From: Selaginella moellendorffii
Taxonomy: Eukaryota > Plantae > Lycopodiophyta
DNA length: 64,000 nucleotides
Direction of reading: 5' to 3'
NCBI RefSeq assembly: GCF_000143415.4
Contig: NW_003314335.1
Location: forward strand, 117,982-181,981
The position numbers were made by a program, and so were the translations under genes. Below the pieces are notes generated by a model that was given only the letters and a program-made list of their open reading frames with translations, was not told where the DNA came from and searched no databases. Positions 1-64,000 of this stretch are shown here, in pieces. The stretch's first letter is position 1. The number at the start of each line of letters is the position of its first letter.

Positions 1-436
1 GTAGGCGCTTCCAGCAGAGGGGCATCTACTCGCGAGCTCTGCATAACAAAACGCCGAGAGAGCCGCGGCAACTCCAGCGATGAGGAACGAAGCTGATAGC
101 GAAGGACCTGCCTTGTCTCGCGCCACAGTTCCAACCAAAACATAGACTCCAGCGCCGATTGTAGCTCCAATCCCTGCAAATCTCTCAAGATCAACCCAGA
201 TCGCGAAAATTCACACGCAGTCACCCACCTACAGCCAGGAGCTCCCAGATTTTGAGATGCTTGACGAGCTGGGGGCTCCCCTTGCGATGCTGCTGCGCAT
301 TGGAATGCTTGCGCCGCGTGAGAGTGGAGAATCCCACACGCTTCCTGCCGCTGACCAAGAAAGGGATGTCGATCGCTGCTGAATCCGCCTCCATCGTCTC
401 GCCGCTCCCACCGCCGATCTTCTTCCCCTCTTGCAT
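1..436 (-). CDS. CAT: Cationic amino acid transporter (CAT/APC family), 5' part; runs off window start
   Basis: Exon 436-229, GT-AG intron 228-174, exon 173-1. Spliced translation LLAVGIGATIGAGVYVLVGTVARDKAGPSLSASFLIAGVAAALSAFCYAELASRCPSAGSAY matches the plant CAT N-terminal signature. Start codon uncertain. Confidence 0.9.
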
Positions 437-966
437 TCTATCGAAACCTAGCTCCGGATCCCATAGACCGCCAAGGCGTGGAAAACGTGAAGCGGCAAGA
501 ATCTCACTACCGGCAGCTCAGAGGCGTGAGATTCCGGGGCGGGACCATCAGATCGGCGTCAGCATTGCACAGCGCCCGCGCAGCTGCTCAACGGAAGGAC
601 CCAAGAACCCTAAAAAAACAAAGGGGGGCGCCCAGTCCACACGATATTAACAAGGACAAAATTTTTGTCCTGGAACTTCCCTTGTCAACACGCGTGCAAC
701 GAGACAATGTAAAAGATCCAGTGTGTTTCGTGTCGTGTGTTCTTGATTGGTTTGCTCGAGAAGAAAATTGGAGCGAGATTTTTTTTTGGGGGGAGTGGGG
801 TTTCGATACTGATCGATCCGAGAGATATATATGATGTTTCGATGCTTCAAGAGACACTCCAAGTTGGCGTTGGAAGATCTAGCTACCAAACTTTTGTTAA
901 CCATTTAACTCATTTTGCTTAATATTGCCATAAGAAACTATATTTCAAATAGTAAAAGAACATCAC

Positions 967-1935
967 TCATTTTTTCGATTGTTGATACAATAGAGTTTTG
1001 TGCAGATCCAGATCACACCATTCCTCATGGATATGAAACCAAGGATGGCAAACAACCTCATCCATAGTGATACGCTCTTCCGGATCAAACGCTAACATCC
1101 TGTGCAGAAGATCAATCACTTCGATGGACAAATTCGCGAGCTCAATCTCATCGCAGTCCAGGAAATACGTCTCCCTTTTCTCCACCATCTCTCTCATCAC
1201 GTCCACAAACGGCGTCGCATCGACATCGCTGCTCAAATGGCGCAGCTTCCCGAGCAAGGCGTACCGCAGCGTCATGCCCAAGCTCCAGACATCCGCCGCC
1301 GGCGTGTAGATCCCCTCAAACATAACCTCGGGAGCCATGAAGCCGGGGGTTCCAACAAAATCCATCTCCCACGGCCTGTGCGCGTCGCAAGCCAGGCCAA
1401 AGTCCGCCAACTTTGCGTCGAGCTCCCGGCTGAGGAGAATGTTGGCGGGCTTGATATCGCAGTGGATGACCCCGTTTCTATGGATCTCCCGGAGGCCCTT
1501 GGCGACCGTAAAGAACATCCTCGCCGTGGTTGGCTCCGCGAACTTCACACCCAGGTCGAGGCTGCAGGCGCGCAGTTCCATGACGATGTGGGTCTTAGGG
1601 TTACCACCTTCGCCGCGTTTCTCATCGTAATGAAGGTCCTTGACCTTCATGACACCGTCGTTCACCCTGTCCCCGGCCTTGAGCATCAGACGCACCTCTT
1701 TGGAGCCGCCGCCACTCACGGTCTTGATTGCGAACTCTTGGCCATCGCTCCTCCTCGTAGCCTTGAAAACCACACCGCCGCTTCCACAGCCCAGGAGAGC
1801 CCCCAACTCGTAGCGTCGCTCCAAAGTGCTGGGCTTGATCGCGTCTTCACCTTTCCCATGATGCACAAGTTTGCGTCGTTTCTTTTCCCTCTCCATCTCC
1901 ACAGCTTCAGCCCTGGTCCTCGTCCGGATCCACAT
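967..1935 (-). CDS. Intronless Ser/Thr protein kinase (CAMK-like, divergent)
   Basis: LGCGSGGVV, FAIK, HCDIKPANILL, DFG, GTPGFMAPE, DVWSLG and final ERIT all present. First true ATG at 1935. Confidence 0.85.
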   Translation of the reverse strand: MWIRTRTRAEAVEMEREKKRRKLVHHGKGEDAIKPSTLERRYELGALLGCGSGGVVFKATRRSDGQEFAIKTVSGGGSKEVRLMLKAGDRVNDGVMKVKDLHYDEKRGEGGNPKTHIVMELRACSLDLGVKFAEPTTARMFFTVAKGLREIHRNGVIHCDIKPANILLSRELDAKLADFGLACDAHRPWEMDFVGTPGFMAPEVMFEGIYTPAADVWSLGMTLRYALLGKLRHLSSDVDATPFVDVMREMVEKRETYFLDCDEIELANLSIEVIDLLHRMLAFDPEERITMDEVVCHPWFHIHEEWCDLDLHKTLLYQQSKK

Positions 1936-2015
1936 TGTCTGAAAGAAAAATGGGAAAACCCTATGGGAAAAAAAAATGAGGATCTCTTTTATACACTTAA
2001 AGGCTACCAAGCAAA

Positions 2016-2113
2016 AGGATCACCACCTCAATATAGCAAAACATATCTTTTTAGGGTTCTTCATAGGATCACAACCTCAATATAGAAAAACATATCTTTT
2101 TAGGGCTTTTCAT
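2016..2113. repeat. Two-copy tandem repeat of about 49 bp upstream of the kinase
   Basis: aggatcac(c/a)acctcaatatag(c/a)aaaacatatctttttaggg occurs twice in tandem. Confidence 0.85.
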
Positions 2114-2384
2114 TTCAAGAGTAGGGTGGCGAAGTATGAGCTACATTTTGCCCTTGTCTTCGTGAAACTTGTTTCTAATATCAACTTTCTTTGCATGCAG
2201 CACCGGCTTGCACCCAACGAGTTCCTAGTCATGCTTCCTGAGACTTTGCAAGTCTGAAAACTTGAAATCGTATAGTTTTAGCTAAATTTCTCCAATCCAG
2301 AGCTTTGCTGTTTTCCTAGAATGTTCTGTTCTTGGATTAAGATCTTTGCTTTTTATACACTAAAAGGTTGTCAGGAAAAAGGTG

Positions 2385-4100
2385 TTACAATCTCAATACC
2401 TGTTCGTGCGAGAAGCCGGCTGTTCTTGGCCTCCACACTTTCCACAGCCGATCGTGGCTGGCAGTGACGAGAAAATCCGCCGTGGGAGACCAGGCAACGT
2501 CGAAAACATGATCGCTATGAGCGCTGGAATCACTCGGTTAGTTCAAAAGCTCAAAGCTCGGACTCCTTACCTCAGGATGTGAAGACACTCGAAAGTGGCA
2601 GTGTCATACAGCCGGACTGTCGTATCACCAGAGGTGGTCGCGAGCAATCTGCCGTATGGAGAGAACGCGACGCGCTTCACCTCCCCGGAATGCTCTTGCA
2701 ACACCGCTAGCGGAGAACACATTCTCAAGTCCCATATCCTGCACGACTTGTCATCACTTCCAGTGGCTAGCAGCCATCCCGAGTCATCGATGTCTACACC
2801 AATGACGTCCTCAACATGGCCACGAATTGTCTGCACGTCTTTGCTGCACCTGGCGTCCCAGAGCTTGGCTGTGTAATCGAAGGAAGAGGTTGCAATCAAA
2901 TGGCCGCATGGCTGGAAGCAAACTCCATAGACCGTGTTGCGATGACCCTGTGAGCAAGAGAAGGACGAAGAATGAACAAAATTCGACGAGCTTTGTGTGG
3001 AAATTTACCTTCAAAGCGGTCACCGCAACTCCTCTTTCGGCATCCCATATGATACAAGTGGTATCGTCAGAAGCTGTAGCTAGTAAGTTAGTTCCTCGTT
3101 TGAATGACAATCCATTCACCTGCGAGTGCGAACATGAGCAAATACAAAGGGAAAGATGGAAGAAAGAGAAAAGACTGACCTCGTCTTTGTGACCTTCGAG
3201 AACGCTAATGCATTCTCCACTGTCTAAGCTCCAAAGCCGGCATGTCTGATCCGAGCTCACCGTTGCTACGAGATCTCTTCTTACGGGAGAAAACTTCACG
3301 GCATACAGGCCCAGCATATGTCCAGAAAGCACACCGACCTCCTTCTCCAAGTCCGTATCATAGATCCGGCAAAAGTGATCCCAAGAGGCCGTCGCTACTA
3401 AATTCCCCGAGGGATTCACGGCAATCCCATGCACCGGAGCCGAGTGCACGAGAAACTTTCGAGCAACGTCCCAGCTCGTCGCGGTTAGATTCTCTTCGAC
3501 TTTTCGTGGAGGCCGTGCTGCTCCAAACCCAGTCTCCACAGCTTCGCTCTCAAATCCCCACGATGGTGCCTGAGACAACCTTAGCCTCATCCCAAGAGCG
3601 TGCTTCAAAACTTTGTTCTCGTCATGCAAGCTATGGACTTGCCCCTGGAGTTTTTGATTCACTCTCTCGAGCTCGGCTACCTGGACTTTGAGCTTGGCTC
3701 GCTCCACCATCACTTGCTGCCATCGCTCGGCCACCTTGCCCAGCACGAATTTCACCAAAACATCGTCTTCCTCGCCTACATTCTTCTCACCACCGTGATT
3801 TTCCTTGTTCCTGTCACTGCCCCTTTGCCTGCTGCTACTGCCACCGCTGCTACTACCACACTCCTCGCTCTTCTCCAAGCTAGTCTCCAGCGACGATACC
3901 TGGACGCCGGCGTCTTGATCGTAGAGTGAGATCAGGGCCGAGATTTCTCCGACGAAAGCCCGGCACACCGGGCACGCCGCCTCGTTCCGGAACCAGATCG
4001 TGGCGCATGGCTGGCAGAAGACATGGCCACATTGCGTGATCTGAGCTCGCTGCACGGCCGAGAAGGCGCTCTCGAAGCAAATCTTGCAGGTGAGCCCCAT
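2385..4100 (-). CDS. RING finger + coiled coil + WD40 repeat protein (multi-exon)
   Basis: C3HC4 RING CKIC...CGHVFCQPC...CPVC, a heptad region, then about 7 WD40 repeats (ATASWDHFCRIYD, GHMLG, ATASDDTTCIIWD, SSFDYTAKLWD, TASHDRLWKVW) across short introns. ATG 4100, TAA 2385. Confidence 0.85.
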
Positions 4101-4264
4101 GATCGATCGCGCGAGGCCTACATTGGATCCCACCTACCGATCGATCGATCGATCAATCGCTCCCGCTTTGGCCCTAAGACATGCGAGGGAGCTAAGAGAG
4201 AGGATTCACGCGCTAATAGTAGCGCCCTCCCCCGACGCAAGGGCGAAGAACCCTAGAGACAGGT

Positions 4265-4338
4265 GGCCTACTAGCTCAGTAGGTTAGAGCGTGGTGTTGA
4301 TAACGCCAAGGTCGCAAGTTCGAGACTTGCGTGGGCCA
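4265..4338 (+). tRNA. trnI-GAU: tRNA-Ile, anticodon GAU
   Basis: Full cloverleaf: acceptor GGCCTAC/GTGGGCC, D arm GCTC/GAGC, anticodon stem TGGTG/CGCCA with loop TT-GAT-AA (4299-4301), T arm GCAAG-TTCGAGA-CTTGC. TTTT terminator at 4350-4353. Confidence 0.93.
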
Positions 4339-4596
4339 CACAACACTCCTTTTCATCCATTTTCTTCCTCCTCCGCCGCCAAGATCTTTGCTCATACTCT
4401 CAAAAAATGGTTTTTTGGCAAGGATTGGGGCAAATGTGGCAGATCTAGATCTCCAGAAACATTTTTAGGCAAGGAATGTGGCCGATCTAGAGCTTGGGCA
4501 GACGCAATTCATGAGAGAATATGGCTGATCGGCCCCAATTTCACGGAATCTGGCTAGAATTTCCTCGGCAATGGCCGCGTCTTGACGACTACATCA

Positions 4597-6225
4597 ATGG
4601 CGAGGCAACTGGAGAAGGCTGTGATCGAGCAGGACGTCCCCCACCTCGCGGAGCTCATCAATTCGTGCGCCAAGCTCAAAGATCTGTCGCGCGGCAAGCT
4701 CCTCCACGACCAAATCGATCGCTCGCCGCTGGGAAGATCGACCTATCTCCGGAATCTCCTCATCGACATGTACGGCAAATGCGGCCGCGTCGATGACGCA
4801 CGGAACGTCTTTGACGCCACCCAAAACCCTAACCATTTCTCGTGGAATATCCTCATCGCAGCATATGCCCAGAATGGGCATACGCAAGAGGCAAGGAACG
4901 GCCTCGATTTAATGCCGCAGTGGACGTTAGTCGCCTGGAACTCGTTGATCACGGCATATGCCCAGAGCAAACTCCTCTACGAGGCCAAGCATCTCTTCGC
5001 GAATATGCCCGGCACGGACGTTATCTCGTGGACGGCTATGATCACAGCATATGCCCGGAATGGGCATCCACACGAGGCAAAGGCCACTTTCGATCGATCG
5101 CCGGTTCGAAACGTTCTAACGTGGAACGCGATGATCGCGAGCTACGCGGAGGGCCACTGTTTGGCGGAATCTAAAATGATGTTCGATAAGATGCCTCATT
5201 GGCATGTGGTATCTTGGACTGGGATGCTCTCGGCATATGCCTCGAATAGGCAAAAGTCTCAAGCGATTGACCTCTTTAACTCGATGCCGCGGCGAGAGGT
5301 CGTGTCGTGGAACGCTATGATCCAGGCATACGTTGACTCATCGGAGCTTGACTCTGCGCGACTAACTCTAAATAAAATGCCCTACTGGGATGTGGTATCG
5401 TGCACGGCTATGATCGCCGCATATGCCCAGAATAGGGATTTTGATGAGGCTAAGAGATTATTTGCGATCATTCCACAAAAGGACCAAGTGTGCTGGAACA
5501 CGATGATCACTGCCCACATTAGCAGCGGTGACCTAATCGCCGCGGAGATGGCGCTGGAATCTATGCCCACGCCCAACGCCGTGTCGTGGAATATCCTTCT
5601 CTCGGCCTACGCGGAGAAGGGCGAGCTGGCGAAGGCGAGGCGCCTGTTTGACAGCCTCTCCAAGAAGAACCTGGTGACGTGGAACGCCATGGTCCAGGCG
5701 TATTGCCAGGCGGGTAATATCTGCGAGGCAAAGGCGCTGTTTGATCAAATGAAGCAACGAGATTCCGTGACGTGGTCGTCCATGATCCAAGCGTATGCCC
5801 AAAATGGCCACTACCGCTTGGCATTCGAGCTCTTTGGGACGCTCAATCTCGAGGGATTGAAGCCCAGCGAGATCACATTCGTGGAGATCCTCAGCGGGTG
5901 CTGCCAATCGGGGAAGATTGGCGACGCAGCATCGTTCTTCCGGTCGATGATCGAGGATTTTGAGCTGGTGCCGCTGGTGGAGCACTACCGCTGCGTGGTG
6001 GATCTTCTAGGGCGATTGAAGCGCTTCGAGGAGGCCGAGGAGCTGATCGAGAGCATGCCCTTCCCGGCCGATTCGATCGCGTGGATGGCGCTGCTAGCGT
6101 CGTGTAGGGTTCACGGCGATGTGGAGCGAGCCAAGATCGTCGCCAAGAAGATCGGCGATCTAAACCCCGAGAGGGCCGCCACGTATGTGATGCTCGCGAA
6201 TATCTACAAGAAACCCGAGCTTTGA
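4597..6225 (+). CDS. PLS-class pentatricopeptide repeat protein with E domain (no DYW)
   Basis: Intronless ORF. About ten consecutive 31-aa PPR motifs (xxxVSWNAMIxAYAQ), then P2-L2-S2 (EHYRCVVDLLGR), E1 (PADSIAWMALL) and the start of E2 (ATYVMLANIY). Confidence 0.93.
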   Translation: MARQLEKAVIEQDVPHLAELINSCAKLKDLSRGKLLHDQIDRSPLGRSTYLRNLLIDMYGKCGRVDDARNVFDATQNPNHFSWNILIAAYAQNGHTQEARNGLDLMPQWTLVAWNSLITAYAQSKLLYEAKHLFANMPGTDVISWTAMITAYARNGHPHEAKATFDRSPVRNVLTWNAMIASYAEGHCLAESKMMFDKMPHWHVVSWTGMLSAYASNRQKSQAIDLFNSMPRREVVSWNAMIQAYVDSSELDSARLTLNKMPYWDVVSCTAMIAAYAQNRDFDEAKRLFAIIPQKDQVCWNTMITAHISSGDLIAAEMALESMPTPNAVSWNILLSAYAEKGELAKARRLFDSLSKKNLVTWNAMVQAYCQAGNICEAKALFDQMKQRDSVTWSSMIQAYAQNGHYRLAFELFGTLNLEGLKPSEITFVEILSGCCQSGKIGDAASFFRSMIEDFELVPLVEHYRCVVDLLGRLKRFEEAEELIESMPFPADSIAWMALLASCRVHGDVERAKIVAKKIGDLNPERAATYVMLANIYKKPEL

Positions 6226-6340
6226 CACGTGTCCGGTATCGATTGGATGTGTGCTCTATTTGCCACGTTGTCAAGCAAAATCTAGGGCTGACGGACACGC
6301 GGCATATTCGGCTCTGTTTCTAGGCCGTCTTGCCCTAGAA

Positions 6341-6372
6341 GAATATTCTAGAAGGCTCTTTCTGGAACTTTC
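6341..6372 (+). promoter_or_regulatory. Two heat shock elements upstream of Hsp110
   Basis: GAAtaTTCtaGAA (6341-6353) and TTCtgGAActTTC (6360-6372), about 200 bp before the Hsp110 ATG. Confidence 0.8.
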
Positions 6373-6562
6373 CATACGCCACACGGCATACTCATTGGTG
6401 GCCGTCGGATGCCGGCATCCGACGGCTGGAGAGCTTAAACCGGTCTCTTTTTGGCGAGGAGGTGAAGCGCGATTAGGGATTTTTCCATCCAGCTCCGGCC
6501 GCGAGGCGCAGCGTCCAGATCTAGAGCTCCTCTCTCGGATTGCGAGGTAAAACTCCGCGAGG

Positions 6563-9535
6563 ATGAGCGTAGTAGGGCTAGATGTCGGCAACGAGAACTG
6601 CATCGTGGGAGTAGCCCGGCAGCGCGGGATTGATGTGGTGCTCAACGATGAATCCAAGCGCGAGACGCCGGCGATGGTGTCCTTCAGTGAGAAGCAGCGG
6701 TTTCTTGGCACGGCGGCCGCGGCATCGGCTACAATGAACCCTAGGAACACAGTGTCGCAGATCAAGAGGCTGATTGGGAGGAGATTTGCCGACCCCGAGG
6801 TCCAGAAGGATTTGCAGCTCCTGCCCTTTAATGTGACCGAGGCCGCCGATGGGACCTGCCTGATCCATGTCCGCTACCTCGGAGAGGTGAAAGCCTTCAC
6901 GCCGACACAGATTCTCGGCATGGTTCTCTCCAATCTCAAGACCATCGCCGAGACGAATCTGGGGACCCATGTCGTCGACTGTGTCATTGGGATCCCGGTC
7001 TACTTTTCGGATTTGCAACGACGAGCTTACCTCGATGCGGCATCCATCGCTGGGCTTCATCCTTTGCGACTCATGCACGAGACCACCGCGACAGCGCTGG
7101 CTTATGGGATTTACAAGACCGATCTGCCAGAGGGCGATCCAGTTCACGTAGCCTTCGTCGACGTTGGCCATGCTAGCACCCAGGTCTGCATCGTGGCTTT
7201 CAAAAAGGGTCAGCTCAAAATTCTTGGGACTGGCTTCGATGCCTCCCTCGGAGGCCGAGACTTCGACGAGCTTCTCTACATTCACTTTGCGTCGACTTTC
7301 AAGGAGGAGTATAAGATCGACGTGAGATCCAACCCGAAAGCTAGCCTCAGACTCAGGGGTGCGTGTGAGAAGGTGAAGAAGATTCTCAGTGCCAACGCGG
7401 TTGCTCCCATCAGCATCGAGTGCCTCATGGACGAGAAGGACGTCAAGGGGATGATCAAGCGGGAGGACTTTGAGCAGCTGGCGGCGCCATTGCTGAACAG
7501 ATTCAAGTCGCCGCTGGAGAAGGCGCTAGTGGAGTCGAAGATACCGCTGGAAAAGATCAACTCGGTGGAAGTTGTGGGGTCTGGTTCCAGGATCCCGGCC
7601 ATTCTACGCATCCTGGCTTCGTTTTTTAATAAGGAGCCCGGTCGGACACTCAACGCCAGCGAGTGTATAGCCAGGGGATGCGCTCTGCAATGCGCGATGC
7701 TCAGTCCAACATTCAAAGTCCGAGATTTTGAGGTCTGTTTTTCTTTGGCTGCTTTTGAGTATGTTTTTCTAATACGTTGACGTCTATACAGGTGCAAGAC
7801 TCGTTCCCTTTTCCAATAGCGCTCTCTTGGAAGGGCCCTGCACCGGAGTCTGAAGATGACAATCCCAACAGCATTGTCTTTGTGAAGGGAAATCTCATCC
7901 CAAGCACCAAGATGCTGACTTTTTTCAGATCTGGGACATTTGCTATTGACGTCATGTATGCGGATACGAGCGAGCTGCCGGCTGGTGTTGGTCCTAAAAT
8001 CAGTACATTCACGGTAAGCTTCTCGGCTCTTATCTTGTTTAGAGACTGAATGTTTTTCTGTAGATTGGGCCATTCACACCTACTAGGTCCGAGAAAGCGA
8101 AAATCAAGGTTAAGATCCGCCTAAATCTTCATGGCATAGTTTCCGTGGAGTCTGCTACAGTAAGTCTTGACATTGTTTGCTGGTCTGGTTTTACCTTAGT
8201 GCTTGTTCCAGATGGTGGAGGAAGAGGAGGTCGAAGTTCCGGTTACGAAGGAACCGACTGCGATGGAGACGGATAAAGAGGACGACAAGGGTGATGTTCC
8301 TATGGAAGAAGGCGATGCTAAAGTGGAAAGTGCGGAGGGTACTGACAATGGAGCACCTCCAATGGAGGAACCAGTTGAAACTCAGAAGGTATGGGTGGTG
8401 TCGTTCTCTTTCGCATGTTGTTTACGTACTATGGTGGCACATCTTGCAGGCCGAGCCTGTTAAGAAGAAGAAGACGAAACGGACGGATGTCCCGGTTACG
8501 GAGACGGTTCCCTGTGGATTGCCTCCAGCGGAGCTCCAGAAAGCCGTGGAGAAGGAGTACGAGTATGCCCTTCAGGATAGAGTCATGGAAGAAACCAAAG
8601 ACAGAAAGAATGCAGTGGAAGCCTACGTCTATGACATGCGGAACAAGGTTTGCATCTCGTATGTGGTTTGTAATTTTAATGGCTGCTGCTTCTTTTCAGC
8701 TCTACGAGAAGCTGCATGACTATGTCACGGATTTCGAGAAGGAGGAGCTAACAGCAAAGCTCCAGCAAACAGAGGACTGGCTGTACGAGGAAGGCGAGGA
8801 CGAAATCAAGAGCGTCTACGTTGCAAAGCTCGCTGAGCTGAAAAAGGTAATACCCAGCTGCTAGCTTTAAAACACCTTCCAACTTTTTTCTATTCCAACT
8901 CTTTTCTATTCCAGCTCGGGGATCCCATAGAAGAACGGCAGAGAGAAGAGGAGAACCGCGCTCCATCTGTCAACACGTTGCTATACTGCATCAACAGCTT
9001 CCGAGAGGCAGCTCTTTCCAAGGACCCGAAGTTTGATCACATCGACCCGGTGGAGAAAGAAAAGGTAAGAAGATTTAGACATCCGAGAAGCTGGCGGTCG
9101 AGGTGATTATCAACTCGTGCTTTCCAATGCAGGTGGTTGTGGAGTGTAACAAGGCGGAGGAATGGTTGCGAGACAAGAAGCATCAGCAAGACGGTCTCGC
9201 TCGGTCTGTGAACCCGGTATTGTTATCGGCGGACATCAAAAAGAAGGCCGAAGTTTTGGACCGGTATGGTCGTTCTTGTTTTCCACTTGCAGAGTGACTT
9301 GACTTGTTTTGGATGTTTTTACAGGTTTTGCAAGCCGATAATGACGAAACCAAAGCCGGCGCCTCCAAAGGCGGCGGCGCCAGCGGCGGAAGCCAAGTCC
9401 GCGGCGGAGAACAAGGAGAGCAAGGCGGAGCAAGCAGCCGGCGGTGCTCCACAAGCCGAGGACGCGGGCGGCGCCGCTGATCCCATGGACACTGATCACA
9501 ATCATCCGGAGCAGGAAGGCAGCCAAAGCGAGTGA
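6563..9535 (+). CDS. HSP110: Hsp110/SSE-type Hsp70 (HSP70-14/15-like), multi-exon
   Basis: MSVVGLDVGNENC, NDESKRETP, GGRDFD, acidic loop, EETKDRKNAVEAYVYDMRNK, TEDWLYEEGEDE. Short GT-AG introns; TGA at 9533-9535. Confidence 0.96.
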
Positions 9536-9589
9536 CTATGACTTCCGTACCACCTTACAGTACGTGATAAGCCAAGAGGGAAGAGCATT

Positions 9590-9895
9590 AGCTGAGAAAG
9601 AAAAAGAAAAAAGAGATTTTACCCCGGGTGTGTGATTATGGGCGAAAGAGAGGCGTCCTTTTTTTTTTACGTAAGTAGTTTTGATTCATTTTAAAGTGGG
9701 TTTAGCTACAAACTTCCACGTACTATACACTTAGGAAAGATATATTTTTCCATAGGAAATGAGAAAGAAAAATTAAAAAGAGATTTTACCCCGGGTGTGT
9801 GATTCCGGGCAAAAGAGAGGCGTCCTTATTTTTACGTAAGTAGTTTTGATTCATTTAAGCTACGAAAAGTACGTACTAAACACTTAGGAAAAATA
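9590..9895. repeat. Two-copy imperfect direct repeat (about 130-150 bp) downstream of Hsp110
   Basis: aaaagagattttaccccgggtgtgtgatt...aaagagaggcgtcctt...tacgtaagtagttttgattcattt...cacttaggaaa is repeated at about 9608 and about 9776. Confidence 0.85.
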
Positions 9896-10322
9896 GGAAA
9901 ATATCAAGTCAAAACCAGCAGTTGTAGAAGAATAGGAGAACATCACTATAGCAATTCAGTCAAAACATCACGACTTCCACGAACTAAACGATCAGAAATT
10001 TCTTGGTCCAAATGCCAGATTTTGAGTCAAAGCGGGCGTTTTGCAATTTCTCCATCCTCGAGGTATATTTCTTGTTCTAGAAGGAACGTGGCTCTTGGAT
10101 CACACTAGCCACGTCACTCGCCACCTCCGCAACTAAAAATGGAATAAAGCCTGCTAAATTAGGGCGCCTCTGTCAAGCGGCCATCCAACGGCTGCGGCGC
10201 GTCCTAGCGTCATCTAACGGGTATCGCGGCGCCACGCGCGTTTTCTACACCATATTAATAGCCCCACGGTTGTTTTGTAAAAGAAAAAAAGTTTGATCGA
10301 TCGAGTGCGAGGTAGCGAGACG

Positions 10323-11105
10323 ATGGATCCCAGCGAGCAGTTGCAGCTCCAGCGGCGGCATTCCGGCGCTAATGCAGGTCGGAATCTCTTGGGCGATGAG
10401 GATTTGTGCTCGTCGTGCGAATCGTCGAGCGAATCGGGCGCGGCCAAGATCTTCCCTCCGCCGCTCACGATCCTGGCCGGGGACTGCTCCTACTCGCGAT
10501 TCCCGTATTGCATGCCGCGCTGGGGGCTCCGCCCCATCCGGAGGAAGGGCCGGTTTCTTCTCCAGGAGGTGAGGGTGCCGCGGCAGCTCATGTTCCACTC
10601 GGTGAGGAAGAATGGGCGATTGGTGCTGATGCTGCTGCTCCACCACGACCGGATCGAGGATGAATTGCCGTGCGATCACCCAATTGCGGCTGCTACAGCC
10701 GGTGATCAAGAAGAAGAAGAAGAATCCGATAGCTCCTTTATCTCAGGATCCTTGAGCGCGAGCTCTTCCAATTCTTCTTCCTCCAGCTGGAATCTCAAAG
10801 ATCTCGGCGAGCTGAGTCTCAAGGATCTTAGAGAGGAGGAGGAAGCCAGGGCTCGGACCGATTCAAATCTCAAGAGTGTGGTTGTGATCAAAGATGGCGT
10901 TGTCAAGTTCCCGTACGGAAATCCGCTCAAGAACACCAACGTTCCAAAGACTTCCACTTTCCCAGAGCAGAGTTCTTCCACTCTAGCCAAGAGATCGAGC
11001 ATGGACGATTTGCTGGTGGCGAATCTTTGCGGCAAAGCCAGTGGCAGCGCGTGGAAGGGCAGCGACCTCGGCAGCTTCCAAAGCATCTCGCATTGGACAC
11101 ATTGA
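10323..11105 (+). CDS. FAF-like: FANTASTIC FOUR (FAF/DUF3049) domain protein
   Basis: FPPPLTIL...LRPIRRKGRFLLQEVRV...FHSVRKNGRLVLML matches the FAF domain. Ser-rich flanks; intronless. Confidence 0.8.
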   Translation: MDPSEQLQLQRRHSGANAGRNLLGDEDLCSSCESSSESGAAKIFPPPLTILAGDCSYSRFPYCMPRWGLRPIRRKGRFLLQEVRVPRQLMFHSVRKNGRLVLMLLLHHDRIEDELPCDHPIAAATAGDQEEEEESDSSFISGSLSASSSNSSSSSWNLKDLGELSLKDLREEEEARARTDSNLKSVVVIKDGVVKFPYGNPLKNTNVPKTSTFPEQSSSTLAKRSSMDDLLVANLCGKASGSAWKGSDLGSFQSISHWTH

Positions 11106-11514
11106 TGGAAAAGATTGGGCAACCCCTCAAATATCTTCTCTTTGCTATATTAAAGAGTTGTAAAGTTACAGATCATGATCGATCATCCAAAACCACAGAA
11201 AAAAAAAAGGAGTAAAAGTAACGGATCAATCGAACAACGACCAAAACCATAGAAAACAAAAAGTCAATAAGATGGTCAACAAAACACAGAAAAAAAAAAA
11301 AAACAGTTTTGCCTGTGGGGTTGGCTGGATCAAGCTGGCCGCCTATTTGAGAAACCGTGTTCTTATCTTACAGGTGGTGAAAAAGAGTCGGGTGGGTCGC
11401 ATTTCAGACCATGCACGTGAATTTCCTGGAACAGAGCGCGTCAACCCACGTCAAAACCCAAAAACCCTAAAAACGATACCTCTGGATATGCTCTCACGTT
11501 TGAATCTTTCACCT

Positions 11515-13839
11515 CTACTGGTGGTGAAAGTGGCAGAGGAGCTTGGAGCTCCTTGGCTCGCCCCGCTTGGAGTGGAGTGGCACAACGCGAATTCCTTGCT
11601 CCAGCTCCGGGACGGGGATGCAAGCTTGCCCCACGAAATCGTCTCTCCGCATTCGATCGTGCTCCCACACCTCGAATCGCAGCACGGCGATCTCCGGGAC
11701 TGGAAGAAACGAAACCAAACGATTCAAGGGAATGAAACCATCGGTCCAGAGCTTTACTTACCTGTTAGCGGGAACTCGAACACCTCGGTTTCCCAGTTTG
11801 GATGATGCGTCTTGTGCGCGACTTTGGTCCTCTTTTTCAGCTTGTCGGCCGCAACTCCATGCACCGCAACCTACACCCATGTTGAAAAAGAGTTTCCAGT
11901 ACTGGAAAGAGAGAGAAAGAAAAACTGCTCACCTTTACGTAGAAATCTGGTTTGGAGAAGAGATCGAATCGCTTGTGCCAGTCGGTGCCTGTCAAGACTC
12001 TCACCTGCATGTACAGCGACATGAAATCGGAGCTACTGGCCGGTTTTGCGAACCTTGAGTGTAGATTTGACGTTGCTGTCGTGTGGGACGTCGCTGAGAA
12101 AGCAGTCGGGTTTTTTGATGTAGCCGCAGCCTCCGTTTCCAAGGAAGAAACCTCGAGCAACCCAGCACGGACGGTCTTTTCCTTGCAAGTTTAACGCGGC
12201 CAACTGAAATCCATGACTCCAAGCAAGCATTGGATCCGCATTCGAGGAATCAAAGCGGAGGCCGAACGGGTACATTCGGCCCAAGTTGTTCTTTGTGTAC
12301 CTGAAAGTATGGAGTTAGAAAACTTGCAAAACAATATAAGAACACCAAACTGGATGAGAGAAAATGGATTCGAGAGCACTGATTTCTTTAGCTGGGGCTC
12401 GCTCATGTTGGCCATGATTGCAGTGCTGGTGGAGACAAGTTCGCCATTGACAGGAGCTTCCTTCATCTCCGACGGTTTGGCGCAGTAGATGTACAGCAAG
12501 TGCTGTAGCTCCGGGATTTTGGGAACTTCAGGATGTTCCTCGTGCAAACTGGCGGCAGCCATTGCTTCCGCAGCTTTCGTAACATTACGCTTGCCGCGAT
12601 GTTTTCTATCTTCTTCTTCATCCGATGAACTGCTTGAGAAGCTGCTCTCTGAGCCGCTGTGTCGATGATTTGGAGTAATAGCTTCCACAGCGCCCTCTGG
12701 ATCCCGGGCAACCTATTCCAAGGTAGGCGATATAAGATGCATTTGAAAAAATGCGAACTGAAGTTACCTGCTTGGCTAAATGCTCCTTTGGAGGCTTGTC
12801 CGAGATGATTATCTTTTTCCTGAGCTCCCAGGGTGACAGAAACTCTGTCGGGGGCGTCTCAGAAGCCGGTATATACAATGCATCGCCAACGAGCTCTCGA
12901 AGTATCTGCATTTATCCTATCCATTAGAATAATCACAGTGCAGAGCCAGAAAAGAAGAAGTAAAAGGAAATACTTGAGAGAAAAACAAAACACAAACTAT
13001 AAGCATTGAAGAAGCAGAAGAAAAAAAAAGTGGCTTGTCAGAGAAACCTTGGCCGCTTCCTGTTGTAAAGCCGGTGGCAAATGATTTTCAATAGTGACAA
13101 TCACTGGGTATTCCGACGCTACAAAAGCGTGCTCCTTTATAGACGCTACGCAGACATCGAATGGAACAGCCCTCGTCAGCGTGCTGCAACACGGCATTCA
13201 GAATTGCCTCGAGCAATCAATCAAAGGCATACCAAACTCATACCAAAAGCACAAAGCAAATCACACTTCCAGGAAAGAAAGAACGAAAGAAAAGAGTTTA
13301 CCCGCCATGGAAGACCATAACCTTGCCTTTGTGCTCCCAGCAGTCCAACTCGATGACACGGCAGCCATTTTGCAGCGCCAAGACAATGGGCGACGAGCAC
13401 GATTTGGAGGTGAGCTGGTTTCCTTTGAGGTACGAGTTGTGGCTTGTATGGATGTAATAATGTGAGAGTGGAGCAGTCATGTCGTGGCTTGGCTGCGAAT
13501 CAAATCACCTTGACTTTAGCATATACTGATAGAACGCAGGAAAAAAAAAGGAAGCTATGCTATGTAGGACGAAGTCTTTCTTACCTTCTTCGTGCCAAGC
13601 ATTGCAGCATTGAGTGCTGGATCGAGGAGAAATTTGTGGATGAAGCTCGTGAGATCCAGGCCCTGCGGCGCCAGCCTAGACATAATCTCGGACGCTGTGC
13701 TCTGGCTCAAGCTCGGGTCACAGCCTTGAAATCTCTCCAAGAAACGCGCCATTCCAGCGGCATTTATGACCGTGCCCCCGCCGGCAGCCTCATCAAACAT
13801 CTCCCTCACGAGCTCTGGCGGCTGGAGATTTCCCTTCAT
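11515..13839 (-). CDS. PLC: Phosphoinositide-specific phospholipase C (EF-X-Y-C2), multi-exon; start uncertain
   Basis: X box HNSYLKGNQL, CRVIELDCW, FHGGTLT; Y box RMYPFGLRFDSSN, QLAALNLQG, NGGCGYIKKP; C2 domain DDFVGQACIPVPELEQGIRVVPL. Confidence 0.93.
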
Positions 13840-14896
13840 TGTCCCTGCCGCTGGATTTCTCTCGTAATATCGCTCGATTGACTGCCGCGACGCGAATCAC
13901 ATTCGCTTTACCTGGAGGGAATCGCGACGCGCTCGCCGGCGCCGGCTAGGGCAACGCAGCCTCCGATCACTGTGAAACACGAGGACGTTGATCGATGGCG
14001 AGCTAGAAGAGGAAGAAAGAGGGATTAATCTATCCCGAGGAAGTAAAAGGGCAAAACCCTGGTGGCATATTCTACGAATATTACATGAACAGGGATATGC
14101 TATTTCGATGCCAGGAATATAAGATTACACACGTTCCAGTCTCTCCCTTTCACACTAATGGCGTTAGTGGCACCATAGTACAAGGCTGTCCTTACAAGCG
14201 CCTCTCTGGCTGGAGCAAACAAGGCCTTCTCCTTCTAGGGCTCCTCTCTTCGACTCCAGCGTTTAGGGCTCGCAGATCCCAGCTCCTGGCGATGGCGACG
14301 CAATGCCGCGGCGATCAATGCGGCAGGCGCTGGAGCGCGCGCCTCTCTCCGGCAGTGTGCTCCAGCAGCAGGGGTGTGAGATCACGATGATCGGCAGCAC
14401 AGTGGAAAAGAACAAGCGGCCAGCGGAGGAATCACAGGGTGCGGGGTGCCACGCATTGATTTCCAGCGGTGCGCGGTACTAGTAGGTCCTGCATTGATGC
14501 GCGGCTCGCTTCTTTCGTTCCATTCATGAGATAGCGGTGCGGGGGAGTGACAAAAGCTCTCTCGAGGTGAGATCCATATCCTGGTTTCTACGGGTTCTCT
14601 TTTCTTTTGCTTTGTTTTTTCAACGTAGCTAGAGAGAATAGGCACTAGTCCAGTGGTGTGATCTTTGTTTCATAGTTCTTTTTTTTTTTCCAGGCTCGAG
14701 TTTTTTGCATACTAGGTACTGGTGGTCCGGATAAAAGTCAAAGGGGACTTTTACGAGCTGAGATCACAAAAGCAGGAAGAAAGAGGACTTGTCCATCCTT
14801 TCGAATCGATTCCATGGCTGGATACTTCTACTACTGCTAAGGTGCTGGTTTTCTTCTTCGATCTATAGGATTTGCTGCTGCTGCTTCTCGCTAGCA

Positions 14897-16575
14897 ATGG
14901 GATCCTGCTTGTCCAGCGAGAGAGGAGCGCAGCAGAATGGTGCTCCTAGTAGATCTTCCCGGAAGACCTTGAAGAGGGAAGCAAAAGAAGTTCTTGCTGT
15001 AGAGGCCAAGAACGATCAGCAGCTGGCTTGTTTCCCGGGAAGATTGTGTACAAACGGATCAAGTAATTCGTGCTGCCTCTTCTCGCAGCAAGGGAGGAAG
15101 GGGGTGAACCAAGATGCCATGATCGCTTGGGAGGTAAGATCGTCTAGCTTGTTTTGCTCTGTGATCCTTGAGTGTTCTAACTTTGAGTGTTTCCTTGGCA
15201 GAGCTTTGCTTCAAGAGAGGACACCGCATTTTGTGGTGTCTTTGACGGGCATGGACCGTATGGGCATCTAGTGGCTCGCAGAGTCCGCGATTCACTTCCA
15301 CTCAAGCTGGTTCTTAACTGGCAAGAGTCCGAATGTGCGAAGAACGACGAGATCAAGATCCCGTCGAAGAGAAACGACGAAGAAGGTGATGAAGCCGCTG
15401 CTGAGTACGATTTGTTCTGCACCTGGAAGGATTTGCACTTGAAGGCATTCAAAGTTATGGACCGTGAGCTTCAAGTTCATCCATCCATCGACTGCTTCTG
15501 TAGCGGGACGACAGCTGTGACTGTGCTCAAACAGGTGCGCAATGCCCGTTTTTTAGTGCTCGAACAAGTGAAGAAAACAATGGTTTTTATTTCAGGGCCA
15601 GGATCTCTTCATTGGAAATGTTGGAGACTCGCGAGCCATTCTAGGAACTACTGCTGAGGACGGCTCCTTCTCAGCAGTGCCTTTGACAGTGGATCTGAAG
15701 CCGAATCTTCCCAGTAAGTTGTCTCGATCGATATCACCTTTACTTTTGCCAAGATTCTGCTCAAGCGTCAACTTTGACTTGTTCTATCAGAGGAGGCCGA
15801 GAGAATCCGTCAATGCAAAGGTCGAGTTTTTGCTCTCCATGACGAGCCGGAAGTTCATCGGGTGTGGCTGCCGCACGAGAACTCTCCTGGCCTCGCAATG
15901 GCCAGAGCGTTTGGAGACTTTTGCTTGAAAGACTTCGGCGTGATCGCTGTTCCAGAGGTATACTACCGCCGACTGAGTGACCGAGACAAATTCGTTGTGC
16001 TAGCGACAGACGGGGTAAGCGCAGTGATAGTAGTGATTATTATCACTTACTGTGCTTTCTTTTTCTTCCTTCGCCAACAGGTGTGGGATGTTCTTAGCAA
16101 CGAGGAAGTCGTCAACATCATATCTTCACACCCGACAAGAAGCACTGCAGCGAGGACTCTTGTAGAGGCGGCCGTCCACGCGTGGATGCTCAAGTATCCA
16201 ACCTCCAAGATCGACGACTGTGCGGCGGTGTGTCTGTTCTTGGACACCGTCACGGTTTCTCAGGCCTCGAATGGAGACAACGAGAACAAGACGATATCAA
16301 CAGCAAGTCTTAGCTCAGCTCGCAGCTTTGCCGGCATCACAGTGTCAAAAGGCTCCAGTGACGAAGAAGGATCAAAAGAAGCTCCAGCAGTGGCAGCAGT
16401 GACAGGAGACGAGAAAGATTCAAGAGACGATGCGACGAGTAAAACCGGCGAGGAAGAGTCATCCAAGTCGGAGTGGTCGGCTCTTGAAGGCATCACCAGG
16501 GTGAACTCGCTGCTAAGTTTGCCGAGGTTTTTGCTGGGGGACAAGAGGCTCGGTGGCTCCAAGAGGAGGCGTTGA
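14897..16575 (+). CDS. PP2C: Protein phosphatase 2C (clade E-like, MGSC N-terminus), multi-exon
   Basis: QGRKGVNQD, FCGVFDGHG, SGTTAV, GNVGDSRA, GLAMARAFGD, LATDGVWD, DDCAAVCL and C-terminal WSALEGITRVNSL. Confidence 0.95.
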
Positions 16576-16781
16576 AGAAAGTAGCAGGGGATCAAAGAGA
16601 CCATTCCTATAATCTTGGAGCTTCAATCCAAGCACAGGATTATGCGATATGGTGCTTGGAAATGGGAACAAATTTGAATTAAGGTTATATTATTCTATTA
16701 AGCGGTTAAGTTATGCAAGTTCGAATCCTGTTATCCATATCTTTGAAACTTGATTAGATGCTAAGTTAAACTAATGCTAAT

Positions 16782-16862
16782 GTGGATGTGCCAGAGTGGT
16801 TATCGGGCATGACTAGAAATCATGTGGGCTTGCCCGCGCAGGTTCGAATCCTGCCGTCCACG
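16782..16862 (+). tRNA. trnS-AGA: tRNA-Ser(AGA)
   Basis: GTGGATG...CGTCCAC acceptor, anticodon AGA at 16815-16817, long variable arm, GTTCGAATCC, immediate TTTT terminator. Confidence 0.92.
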
Positions 16863-17126
16863 TTTTCACCCTCGTTTTAGCACTGCTTGAGCGTTTGGAC
16901 TGATAGCTCAAAGAAAGTGATAGCTCTTTGATCGATCTTTTCTTTTTGATCCATTTTGGTAGTCCTGAAAAGAACACGCGTTGCGAATGGATCAATCATA
17001 GCGTCAATAATCTGCTGTACATTTTCTTTGATCTTTTCTTTTGATCTGTCCCATTTATCGCTCTCGTGCCTTCGCCGTGACTAATTGATGTTTTTCCCTG
17101 AAGAACACACTCCTTTCAACGAACCT

Positions 17127-17129
17127 TGT

Positions 17130-17178
<49 letters not shown>
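17127..17178. repeat. Compound (TG)n(AG)n microsatellite
   Basis: Direct reading of the sequence. Confidence 0.95.
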
Positions 17179-17183
17179 GAATC

Positions 17184-18116
17184 TTTAGTTTAGCTTCAGC
17201 TAGCTTCTCAGATGCTTTCTCAGGATTTTTCCTGCCGGTGACTTGGATATGGAGTCCACGAAGTAAACTTTGTGGATTTTCTTGTAGAAGACAACCTATA
17301 TGGCAGCCTTAAGTTCCCATTTAAAGAGAGGGCTGGCTGAGTGTTATGCTCCATTTAACGCCGCACTGCTGCGATCACTGCTTGCGATGGGAATGGAAAA
17401 GAAGAGAAGAGATTGGAAACTTGCCTGTTGTGATACGAACAGCTTGAGCTCCTCTTTCGATACTTTAAAACCATTTGCAATCACCACGAATGCTACTGGC
17501 AGTTCTCCGGCGGGTTCATTCTTTGTCCTGCAAGAAAAATTTAGATTTTGGGTTGTTGATCAAGCTCCAGCATTCGTGGAGGAAGAGTTTAAAGATTGGC
17601 TACTTACGGGATCACTGCGGCATCAGCAACGCATGGATGCGATGCTTCAACCTACCTACAAAATACGAGCTTGTAAGAAAAAGAATAGAAAGAACTTGCA
17701 AGTCTCTGGATTCAAAGAACAAACCAACTTTGAATTTGATGATCTCCTTGACACGATCACCAGGAAAATCTCGTCATTGTCATCGATGTATCCAACGTCT
17801 CCGTGAAGCCAGCCCTCCTTGTCAATCGTACAGTTGCCTCTGGAATACCCTGCGCCCTCGCGATTCTTACGCCGCGGAGCGCAGATATTTCAATCATGTT
17901 CTCGTGCCTCCCCGGAATACTGAATACAGTGAATCTTAGAACACCAAAAAAAAGAAAGAAGAAAATCACAAAGAAGAAGGTGATTTTCCACCTTTCATGA
18001 TCTGGGCTCCTTGATTCTCCATCTTGGTTGTGTGGAAGTGACACTCCCGTCTCGGGATCCACCACAAGAGTTTACTCCATCTTGGGGCAGTGGCGTGAAG
18101 ATCACCACGTCCGACT
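17184..18116 (-). pseudogene. 4CL-psi: 4CL pseudogene fragment (3' exons plus remnants of exons 1-2)
   Basis: Colinear with the intact 4CL at 46549-48230, but with many internal deletions. No complete exon 1. Confidence 0.88.
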
Positions 18117-18294
18117 CCCATGATTTAAGTAAGGTTATTTAGTCCCCAGCGCTGTTATACTAAACCCAGTCTAGGGTTCTTGAAGCTCAAGGACGAAGCC
18201 GCTGGTCGGCAATTCGAGGTCTTTTACCTTTTGTTCTTCAATCCGCATTTGATGTTGTGCAGGGACTAAGCGAGGGGCCAAATCCAGGTCTTTA

Positions 18295-20719
18295 ATGGAG
18301 GAGAAGAAGAAGAAGAAGGAGGTGGTGGTAGGGGCCAAGACAGGACAGGATGGAGTGGAGAGTGGTCAAAAGGACAAGTTTGCAGACGTTGGAGCACTAA
18401 AGACAGAACCAAAGACGAAGAGGCGCTCCTCTGGGGCCAAGGCAGGACAGGATTCGGAGGAAGCAGAGCCGACTGTGGTCGACGAGGACCGTCGAAAGGA
18501 CAAGTCTGCAGTCGTCGAAGATGAGGGAGGAGCACCGAAGACAGCAAAGAAGAAGAGGCGCAAGACATCCTCGGGGGCTCAGGATTCGGCGGATGCAGAG
18601 CCGATTGTGCTCGAGGAGCACTATCAAAAGGACAAGTCTGCTGTGGTGCCAGATGGAGGATCACCCAAGACGACAGATAAAAAGAAGAAGCGTAAGAAAT
18701 CTCAGGAGCCTGAATCGTCGGGAAGGAAGATAGGTGTTATTATTGCGGAGGAGGAGCAGGAACCAGAAACCTTATCCTGGCTTTACGAGAAAATAGAGGA
18801 TCCGAATCAGTTCTTCCACAAGTTATTGCCACCGTCAAGTGCACAGCAAGTTGTGCGGGCACTTGAAGATGTGTCACCTTCTTATTATCTCCAGCGCCTG
18901 GAAGATTTTCAATCCCTCTCGCCGGACATGCTTCCAATCCTCCAAACAGGTACGAAACTGTTCACAAATCTTTAGCCATTAAACAATTTGTTCGTTTGTT
19001 TCGTCAGTTCGTCACATCGGCGAACATGTTCGCCTCATCTCGATGGCATGGCAGCGGCACAAGAAAATCGTGCAGCGATTCAGCAACTTAAACAAGGAGG
19101 AGGCTTTGATCCAGCTCTGCGATCCATCGCGCTCGAATAAGCTAGAGCTTCCGAGCTTCTCAGCCACCAAGTTCTCTCCACCACTGTCCTTCGATTTCGT
19201 TGGCCGTTCAAAGCTCCGCCCACTACTCCAACGAATCAAAGTTAAAAGTGATATCCACTTCCGAGGCCATCCGGGTAGAGGCAAGTCGTATGTTTTGGCA
19301 GCCCTGGCGAGCTATCTTCACACTTACGAGCAAGAATGCGGGGTGGTCGTTTATATCCTTTTGTCACGGCTGGTTCAGACGGAGCAGAAGCTGACGTATG
19401 TTTTGCAAGCATTGCTTCTGGGCTTTGCTCGACACGGGGAAAAACAACTGGAGATTCTGGCCTGCGACAGCATGGAAAAGCTCGAAGAGTTCTGCGAGAA
19501 GGAAAGGCCTTTGTTTCTAATCGATGAGGGAAATGCTCTGGACGTGGACAAGAAAAGGACCTTGTCGAGTGAAGAGGATCGTCGCGTTACGAAAAAATAT
19601 TTAAGCTGGATTGTCAACAGAGCGGTCTGGTGCACAACGTTCAAGTCTGAGTTCATGCCAACGAATATTGGGTTTTTTCCTCCATTCAATCAGCCATTCG
19701 ATGACAAAGAGTTCGCTTCCTGGCTATCCGGCTATAACTTCAAAGAACTGGACATCAACGATCTCCTATTCTACACTGGTCTCATACCTCGACTCCTGGC
19801 CGAGTTTGTTGGCAAAGGTGATGCACCTGAGGAAGTGCTTTACAGAAGGGACTTGTATATTGCAGACATGAGTCGGGTGTTCCAGTATTTTGTCGAGCGT
19901 ATGACTATGGAGGAGGCCGACGCTGTTGAGAAAGTTTTGGACCTGAGTTTGGAGGAGATTGGAAGTCTAAAGCTCCCTCCTGATATCTTCTTCGAGCGGA
20001 CCTTTGGCAGCAAGACAGTCGTCTCAGTCCTTCCTTTTCTGGAGAATCGCCTACGGATCTTGATGGCCGAAAAGCGGAGGCAAGCGGGCCGTGAGAAAGA
20101 CATACAGGAGTTCGAGATGCAATTGTTGAGGAGCAGGAGACTTATGAAGATGGATTCGGATCGTCAGCCGAACTCGTCCCTCAACGCTTGGCTGGCGGCA
20201 GGCCTTGTTCGAGAGTACATTCGTCTGAAGAATAAGTTCCTGACCTGGAAATTTGATACTTTCGAAGTTTACGAGGAAGGCTTGGAAGGGATAGCACTGG
20301 AGCAGGTGTCGATTGACCGTCTGAGAAAGGGAGTGTGCTTCGTCACTGCAAGTAGTTTTGACATCGTGATCGCCATTATGGCCGCTGACGAGAAATCCCT
20401 GGACATCCACCCCGTGCAGATAAGCGTTTCAAGCTGGAATATGAAGAAAGTCATGGATTCGTACAACGTGTGGAGCGGGGAGACGATGAAGGAATGGTCC
20501 CATCCATCCTGTACCACAAGGAGTCTAGACTTTACATATGTTCTCACCAACACTGAAGGAGCCAACGTGGATAAGGTAAATCTCATTCTCTTGTGTGAAC
20601 TATTGATGGAATTTGGTGTTGTGGGAGATGAATAGGTGACGTTGAAGACATTTGCAGACGTTGGCAAGTGTTTAGCCTTCATCGACAAACTAGTTATTCC
20701 CCAGTGGAAGCCTTGTTAG
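18295..20719 (+). CDS. Crinkler/CR-effector-like protein: Lys/Glu-rich repeats + P-loop NTPase + C-terminal PD-(D/E)xK-like nuclease
   Basis: The 226-aa and 530-aa ORFs join in frame via GT-AG intron 18950-19007; a probable last intron gives a stop at 20717-20719. Walker A GHPGRGKS, Walker B LFLIDE, TGLIPRLL helical motif, C-terminal FD...VQISVS. Confidence 0.68.
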
Positions 20720-21864
20720 TGTCTTTAGTGTGTGGTTTTTTTGTGTGCGAGTCTGGAAGAATTTTTATTGCAATGAACACTTGGACCGACCCATGGCTTT
20801 ACATTTCGTTTTCCTCGTTTTTCAGACGTTCCTGAGGAATGCTGGTTTGATTTCAAACCAATGTTGGTCTGGCAACTTAACTGTTAATTTAAAATAGAGC
20901 AAAAGGGTATAAAGTGAAAGAGTAGAGTTGAAGTTACTACATGTGAACAAGAAGCTTGCTGGCCTAGAGCAGGGTGTTGAGATTGACTTGGCAGTTCAGC
21001 TTTCCTCTTCAAGCAAACCTTAACTTGTATTGTTGAATAAGACATAATATTTGTGAACTTGCATTCTCCTTTTTTATATGGTCAAGCAAGCTTTCAAGCA
21101 TGCATAAGAGATTTGTTAAATTCCTATCTAAAACTATAGAGAATAGTAGTTTGACAAAAAATTGTGCAAACTTGTAAAATACATGAAAGAAAGACATATG
21201 TGTGTTTAAATTGTTGTAACACACATATGTAACTCACAAAATAATATTTTAAACATTATTATTCTTTTTACATAAGTATGCATTGGTACTCATCATGTAT
21301 ACATGACAAAGTTTAAGTTAATGCTATGCATATGATTTTTTCCATTGTAAATTTCAAGTTTATGTCAGTTTTTTTAATACGTTAATAGAATTTAGACTTT
21401 GGGTTGTAAACATAACATTTTTCAGCATATGAGTTGAATTTTAAGTAGTTTTTGAATGTTGTAAATTGAGTTTATTTTTATATACTTAGGACACTCTCCT
21501 TAGTGAGTATAATAGAAAGCATTTTACAAGTGAGTGGTTTTGAAATAAATAAGTTATTGAATGGGTGAGTGTTAAATTAAAAAAACGTTGTAAAATGAAA
21601 TTTTTTGCAAATAAATCATGACAACACTAAAAATTTATACATGTGATTAGGACTATGAGAAATTGATCAAGCTAATGCCTTAATGTAGATACAAAAAGAT
21701 TCATTTACTAAAAAAACCATTACGCTTTATACTTTAAATATATAAAAAAAAATTTACTTTTCACATACCATAAGAAATAAAAGGGATTTGAGATTGCTAT
21801 TTAACTTAATTTTTTAATAAAGCCACGAAGCTTAGGGCTTCAACGTTTAGGGCTTCATTTTGGT

Positions 21865-24056
21865 ATGGTGGTGGTGAGTTGGGAGGCTGTAGTGGATAGG
21901 CTGCATATTTTCTCTCCGACAGAGAAGCGCCAGATCAAGGAAAATGTCGAAGCAGCTGGGGATGTGGAACAGGCTGAAGACGCTGTCGCAATCACCGGTG
22001 GTCATGCAGAGAAGCTGATGGATTTCTTCAAGTGGTACGTCTATCCACTAGATGACCCAGGTGTTCCAAAGTTCCTGGAGGATTTAGACAAACGGTTCAT
22101 CCAGTACAACGGCAGGAGAACCGCAGTCAAGACGCAGGAGTTGCAAATGGTGTCCAGGCAGCAGGTGCAATTGGCTGCCCAATACAAGAATTGGGATCTG
22201 TCGAATCTCTTGATCTGGCTCCCCCCTATGGACAACAAGTCTAGCCTCGGCCGGGTAAACTCAACAAGGGTGGAGAGGAAGCAGCTGGAACGCAGCGAGG
22301 AATTCGACCGCATGGGCCTTCCTGATCTTCCTTTCTCTCGTCTCTTTGCCGAGAACAAGGAAACTTTTGTAAGAGATTTGAGAGCGGTGGGGGTATTGGT
22401 GCAGCGAGTAACCAACGAGATGGATGACGACCTGAAGGAGGACTCATACGCGCGACAGGTCCGCTTTCTCCTCAGCTACGCCAAGGCAATTGCACGCGCA
22501 CGGAATGTGCCCATACAAATCACAGTGGTGGCAGGCGAAACAAGATTGTCGCTTAGTCAGTATTACAGAATCCCGGATGGATTTTTCCGTATAGGTGCCA
22601 GATCGAACGCCGTGGAGCAGAAGACTGAGAACTCACGATCTCTTTTGGAACTAGAGGAGGCTCGAGGGCAGCTGGTAGTCGCAGGCAATTTCCTGTTTTT
22701 GGAGCGAAGCAAGTATCACGGAGTTGAGGGAAGGAGCGAGATGTACGGTTTCGTTGGGACTGGACTCAGGGTGCAGTGTGTGTATCAAGCACACGAGTAC
22801 GACAGGAGACCTCAGACAGTAGACGGACCTTTGCTTCCGTTGGCGGACGGGGACTACTCTCCTGGCAATCTTTTTACCATCAACATGGACATGCCCGCCG
22901 TCCAGTGGATAGGGGCAACCCTTGACAGGCAAATATTGGAAGAAGGGGGACTCAGAGCTGTTTCCAGGGATCCTTTTTCTCGTCACAATCTCGAGCTGAA
23001 AGCCAGCAGCGGCTACTATGTAGGCGAACAGTTTTTAGAAATTCCAGTGCAAAGCCGAATGGATGACAAGATGACGGTTGCCGTGATAGGAACTGCACTA
23101 CACACAGAGACTAGTCTGGTTTTCAGAGTTTCATGGCGAGGCCAGGACTGGTGGCTGAAGGTTGGGCCAGACGTGCAACGCCGGGCGGAGGCGCTCCAGA
23201 CATTAGAGCAGGAGTGGATGTGGGAGAGATGGTTTCAGACGGAGCGAGATATGTTTTTCAGAGCTCAACTCGGAGAGACAGGTTCTTTTCCGGTGATGGT
23301 GGAGGGTCAAGGCTTGCAAAACAGGCCAGCGATGCTTGTCAAGGATGTGGGGGAGCCGCTGGAAAGACTTCTGTTCTCCTCCTCCATGACTCCCCCACAA
23401 GTTTACGAGATGAGCAAGCAGCTTTATGAAGTGCTGCAATGCTGCGCTTCAAAGGGTGTTTACCACGGGGATGTTTCTCTACAGAACATCTGCTGGAGGG
23501 ATGGCACCTACAGCTTGATAGACTGGGGCCTCGCATACGGCTCGGCATTTCTAACGTTCGTTGAAGCAGTTGACAGTGCATGGCCTTCTCTTCATGTCAA
23601 GACTGCAATCCCTGGGATTCCGAACTGGGAGTTGTCTTCCAACTGGTACTTCCTGGGTATGAGGCCGCAGGATGGCGTCAGCGACTTGGAGAGCCTGCTC
23701 TTTTGCTGCCTGAAAATTCTCAACGAGAATTCGCTGCCGTGGACCAAGGCTTCGGAGAGCGGCAGCGAGGACGAGGTTCTCGAACTCAGGCGAAAGTACC
23801 TGCCGGTCTTGGTGGCAAAAAACAGTGGTCACCTCTTCGAGCCTTTGCTTGCGCACCTCAAACGGTATGGATGGTTTTCTTTTGTCTCTGCTCTCACTAA
23901 TTACGTGCTGGCAGGGCTGGGCATCCCTTGATCACAGATAACACACTCAACTTGTCTCTTCACACTAAAGTGGATGATCTTCAGTGCACATCTTCATCCT
24001 CGGCTTCTCTTCTGCCGAAAGTACCAGATTCAATGGTACCTGTTTGGAGTTTATAG
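21865..24056 (+). CDS. CR-effector-like protein: REase-fold domain + FunK1/CR-type protein kinase
   Basis: 688-aa ORF (stop 23931 unspliced; a possible 50-nt intron near 23865 would extend it to 24056). IPDGFF...VEQK nuclease-like motif; kinase WLKV, HGDVSLQNI, LIDWGLA, DLESLLF. Confidence 0.72.
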
Positions 24057-26699
24057 GATGACAGCGGTACTTTTCTCATTCAGCAGCATACTAGTTTGTT
24101 GTTCTTGTAGCAAGATAAGCATGGTGACAATAGTAGAGAAAAAGTGAATTTCACAATGAAATTGGAATGAAACACTTGGAGATTTCACAATATATGGTTT
24201 TTGAAAAATTGCCACGTTTCATTCCACATAGTACAAATGACCGATCCACTGCACAAATTTCACTCGTGGCAATTTTCAATCCACTCCACGTGGCACTTGA
24301 TTGATTCATACATTAGATTTTTTTTCTTGTTAAACGGGGCTTTTTATTTTCCAGCAAAAAACTGGGTGTAGTTTTTAGGTTATGTTTGGGTACATTAATG
24401 TTCTTAAATCTTGGTTATATAGTTCTTCTTTACATTTCGACGAGTTTGGTAATATTTTAGGATTATAAATTTGTTTATATCCCAAATAAAAACAAGTTAT
24501 AAGAATAATTACATTTAGCCAGACAAAAAACAATATAAGAAGAATTACTAAAACTAAATTTTATTAATTAGATGTTCCATGTAAAGTAATAAAAGCATTA
24601 TTCTTAGAAATTTTTATTTAAATTTTTCTTGGTTGAGTATTAAGTTTTTTAAAATCTTAGTATTCTAAATATATTTATATTCTCAAGTAATACTGCATAT
24701 AATATCTTTATCAATAATATTTACTTAGTAATTCTTCTTTTTCACCTTGGGAATATATTATTGTTCTAAATAGTCTATACTATTTTATATATATAGTCAA
24801 AGGCTAGAGTGAACATAAATTGATATATATCAAAATGTATAAAATTATTGATTTTTATACTCATCCAACATTTGCTGGGCAATATTAGGAGGTTGCAGCT
24901 GAGGAGGGAAAACTCTTTTTTTACCACAGCATCTTTCCTTTGCCCTTGCAGCTAGGTAAATTTTCTTTATCACAACTCCTCCTCAACACCAAAGTTTTGT
25001 TTGCTCCAGGTTTCTCTTCTTTATTGAAGCTCCTTAGCCTCAAAGTTTGTGGAAGAAGAGAGCACTGGGTGCTAGAGATGGATGCCCAGGAGCTTGTATT
25101 GCTCGAGTATAGGGTTTGTGGGTGGGCATGTTGAGTGATCGTCCTTTTTAGTGTTGGATATACAAAGCTTGGCTCATGCATATGCTGTGTGTAGGGTCTT
25201 ATCCATCCTGTTTTTTGCAAAAAGTTCTCCCTTCTGTCTTTAGGGCTGGATTAGCAATGGAGTGCTATGGCTGGTGCTTATAGAACTAGAGAGCTTGCTT
25301 GGATCTCTCATACACTGCACAAGAATTTTCTACTCATTTTTGTAGGATACCCCAACTAGGAATTTTCATTCTTGTAGAGGAAATTCAATTTTCAGGTTTT
25401 GCGCTGGGTTTCAACATGTGAGAAGCTGGCTCTCACGATGGTAGCCATACAGCCATGGCTGTGCAAGTGCAATTGAAGGTGTTCATGTTACTAGCAATGG
25501 ATGACTTTGAACTCTTGATTGTGTGTAAACACCTCTGGGTTTGATGTTGTCCCAGCCATAGTCACTACAGGAACTAGAGCTGTGCTTCAAGGTGTCACCA
25601 TATGGATCAATGACCCCACTAATTTCCAAATGTTAAAGGAGAAGCCACTTAAGGACATTGAGAATCACAATTATATGTCTCTGCTAGCTAAATTTGGGTG
25701 TTTTATATGTTGTTTGAAGTATGTGTCTTTTATATGATACCAATAGCAAAACATTCTGAGCATGGTGAGGTGCTAGAATTCTAACTGCTAGAGTCTTCAC
25801 TACAAAAGGTTGAGCATCAATACCACTCAACACATTACATGTGACATGTTATTTTGTCACCCCAGGCAATTTACAACCTCCCAAGTGGGAAAAAGAAAAT
25901 TAAAAATGAAACAAAGAAAAGGGAAGAAAAAGAGAATAAAGGAAAAATAGAAAAGAAAGATAAAAAAGAGTGGTCTAATAGATGAATGATGGATGACAGT
26001 GATGGCTGATTTGAATACGATGATAGTGGAGGGGAGCTAGTAGCCTGAAAATGTGAAGTGGTTGGTAGTATGTGTGCTTGTTGTGGGAGAAGAAAAAGCT
26101 TGCAATCTTTGCAGGCATTTATTGGGATCATTATATTCTATTGCTATAGGGTGTAGGATTGGGTAAAATGTCCACCCAAAGTAATTTTTAGTCTTCTATG
26201 CGCATTAGGTCCAATAGGCTCTCAAAAATTAACTGCTAAGTGTCTTAGATTTGCCTATACTTTCTAAATCAAGATAGTCATGTCAATTTTTGCTACTTCT
26301 TATTGCATCTACTACATATGGATATGATGAATAAAGTGATGTAATAGGATCCCCAAGATCATATGTGCATAGTAAGAAAAGTGAAGAAATATGGATTGGG
26401 CAACTGTAGTGACTAATAAATAGTGGTGAGTAGAGGAATGAATAAATTATAACTATGAGTGATGGAAAGTGATATTGATAATAAATGGAGTGAAATCATG
26501 TGAAGAAAACTTAAGAATTGTGAGAGGTAAACTATGAAATGGATGAGCTCCCAAATGAGAGGAGTTGATGGAGCCTTAAGGTGAAGGTCAAGGCTCATGC
26601 TTGCTCCACTTATAAGATCATGTCTTGGAAGAGAAAAGAAAAAGAAAGAAAAACCAAGGGATAGAAAGAATGACAAAAAAGAAGTCACTACAAAAATGT

Positions 26700-29200
26700 G
26701 TCAATAAAACTTTAAACTGCTGTAGGTAATATGGAAGGAAGTGTCTCCAAAGTAGTGAATTCAGTTTGAAGTGCTCATAAGAATTTGGTGGTCAAGTGAA
26801 GTGTTAGTAGACACAAAACATGCCATGAATGCTATGGTTGATGCTAGCATCTAACATCCCAAAGCTAGAGAGGCTTCTGAAAAAAGTTGGCTTGTGGTGG
26901 AGAAAAAGTGCTACTATTGCCACTTTTGATTGGTAGATAATTTACAAGCTTCTAGCTTGTAAGCTTTTGGCCTGCATGCATCTTGTCCACCTGCTATATC
27001 ATAGTGTTGTGGATCATGTTGGAGGGCTAAAGAAGGTGTAGAGAAAAAGTCATGGTTGGAACTAATTTGTTGCAAATGTGTTCTCATCATTGCTCACAAG
27101 GTCATATGGTAAAGTACATATGCCTTGAAGACTTCTATGTAAAGGCATAATTAGTACAATATCACAAACTTTTTGGTGGATATTAACTCCAAGGGAGGAA
27201 GAGAAATCATGCTCCATGGCTACAAACTACCTCAACAAAGTGAATGTGGGTAATGCTGGGTCAATCTCGAGTGAAGTGGCCTCATCTGATGGTCAAGGTT
27301 GCATCTCTACCTTGTCTGGATGGACCTTGTGCTTCACAAGCTCAAGATTCACTACTTCTACTTGAAAACTCAAGGATATCACCTCTGTTGATAGAGTTGT
27401 GTGGAATCTTTGAGCTGGGAAAAACTAGATTTGGCACCTCTAGTTGTATGAGAAAGTGTTGTAGAGTGTCCTCTTGTGTCCTTGCAAGGATCTGTCTCAA
27501 GAAAGTTGCTCTCTAAAGGCACCACGAAAATTGTGTTCTCTTCCAAGTCGGGCATTTTTGGAATCTTGAGGATCTTTTACCTCCTTGAGCCCAAATGAGC
27601 ACAGTGATGTAAAGTGGGTGGCAGAGAAGTTAAGGGACAAAGTTGTCTAATGCATATGCAAAAAATCAATCATGTTGCATCACAAAGATTGAGACTCCAT
27701 CATCATATTAGCAATTGACAAAGAAGCAATATATTGTTGTGGAGAGGAGTTTAGTGGTGCTATCTTGGGATGCCAAGGCTTGTCCTTTAGAATTGAGAAC
27801 GATAACCTAGCTATCACTTCTCCCAATTTGTAGTTGCCCATGCTTGAAGTTGAAGATGCAAGGCTTTGCATCTAACCATGGCCATCCCAAGATGACAGAC
27901 TTCTCCTATGAGGAGGCTCCTAAAGCAATGTAGTCAATGACAAGGAAGTTGGCTGTGGACTCATGATTGTGGATGAGAATGTAGACACTTTGGCAAATTC
28001 TTGTGGGTGCTATAGTGTGATCCACAAAAGTTTTCAACATGACTTTGGAATACTCCTAGATCTGGAGGCTTGTTTGTTGAGCAAGAGTGGAGGAGAGAAT
28101 GTTTGTGGTTGAGCTAAAGTTAGTAAGAGCCTTCATATCAATGCCCATAATAGTTTTTGAAACTATTCCATTAAGAGCTCATATTGAGATCTCAAGCTGT
28201 TGAAGCAAAACTAAGAAAGAGCGCCAAGTGTTGTCGTGATTGGAGTTGTCATGACCTAGTCAATAGGATTTCTTGAGTGACCACTTGACATCAAAGGAGA
28301 CCCTTTTGGATGTGTGCTAGTGAAATTTGGCACACATGTAGAAGCTAGAACCTAAGATATCGGTAAGGACATTGGCACTGCTGCAAATGCCTTCGGGAAG
28401 GGCAACTTGGAAACAGTGAGAATTGGAGAGGAAATGATTGTTGGAGCTGGTGCTAGTGTGGTGTCCAACTCATCTACTATTGTTTATGCCTTCCACTAAG
28501 CTCAGGTAGCCAACTTTATTGTCAGCTCTTCTACTATGTGCACTAAGAATTTAATTTGTCAGTGGTGCTTTAGTAGCATGCTGATGGAGTCATACCAATG
28601 AGGTTGTCACTTGAGGGTGGTCTTGTACAACTATCTTCAATGCTTAGATCTCCTTTATGAGTTTTCTTTGCTGCTCCTGCTATTGCTGAAGGATCACCTT
28701 GTATTCGATGAACTTGGCCAAGGTAGACTTGACTATAGCAGGCATCTTCTCAGTGACTTGCTAAAGTGCCATGAGTTGAGTAGAGGCATAGGGACGAGCT
28801 GCTAGGGGTCCTTGGATGAGCTTCTCAATGAATGAGACACCAAGTTTGCAAAACATCTCTGACTCAAGCATTGTGACATCACTAGTGGTGGCACTTAGTT
28901 ACTTTCCTCTAAAGCCTGGGCTTGAGGCCTTGTCTAAAGGTGGACATTCTGATGGACTCCTCTTGTGTTGCTCTCTTATCAAGGTAAGTCTTTCAAAATG
29001 CCTTGAATCACATTGTATAATCAAAGACGGATTCATATATTGCAAATCCCTGAATAAGGTATCTACTGGATCCAATGAATCCTCCTTGTTCGAGATGAAA
29101 TGGTGGAAATCAAGCTCTCACTTCAAACTTGAAAACTTGCCTTTTCAGAGTGGAGACTGGTGCCTTCTAAATTGATCCTCCAGGTGATCTTGAATGTGTT
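26700..29200 (-). mobile_element. Highly degraded LTR retrotransposon relic, probably Ty3/gypsy gag region
   Basis: Minus-strand TFRQGLKPRL*RKV at 28901-28941 resembles the retrotransposon gag F..GL.P motif. Many stops; boundaries approximate. Confidence 0.4.
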
Positions 29201-30879
29201 GTCACCGACATAAAATGTTCAAATCACTACAATTGCCCAAACATGATAAATGTTATGAAGTGATGCGCCCAATTTAGCAAGTTGAATTGTCCCCAAATGC
29301 CCTAAGCAAAGCTCATAACTAAAATAAATAATCATGAATTTCACAAACTCCAAAATCAAACTCCAAGAGTTGTAAAAATGTTGAGATATCTCCAAAAGAA
29401 ACAAATGTTGTGTTTTTCTTTTGAAAACTCTTACTATGGTGGATAGAATTGTTTGAAAAGTGGCTCAATGTCAACCTAAGAAGCTAAGTCATCCTCTTCA
29501 TGCAAAAGATTTGCAAAAATCAAGTGTAAAATGGGAGAAAATATCTCAAAAACAATGATCATACTCAAATAAGGATCTGCACTAAATTGAATGATTTAAC
29601 ATAGAAATTCGAAATCACAAAGGAATTTACAATCCTAATATAAAAAATTGTGAAAAAGGTATTAACTTTATGTGCTAGAGAAGCATGCAACTTCGTTTGT
29701 CATACAATACTAGAAAAAATGACTTGGATTTAGCTTAAGACTCCATGAAAGTATTGAAGTTATGACTCAAAAGAAATAGCAAAGTATGGGGTGTATGATG
29801 CAACAAACAACAGTGAAAATGAATTTTATACGCTCGAGAATTAATGGTCAAATATTGCCATGGCATGGGGAAAGAACGAATTAAAGTGTGATTAGCAAGA
29901 AACAATGAAAATGCACAAATCTGGATGATGGGTAACTCTGTCCATGTCTTAAGACCACTCAAAAGTAAGATTTTACAAGGATGCATAAAATGGAGAGAGT
30001 TCTCACCATGCAAAGCTTTCACACTCGTTAGAAAGAAGAGCCTAAGTTTTACACACCCAAAGAAAATGTTCCAAAGCTAACTTTATCTCCCCTAGGAGAT
30101 TAGATGGTTGATGCTCCCAATCTAAGTAGGGGTGGCACTACCCATTTAGAATACTTTATGTGGTTCATCAAAACCTCACTTTAGCCATATAGTTGGAACA
30201 TCTTAGTGGCAAAAGGTGGTGGGAGTATTTATAAAGTTTGTATTGAGTCACAATGTTTCAAAATTTTGTCCCTAAGTCCCAAACTATGGAAAAAAAGAGA
30301 GGAGTGGTCCTCTTGCTTGGTGACTAAAGGTATGGTTATGTGGTGAAAAAATCTTAAAAGTTAATGGGGCTTAGTGGTTAGGCTTTTAGACTCTATACTA
30401 GTGGTGGTGATAGCAAGTATTATCATAGATGAAGAGGGACTTGGTGGGGACTAAAGAAGGGATATTAAAAGATGATATTTTTCATATTTTAAGGCATCCT
30501 AAGGATGCTAAATGACCACTTATGGATGGATGGCCCAATCTCAAAGAGATGGGACCATGTTGCAAATGGTCTAGGGCTACTAATGAGACAAGGGGAATGA
30601 ATATAATTTAATAAACTAAGATGTTAATGGTACCTTTGGGTGTCGGAAGTGAGATTAGATATATGGAGCACTTGGACTAAATGCAAAGCTAATGTGGTAT
30701 TGAGATTGCATCTAGGGGTAAACAAGTACTCCAGGGTGGATGAGGACCTACAAAGGTTATAAGTGAGACTCTTCCAAGAAGTCAAAGGCATAATTAAGTG
30801 ATTAAAGTAGAATGGAAAATTTAATCATTTACACTGCTCACTATCCTTACTATATATTTAGAACCCCTCCCACAAACAT

Positions 30880-33800
30880 AGTAAGCTATCATCTAGCAAT
30901 ATTGAGAGACTAGTCTCAATACGGAGGTTTTTTACAAGCTAATACAAGATAAAGCAAAAGAGAACTAACAAACCGTACTAAGTATGCTTGACTAAATAGA
31001 TATATAGGAATTCATTCCTTATGTGCATCCAATGAAATATAGATATTAAGTTTAGTTTAGTAACACTTGAATAAGAGAGATTGAAAAGGGAACAAGCAAT
31101 ATTGATCTCTTGCCATCATAGCAATAAAAGAAGAATATATTAAAAGACTCTCTAACATATAACTTTTGATATTCACAATCATATTTACAACACCCTTAGG
31201 CCATGAAAGTGCTTTGAGGTTGAGCTCATGTGGCCATTTTAGGCACTTTTGCGGCCCAAAAGGCTAATGTTATTTAACTAACTTTGGCTCTCTAGACTGC
31301 AAAAGTGTATAAAAATCTTTATATTCATCTAATCAAGTATAGATGCTAAATCTAGTTTAGTAACACTAACAAAATACTTGTGAATGTATCACCCAATGGA
31401 AATAACATTCTAATCTAACAGAATGAATCTTAGTAACAATCAACAGAACAAAATGAATATCATAAATGCCAATAAACACTTGTTAATGCCAACTATCACA
31501 CTAGGCAATTAGAATAGATCATAATCAACAATATTAAAGAACTAGAGTTTGAAGTAATGACATCCTATTGATATTATAAACCCAAAAGATCAATTCAAAA
31601 TAAATTATAAAAAATATATGGTAATGCATAAAACCAAAACCCACCAAGATAACAATTAACCATCACAAAAGATTATTAATCATCCCATAATTAAATATGC
31701 ATAATCACTATTTGAAGAAGAATCTACCAATCCAAAAAATGACAAACTAACCATCACTAACAGTAATCAAACAAGATGTTTAATAAGGATGATCAACTAT
31801 CCTAAATAACATCAATGATTGCCAAATGCAAACACTAAGGTTTTGGCTCATTGGTTCTAATGTTCAAGTTTTCCCTAACAACTCTTAACAAATGAAATAT
31901 TGACTATGATAACTTAAATAACCAAAAACTCAAAAAAGTCTTATAACTAAATCACATATAACAACGATCACACATCTTGTATCAACCAACATCAATGCTA
32001 AAGAAGAATTCATGGTAAAATCACAACATCCTCCTATAAGCTTAAGTTCATAATGCAAAAGTTAATAAAAAGTATATTTGCATCAATCCAAAAGTTAAAC
32101 ATAACAAAATTATGCTCAACAAATGATCTCTAAATAATTCATCAATTCATAACAAAACATAACTTACTTTATAACATATTGCTCATGATCACATGGATAT
32201 GATATAAGTATCATAATGATTGATCATCAATTGAGCATTACCATGAGTAACACCTATACCACTATTATAAAGATTTATATGAATATTAAATGTCAACTTG
32301 ATTTGAAAAAATACAACATAAATACCACTCCTTTGATAGAAGTTACAACACCACTAAATTCGTTCACAATATAGACAAGCTTATATCACTCTCTTAATGA
32401 CCAAATTCAAAATTAATCCAACACCAAATTACTCAAGGAATAATAATAAGGTTTCCCAAGAGCCTTATAACTTAAATTTTTTATTAACAAGCCTAAGCAC
32501 AATGATTTAGTACTTTATTGTTATCCATCCCATATCTCACCACTTGTAAGTCCATCATACCCAACATGCATCAATAGAGACCACTCGATTGTATGATTTG
32601 AATAAGAGTAATAGATTACACTTTGTTGCAAATCATCTCTTGAAGACAAAAAAATGATTTACATGTTTGATCTTTTGTTTTTGATGACTTTCCTTTTGGT
32701 CTCAACTTGATTGAATCTCAACCTTGCATTTACACTCCTTTCAGTTTAATTTAAGAAAAATATATAAAAGAGTATGGCATTGACTACTTGAATCAATAGA
32801 TTAATCCCTACAATTTATTTAATACATTTATAATCATGTCTAGGAAGGATTCACTGGTGTTATGTTAAATAGGTATAGATCAGCCTATTTTCCACTCATA
32901 GCAAGCCAAGGGAAAACTTAATTTTACCATGTATATAGTAACAACTCATAGTAACCATTAATTAATAAGCTAATATTAATTGTGTCAACTCAAAGTATAA
33001 CTTTAAGTTGCTAATGCATCTAACTCATGAGCCCAAGCGCAAACTTGTGCAAAAGACATATCTCAAATTCATTGTAAACTCTTGAGTTTGGACATAGCTT
33101 TCTTAAGAGCCCTGCTCTCTTGACACCCTTAGAGTCGAGCCCAAATGGAGTAAATTGGACTTGATATATAGCAATTAATATATGGTGCAATTTCTCTAAG
33201 CCAACCAATAGAGTTATGTAATTCATCTAAGCCAACCAATAAAGTTGGACCTGAAATCCACTTTGATACCAAATGTAAACTCTTAAGTTTAAACTTCCCA
33301 GGAGGTCATCTAACCCAATATTACTCAAATCCAAGGACATTTAACCTTAAATATCTCAAGACATTTAACTAATTGAAAAAGAAGGTGCGCTTTTATTCAT
33401 ATGCCCTTTCCCTATATATTTAAACCCTTATGGATTGTCTCTCGAGTCATTTCCTTTAGTTGCTTACATCCATCTTATGAGCCCAAGAAAAAGCTCACAA
33501 TATAATACAAAAAGGTGACAAAATCCATTTCTAAAAAACACATGCGAAGCTATAACAACCAAATGTGTACTCATTTGGATCATCATTTTTATCTTTACAT
33601 ATGTAATAGTACTAATTGCCCTCACTAAAATATTATCCTTTGATATCAAATGTAGCACCTTCACCCTTTATCTTATAATGTTTTACCATAGGACAATAAC
33701 AAAGTGGAATCTTAACTGTTGGATATATGGGTCAAAAGCAGTAGAGTAAAACTTGAGCATTAAGGCGTTGGGCCATTGAATGAAAAGATAAAGCCAAACT

Positions 33801-33930
33801 CTCGAACATGGAGGTAAGGAGTGAAGGGACAAAAGCACATTATTTTGGTATACTAATGGCTTAACATGATAATATAGGTACTCCATGTAGAACAAGGACA
33901 AGCACGCAAGTGAAAGTTAAATTATGCCTC
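30880..33930 (-). mobile_element. Old degenerate non-coding LTR element related to the 37.3-42.9 kb insert
   Basis: Shared blocks such as atcacatggatatgatataagtatca (32188 vs 42293) and tctcaatacg...ctaagtatgctt (30915 vs 38128). PBS relic tggtatcaaag on the minus strand at 33261-33271 next to a TG terminus at 33274. Confidence 0.65.
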
Positions 33931-34030
33931 NNNNNNNNNNNNNNNNNNNNNNNNNNNNNNNNNNNNNNNNNNNNNNNNNNNNNNNNNNNNNNNNNNNNNN
34001 NNNNNNNNNNNNNNNNNNNNNNNNNNNNNN
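33931..34030. other. Assembly gap (100 N)
   Basis: Run of n characters. Confidence 1.
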
Positions 34031-34138
34031 TGGGATGAGAGTTGGATATATTGTCACTGTGGATCCTTGGAACCTTGGGGGATAAATAGGGATAAAATAG
34101 CTACTAAGGGCTCTCTCGTCAAGTAATTGCCCCTTTTC

Positions 34139-35495
34139 TGTAAGCGACTAAATTTTCCATTCTACTTTAGTCACTTAACCACACCTCCGACCACTTGGAG
34201 GAGTCTCATTCACAACCTCCATAAGTCCAATTCAGGACTTGGGACTTGCTAGCCCCAAGAATGGCATCCATGCCACTCAACCCTTGCACCTGGTCCAAGT
34301 GCTCCACGTGTCCGATCCCATGACTGACACTCAAAGGTACCACCGACATAGCAGCCTGTTACGCTAAGGCCATGCCCAATCACCTTTGCTGCATTGGTAG
34401 TCCAATACCACTTGCAACACAGTCTTGTCTCTCCAAGACTAGGCCAACCATCCGTGAGTGGTCATCCCAGATCCACTCCTTAGCATCCTTAGGATGCCCA
34501 CCGACAAAGGGAATAGCCTTCCCCAGTATCCCTATGTCAGTCCCCACCAAGTCCCTTTTTGCCTTTGGCCGAGTTTGCCAACACTGCCATTGGATTGAGG
34601 CAAGTCCCATGGTCCTCTGGGACTTCCTCACCACGTGACTGTATCTTTGGCCACCACACCAAAGGACTACTCCTTTTCCTTTCCACAATCTGGGACTTGG
34701 GGACAACACTTTGGAACACCGTGGCCTTACGCGAGCCACCTAGGTACTCTCCCCACCTTCCGCCTTTGGGTGCTCTAGCCATGGGCTTAGAGCCAAGTTC
34801 TGTTGAGCCACGCCTGGTATCCAAGTAGGTAGTGCCACCCACACTTGGACTGGGAGCATCGGCCGGTCGATCTCCCGGGGGAACTAGGGGAGATAAATGC
34901 TTTGGGCTTTCACCCTCTTAGACTCGGACTCGGACTCAGACTCAGACTCGGATTCGGACTCAGACTCGGTCTCGGCCTCCGCCTTGGTCTCGATCTCAGT
35001 CTCGGTCTCGGTCGCGGTCGCGGTCTCAGTCCCGGTCTCGGTCTCGACCTCGGACTCCATCTCGGGTCCTTCTCGAACTCCATCTCGGATTCCATCTCGG
35101 GTCCATCTCAGACTCCATCTTGGACTCCGTCTCGGTCCATCTCGGACTCCGTCTCGGTCCATCTCGGACTCCATCTCGGACTCCACTTCGGACTCCATCT
35201 CGGACTCCATCTCGGACTCCATCTTGGACTCTGTCTCGGTCTCCAACTCGGGTCCATCTCAGACACTTCCACGTGTCATGTGTTGGTCCTTTTGGGTCCT
35301 TTTTTGGAGTCTTGCTTATTGCTCGCTTCGTGATTGTTCCTCAAGCCTTTTGTTGGGAGTTCCACTCCCGCTCTCAACCTTTCAAGTTGGAGCTTTTAGT
35401 CGAAATGTGTTACGCTCGTTTGGCTTTCACTTCGGCCACTACCACATGGCACCCTTTCGGCTCCACTTTGGGGCCTAGGGATTTTGTGTCTCACA
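34139..35495. mobile_element. 1357-bp solo LTR with 5-bp TSD TTTTC
   Basis: TGTAAG...CTCACA termini; ttttc at 34134-34138 and 35496-35500; the TRIM LTR sequence resumes exactly after it. Confidence 0.85.
34921..35262. repeat. Hexamer/dodecamer tandem array (GACTCG / GTCTCG / GGACTCCATCTC) inside the solo LTR
   Basis: Direct reading of the sequence. Confidence 0.92.
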
Positions 35496-36399
35496 TTTTC
35501 CAGTTGGTTTAAAGGGAGAGAGATAAGGTGTGTTATAGTTGGTATCGGAGGAAATGGCACGGGTTTGATTCCCATTGATTAGTGGCTACTTAAAAATATA
35601 ATATACCCTTGAGCAAGATATATTCCTATCCCTAAATTTGAAATCATACGTATTGGGCATCCATGTGTTTGTCCTTCCTCTTATGTGGAGTATCCATGGA
35701 CGAAGGTATCCACCGTGGGATTGCAGTACAGGTGGATGACTAATTGACTCACATGGAATAGCTGATCTACACAATGGAAGGATTGGTAGATTCAATGCAA
35801 AAATGGAGGTGCTGATTCCCCTTGGCTTAATAGGGGTTATTAGTTAATAGTTAATAAGGACATTGACATCTCTGAAAGGGGGGGGGTGAAAGGGGGCTGA
35901 GTGTAGCACATGTGATCATAAGATGAGATTTAGATATATTGTCACCGTGGATCCTTGGAACCTTGGGGGATAAATGGGGATAAAATAGCCACTAAAGACT
36001 CTCTCATCAAGCAATTGCCCCTTTTCCAGTTGGCTTAAAGGGAGAGAGATAAGTTGTCACCGTGGATCCTTGGAACCTTGGGGGATAAATAGGGATTAAA
36101 TAGCCATTAAGGACTCTCTCATCAAGCAATTGCCCTTTTTCTAGTTGGCTTAAGGGGAGAGAGATAAGGTGCACTACAACCACCCCTATTACCACCATTG
36201 CCACCACCACCACCTTTACCATTGCTACAACCATTGGTGCCACTTCCACCTTTATTCTTCATTGGCCCACCACTAGCATAAGTTGGGTAATCTAGCAATG
36301 TTTGTGATAGAGAATTTGACAAACACCCTAGAGCCAAAAGAGTTGCAAACCTTCTTGATAATATGGTGGATAAGCACTTCCAAGAAATTGTTATGCGGA

Positions 36400-39300
36400 C
36401 AAATGAAAAAGCAATTCACCAAACACTTGAGGCACTCAAGTGCCAAGCCTTAGTGACTTGATTGGAAATCCCTCTTTGCCATTTACAAGAAATAATGTGC
36501 TTGAGAGAGCTTGATGACTGCCGCTTCTCTGTCCTAAAGCACCTGGATCCCAAGGCAATAAAAAAGACATCCAATTGCTGAAATCTTGAATTGGGATAAA
36601 ACCTGTTATGCAAATAGCTGATGATTGTTGGCACAATATTATCGTCAACATATAGAACTAGAATAGAAAACACATCTCTAGAACTAAAAATATACATATT
36701 GCATCTTCTTATAAAGCCAATGGACCTGAGAAATATAGACTTCCTCCTTAAGCTTGCTATTGTAGCGCACCTTATCTCTCTCCCCTTAAGCCAACTGGAA
36801 AAGGGGCAATTGCTTGATGAGAGAGCCCTTAGTGGCTATTTTATCCCCATTTATCCCTCAAGGTTCCAAGGATCTACGGTGATAGTATATCTAAATCTCA
36901 TCCCATGATCACATGTGCTACACTCACCCCCCCCTTCAGAGATGTCAATGTCCTCATTGACTATTGACTAACAACCCCTACTGAGCCAAGGGGAACTAGC
37001 ACCTCCATTTCCGCACTCAATCTACCAATCCTTCCATTGTGTAGACCAGCTATTCCATGTGAGGCAACTAGTCATCCACCCGTACCGCAGTCCCACGATG
37101 GATACCTTCGTCCGTGGATACTCCACACAAGAGGAAGGACGTACGCATGGATGGCCAATATATACGATTTCAAATTTAGGGGTAAGAATATACCTTGCTC
37201 AAGGGTATATTATACTTTTAAGTAGCCACTAATCAATGGGAATCGAACCCGTGCCATTTGCTCTGATACCAACTGTAGCGCACGTGGTTTTGACCCTTTA
37301 TCCTATGGTGATTTACCATAGGATAACACCACGAAGCGGAACCTAAACCCTCTTTGTGCCACGTGACAGATGCCATGTGTCACATACCACGTGTCCGTGC
37401 CACGTGTCCATAGGAACCCGAGGTTCAGGGCCTTGGGCCACTGAACGAAGGAACGGTGCCAAACTCCCAAGCGTGACGCCAAGGAGTGATGAAACCGGAC
37501 CACAGAGCAACTCCCGAGCATATAGCCCAAGGAGCGAAGGGACAGGGGCCCGGAGCGACTTGGAACAGTCCTAGAGCAACCAGCATCCCAATGCCAGGAC
37601 CAGCACGCAAAACGAAGCCAAACAGAGTCTGGCGCTATTTCGGCATACCGGTGGCCTAACGCGAGGATATGGGTACTCATGGAATGGAACTTGGGCTTAG
37701 ACCCAAGCCGGACGCAGAACAAGGACAGGCACGTAAACGGGAGCTAGACTATGCCTCAGGTTGGTCGGCCATGCCCGACCTACCCACTATCCCTACTATA
37801 CATTTGGAACCCCCCATAGCCCCCCCCCCTTAAGGAACACACGCTTTGGGCTTTCACCCCAAGCCTCCCTTAGTATCAGGAGTTAGTCTCTGGGACAAAC
37901 TCGAAACTTACTAAATATGGAATGTCCTTAGATTGCGAATTTGGACATGGGACAAACACCATTGTGTTCAGGCCGATCTCTACATTCCGTAGATATGCCA
38001 AATGAGCAAATCTGGACACTTTCCATAAATAGCATTTGGGACCGAAATGAGACTAACACAAAGGGCATGATAGCGAGGGTGTTTGGCAGACACGGTAAAC
38101 TATCATGTAGCGATATTGAGGGATTAATCTCAATACGCGAGGGTTCTTGTCACTAGCCAGTGCAAGACATAACGAGACGGGAACTCCTTACCGGGCTAAG
38201 TATGCTTAGCTAATAACACGTAGGAATTCCGTCCTTATGCTCGTCCGGTCTAAGTACACTCGAAATGCCCAGTTAACTCCACTAGCACAAGAGGGACTGA
38301 TAAAGGGTCCAGCAATACTGACCTCCTGCCATCGTGGCAGTAAGGTAAGAGTGTCCGTAAGGACTAGTCGACAGGTAACTTTCGATACCCGAAGTCACAT
38401 GCGCGACACTCTCCCCCCCTAGGGAAGATCGACGTCCTCGTTGATGCATACTCGAGTCTAGAATACCGCCAAGGAAACAACTCTCGAAAAAGTTCACGGT
38501 ACTCACACTATGTGAGAAATGCACCAACTTAAATGAGTTAGGGGGAACCTCTTTGTCTAACGCGGATGCGCTACCAGCTCAGACACCTTCCAGCCGTCGC
38601 TGACAAGGAAAATGACCAACGGAGTCAGCCACCCTTGCTGCTCTGGGAGTCACCCAGCTTACAAAAGTGTGATATGCCCCTGCCCGCAGGGACATAGAGA
38701 GAGAAGCCAGAGGCCCCAACCCTCCTAAGCAAAGAAACCAAACCCGTCGGTAAGGTTTAGATAGACTACTGTAAACAGGCAGTTAGAGTTGTTTACACGG
38801 TCACGCCCTTTCACAGAATAAGGAACATCGACAGAGAGGCGGGTTATGTGACCAGTCGACAATAGCTACCCCATGACTAGAGATTTCAACATGCACACGA
38901 AGTGCCAAAGCCAGTCTGCCTATACTGGCCCAAACTCAAAGATCAATAGATGGACAATATCAAAGTTAGAGACAATGATATCTTAGAGACTTAATTATCA
39001 GTGAATAAAGCTTAGATTAGAACACAAAAGTATTCCAAGTAAGTTATCATCCGATAAACTAGTATTATAGTATAAGAACCACCAAGATCACTATCATTGG
39101 AAAACATAGGAATGACCATCCAACAAAATTCAATAGCAAGTGTATCATCAAGAAAACTTAATAACCAAACTTAACTATCAAAGATTGCAGATAGAATGCC
39201 AAACAACTTACGAAAGATAACTCAAAGAACACAAAGTATCATTGACTGACAAGCAAAATGCTCGCGAATGTATCACCCAAAGGAAATAACATCCAAATCT

Positions 39301-42300
39301 ATCAAAACTAACTTGAGCAACAATCAACAGAAGAGAATGAATGCGGTAAGACCAACAAACACTCATTCCTGCCAACTATCACAAAAGCCAATCTGAATAG
39401 ATCCCAACCAATAATACCAAGGAACTCAAGTTGCCTAAGCAAGTGTCAGCAACATCCTACTGATGTCTCAAACCCAAGAGACCAATCCAGAGCAAATCAC
39501 AAAGAACATGTGTTATTGCGAAAAGCCACAAACCATCAAAGAGAACAACTAACCACCATAAAAGATCATCAATCATCCTATCAATAGAGAGATGCATAAT
39601 CATCATTGAAGAAAGAATCCACCATCCCGAACAATGGCAAATCATTTTAGATCAACGATAATCAAGTAAAACCTTCGACAAGGATAATCAACTTTCCTAG
39701 ATGATAGTCAATCATCACCAATGATTGCTAGATGCAAAAGCCAACTTCAACATTAAAGCTAATGAGCCAAAATGCCTTCCCCAACAACTTCAAACCAATG
39801 GAACAATGAGCATAAAACTCAAAGAACCAAAGCTTGAAGAAACTTATAGCTAAGTCTTGCCTAATAATGATCACGAGTCTCATAGAAGCAAACTTCAATG
39901 CTAAAGAAGAAATCATGGTGCAACCCACAATGTCTTCTTCAACACATCCATAAGCCATCCAAACTTCATAATGCCAAAGCTAATGAAGAGCATTTCTGCA
40001 TCAATCCAAAAGCTAAGCATAACGAAGCTATGCCCGACAAGTGATCACTAAACGATCCTCCATGAATCCATCTATAGCAAGACGTAACTCACTTCATAAC
40101 AAGCACAAGAAGAATCACCAATGATCGATATATTCCAACTCAAACCCAATAAGGATTCAAACTTTCCAATATCGATCACTAACTCTTCCACTTGTAGAGT
40201 TAGCATAGTCCATGACTGAATCACTTTTCAAGGAAAAGCCAGAACTCAACCTCTACTAAACAATCTTGTCTAGAACACAACTAACCCAACTTGCCACTTA
40301 GTTTATTTGAACGTCAATACAGTTGCTAATTAGCAAATGCACGAATGCTAATAACACAAAGCTACAACCAAATCATCAACACTATCTCTATTGAGACTAA
40401 TGAAACTCAATATCAATCATAAGGATAGACATCTCATCTCACTTGAATCCCAACATCAATAATATCAATGACAAGGCATCATTTCAATGCCATTAACACT
40501 ATAACAAAGCTAGAAGAAAGCAAGAGTGAATCACCACTCAAAACTCTCTAACAACTAAGCTAACCAAGGTCGAAGATACTTAATTCAGTATCCGAGACTA
40601 ATCCTTCAACAATACTCAGCTACAGATAACACTTCCTCAAGGAGTGAATCACCACATCCAAGACTCCATGAAATCCAACACTATGAACTAAATGCAACCA
40701 AATGATATAAACAAAGATAGAGTCGACATGCCAACATGGAAAACCCATGTAAGCCTAACGACATGATCCTCCGCAACACCATCCGGTAAAGCAAGCCCAT
40801 CACTGCTAAATCATCATCGAGCAAAGCAAGTATCAACAGTCTTTTTGACAAAGTCTACAAGTAATCACTAGTCGCAAAGCAACTAACAATCACCCTTCAA
40901 CTTGCCTTCACAAGACCCAAACACTAACTCATGTCATCGAGTTACATACTTGTCCAACATGAACATAATACCCCAAGTACGAGATAAAAGTTCATAGACA
41001 AGCACAAACTAAATGACCACTCGAATCCAACTCAACCGCAATAAGCTCACTAATGCATTTAGTCAATAGCTCTGAGCATGCCTTGAAGAGGCTAGCTATG
41101 TGATCAACACTCAGTCGAAACTAAAGTGAAGACCATGAGATGGACTCATATCGGTACACAACCTCCTCATAGACAAAGCTATAGTACGGGTACCAACATC
41201 TCAACCTCAAACAACTAAGTTGGACATCACCATCCTCAGCCAAGGTGCAGGGCCACCAAGACCAAGTCAAGATCAGTGAGAGCTCACTACTCTCATAGAG
41301 TCTAACGTAATGCAAGGTGTAAACTGTCACCAAGCACAACGCTACAAAAGAAAGGCACAAGGGTCACCTTTCTTAGAAAAGCGCAACAGCCACTTTTCTA
41401 CACCAACTCCAGACTCTATCTAACTCAATTGCTTTAGCCCCAAAAGTTAGCATCCCTTTCGGGCCGCATCATACAAACTACTTACTAAGATCTAAGCCAA
41501 CCGAAGTCAACTCCAACCCCTTCACTAGTTTATACTGGCTTACGAAAAATGGAATAGTTTTTGGCAAAGTGATCAACAGATCAGCCATTGGGGAAGTCTA
41601 AGAAAATTTGTGGAAAATTTTCCAATCCTAGAGAAAGAATAACTCTCAGTCCAGGAATGCAAACTTTCAAGACTCAACCAACTTCCTCCTACTAACAACT
41701 TCACATAGATTCACCTCAACACAAATTCTCATGACCCATAATATGCTTAAGCATTGAACATCTTTGCCCATATAACCGACATCCAACACTGACATCCGCA
41801 AAGTGCAAAATGAGCATCCAAGGCTTGATCACAAAGACCACATCATCGGATATCCACATTGCACTAACACTCTTTTTCAACCACCTTCAAGATCCAATGT
41901 GAAGCCAAAACACTAACAAGAAAAATGACATGGAAAATCAAGCTCTAAGGAAAATTCCTCATCACTTGAAATAACAATGCCACTTCCACTAACACAAGTG
42001 CTAGCAATGTTAATGCCTCAACTACACATCTTCTCCATCCAACAATCTACTCCAAGTGCTAACGGATCAACCAACAAGCTATAGCAAATGAATGCTACAA
42101 CCCTTTTCCAACACCTAATGGGCAAACTCAAGGAAACAAGGTACCAACTTAAGCTTAGCATAATGGACCACTATAGAGAATCCAGTCAAAGCTACTACAA
42201 TGCTACTTCGTGCAAGTAGACTAGCTTCTCCATCAACCACTTTGGGGTTGATCATCATTTACCCAAGCAACTTCGTAAACGCATTACTCTTTATCACATG

Positions 42301-43490
42301 GATATGATATAAGTATCACAATGACTTGATCATCAATAGAGTAACGCAATGAGCAAGGCTTATGTCATTACTTCAAATGTTTATGTGAGTATTAAATGCC
42401 AACTCGATTCGACAAAATGCAACATAAATGCCACACTCCACCAATAGAGATTTACGACACCCAACACCACTAACTTTTGTTCACAACACAGACAAGCTTA
42501 TGCCATTCTCTTTCCGACCAATCTCAAAATTATTCCAACACCAAGCTACTCAAGGAGCAATAACAAGGTTCCCCGGAAAAGAATTAAGCATTGCAACCCA
42601 AGTCTTCCAATAGCGAGCCTAGACAAAATGGTTTAGTGTTTCACCACTATCCATCCCATAACTCACCACTTGTAAGACCACCATCTCCAACATGCATCAA
42701 GGTAGGGACTCTTGATTGCATAATGTAAACACAAGCAATGAGTCACACCTCGTTGCAAATCATCTCTCTAAGAAGAGAAAATAATTTACGTATTTGATCC
42801 TTCGTCCCTGACGACTCTCTTTCCAGCCTCATCTTGACTAAACCTCAAGCTTGCTTTCGCACTGCCTTCAGTTCAATCAAAGAAAAGTTTATTCTGATAC
42901 TCCACACAAGAGGAAGGACGTACGCATGGATGGCCAATATGTACGATTTCAAATTTAGGGGTAGGAATATACCTTGCTCAAGGGTATATTATACTTTTAA
43001 GTAGCCACTAATCAATGGGAATCGAACCCGTGCCATTTTCTCTGATACCAACTGTAGCGCACCTTATCTCTCTCCCCTTAAGCCAACTGGAAAAGGGGCA
43101 ATTGCTTGATGAGAGAGCCCTTAGTGGCTATTTTATCCCCATTTATCCCCCAAGGTTCCAAGGATCCACGGTGATAGTATATCCAAATCTCATCCTATGA
43201 TCACATGTGCTACAGCTATATAAAAACGCTGTCTTGATATCAAGCTAACAGACTTCTAGATCCCAATATGCTCCAAGACAAAGATTAATTCTTATAAAAG
43301 GCATTTTAGCCACTGGCAAAAAAGTCTCAAAAAAATCCATGCCAAGTACTTGACTAAATCCTCTCACTACAAAGTGAGCTCGTCACCACTCCACTGGCAT
43401 CCAATTTGCACTTGAATATCCACTTGGAACTGATGATTTTCCTGCCTGGTGGGAGAGAAACAAGCTCCTAAACATTGTTACGTATCAAAG
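36400..43490 (-). mobile_element. Ty1/copia reverse transcriptase relic split by TRIM copy B
   Basis: Right part 43220-43460: LPPGRKIISSKWIFK...VVRGFSQVLGMDFFETF...LDIKTAFLY. Left part 36400-36755 continues KLKEEVYISQ...LVLYVDD. Confidence 0.88.
36761..43214 (-). mobile_element. Composite TRIM copy B with 162-bp LTRs, TSD GCTAT and a 5.6 kb internal insert
   Basis: LTRs 36761-36922 and 43053-43214 (TGTAGC...GCTACA), gctat at 36756-36760 and 43215-43219. iMet PBS TGGTATCAGAG on the minus strand at about 37260-37271 and 43040-43050; PPT at 36923-36937. Confidence 0.92.
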
Positions 43491-45269
43491 AGTTGTACTC
43501 CTTGTCCTGCTTCTAGTGATTGGAGAGCTGCACAAACTGTGCATGGTTCAGGAGGAAGCTACTCCATCACTGACAGCCAGAGTCTTGAGCATCGTGAGCT
43601 ACTTGTAATAAATAGCTAACTCTCCCATTGTGTGTGATAGTCCTTGCCAAGAATAAGTGGATCAGCTTTTTGCTGAGATCTTGTAGCCATGGGAGTACTA
43701 GGCTCTACTTGCGGCTGCCCTGGTGGAGACTCCTCCTCCTCTAGTTTATCAAACAAACCTAAAAAATGAAGCCGTCATCAAATGGCATGGTTGTTTGATA
43801 TTTTTATCAACTACAACTTTATGGCCATTTGAGATTAAATGAGTTGCCAGGAACAAATGTAAAACTTTGCCACAAGTTTCACATTCCAAACAAAAATTCT
43901 TGTATGTGAATCCTCAGATTGAAGTAGCATAATGCAAAAATTTGACACCACTTTCTTCCTCAAATGGATTTATAATTTTTAAGATCTCTACCTCTACCAT
44001 TTCTTTTATATCTTGTTTTTGAAGCACTAGCTGCTGAAGTTCTTCCACAGGAATTAGATCATTTTCTACTTGATATGACTTCTCTTTAGCCAATCTTTTC
44101 TTATAGTTCTCATCATGTTGCCTACCAAGAAGATGTCTAGCTACAAAATTATAGCAAGTGTCACTTAGTCATTTCCTCTATGCAATACCATATTCGTGAT
44201 AAAAGATGGAATTGCACTTTATTGTCTTTGTTAAATGAAATCAGCTCACACTTGTATTTTTGCCCTAGCTTTTTGATCTTCACCAAAGCTTTCCTATAAG
44301 ATCTTGTCCAAGCATTAAATTGGTCCTTTGGTGGCTAGTTTAGGGGGGTTCATACCAATGTCTACTTGTATATTGTTAAATGTCTCACTAGACTGTGTTA
44401 ATTCCCTTGATTCAAATGTTAAATCAATTGGATTGACAAAAATTGGTGCAACTTAAATTCTAACTTATACATCATTCTCATTACAAGTATGTTTCTCTTC
44501 ATAAACAAGCTGGTGTGGTCCAAGAAATGCCCATTGTCTCCCTTCCAATCCAGGGATCTCATCCCTCTCAATCAGCTGCCTTACAATCTCAAATAAACAT
44601 TGCTCTAGCACCCTAATAAAGCGAAGCAACTCACTACTATCTTTACTAATCAGCACATCACACTCAACAATAGCTCATTGCTTCCTCCTCACCACTGTGC
44701 TATTAACCCTAATTCTGTATATTATAGATTTTCAGTGGACAGTGACTTTGTGTTTTTTAAAATGACAATGATGTAGTAGTCTTGCATGGTAAAGGTGTCA
44801 TGCCCATGTATAATGTTTCAATTGTTTATGTAGCAATTAAAAAGTGATTGTGTGCATAATATTTTTGCATATATATCAAAACAAAAAATAAATCCACACA
44901 TGTATAATGTAATATATGCAATCACATATTCATTACCATCCATGAATAGGTGAAAACTGTATTGTAAATAGAAATTACACAAAGACAGTGCCACCTTGAA
45001 TGGATTGGATGAATAGCTATGATTGGTATATTTCAGAAAGAATATATTATAAAAATTAAACATTTACCGGAATATGCTCTGCAGACCAATGGGAGCTTAC
45101 ATGTGGCGCATGCAATGTGCGGTCTGATTTACATTCTGAATGGACCACAATAACCTTCCGATTTTCGTGAAGCAAAGATGCCTTGTTACTCGCCAGTACA
45201 ATTACCTCAGGAATGTTCAAGATAGCAGAACACAAAACATTGAGAAAAATTGAAACAGAGATCAATGTT

Positions 45270-45430
45270 TTCCAGATCCGGACTCCTTTGGTACAAGTGA
45301 CACACTGGTCTCAGGATCTATCACTTTCGCAGTGGCATTTCTCACAATCGTTCCACAAGATCCAAGCTTCAGTCATCCCATATCCCTGGAAGAATAAACA
45401 CAAATTAGAATTCTATGCAAATGCTAACCT
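45270..45430 (-). pseudogene. 4CL-psi: Third 4CL fragment (exon 2 remnant)
   Basis: aagtgacac...gatc.a.cacttt.gcagtggc.tttctcac.atcgttcc.caagatcca...gtcatcccata.ccctggaagaa matches 47382-47536. Confidence 0.8.
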
Positions 45431-45434
45431 GGTA

Positions 45435-45915
45435 CGAGAACTCTCCTGGCAGACCGTTTGGAGAAAGACTTCGGTGTGATTGCTGTTCCAGAGGTATACT
45501 GGACAAATTTGTGCTAGCCACAGAGATAGTAATGGTTATCATCACTTCTCATGAGTTTTTTTTCTGGTCTTTCACCAACAGGTATGGGATGCAATGAGGA
45601 AGTTGTCAACGTCATCCCATCACACTTGACAAGAAGCAAGCCAGCGCCAAAATCAACAGTGCAGTGGTGTGCCTGTTCTTAGACACCACCATGGTTTGTC
45701 AGGCCTCGAATGGAGACAACGAAACCAAAACGATAGTCTTACCTCAGACAGGAGACGAGAAAGAATCGAGAGATGACGCGACGAGTAAAACTGGTGAGGA
45801 AGAGTCCTCCAAGTCGGATATTGAAGGGTGAATTCGCTGCTAAGGTTTTTGCTGGGGGACAAACTCCAAGAGGAGGTGCTAAAGAAAGTAGCAGGGAATC
45901 AAAGAGACCATTCCC
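45435..45915 (+). pseudogene. PP2C-psi: PP2C pseudogene fragment (3' half)
   Basis: Colinear with 15878-16607 (gagaactctcctggc, gacttcgg.gtgat.gctgttccagaggtatact, ggaatcaaagagaccattcc), with many deletions. Confidence 0.88.
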
Positions 45916-46150
45916 ATACATAGCTCTTGATCATCACGTTCCAGGCCTCGGCACTCTTCCTCAGCAGATTCACAAACAGCTTTCTTGGCATCTCACCACA
46001 CTGGAAGAGCTCGATTCGAGTGCTCAGCCGGACGATTTTCGCCAGAAGGACATGATTATGTGATATGGAAGAAATTAAGGCTATTATTCTATGCAGCAGT
46101 GAAGTTATGCAAGGAAACTTGAATAGATACCAAGTTAAACTGCTGCTAAT

Positions 46151-46211
46151 GTAGACGTAGTGGTTATTGGGGCACGATTAGAAATCGCAGGTTCGAATCC
46201 TGCCGTCCACG
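46151..46211 (+). pseudogene. trnS-psi: tRNA-Ser(AGA) pseudogene
   Basis: Paralogue of 16782-16862 in the same flanks. Part of the D arm and the variable arm are deleted; T arm and 3' acceptor are retained. Confidence 0.85.
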
Positions 46212-46548
46212 TATACACCTCGTTTTAGCACTGCTTGAATTGTTTTGCGTTTGGACTTAGCTCAAAGAAAGTGATAGCTCTTTGGTCGATTTTTTCTTTT
46301 TGATCCATTTTTGTAGTCCTGAAAATAACAAAACTTTGCGTTTCAAGGTGCGTGGCGAATGGATCAATCATCAAGCGTTAATAATCTGCTGTACATTTTC
46401 TTTTGATCTTTTCTTTTTTCTCTCTTTCCCATTTATCGCTCTCGTGTGAAAATTGATGTTTATCCCTGAAGAACACACAAGTTTGGTCACTAAACTTTCA
46501 GTGAATCTCCTTTGCACCAACCTTGTGTGTGTGTGAGTGTGTGGAAAC

Positions 46549-48747
46549 TTAGTTTAGCTCCAGCTTGCTTCTCAGATCCTTTCTCAGGATTTTTCCTGCC
46601 GGTGACTTGGGTATGGAGTCCACGAAGTAAACTTTGTGGATTTTCTTGTAGAAGACAACCTGTATGGCAGAAGTAAGTTCGCATTTAAAGAGAGAGCTGG
46701 CTGCGTGTCATGCTTCATTTAACGCCGCACTGCTGCGGTCACTGCTGCGATGGGAATGAAGAGAAGAGAAGAGACTGGAAACTTGCCTGTTGTGATACGA
46801 ACAGCTTGAGCTCCACTTCCGATACTTGAAAGCCATTTGCAATCACCACGAATGCTACTGGCAGTTCTCCGGCGGTTTCATCCTTTTTCCTGCAAGAAAA
46901 AATTAGATTTTGAGTTGCTTGATTCGATGAAAGCTCCAGCATTCCTGGAGGGAGAGTTATATGATTAGTTTCCGCTACTTACGGGATCACTGCAGCATCA
47001 GCAACGCACGGATGCGACGTGAGAATCGCTTCAACCTCAGCCGGTGCCACCTACAAAATACGAGCTTGTAAGAAAAATGAATACTTGCAAGTCAAAATAC
47101 ACCAAAAGTGGCAAAGAACCAACCTGGAAACCTTTGAATTTGATGATCTCCTTGACACGATCCACCAGGAAAACCTCGTCATTGTCATCGATGTATCCGA
47201 CATCTCCGGTGTGAAGCCAGCCCTCCTTGTCGATCGTCAGTGCAGTTGCCTCTGGATCATTCAGATAGCCTGCCAGTGAATCAAAAGTTAGAACACAAAA
47301 AAATCACAAAGAAAAAGAAGTTTTTCCACCTTTCATGATCTGGGCTCCTTTGATACAAATCTCTCCAGCTTGGTTGTGTGGAAGTGACACTCCAGTCTCG
47401 GGATCCACCACTTTGGCAGTGGCGTTTCTCACGATCGTTCCGCAAGATCCAGGCTTGACTGGAAAAACTTCTTTCGCGAATGCCAGATTCATGGCGATCA
47501 CAGGCCCAGCTTCGGTCATCCCATACCCCTGGAAGAAAAAAGAAATTCCACGAATCAAAAACCCCATTCTAGGCAAATGCTGCAAAGCTCGAAAACTCTA
47601 CCTGACCGAGTACCGCCAGAGGTAGCCGAGCCCGAAACGCGTCCTCGAGCTCCTTCCCCAGCGGCGCGGCGCCGGACAGCACCATCCGGACGCTGGAAAG
47701 ATCATACTTGTCCACGATCGGGTTCTTGGCGATGGCGAGAACGATGGGTGGCACGAACGGCGCGATGGTGACGCGGTGGCGCTGGATGAGCTCCAGGAGC
47801 TCCGCGATCTCGAACTTGGGCATGATGAGAATGGTGGCTCCGACTCGCAGCGAGCACAGGAACACCGAATTCATGCAGTAGATGTGGAAGAGCGGCAGCA
47901 CGCACAGCACGACGTCGTCGGGCGTCCAGTAGATGTTTGGATTGGCGCCGTCCACCTGCTGGGCGATGCTGGTGACGAGCCCGCGGTGCGTGAGCATCAC
48001 CCCTTTGGGCAATCCGGTGGTGCCGCTCGAGTAGGGGAGTGCCGCCACGTCGTCCGGCTGTACCACCTCGGGCTCGGGCTCCACCTCGGGCTCCACCTCG
48101 GGCTCCTCGAGCAGCGTGGAGAATGGAAGGACCAGCTTTCTCCTTGGCGAGTTCTCTCCATCTTGGCGAGAGTTTTCTCCATCTTGGGGCGGTGGTGGAG
48201 CATCGATCGTGAAGATCACCACGTCCGGATCGAGCTCCGCGAGCTTGGGGACGTAAGGCGAGAGCGTGATGACGATCCGGGCGTTGCAAGCGCGGGCCTG
48301 CTCGCACACCTCGCGGGCGGTGTAGAAGGGATTGGCGGTGGTGGCGACGGCGCCGCGGCGGAGGATGCCCAGGAAGGCGAGCACGAACTCGATGCAGTTG
48401 GGGAGGAGGAGCATGACGACGTCGCCGCGGCGGAGGCCGTGACGCGCGGCGAGTGAAGCCGAGAGCCGCGCGGATTGTACGGCCACCTGGCCGTACGTGA
48501 GGGTGGCGCCCGACTTACCGTCGATGACGCACGGACGGGCCGAGAAGCGCGCCGCGCGCTCCAGGACGTAGTCGACCAGGGGGGTGTCGTGGGCGATGGC
48601 GATGTCGGGCAGCTTGGATCTGTAGAGGTACTCGCGGGTTTGCGATTCAGGGGAGGGATTGCACAAATGTGGCATTGTCTTGGCGGTGGTGGTGGCGCTT
48701 CGCTGTTGCTGCTGCTGCTGCTGCTGGGTCTCGATTGTGGGCGCCAT
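46549..48747 (-). CDS. 4CL: 4-coumarate:CoA ligase, multi-exon, apparently intact
   Basis: Box [25 protein letters not shown], box II GEICIKG, GWLHTGD, C-terminus [21 protein letters not shown]. Confidence 0.95.
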
Positions 48748-49160
48748 TGGAGCGAGCTTCTCTTCTCCTCCTTTTTTGCTTCTCTTCTTGGATCGATCGA
48801 TCAATTCGGCAATGGGAGTCGATAGAGCATCGCCCACTAGCGAAGAACAAATGCTAGAACTTCTTTGTGTTCTCGATCACGATCTTGGAGAGCTTTCCCC
48901 CTGGCTTGGCTACAAAGAAAGAAGAAAAGAAGGGAAACAAAGAAAGAACCAAAACAAGCTCCTCCTTCTCCAAATTTCCAAAAGCGATTAGTGTGGCAGC
49001 GTCTTCCTCGGATCTCCCGATTGCACACACCTTCGTGCTTCGATTCCAGCCGCACAAAAAGATGCTCCCACTGCCACCACCACCACCAAGCAATAGCAGC
49101 GCGCAGTAGCAGCAGTGTAAGATCAATCAAACCGCAAAGAAAAAGGATTTTAAGCTCCAC

Positions 49161-49186
<26 letters not shown>
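49161..49186. repeat. (AG)n microsatellite upstream of 4CL
   Basis: Direct reading of the sequence. Confidence 0.9.
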
Positions 49187-49191
<5 letters not shown>

Positions 49192-49408
49192 CAAGAACAA
49201 GGTGTGGAACTGTTTTAGGTTTTTGATGGGCGCTCGAGAAAGGTGGTCCCGAAATTTTCCATCCCCAGGACCACCTCTCCAATGGCTGCTACGCGCACGA
49301 TTTCACCTACGACACCAGTTGCCGTGAAGCGGTATTTTGTGACTTAAGAAGAATTACATCTTTTAAGTTTGGAGAATGGAATTACAGTTTGTGTTTTTCT
49401 TGAGACCA

Positions 49409-49427
49409 GTAGGTGAGGTTGGTGTGG
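49409..49427 (-). promoter_or_regulatory. AC elements (MYB sites) upstream of 4CL
   Basis: Minus strand reads CCACACCAACCTCACCTAC: AC-II (ACCAACC) plus AC-I-like ACCTAC, typical of phenylpropanoid promoters. Confidence 0.6.
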
Positions 49428-50272
49428 AGAGAAAACAGTTTGGTGACGAAGGTTTTGAATGGTTGATTAAAAGAGTATCAATGTGGGGACATATAGCTTT
49501 CTTCTTTTCTTTTTCTTTTGCTTGACGCCCTTTCTTTTTCTCTAGTTTTGATGATTTCAACGCAAATGATGACAAGTTCAACAATAGGCTGAAGAGCTGA
49601 AGAAAAATTCTTCGTGGCAGCAGCAGGGGCAACAGGAGGGAGAGTTTGAACAAAGAGAAAAAGTCTTCGGGAGGCTACCAAACTCCGAACTCGTGTTCAG
49701 ATGGTTTGATCTGTTTGGACTTTGAGTGTTTTGTTTTCTGCGGAATTTTCCTTCCGCGGACCGGGCATCTTGGCGTTGAAGTCAGTTGCTGCAAGTACGT
49801 AGAGATCATGTTCTTTCGCCATGCATAGCTCATGCACACACACACAAATTTGGCTTTGGGCGAGGCAAAGATGGTGAATTTGCACACAGACAAGTGTTAT
49901 AGTCGAGTGCGGGAGCAAGGTAAAGAAAGTGGGCGATTGCGAAAGTTGATGAACAAATTAAAAAAACGTACTTTGCAAATCAAAATAGCACACACACAAA
50001 AGAAAAAAACCACATGCTGTACAGTGAATCCATGGCGGTACCGTGCGGTCCTCACATCACAATCTAGAAACAACATCGTGTTTCATGTGGACGACGCGGG
50101 AAATCCTTACAAAATCCTGTGAATAAATTTTGGTAACCTCTGTCAACAGGCATAAATGCCAAGCCACATCACATTTTCGATATTTGTTTGTTTTAATCTA
50201 CAACCAGCTTTCACCACCTTTTCTTTGAATGGGTGTTCGCTTGTTGGATTTGCATCATGCGGGGCAACTCAC

Positions 50273-50353
50273 TCCACTCTGGCCAAGTTGGAATTTGAGA
50301 TCATCCCCACCACTCTGGCCAAGTTGGAATTTGAGATCATCCCCACCACTCTG
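50273..50353. repeat. 36-bp perfect tandem duplication
   Basis: ccactctggccaagttggaatttgagatcatcccca occurs twice. Confidence 0.92.
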
Positions 50354-50780
50354 GATGACGAAAACAAGCGCTACGTGTATCACGTAAGAACCCACTACGG
50401 GTTTCTATCAGACGTGGAGAAAGTTATGAAAGTGGCTGCAAAGAAATAAAGACCACAGAGATAAAACCTTGGACTTCTTCTCGCAACAAGTCAAGAAACC
50501 ATGAAGATCTTCTGTGAAAACGCTTTGGGTTCCTAAGCAAGAAATCGATCAAGCTATAAACAAGATTATTTGGTCAGGGAAACCAGAAAGAAAAAAGATG
50601 AGCTCGCCTGCCTGGTACTTGCCGCACACGGGATTTCTCTGGCCTGGCCTCTCAGGTGAATACTCCGCGGGCAGGCTTCCTAAAACTGAAATAGTATTAT
50701 TCTATAGCTGCAAACGCGTGAAAATAGCTCACCTCCTAGAGTAGTATACAAAACTGAGAATCGGATTTGCGTGTGCGTGC

Positions 50781-52196
50781 TCAGTCGACCCTGTAGAGGA
50801 CCACTTCCTGCTGCTTGAAGTAGCGTCTGTCTTCTTCGTCCACCAGAACGAGGTTGAGGAAGTACTTGACGCTGAACTTGTTGTTGATGTTTCGGTAAGT
50901 CGGGGTCAGCTCGTAGGGGCTCAGGAAGAGCCGAATGGGAATGGATTCACCTGAGGAAAAGCATTGTTAGATCTGAAAGGAGAGGGGACCAAAAGACTTG
51001 AAGTTCTCACCGCGGACAGGCGCTCCATCCATGATTTCGAACTTTGCAAGTGTTTCACTTTCGTTGTAAGCGTTGGCACCTGAGCCGGTCGACTCTCGCT
51101 TTCTAATCTCGATCTCCATATGCTTTATCTTGATGCGGACCAGAAGAAAGTAAATCTTCCCGACGATTACATCCTTTAAGTGGAATCTGGCACAGAAAAA
51201 GCACTCACGCTCAGTTGACACAAAGCATGTTTCCATGTATTCAAAACGCACTTGCTCTTATTGTACTCGAATTCGATATGCAAGCAATCCTCGATGCCGA
51301 CCTCCATCTACAAAGAGAAAAAGCTTTTTTCAAAAGAAAACTATCGATGTTTTCACCTTGATGCTGTTGTTCACGTCGGGGTGCGTTTGAAAGTTTCGAA
51401 CCTGGAAAAACGAATTGTAAGAGCGATGAAAATGTTTCTCCACAAGTATCAAGTTACCCAGAAATCCTTATATTCCACAATCTTAGGTACGTAGCTGCGA
51501 GTTATAGTCACCTTAAGAACATATCTAACAAAACAATCCATTACAAAAAATATCCAAGCCGTGAATTTCTACCTGAGCCTCACGTTGACACCATTGTACG
51601 AGTCATATTGCATTTCCACTGACGAAAACTCGAAAGGATAGATTTTCCTCTCGTGAATCACACCCGGAACATCGAGCTCCCTCACTGTAGAACACGAAAC
51701 GGAAGTATCAGATGACAATCTAGAGCAAAAAACAAACTCACACACCCAAGGAAGTGAAGTCGTAGAAATTCCCTCGGTCGAAGTAAAACTCTGGCAATCC
51801 ACATACCAAAATCAGCGAAACAAGAGAAACGCAAAAACTAACGCACCTATTTGGCCAAGAAGCTCAATTTTCACTCCTTGATGCTCGATCTTCCGGCCGG
51901 GAAGGGGATCGATACGCACCTAAACAGAAAAAAATATTACTAAAAATTGGGAAACAAGGATGATCCAACCGACCTCGCCAGTAACACTCTCCTGGCCCTG
52001 GAAAAGAGGCACCATCCCCATCTGGCCATTCTCCTTCTTGATGCTCGCCTGGAAAGACGAAAGATTGCTAAGCTAACCCCGCTAGGTCAAGAACGAGCAA
52101 AGGCACAGTCCAGACCTGCTTGCGCGACTCCATGTCGGAGAGATCGATCGAGATGACACACGGCTGACCAAAGGCTCCCGCGAAGAGGCTCTGCAT
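50781..52196 (-). CDS. VPS26: Retromer subunit VPS26, multi-exon, intact copy
   Basis: MQSLFAGAFGQPCVISI, DSYNGVNVRLR, MEVGIEDCLHIEFEYNK, GKIYFLLVRIKIK, FEIMDGAPVRGE, RRYFKQQEVVLYRVD*. Confidence 0.93.
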
Positions 52197-52415
52197 TGCT
52201 GCCGCCCTCTCGTGCCCTTGCTCTTTCGCGCTCTAGCTCACAGAAATAGAGAATATTCGAAGCATCTAGGGCTAATGTGCCTTTATCATGTACGTCCATG
52301 CCAGATCAGAACATTAAGGTTTGTCTTTCCCGGAAGAAGTACAGAGTTTCACTCTTTGATATATCTCGTCTCCGCCACCTCTGCGTGGAACGAATTTTCA
52401 ATATACGTTGTTATA

Positions 52416-53580
52416 TCACTTCCAAGATCGTGCCATTATAGCTAGACACTGTTGACAGTAGAAGATGACCTCATCAGACACTAGACACTGTTGACAGTAG
52501 AAGATGATGTCATCAAGTGGTTCATCGTCTGCAAACCCAGCACAATCCATATGGTACCATCCAACCTTACACTGCAAAAACCAAAGAATTAGTTCTAGCG
52601 ATTATAATGAAAACTTACCTCAGCATTGTCACAGAGAATCATTTTTCTCCCATCATCTCTCCCCTAGCAGTTGCAATAAAGCTTGTCATCGATCTCAGGG
52701 TTCACTGGCAACCTGTCAACAATGATCCTGTTCCTCTGGTACTCTTTGAAGAGGAGATCCATAATGTGCTTTTGGAGTTCATAAAGATCCCACTCCACGA
52801 GAAAGTCATGATTCGGCTCAACATTTGCAGACAACCAGCTTAACGGGAACTTCAAATGGAATTTGTCCCTATTATCCTTGGAGCACACCTTTGGACTAAA
52901 ATCAATGTCTTTGCGCCTTTTCCCAGCTTCTTTCCAGAAGCAGCTAAGTTTGACGTGTAGAGCATCCAAAGTTCTTTTCGACTTGATTTTAATCCCGATT
53001 GCTAGACGGCACCCAACCTGTTCCCATCCCTTAACTTCTGTTTTGAGTGTTTTCACATCCTCATTTTTGTACGCGACTTCAATGACACACCTTGGAAACT
53101 CTTCATTGTCAATACTTGAGAAGGAAGCATCTGGTTCTTTGTAACATCCATTTGCTAACTTAAAAGTGGTGTTGCCCTTAGTGCGAACTAATTTGTGGAA
53201 CCTTGGCACATCCTTTTCTGGAAAGTGAGTTGCAAAGAAGTTAGTTGCTTGTTCCACCACTTCAACAACAAACCACGAAGTTGTCACTTCATGCACTTCA
53301 GAAGGGTCACCGAAGAGATAAATTGTCCCAAACTCTCCTCCCTCAAGCTCGTAAAAGAATCCCAATCTCCAACAAGTCTCCATTGAAAGAGACCAGATCT
53401 CCCAGGTGTCACTAGACACATGACAAAGGGCCCATTGCCAATCCCTGACGCACTTACTTGTAAGTACCTTGCAACTGCGTGCTTGAATCCTTCATTCAAT
53501 CGCTTCAATTCCTGTTGTGCCTCCATCTTTTTGTTGTCTTCGAACTTGAAAAGCTGGACAATCCTAAGCTTTTCCTTCAA
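52416..53580 (-). pseudogene. Uma2-like PD-(D/E)xK endonuclease fused to ING-type PHD finger, copy 1 (disrupted)
   Basis: HE...KEPDASF...PRCVIEVAYKNE...W...LAIGIKI, then LYCNC*GRDDGRKMILCDNAE/intron/CKVGWYHMDC...FYCQQC. In-frame TAG in the PHD and a frameshift near 53420. Confidence 0.75.
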
Positions 53581-53619
53581 ACCCTAATGTGTTTTAATAT
53601 ACGATATTAAAATAATTTC

Positions 53620-54860
53620 AACGTGGGTCAACGGAGAAAAACAAACAGGAGGATCAGCCTACTCTTTTCGAATCTAATGCTTCGCAAAGCCCCTGATTTC
53701 TCTCCATCTTTTGGTCCCGGAAATGGTGGAGGTACACTTTCCCGATCAAGCGCCTGGAAGGCTGTGCAACAAGAACGAAAATCACATCAATCGCTCACGA
53801 ATGTATAAACAAAGCAAGAACGAACTTGCCTGTGCTGGAGAGCACCGCACCGCTATCAAAACTTGCCGTCCAGAAGAAAAACCCACGCATCTCTTTGCTC
53901 TTGAGAAACTCCACCTTCTTCTCGATCGATGCCTGGTTATCGAATCCCACCCACAAATCCCCAGCAAACGCGTACGCGCTGCTCGTCTCGCCATCGTCTA
54001 CCACTGTCGCGTTCTTCGACCGGATGAACTCCTGGATCTCGCTGTAGAACAAGACCCCCGTCTCGGCACTTCCACCCGGCATAGCCGGCCCGGGCCCCCG
54101 CGCAGCAGCACCGACGCCGTGATCCAGCGACGAGTTTGCCAGCAGCCACGATCGCCCAACGCGGCCAAGCCCATCACCGCCTTGTGAGGAGGAAGCCCGC
54201 CATCCAGCCACGATTGGATGCCATAGCTGGAGCTTAGATTTGACGAGAGATCTGTGAGAGCCGAGTGCTCGCCGGTGAGAGGTGGCTCCCAGGCCGTGGT
54301 AGTCGTAGCACATGATGTTCGCCCAGTCGAGTGTTCTAGCCATGGTTTGTACTGGGTACTCGTAGCGCATGCCCGGAATCGAAGGGTCCATGGCCATGGT
54401 GCTGTAGTACACCGCTGCAGTGAGTAGCAATCGGTTGCGATACGTCGACTGTGCCTCGAAGACGATTTCTTTGGCGGAGCTCGGAGAAGAGCGAAGCTAT
54501 GTTGGTCATATCGGCTGGCGAGTGAGGGAATTCCAAGTCCACGTCGATGCCATCAAACCTGGAAAGTGATCACACAAAGCTAGATCTATTCTTCCAAGAA
54601 CTCCGGAAGATAGTGTTAACTTACCCGTAACTTCATAATGCTACTCCGCACGAATTCGCCCCTGCTGGAGCCATCTGCGAGAAGAACGTCGTGTTGGCCC
54701 CGGCGCCACCTATCGAGAGGAGGGTCTTGACCAGGCTCGTACACTCTCGCGCGATATCGATGTTCTCCACCGGGATTTCCACCCGGAAAGTTGTGCTGTT
54801 GACACTCGCGAACGCGAAGCAGAGGTGTGTGTACACGTCTGTGCTGAGATCCGATGCTCT
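53620..54860 (-). pseudogene. GH18 class V chitinase pseudogene (5'-truncated, frameshifted)
   Basis: Near-identical to 57474-58752 with small deletions. DVDLEFP replaces DVDWEFP; the signal peptide region is missing. Confidence 0.88.
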
Positions 54861-54865
54861 TGACG

Positions 54866-56035
54866 ACTTGAAGTTCTCACCACGGACAGGCGCTCCATCC
54901 ATGATTTCGAACTTTGCAAGTGTTTCGCTTTTGTTGTAAGCGTTGGCACCTGAGCCGGTCGACTCGCACTTTCTAATCTCCATCTCCATATGCTTTATCT
55001 TGATGCGGACCAGAAGAAAGTAAATCTTCCCGACGATTACATCCTTTAAGTGGAATCTGGCACAGAAAAAGCACTCACGCTCAGTTGACACAAAGCATGT
55101 CTCCACGTATTCGAAACGCACTTGCTCTTACAGTATTCGAATTCGATATGCAAGCAATCCTCGATGCCGACCTCCATCTACAAAGAAAAAAAGCTTTTTT
55201 AAAAAGAAAACTATCGATGTTTTCACCTTGATACTGTTGTTAACGTCGGGGTGCACTAGAAGTTTTCGAACCTGGTAAAAACAAAGCGTAAGAGCGATGA
55301 ATGTTTCTCCACAAGTATCTCATTACCCAGTATTCCACAATCTTAGGTACGTAGCTGCGAGTTATAGTCACCTTAAGAACATATCTGGCAAAACAATCCA
55401 TTACAAAAAATATCCAAGCCGTGAATTTCTACCTGAGCCTCACGTTGACACCATTGTTACGAATCATATTGCATTTCCACTGACGAAAACTCAAAAGGAT
55501 AGATTTTCCTCTCGTGAATCCCGGAACATCGAGCTCCCTCACTGTTAAACACGAAACGGAAGTATCAGATGACAATCTAGAGCAAAAAACAAATTCACAC
55601 ACCCAAGGAAGTGAAGTCGTAGAAATTCCCTCGGTCGAAGTAAAACTCTGGCAATCCACAAACCAAAATCAGCGAAACAAGAGAAACGCAAAAACTAACG
55701 CACCTATTTGGCCAAGAAGCTCAATTTTCACTCCTTGATGCTCGATCTTCCGGCCAGGAAGAGGATCGATACGCACCTAAACAGAAAAAAAAATTACTAA
55801 AAATTGGGAAACAAGGATGATCCAACCGACCTCGCCAGTAACACTCTCCTGGCCCTGGAAAAGAGGCACCATCCCCATCTGGCCATTCTCCTTCTTGATG
55901 CTCGCCTGGGAAAGACGAAAGATTGCTAAGCTAACCCCGCTAGGTCAAGAACGAGCAAAGGCACAGTCCAGACCTGCTTGCGCGACTCCATGTCGGATCG
56001 AGATGACACACGGCTGACCAAATGCTCCCGCGAAT
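54866..56035 (-). pseudogene. VPS26-psi: VPS26 pseudogene (start region deleted, last exon missing)
   Basis: Colinear with 50995-52200 with indels; fused directly to the chitinase fragment at about 54862. Confidence 0.88.
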
Positions 56036-56174
56036 TGCTGCCGCCCAGAAATAGAGAATATTCGAAGCATCTAAGGCTAAGGTGTCTTTATAGGTTTGTC
56101 TTTCTAGGAAGAAGTATAGAGTTTCACTCTTTGATCATATCTCGTCTCTTTTCAGTGTATTTTTATGCTTTGTA

Positions 56175-57332
56175 TCACTTCCACACTATAGCTAGACACT
56201 GTTGACAATAGAAGATGACGTCATCAAGTGGTTCATCGTCTGCAAACCCAGCACAATCCAAATGGTACCATCCAACCTTACACTGCAAAAACCAAAGAAT
56301 TAGTTCTAGCGATTATAATGAAAACTTACCTCGGCATTGTCACAGTGAATCATTTTTCTCCCATCATCTCTCCCCTGGCAGCTACAATAAAGCTTGTCAT
56401 CGATCTCAGGGTTCACTGGCAATCCATCAACAATGATCTTGTTCCCCTGGTACTCTCTGAAGAGGGCAGTCATAATGTGCTTTTGGAGTTCGTAGAGATC
56501 CCACTCCACGAGAAAGTCATGCTTCGGCTCAACATTTGCAGACAACCAGCTTAACGGGAACTTCAAATGGAATTTGTCCCTGTTATCCTTGGAGCACACC
56601 TTTGGACTAAAATCAATGTCTTTGCGCCTTTTCCCAGCTTCTTTCCAGAAGCAGCTGAGTTTAACATATAAAGCATTTGAGGTTTTTTTTTACTCGATTT
56701 TAATCCTAATCGCCTGATGGCACCCAGTTTATTCCCATCCTTTAACTTCTTCTTTGAGCATTTCCACATCCTCATTTTTGTATGCGACCTCAATAACACA
56801 CCTTAAATACTCTGCATAGTCAATACTCGAAAAGAAAGCATTTGGTTCTTTGTGAGATTCATTTGCTAGCTTGAAAGTGGTGCTGCCTGCAACAAATACC
56901 AATTCACGGAACCTTGGCACATCCTTTGCTGGAAAGTGAGTCGCAAAGAAGTAGCTGCTTGTTCCGACACTTCTAGAACAAACCACGAAGCTGTTGCCTC
57001 ATGCAAACTGGAAGGGTCACCAAAGAGATAAACTGTCCCAAACTCTCCTCTGTCGAGCTCATAAAAGAATCCCAATCTCCAACAAGTCTCCAACAAGTCT
57101 CCATTGAAAGAGACCAGATCTCCCAAGAGTCGTAGGACACAGTCTCTGCGACAACAAAAGGCCCATGGCCAACCCCTGACACACTTACTTGTAGGTACCT
57201 TGCAACTGCATGTTTGAATCCTTCATTCAGTTGCTTCAATTCCTGTTTTGCTTCCATTTTCTTGTTGTCTTCGAACTTGAAGCCACTGAGAAGTTGGATA
57301 ATTTTCTTTTCTTCTACCTCTGAGCTTTTCAT
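56175..57332 (-). pseudogene. Uma2-like endonuclease + PHD finger, copy 2 (disrupted)
   Basis: Paralogue of copy 1. PHD is intact (LYCSCQGRDD), but there is an 11-bp tandem duplication at about 57080-57100, a 1-bp loss near 56950, a stop GWE* at 56729, and EPN for EPD. Confidence 0.75.
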
Positions 57333-57473
57333 CTTTTCTAGTGCACACACCACCGCGCAAGAACTCTTGAAACCCTAATGTGCCACCTTAACCCTAATCT
57401 CTGATGACGTGTCGCTACTAATGTGGCGTGTATACGTGTACGAATTAATATTGAGAATATCAACGCCATTCCG

Positions 57474-58986
57474 TCAACGGAGAAGATTGGGAAAAGCAAA
57501 CAGGAGGATCCACAAGACTAGCCTACACTTTTCGAATCTAATGCTTCGCAAAGCCCCTGATTTCTCTCCATCTTTTGGTCCTGGAAATGGTGGAGGTACA
57601 CTTTCCCGATCAAGCGTCTGGGAGGCTGTGCAACAAGAACGAAAATCACATCGAATGTATAAACAAAGCAAGAAAGAACTTGCCTGTGGTGGTGAGCACC
57701 GCGCCGCTATCAAAACTTGCCGTCCAGAAGAAAAACCCACGCATCTCTTTGCTCTTGAGAAACTCCACCTTCTTCTCGATCGATGCCTGGTTATCGAATC
57801 CCACCCACAAATCCCCAGCAAACGCGTACGCGCTGCTCGTCTCGCCATCGTCTACCACTGTCGCGTTCTTCGACCGGATGAACTCCTGGATCTCGCTGTA
57901 GAACAAGACCCCCGTCTCGGCACTTCCACCCGGCATAGCCGGCCCGGGCCCCCGCGCAGCAGCACCGACGCCGTGATCCAGCGACGAGTTTGCCAGCAGC
58001 CACGATCGCCCATACGCGGCCAAGCCCATCACCGCCTTGTGAGGAGGAAGCCCGCCATCCAGCCACGATTGGATGCCATAGCTGGAGCTTAGATTTGACG
58101 AGAGATCTGTGAGAGCCGAGTGCTCGCCGGTGAGAGATGGCTCCCAGGTGCCGTGGTAGTCGTAGCACATGATGTTCGCCCAGTCGAGTGTTCTAGCCAT
58201 GGTTTGTACTGGGTACTCGTAGCGCATGCCCGGAATCGAAGGGTCCCTGGCCATGTTGCTGTAGTACACCGCTGCAGTGAGTAACAGTCGGCTGGGATAC
58301 GTCGACTGCGCCTCGGAATCGATTTGTTGGCGGAGCTCGGAGAAGAGCGAAGCTATGTTGGTCATGTCGGCTGCCGAGTGAGGGAATTCCCAGTCCACGT
58401 CGATGCCATCAAACCTGGAAAGCGATCACACAAAGTCAGATCTATTGTTCCAAGAACTACGGAAGATAGTGTTAACTTACCCGTAAGTTCGTGCCAAGGC
58501 GATGCTACTCCGCACGAATTCGCCCCTGCTGGAAATGTTGCTCGCCATCTGCGAGAAGAACGTCGTGTTGGCCCCGGCGCCACCTATCGAGAGGAGGGTC
58601 TTGATGAGCGGATTCTTGCTCTTGGCCAGGCTCGTAAACTCTCGCGCGACATCCATCGTCTCCACCGGGATTTCCACCCGGAAAGTTGTGCTGTTGACGT
58701 TCGCGAACGCGAAGCAGAGGTGCGTGTACAAGTCTGTGCTGAGATCCGATGCTGGGAACATCTGCGAGGCGTAGGATGGCCAGTAACCAACCTTGACTTT
58801 GTCCCATTTCTCATCTCCGGGTGGTGAGCTCTGCGGTGCTTTCGCTGGTGCTCCTACGGGTCCTCCTACGGGTGCTACCGCGGGTGCTCTCGCAGGTGCT
58901 TGTTGAGCTTCCGCTAAACCGGGATCAAAACGGAAGAATGCGACGCTCAGAACTGCAAAACATATTACAAGCGAGTTGATCATCAT
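57474..58986 (-). CDS. GH18 class V chitinase with signal peptide, Ala/Pro-rich segment and hydrophobic C-terminus
   Basis: VGYWPS, YTHLCFAFA, LLSIGGAG, FDGIDVDWEFP (DxxDxDxE), NIMCYDYHG, GFFFW. Three exons. Confidence 0.92.
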
Positions 58987-59240
58987 CTTGATCCGCGTTT
59001 GGAAAGAATGGACAACAGAAAAGTCACACTTATGCTGTTTACCTCGTGTGGACCAGGATGAAGACGAACACAGGGGTTCCCGATGGCCTGCCGGTTAGTC
59101 ACAAGGAGACAATAACTAGGATCCAAATGACAACGCCGCAGCAACAGTAGGATGTTCTTAATAATAAATCGAAACTCAAAACAGTTGTTACTTGTCTGTA
59201 GCTGAAACAACAAATTGTCTTCCAATTTGGAGAGGAGACT

Positions 59241-61260
59241 TCAATCTTCTGTCAAAACTATTTGTACCTGTGACAAAGAACAGAAAAGCTTAGCTATCGC
59301 ACTGTGCTTGATTAAAGAACGCTCACCTTCTTTTTTCTGGCCATGGAATTTTTACTTTCAAGTTGAACGTCTTGAAGACCTTTCATAGGTCTGATCCGAG
59401 AGTAGCGCTTGAGTTTTAGAGTCTCAAACCACATCCCCCAGAAAGTCACTGACCATCCCTGGAAACAAACACAGACAAAAAGCTAAAGTCAAAAGAAAGA
59501 ACAGGCAAGAGAAAGAACAGACCTCGTCAAAGAGATCCACCACAGCTTCCAAGCACTTCTTCGTGATGTCGCTCGAGAAGGCCTTCATCGGTCCGGATAT
59601 GTGAAGAGTGCCGTCCTCCCTCACCTGCGAGTAAGGCTCCGTTATCTCGTCGCCCCTCAAGCACCAGAAGACGATCGCAAACGCCCTCTTCACCTTCGCG
59701 ATCACGGCGTTCTCAATGTCGGGCACGGACGCTCCGCGAGCAAAGGCAATGTCCTGCGCTGAGATCTGCCAGCGAAACGAGACCTGGGCCTCCACCATCA
59801 TCTCGTCTCTCGAGCACGCAACCAGGTCGGACGCAGTCGTCTTGCGGATCTTGAGCGACTCGAATCCAGCGAAAACTTCCACCTTGGATATGTCAATCAA
59901 ATGCCTACACGCATCTGTCACAAACGTAAGACTAGAAACTGGAAAGAACACACAGACGAACGAACCTGCCGGCGTAGAGCAAGTGTGGCTTGCGGTTGCA
60001 GTACTTGATGCCAACCTCGTCTTCTCTCACGGTGACCACTCGGTACGGCCCCAGCGCCACCTCTTTGTGAGAAGAATCCCGGTCATCGGCAGTGGTATAC
60101 GCAAAGGACGAGCAGGAAAGTACGTGAACTCCGGGTTCCAACACCTTGGCTTGTCCGTCAATCCATGCCACTCCAAGCTTTCCTTCCAGGATAGAAACTC
60201 TGTGGAGATAGCCGTGATGGAGGACTCTGGTGCTCTCCAACGCGAGCTCTTGGAGCGAGAACGAGGACGTCGCTGGAAAGGTGTAGGACTTGGACGTCAG
60301 CAGCAGGGGCTCGGTGTCGAGCCAGGCGAGGCCGATCATCCCCGGAGGAACGTGAACCGAGAGCTCGTCCGAGGAAGAGAGCTTGAAAGATCTTAATGGC
60401 GTAGCTCCAGATCTTCTACCACCGTTGCTCACACAGCAAGGGCCCGGGGTGGCGGGTGTAGCAGTAGTGGCAGCCAGTGACTCTCTCTTCGAGAACGAGG
60501 AAGAATGCTCTGGGTGGTGCTGCCGCAGTGGAGAAAGCGTGGATTTCTTCGCGCAGCAATTGGACGAGTTGGAATTCGTCGAGGCAGTGGTGTCTTGCGA
60601 CAGCTTCCGAGAGTGACCACCAGGACTTTTTGGAGATCCAGTGGAATGGTGGCAGCAATTCGCTGGCCTGTGACAGCACCCGCGGCAAGCCAGCCATCCA
60701 GACATTCTCGCCACCATCCTCCAGTTGTGGACGCCCTTCCTCACCACGTCGAGAACATCGCAGTGGCGATCAATGTCGTCGCAAGTCCCAATGAGCTGCC
60801 CCAAAATTCCATGGCCGTGGCGCGCAGACTCGGCCCTGGCGGGCAAAGATCTGTCCTCCCCCTCCTCCTTGCGCGAGGGCGAGCCATTGCTCGACGGAGA
60901 CGCAGATTTCTCCTCGCCGGAGCCTCGATCCGGCCCGGGACTGTCCCCGCTCGCTGCCTCCTCTTGCAAATTACATCCGGTTTCCACTAGTTCTACGATC
61001 TCCGAAATGGAGCTAGAGCTAGCCGAATCGACCTCCCAGCATTTCGTTACCTCCGGCATGGGGAGCTCCAGAACCTCTTGCTGCTGCGAATCTCCTCGAT
61101 CCACCACGTCGAAGCTGAAACCAGATCCGGCGCTGCAGAGACGCAGTGGCATCGGATGCAAATCCGCGCTCGGCGCGCAGGGAAACGAGAATGTAGGTGA
61201 TGCGTCGGACTCGGAGGAAGAATCTGGCAGCGCCTCCAGAGGATCTTCCTCGAGCGCCAT
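59241..61260 (-). CDS. Divergent SPFH/Band-7-like protein with long Ser-rich N-terminus
   Basis: Repeats GxAWxDxxxxxL and VTVREDEVGI...PHLLYAGRH, then SRDEMMVEAQVSFRWQI...DIENAVIAKVKRAF...GWSVTFWGMWFETL. Spliced to a TGA at 59241. Confidence 0.55.
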
Positions 61261-61460
61261 CGACGAAACGAAGAACCCTAAAATCTCACTATCCCGAGAT
61301 CGGTTGGTCAAAAGGCCTGACAGCAAGGCCATCGGTGTCTGGCCAGTGACACCGCGGCACATCAGCCTTTCCAGTCCGCCACGTCCCCAAAAGATTCATA
61401 GACCACGTGGCACCATCTGGGTTCCATTACCACGGCAAAAATCTCAGCCGTTGGCTCAAC

Positions 61461-62468
61461 TCAAACACAGAGCTTGGCATCCATCATTGCGCTGGATACG
61501 ATTCCCTCGAGATTTTCCTTTTGCATAAGGCGCTCGTCCCGTACCTACCAAAATAAGCGATAGAAATGGCGTGGCTTGATAGCTATATCACTAACCTTGG
61601 TCATGCACGTGGTGAAGATTTGGCCCTGGAAGGTGTTGACGCTAGCGCCCAGCACCTCCAAATCTAGCGACTCTAGGGCGCCAACGATGTCCGCTAGTAC
61701 GGTCGGGCAGCACCGGAATCGAACCAGGCACGTCCTGTTACATTCGTCCAGTTTCTCCACGTCTATCTGTGTCGACACTTTTAAATGCGATGATAAGGGC
61801 ATCGTCTCTGATGCCGAAGAGATTCTCTCGTTCTCTTACCTGGAGGCTCGCTAGTTTGTGATCTCGCCGATCGCCGCTGTGATGATCGTCCTCGAGCGAT
61901 GGCGAGGGCGACGCCGGGGACGCGGTCGTCAGCGATGAATTGGGGGAGCGGTGATCCTCTTCGATGGCACTGATCTCTCTCCGCATCGCCGAGACCTGCG
62001 ATTTGAGCTCCTCGACATAGCCGATGGCGTCGGCCATGATGGACGCCTTGTCCATCTGTCAGAAATCCCCAAAGATCGTTACTCCATCCATCAATCAATC
62101 GAGAGAGAGAAAGAGAGGATAGAAATGTGAGAGATTTCCCTCACCTTCGTGATCTTTGGGACGAGAGCGCGAAGCGAGTAGAGCTTCTCGTTGAGCTTCT
62201 GCCGGCGCTTGCGCTCCGAGAGGAGATTCTTGGAGAACTTCCTCTTGTTCCTCGAGGAACCGCGGCTGTCGTGCGTCGTCTCGTCATCGCTCAGGCTCTG
62301 CTCGAACAACTCCGGCGATCCCGCATTAGCCTCGCCGCTGCGATCGCCCTTCTCCACCTCCGCCCCCGGATTGCTCATCTGATCCTCAAACATTTGCTCC
62401 AGCAGCTGATCCGAGGAACCCGACTCCACATCGAACAGATCGAGGTCATAAGATTCCAGCGAGCTCAT
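61461..62468 (-). CDS. bHLH transcription factor with C-terminal ACT-like domain (subfamily III a/c, FIT/bHLH27/35-like)
   Basis: [47 protein letters not shown]; ACT-like LADIVGALESLDLEVLGASVNT. Confidence 0.9.
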
Positions 62469-62790
62469 TAGCCACAAGAAAAGAAGAAATCCACTGGAAG
62501 GATCTCCTACCTTGCAGAGCAGCACCCAAGAACCCTAGAGCCAAGGAAAGAAAAACCCTGCATTACGGCATATCCTCGCGGAATTTCTCCCATTCTTTTT
62601 TCCATTTTCTTAACTGCAAAGTTGACTATGTGGCCAATAGCCTTTAATGTCGAGAACACAACTGTACAATTTACATGCGCCATCCCCATGCACCACACGG
62701 CCTTTAAAAAAAAAGGTGGTACAAGCTAGGCGACAAAAAAGTATGAATCACGTTCTTTCAACTTTCCTTAATAATATAATTTAGTCAACG

Positions 62791-63276
62791 ATGTTAGTCA
62801 AAGTGTGCCACGCTGGCCTTTTACAAAGAGGGAGTGGCGATGAACCACCACCACTGTCACCACATCACCACCAAAAGAAGGCGTCCAAAATCATTCACAC
62901 CCTAGTAAATTGGTTGCATGGTGATGGTTCTTCCCCCTCTTATGAAACCATGGACGATCACCAAGAACACCACGGCACTGCTTGTCACCGCGAGAAGATC
63001 AAGGGCGGCAGCGTCCCCGTCTACGTTGGCCATGGCAACCCGGAGCGCTTCCTCGTCAAGCTCAAGCTCATCAATCACCCCCTGTTTCGAAAGCTCCTGG
63101 AGCTGACCGAGGAAGAGCTGGGCTTTTGCGACAACTGCCGCCTCGTCGTTCCCTGCGACGCTCACGTCTTCCAGAGGGTTATCGCTCGCATCGATGCCGA
63201 GGAGAGCGGGAGAAAGCTGCGCCCCGCCGAGGAGGAACTCCTCGGCCTCTTTGATTCCATCCCCGGTTCCTCGTAA
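62791..63276 (+). CDS. SAUR: SAUR auxin-responsive protein (start may be 62950)
   Basis: GSVPVYVG...ERFLV...NHPLFRKLLELTEEELGF...LVVPCDAHVF; intronless. Confidence 0.9.
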   Translation: MLVKVCHAGLLQRGSGDEPPPLSPHHHQKKASKIIHTLVNWLHGDGSSPSYETMDDHQEHHGTACHREKIKGGSVPVYVGHGNPERFLVKLKLINHPLFRKLLELTEEELGFCDNCRLVVPCDAHVFQRVIARIDAEESGRKLRPAEEELLGLFDSIPGSS

Positions 63277-63400
63277 TTAGCTCGTTGGAGTAACGCTTCC
63301 GGAACTTGAAAGGCTCGTTCTCCTGTGTTGTAACTGATGGGAGAACGATGAAAAGAAAGTAGAATGCAAATAGACTTACTTGTCTTGTATAAACATAAGA

Positions 63401-64000
63401 TTAGTCTTGTGTGTGCCGTGTTGTATTTTTGTTATACTTCTTAAAAGCCAGAGCTTGAGTGGCAGCAGGGTTCAAAGGGCTCCCTGCGTTGGAGCTTGAT
63501 CGGCTGCTGTGTTGAGTTCTGCTGAAACTCTTTAGTACGCTTGAAGCACTGCTGCTCCTACTGCTGCTACTGTCTTGGGAGAGATCTCCTATCAATAGAA
63601 TACTAACTGGAGAACCATTGAGAAGTCCACTGCTGCTAGAGCTTAAGCTTGTGTCTGAGAGCGAGTCTCCTTCCAAAAGACGAAGCACCTGGTGAAAAAG
63701 ACACGTTAAGCTGTGAAGCACACAGCATGTAAAGATCTGACCTGAGACATTCGAGGACGAATCAAAGGATCGGGGTCAATGCAAAGAGTGGCCGCAAGGA
63801 GCATGTTTTCCACCTCGTTTACACAAAATCTTCCCCGAAGCCGCTGATCAATCAGTTTCTCATACTTCTGCTCTCGAAGAAATGGTCGTGCCTGCATTCA
63901 ACAAGATTAGATGCAGCAAACTTCATTACTTATGGACTTACCCATTCCGACAAGCACATCTCTCCTTTGTTGCGAGATAAATCCACAGCCTTCCGACCAC
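63401..64000 (-). CDS. Receptor-like cytoplasmic (PERK-related) kinase, 3' end; runs off window end
   Basis: GRKAVDLSRNKGEMCLSEW/ARPFLREQKYEKLIDQRL...RPRMSQ/VLRLLEGD, followed by a Ser-rich tail. Confidence 0.85.

What the first reader, a model, noticed from the sequence alone, without database searches (positions are those of the whole stretch)
4265..4338. Cytosolic-type tRNA-Ile carrying a GAU anticodon
Seen: an intact cloverleaf with anticodon GAT and a Pol III T-run. Known: eukaryotic nuclei normally read AUU/AUC with A34(I34) tRNA-Ile(AAU) and avoid G34 here, whereas GAU is the bacterial/organellar form. The body is not plastid-like; it resembles plant cytosolic tRNA-Ile(AAU) as I recall it (GGCCTATTAGCTCAG...GGTTCGAGACCTGCATGGGCCA). 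The differences look compensatory in three stems (acceptor pair 7, anticodon stem, T stem), which argues for selection rather than a sequencing error or decay. Inference: an anticodon-switched nuclear tRNA that may serve organelles. Selaginella organelles are known to have lost most or all tRNA genes and depend on import.
Basis: partly seen in the sequence, partly recalled or inferred. Interest (0 to 1): 0.8.

Follow-up and report, generated by a model that had tools for sequence, protein, structure and literature searches.

The report
Nuclear isoleucine tRNA with GAU anticodon
The spikemoss Selaginella moellendorffii has an intact nuclear gene for an isoleucine tRNA of the ordinary plant cytosolic type whose first anticodon letter is G instead of A, which plants normally avoid; whether it is expressed, or serves the tRNA-poor organelles, remains untested.

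Summary
The genome is Selaginella moellendorffii. The second haplotype of the assembly and independent public contigs carry the identical gene, so it is not a sequencing error.

The body is eukaryotic. It is 67/74 identical to plant cytosolic tRNA-Ile(AAU). The same core with G34 was found in none of 185,579 prokaryotic genomes.

G34 is rare in this kind of body. Of 124 eukaryote-type tRNA-Ile genes sampled from metagenomes, 106 have A34, 18 have T34 and none has G34. Only this gene also has U32 in place of C32. Two stem pairs (7:66 and 52:62) differ from the nearest plant form in a compensated way. That is suggestive only (1.3-14.5% under random substitution).

Its upstream flank is unusually GC-rich. 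No orthologue, paralogue or expression data could be obtained, and the organelle-import idea has no direct support.

Functional nuclear tRNA-Ile(GAU) genes are known in humans. Anticodon-shifted tRNA-Ile(CAU) genes are known in S. kraussiana, and this scan noted one elsewhere in this genome. The GAU gene itself had not been noted on other DNA.

Verdict: a real gene, moderately interesting, function open.

The parts
4265..4338 (+). tRNA-Ile(GAU) gene, 74 nt, no intron, CCA not encoded
   Evidence: ARAGORN; Rfam RF00005 62.5 bits; identical copy in the second haplotype
4299..4301 (+). Anticodon G34-A35-T36
   Evidence: None of 124 eukaryote-type tRNA-Ile genes from metagenomes has G34.
4297..4297 (+). 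T at position 32. With A38 (4303) it could form a Watson-Crick 32-38 pair.
   Evidence: All 124 comparators have C32/A38. The link between G34 and a pairable 32-38 comes from PMC7293025 and is suggestive only.
4272..4283 (+). Internal Pol III A box (tRNA positions 8-19)
   Evidence: Read from the sequence. The D arm is identical to plant-type Ile-AAU genes except position 17.
4317..4327 (+). Internal Pol III B box (tRNA positions 52-62), with G53, T54, T55, C56, A58 and C61 intact
4350..4353 (+). TTTT, the likely Pol III terminator, 12 nt after the tRNA 3' end; a second TTTT lies at 4360-4363
   Evidence: Median distance in 117 comparator genes is 5-6 nt, with values of 1-42 nt among the dozen plant-type genes printed.
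4215..4264 (+). Upstream 50 nt: 40% A+T, no CAA within -10..-1, no clear TATA-like element
   Evidence: Lowest A+T of 117 eukaryote-type tRNA-Ile genes (minimum 44%; plant-type mean 71%). The tRNA-Ser gene in this window has 74%.
2800..4100 (-). Divergent neighbour: RING + WD40 gene (XP_002986541.2). Start codon at 4100, introns at 3118-3177 and 2947-3007, continuing below 2800.
   Evidence: Pfam; 100% identity to the S. moellendorffii protein; splice joints in three runs
4597..6225 (+). Downstream neighbour: PLS-class PPR gene with E motif, ORF starting 259 nt after the tRNA
   Evidence: Pfam PPR 296 bits, E motif; translation

Best explanation
Shown: this is a genuine nuclear gene of Selaginella moellendorffii from the eukaryotic (plant cytosolic) tRNA-Ile(AAU) lineage. 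Its wobble base has changed from A34 to G34, and C32 has changed to U32. It lies in the 460-bp gap between two divergent protein genes.

Inferred from how two assemblies run through it: it is single-copy per haplotype.

[quoted passage not shown] The precursor is trimmed and CCA is added. Isoleucyl-tRNA synthetase charges it, because eukaryotic IleRS reads the 6-carbonyl that G34 and inosine-34 share. The tRNA then reads AUC by a G-C pair and AUU by G-U wobble. It does not read AUA and does not need A-to-I deamination by ADAT. On this reading it is a minor extra isoleucine isoacceptor. The anticodon shift is harmless because it does not change the amino acid. Whether it acts in the cytosol, the organelles or both is open.
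For: The gene is intact with a full-length tRNA match, and its score is close to plant-type Ile-AAU genes (62.5 against 64.8-70.1 bits). The body is 67/74 identical to a plant-type AAU gene, and the nearest 30 relatives are all of that type. Reference contig L027 carries plant-specific snoRNAs, so it is a plant contig. The G34 core pattern was absent from 185,579 prokaryotic genomes. The gene is identical in both haplotypes while the flanks differ by about 1.5%, and in independent contigs. All stem differences from the nearest plant form are compensated (7:66 T-A to C-G; 52:62 G-C to A-T). Seven random substitutions keep all 21 pairs in only 1.3% of trials under a uniform model. Contigs of runs X14 and X7 pass through the tRNA without a break. 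That implies no other locus shares a 30-mer with it, so it is a distinct single-copy isodecoder and not a point mutant of an existing paralogue. Yeast IleRS charges a G34 tRNA-Ile as well as the I34 form (PMC11685878). Human cytosolic tRNA-Ile-GAT is functional in decoding AUC (bioRxiv 10.64898/2026.10.08.757597). U32/A38 occurs only here among 125 genes. G34 tRNAs are reported to favour a pairable 32-38 (PMC7293025).
Against: No expression, CCA-tailing or charging data could be obtained. All runs available were assembled contigs, and the single read-laying run cannot show a mature tRNA. The upstream 50 nt is the most GC-rich of 117 comparators and has no CAA near the start, which argues for weak Pol III initiation; such upstream elements are, however, weaker outside angiosperms (PMC13437025). 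With transitions only, the compensation test gives 14.5%. The real ancestor (the S. moellendorffii AAU genes) is unknown. Identity between the haplotypes is expected by chance about 30% of the time. S. kraussiana is reported with AAU and CAU genes only, so the gene may be lineage-specific and dispensable. The 32-38 rule was established for four-codon boxes, not for isoleucine. Yeast IleRS Arg736 stacks on C32, so U32 might slightly impair charging (PMC11685878).
Confidence: 0.55

Rival explanations
1. Silent or near-silent neutral variant. On this reading a former tRNA-Ile(AAU) gene copy acquired A34G. It is tolerated because it is barely transcribed, or adds nothing, and it is still intact by chance or because it changed recently.
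For: GC-rich upstream flank without CAA or a TATA-like element, the lowest A+T of 117 comparators. Single copy (inference). Not reported in S. kraussiana. Six of the seven differences from the nearest plant form are transitions, and a transitions-only null keeps all pairs in 14.5% of trials. Slightly lower Rfam score than AAU genes.
Against: No stem mismatch and no invariant residue lost, despite at least 7 differences from the nearest plant form and at least about 3-4 from any paralogue. A terminator is present. The internal promoter is intact. Upstream AT/CAA elements are less important outside angiosperms (PMC13437025).
Confidence: 0.27
2. Organelle-dedicated tRNA. The G34 tRNA is made in the nucleus and imported into plastids and/or mitochondria. 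Together with the nuclear lysidine-type tRNA-Ile(CAU), it would recreate the bacterial GAU + k2C-AU decoding pair on eukaryotic scaffolds.
For: S. moellendorffii mitochondria encode no tRNA (bioRxiv 10.1101/2021.12.21.473619). Selaginella plastomes have lost trnI genes (PMC6486807, PMC11573648). In S. kraussiana, import is selective for individual isodecoders that differ in sequence, and nuclear Ile-CAU genes exist. An Ile-CAU gene was noted elsewhere in this genome (s1-337388, not checked here). This gene is a sequence-distinct isodecoder.
Against: No localisation data exist. In S. kraussiana an imported AAU (inosine) isodecoder plus a CAU isodecoder already decode all three Ile codons in plastids, and no GAU gene is mentioned. 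From general knowledge, angiosperm mitochondria import and use cytosolic tRNA-Ile, so G34 is not required. No import signal is known that could be tested in sequence.
Confidence: 0.12
3. The tRNA-shaped element works mainly in its Pol II context. It could be a TFIIIC-bound boundary between the two divergent genes, or a tRNA embedded in the 5' leader of the PPR mRNA and cut out by RNase P/Z.
For: It sits 164 nt from the RING-WD40 start codon and 259 nt from the PPR start codon. One contig of a run guessed to be RNA spans 4060-4824 across the tRNA. In two other runs, contigs stop and restart at the tRNA edges.
Against: The run types are guesses. Contigs cannot show transcript ends, and the tool warns that its human-like filter can make dips over conserved genes. 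Homologous RING-WD40 loci in other plants have no tRNA. Nothing here requires more than chance adjacency in a compact genome.
Confidence: 0.04
4. Artefact or foreign DNA: either a sequencing or assembly error at 4299, or a plastid or bacterial tRNA-Ile(GAU) inserted into the nucleus.
For: GAU is the bacterial and organellar anticodon. Plastid-derived tRNA-Pro genes do exist in Selaginella nuclei (PMC11573648).
Against: The sequence is identical in two haplotype scaffolds and in contigs of independent runs. The body is 90% identical to plant cytosolic Ile-AAU. There were 0 prokaryotic hits to the core pattern, and 120 prokaryotic hits to the 17-nt anticodon arm are not tRNAs. There is no intron and no rRNA-operon context.
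Confidence: 0.02

Closest known systems
Plant nuclear (cytosolic) tRNA-Ile(AAU) genes, read as IAU after ADAT deamination
   Same: Same length and architecture. 67/74 identical to the nearest plant-type gene. Same T5-G68 wobble pair, A73 discriminator, D arm, variable loop and T loop.
   Different: G34 in place of A34, so no inosine and no AUA reading. U32 in place of C32, A17 in place of U17. Pairs 7:66 and 52:62 are exchanged. The upstream flank is GC-rich.
Selaginella kraussiana nuclear tRNA-Ile(CAU) genes (Berrissou et al. 2024, PMC11573648)
   Same: Same genus. Both are nuclear genes derived from the eukaryotic tRNA-Ile(AAU) body by a change at position 34, in a lineage whose organelles lack tRNA-Ile genes.
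   Different: Those carry C34, have a lysidine-like modification signature, read AUA, number 7 genes, and are shown to be expressed, with one isodecoder enriched in plastids. This gene has G34, is a single gene, would read AUC/AUU (already covered by IAU), and has no expression data.
Human cytosolic tRNA-Ile-GAT minor isoacceptor
   Same: A nuclear, cytosolic-type tRNA-Ile with G34 that coexists with a large AAU family. It is functional in AUC decoding (bioRxiv 10.64898/2026.10.08.757597, citing Earnest-Noble et al. 2022).
   Different: It is in mammals and presumably arose independently. Orthology was not tested, and no plant counterpart was found in the literature searched.
Bacterial and plastid trnI-GAU
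   Same: Same anticodon and the same expected codon reading (AUC/AUU).
   Different: The body is unrelated. This core pattern was found in none of 185,579 prokaryotic genomes. There is no rRNA-spacer location and no group II intron. Selaginella plastomes retain at most a vestige of the gene (PMC6486807).

Membership tests
Eukaryotic nuclear (cytosolic-type) tRNA-Ile genes | Canonical cloverleaf with universal residues | tested here: met
   Rfam 62.5 bits, full length. All 21 pairs canonical and 12 invariant residues intact.
Eukaryotic nuclear (cytosolic-type) tRNA-Ile genes | Body sequence of the plant cytosolic tRNA-Ile type | tested here: met
   67/74 identical to the nearest plant-type AAU gene, and the 30 nearest relatives are all of that type. 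Reference contig L027 carries plant snoRNAs.
Eukaryotic nuclear (cytosolic-type) tRNA-Ile genes | Isoleucine identity set: A35, U36, A37, discriminator A73, and an N34 that IleRS accepts | tested here: met
   Read from the sequence. A73 is present in 122 of 124 relatives. G34 is accepted by yeast IleRS (PMC11685878). Charging itself was not tested.
Eukaryotic nuclear (cytosolic-type) tRNA-Ile genes | A34 (inosine) or U34 wobble base | tested here: not met
   This gene has G34. Among 124 relatives, 106 have A34, 18 have T34 and none has G34.
Eukaryotic nuclear (cytosolic-type) tRNA-Ile genes | [quoted passage not shown] | tested here: met
   A box at 4272-4283, B box at 4317-4327, TTTT at 4350-4353
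Eukaryotic nuclear (cytosolic-type) tRNA-Ile genes | AT-rich upstream region with a CAA motif near the start, typical of plant tDNAs | tested here: not met
   40% A+T, the lowest of 117 comparators, and no CAA in -10..-1. The feature is weaker in non-angiosperms (PMC13437025).
Eukaryotic nuclear (cytosolic-type) tRNA-Ile genes | Mature, CCA-tailed, isoleucylated transcript | not testable with these tools
   Only assembled contigs were available.
Bacterial/organellar tRNA-Ile(GAU) | GAU anticodon | tested here: met
Bacterial/organellar tRNA-Ile(GAU) | Prokaryote-type body sequence | tested here: not met
   0 matches to the D-arm-to-variable-loop core with G34 in 185,579 genomes. Matches to the anticodon arm are not tRNAs.
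Bacterial/organellar tRNA-Ile(GAU) | rRNA-operon spacer location, with a group II intron in plastids | tested here: not met
   The gene is intronless and lies between nuclear RING-WD40 and PPR genes.
Selaginella anticodon-shifted nuclear tRNA-Ile (Berrissou 2024) | Derived from the eukaryotic tRNA-Ile(AAU) body by a change at position 34 | tested here: met
Selaginella anticodon-shifted nuclear tRNA-Ile (Berrissou 2024) | CAU anticodon with lysidine-like C34 modification | tested here: not met
   The anticodon is GAU.
Selaginella anticodon-shifted nuclear tRNA-Ile (Berrissou 2024) | Expression, and enrichment of an isodecoder in plastids | not testable with these tools
   Needs tRNA-seq of purified organelles.

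The most novel reading that the evidence does not exclude
Selaginella has rebuilt the bacterial-style isoleucine decoding pair in its nucleus, on eukaryotic tRNA-Ile scaffolds. That pair is a G34 tRNA for AUC/AUU plus a lysidine-type C34 tRNA for AUA. This GAU gene would then be the imported, organelle-serving partner of the known CAU genes, with the accompanying C32-to-U32 change tuning a G34 anticodon loop for accurate decoding.
Probability: 0.12. Interest if true: 0.75.

Novelty: new member of a known kind. Interest (0 to 1): 0.42.

Why it matters
Eukaryotes almost universally read AUU/AUC with an inosine-34 tRNA and lack G34 tRNA-Ile. The few exceptions, such as human tRNA-Ile-GAT, turned out to have codon-specific regulatory effects.

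Selaginella is the model for tRNA import into chloroplasts, and it has already reshaped its isoleucine tRNA set by replacing UAU with lysidine-type CAU. A third, G34 member of that set gives tRNA-seq and organelle-fractionation experiments in S. moellendorffii a concrete, sequence-distinct target. If it is expressed, it would be the first plant case I could find of a cytosolic-type tRNA-Ile(GAU). It would also provide a natural test of whether G34 needs a pairable 32-38 to be tolerated. If it is silent, it is an ordinary anticodon-mutated gene copy.

Tried and rejected
1. Synteny in other plants. The RING-WD40 neighbour was searched and 19 homologous loci were fetched (L001-L017, L139, L140). 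None carries a tRNA. These proteins are only about 45-55% identical and come from unknown plants, so this says little about other Selaginella species.

2. The PPR neighbour as a synteny anchor. Every listed relative is at most 39% identical, so no orthologue was usable.

3. The species' own Ile-AAU and Ile-CAU genes. No tool here searches plant genomes by DNA. The scan's notes gave no sequence, so the true ancestor of this gene is unknown.

4. Expression. All 24 runs found are stored as contigs and their RNA/DNA type is a guess. The one read-laying run shows presence and allelic variants only. The contig gaps at the tRNA edges in X1 and X19 were not interpreted, because the tool drops human-like records and tRNA-Ile is highly conserved.

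5. Haplotype identity as evidence of constraint. Rejected: at about 1.5% divergence a 74-nt stretch is identical by chance roughly 30% of the time, and the SNP-free stretch of 189 nt is not unusual.

6. Prokaryotic scan with the 17-nt anticodon arm. It gave 120 hits, all chance matches outside tRNAs.

7. Supplementary tables of PMC11573648 are not held, so the S. kraussiana gene list could not be checked for GAT.

Full report
OBSERVATION. ARAGORN finds two tRNA genes in the window. One is tRNA-Ile with anticodon gat at 4265-4339(+). Rfam's tRNA model matches 4265-4338(+) over its full length at 62.5 bits (E 3.5e-11), with no non-canonical pair flagged. A script confirmed that all 21 stem pairs are canonical, including T5-G68 and T30-G40 wobbles. 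It also confirmed that U8, A14, G18, G19, A21, U33, G53, T54, T55, C56, A58 and C61 are in place. The anticodon is at 4299-4301, the discriminator is A, and CCA is not encoded. The first TTTT lies at 4350-4353, 12 nt past the 3' end. A free-energy fold does not reproduce the cloverleaf exactly, which is usual for tRNA, but the sequence folds better than shuffles (z = -3.1).

ORGANISM AND SETTING. The divergent neighbour on the minus strand is a RING + WD40 gene. Its first exon is 100% identical to XP_002986541.2 of Selaginella moellendorffii. Its two short introns are confirmed by joints in three public runs. Downstream on the plus strand lies a PLS-class PPR gene with an E motif (4597-6225), followed by an Hsp70/HYOU1-type gene. 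The tRNA therefore sits in a nuclear intergenic gap of about 460 bp, 164 nt from one start codon and 259 nt from the other.

NOT AN ERROR. The second haplotype scaffold of the same assembly (GL377604.1, locus L018) carries the gene at 9762-9836 with the same gat anticodon. In a 620-nt alignment the flanks differ at about ten sites and two indels, while the tRNA is identical. Contigs from public runs X14 (2800-4374) and X7 (4060-4824) cross the tRNA and list no difference inside it. Their flank variants are those of L018, so they represent the same two haplotypes and are not population data. At this divergence, identity over 74 nt is expected by chance about 30% of the time. I draw no inference about constraint from it.

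WHAT BODY IS IT? I scanned JGI metagenome contigs with a 40-nt pattern running from the D stem to the variable loop. Positions 17, 28, 34, 40 and 42 were left free and position 32 was allowed to be C or T. It returned 124 full-length eukaryote-type tRNA-Ile genes (54 distinct sequences), besides the S. moellendorffii locus already held. The 30 nearest are all of one type, with 63-67 of 74 positions identical to this gene. One of their contigs (L027) also carries the plant snoRNAs snoR44/J54, snoZ267 and snoR122, so it is plant nuclear DNA. The same pattern with G34 fixed matched nothing in one genome each of 185,579 bacterial and archaeal species. A looser 17-nt anticodon-arm pattern gave only chance hits outside tRNAs. 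The body is therefore eukaryotic and of the plant cytosolic type, not plastid or bacterial.

HOW UNUSUAL IS G34? In the 124 relatives, positions 32/34/38 are C/A/A in 106 and C/T/A in 18. None has G34 or C34, and none has T32. The literature agrees that eukaryotes lack GAU for isoleucine (PMC8007984). [quoted passage not shown] The rule has a known exception: human cytosolic tRNA-Ile-GAT is expressed, and its depletion lowers translation of AUC-rich genes (bioRxiv 10.64898/2026.10.08.757597, citing Earnest-Noble et al. 2022). I found no paper describing a cytosolic-type tRNA-Ile(GAU) in a plant. PlantRNA 2.0 does cover S. moellendorffii (bioRxiv 10.1101/2021.12.21.473619), so the gene is probably catalogued there without comment.

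DIFFERENCES FROM THE NEAREST PLANT FORM. There are seven:
- Pair 7:66 is C-G in place of T-A.
- Pair 52:62 is A-T in place of G-C.
- Position 17 is A in place of T.
- Position 32 is T in place of C.
- Position 34 is G in place of A.

As a null model I applied seven random substitutions to the nearest plant form. All 21 pairs stay canonical in 1.3% of trials with uniform substitutions, and in 0.17% if the 12 invariant residues must also survive. With transitions only, the figures are 14.5% and 3.0%. Six of the seven observed changes are transitions, so the evidence for purifying selection on the fold is suggestive, not strong. The real ancestor is also unknown.

SINGLE COPY AND DISTINCT (INFERENCE). 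Neighbouring contigs in run X14 overlap by exactly 30 nt at an allelic bubble (4345-4374). That is what a 31-mer graph produces; that Logan assemblies use k = 31 is my own knowledge. Such contigs end wherever another locus shares a 30-mer. The contigs of X14 and X7 run through the tRNA unbroken. So no other locus seems to share any 30-nt stretch with it. This implies that there is no second identical copy. It also implies that every paralogue differs from it in both the 5' and the 3' part, beyond position 34. Extra depth over the tRNA in X14 (50-64 against a baseline of 21) shows that paralogues at least 85% alike do exist. This argues that the gene is an established isodecoder lineage and not a fresh point mutant. 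It depends on assembler behaviour, and whole-genome tRNA scanning should check it.

WOULD IT WORK? [quoted passage not shown] Its Rfam score (62.5) lies just below six plant-type Ile-AAU genes (64.8-70.1). Eukaryotic IleRS recognises the 6-carbonyl shared by G34 and I34 through a conserved arginine. Yeast IleRS charges E. coli tRNA-Ile(GAU) about as well as its own IAU tRNA, and it handles unmodified A34 poorly (PMC11685878). A G34 tRNA-Ile should therefore be charged without needing ADAT. It should read AUC and AUU but not AUA.

The unique U32 is notable. Pernod et al. [quoted passage not shown] U32-A38 fits that pattern and C32-A38 does not. However, the rule was derived for four-codon boxes. 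A C-to-T change is also the commonest mutation. Yeast IleRS stacks an arginine on C32. I count this as a lead only.

REASONS FOR DOUBT. The 50 nt upstream are 40% A+T. That is below all 117 comparator genes (minimum 44%; plant-type mean 71%) and far below the tRNA-Ser(AGA) gene in this window (74%). There is no CAA in -10..-1. Such elements promote Pol III initiation in plants but are markedly weaker outside angiosperms (PMC13437025), so this lowers the odds of strong expression without excluding it. No expression evidence could be obtained. All runs are stored as contigs with guessed type. Contig gaps at the tRNA edges in two runs cannot be interpreted, because the tool silently drops human-like records. 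Homologous RING-WD40 loci from other plants carry no tRNA, but these are distant and not from Selaginella. The PPR neighbour has no usable orthologue.

THE ORGANELLE IDEA. The premise is sound. S. moellendorffii mitochondria encode no tRNA (bioRxiv 10.1101/2021.12.21.473619). Selaginella plastomes keep 8-22 tRNA genes and at most a vestige of trnI-GAU (PMC6486807). S. kraussiana chloroplasts import about 50 nuclear isodecoders selectively (PMC11573648). But that paper reports 19 AAU and 7 CAU isoleucine genes and no UAU, and it does not mention GAU. It concludes that one imported AAU and one imported CAU isodecoder suffice for all three plastid Ile codons. Nothing in the sequence bears on localisation. 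I give the organelle-dedicated reading about 12%.

VERDICT. This is a real, apparently single-copy, anticodon-shifted member of the plant cytosolic tRNA-Ile family. Most likely (about 55%) it is a minor, chargeable AUC/AUU reader. About 27% of the odds go to a silent, neutral variant. The scan had already noted an Ile-CAU gene and plastid-type Pro genes elsewhere in this genome (s1-337388, s1-374781), which match published S. kraussiana cases. The GAU gene had not been noted on other DNA. It is a new member of a known kind: G34 tRNA-Ile genes exist in mammals, and anticodon-shifted Ile genes exist in Selaginella. It is moderately interesting because it gives tRNA-seq work in this model lycophyte a precise target.

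Noticed in passing
window 16782-16862 (+), and 16719-16729: A second tRNA gene, tRNA-Ser(AGA), scores 51.2 bits. It has a 74% A+T upstream flank and TTTT directly after its 3' end. A B-box-like 11-mer (AGTTCGAATCC) lies about 55 nt upstream of it and may be a tRNA fragment.
   Followed up: partly
window 4060-4360: In runs X1 and X19 (type guessed as RNA), contigs stop at 4263 and 4067 and restart at 4350 and 4357, at or near the edges of the tRNA. In run X7 one contig spans the whole gap. This could be a repeat break, RNase P/Z processing of a read-through transcript, or the tool's human-like filter.
   Followed up: no
window 2947-3007 and 3118-3177 (-): Two short introns (61 and 60 nt, GT..AG on the minus strand) of the RING-WD40 gene are confirmed by identical joints in three runs. 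The longer ORF in the mechanical list reads through the first intron in frame.
   Followed up: yes
window 4597-6225 (+): The PLS-class PPR gene with an E motif has no listed relative above 39% identity in the word search, and even S. moellendorffii paralogues are at most 38% identical. In the other haplotype its gene model is 616 residues long and has no Pfam hit on record.
   Followed up: partly
window 4139-4158: A (GATC)n microsatellite lies between the RING-WD40 start codon and the tRNA, and is identical in both haplotypes.
   Followed up: no
window 24000-34000: A block of low G+C (30-39%, against about 50% elsewhere) interrupts the gene-dense sequence. It is probably repeat or transposon sequence.
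   Followed up: no
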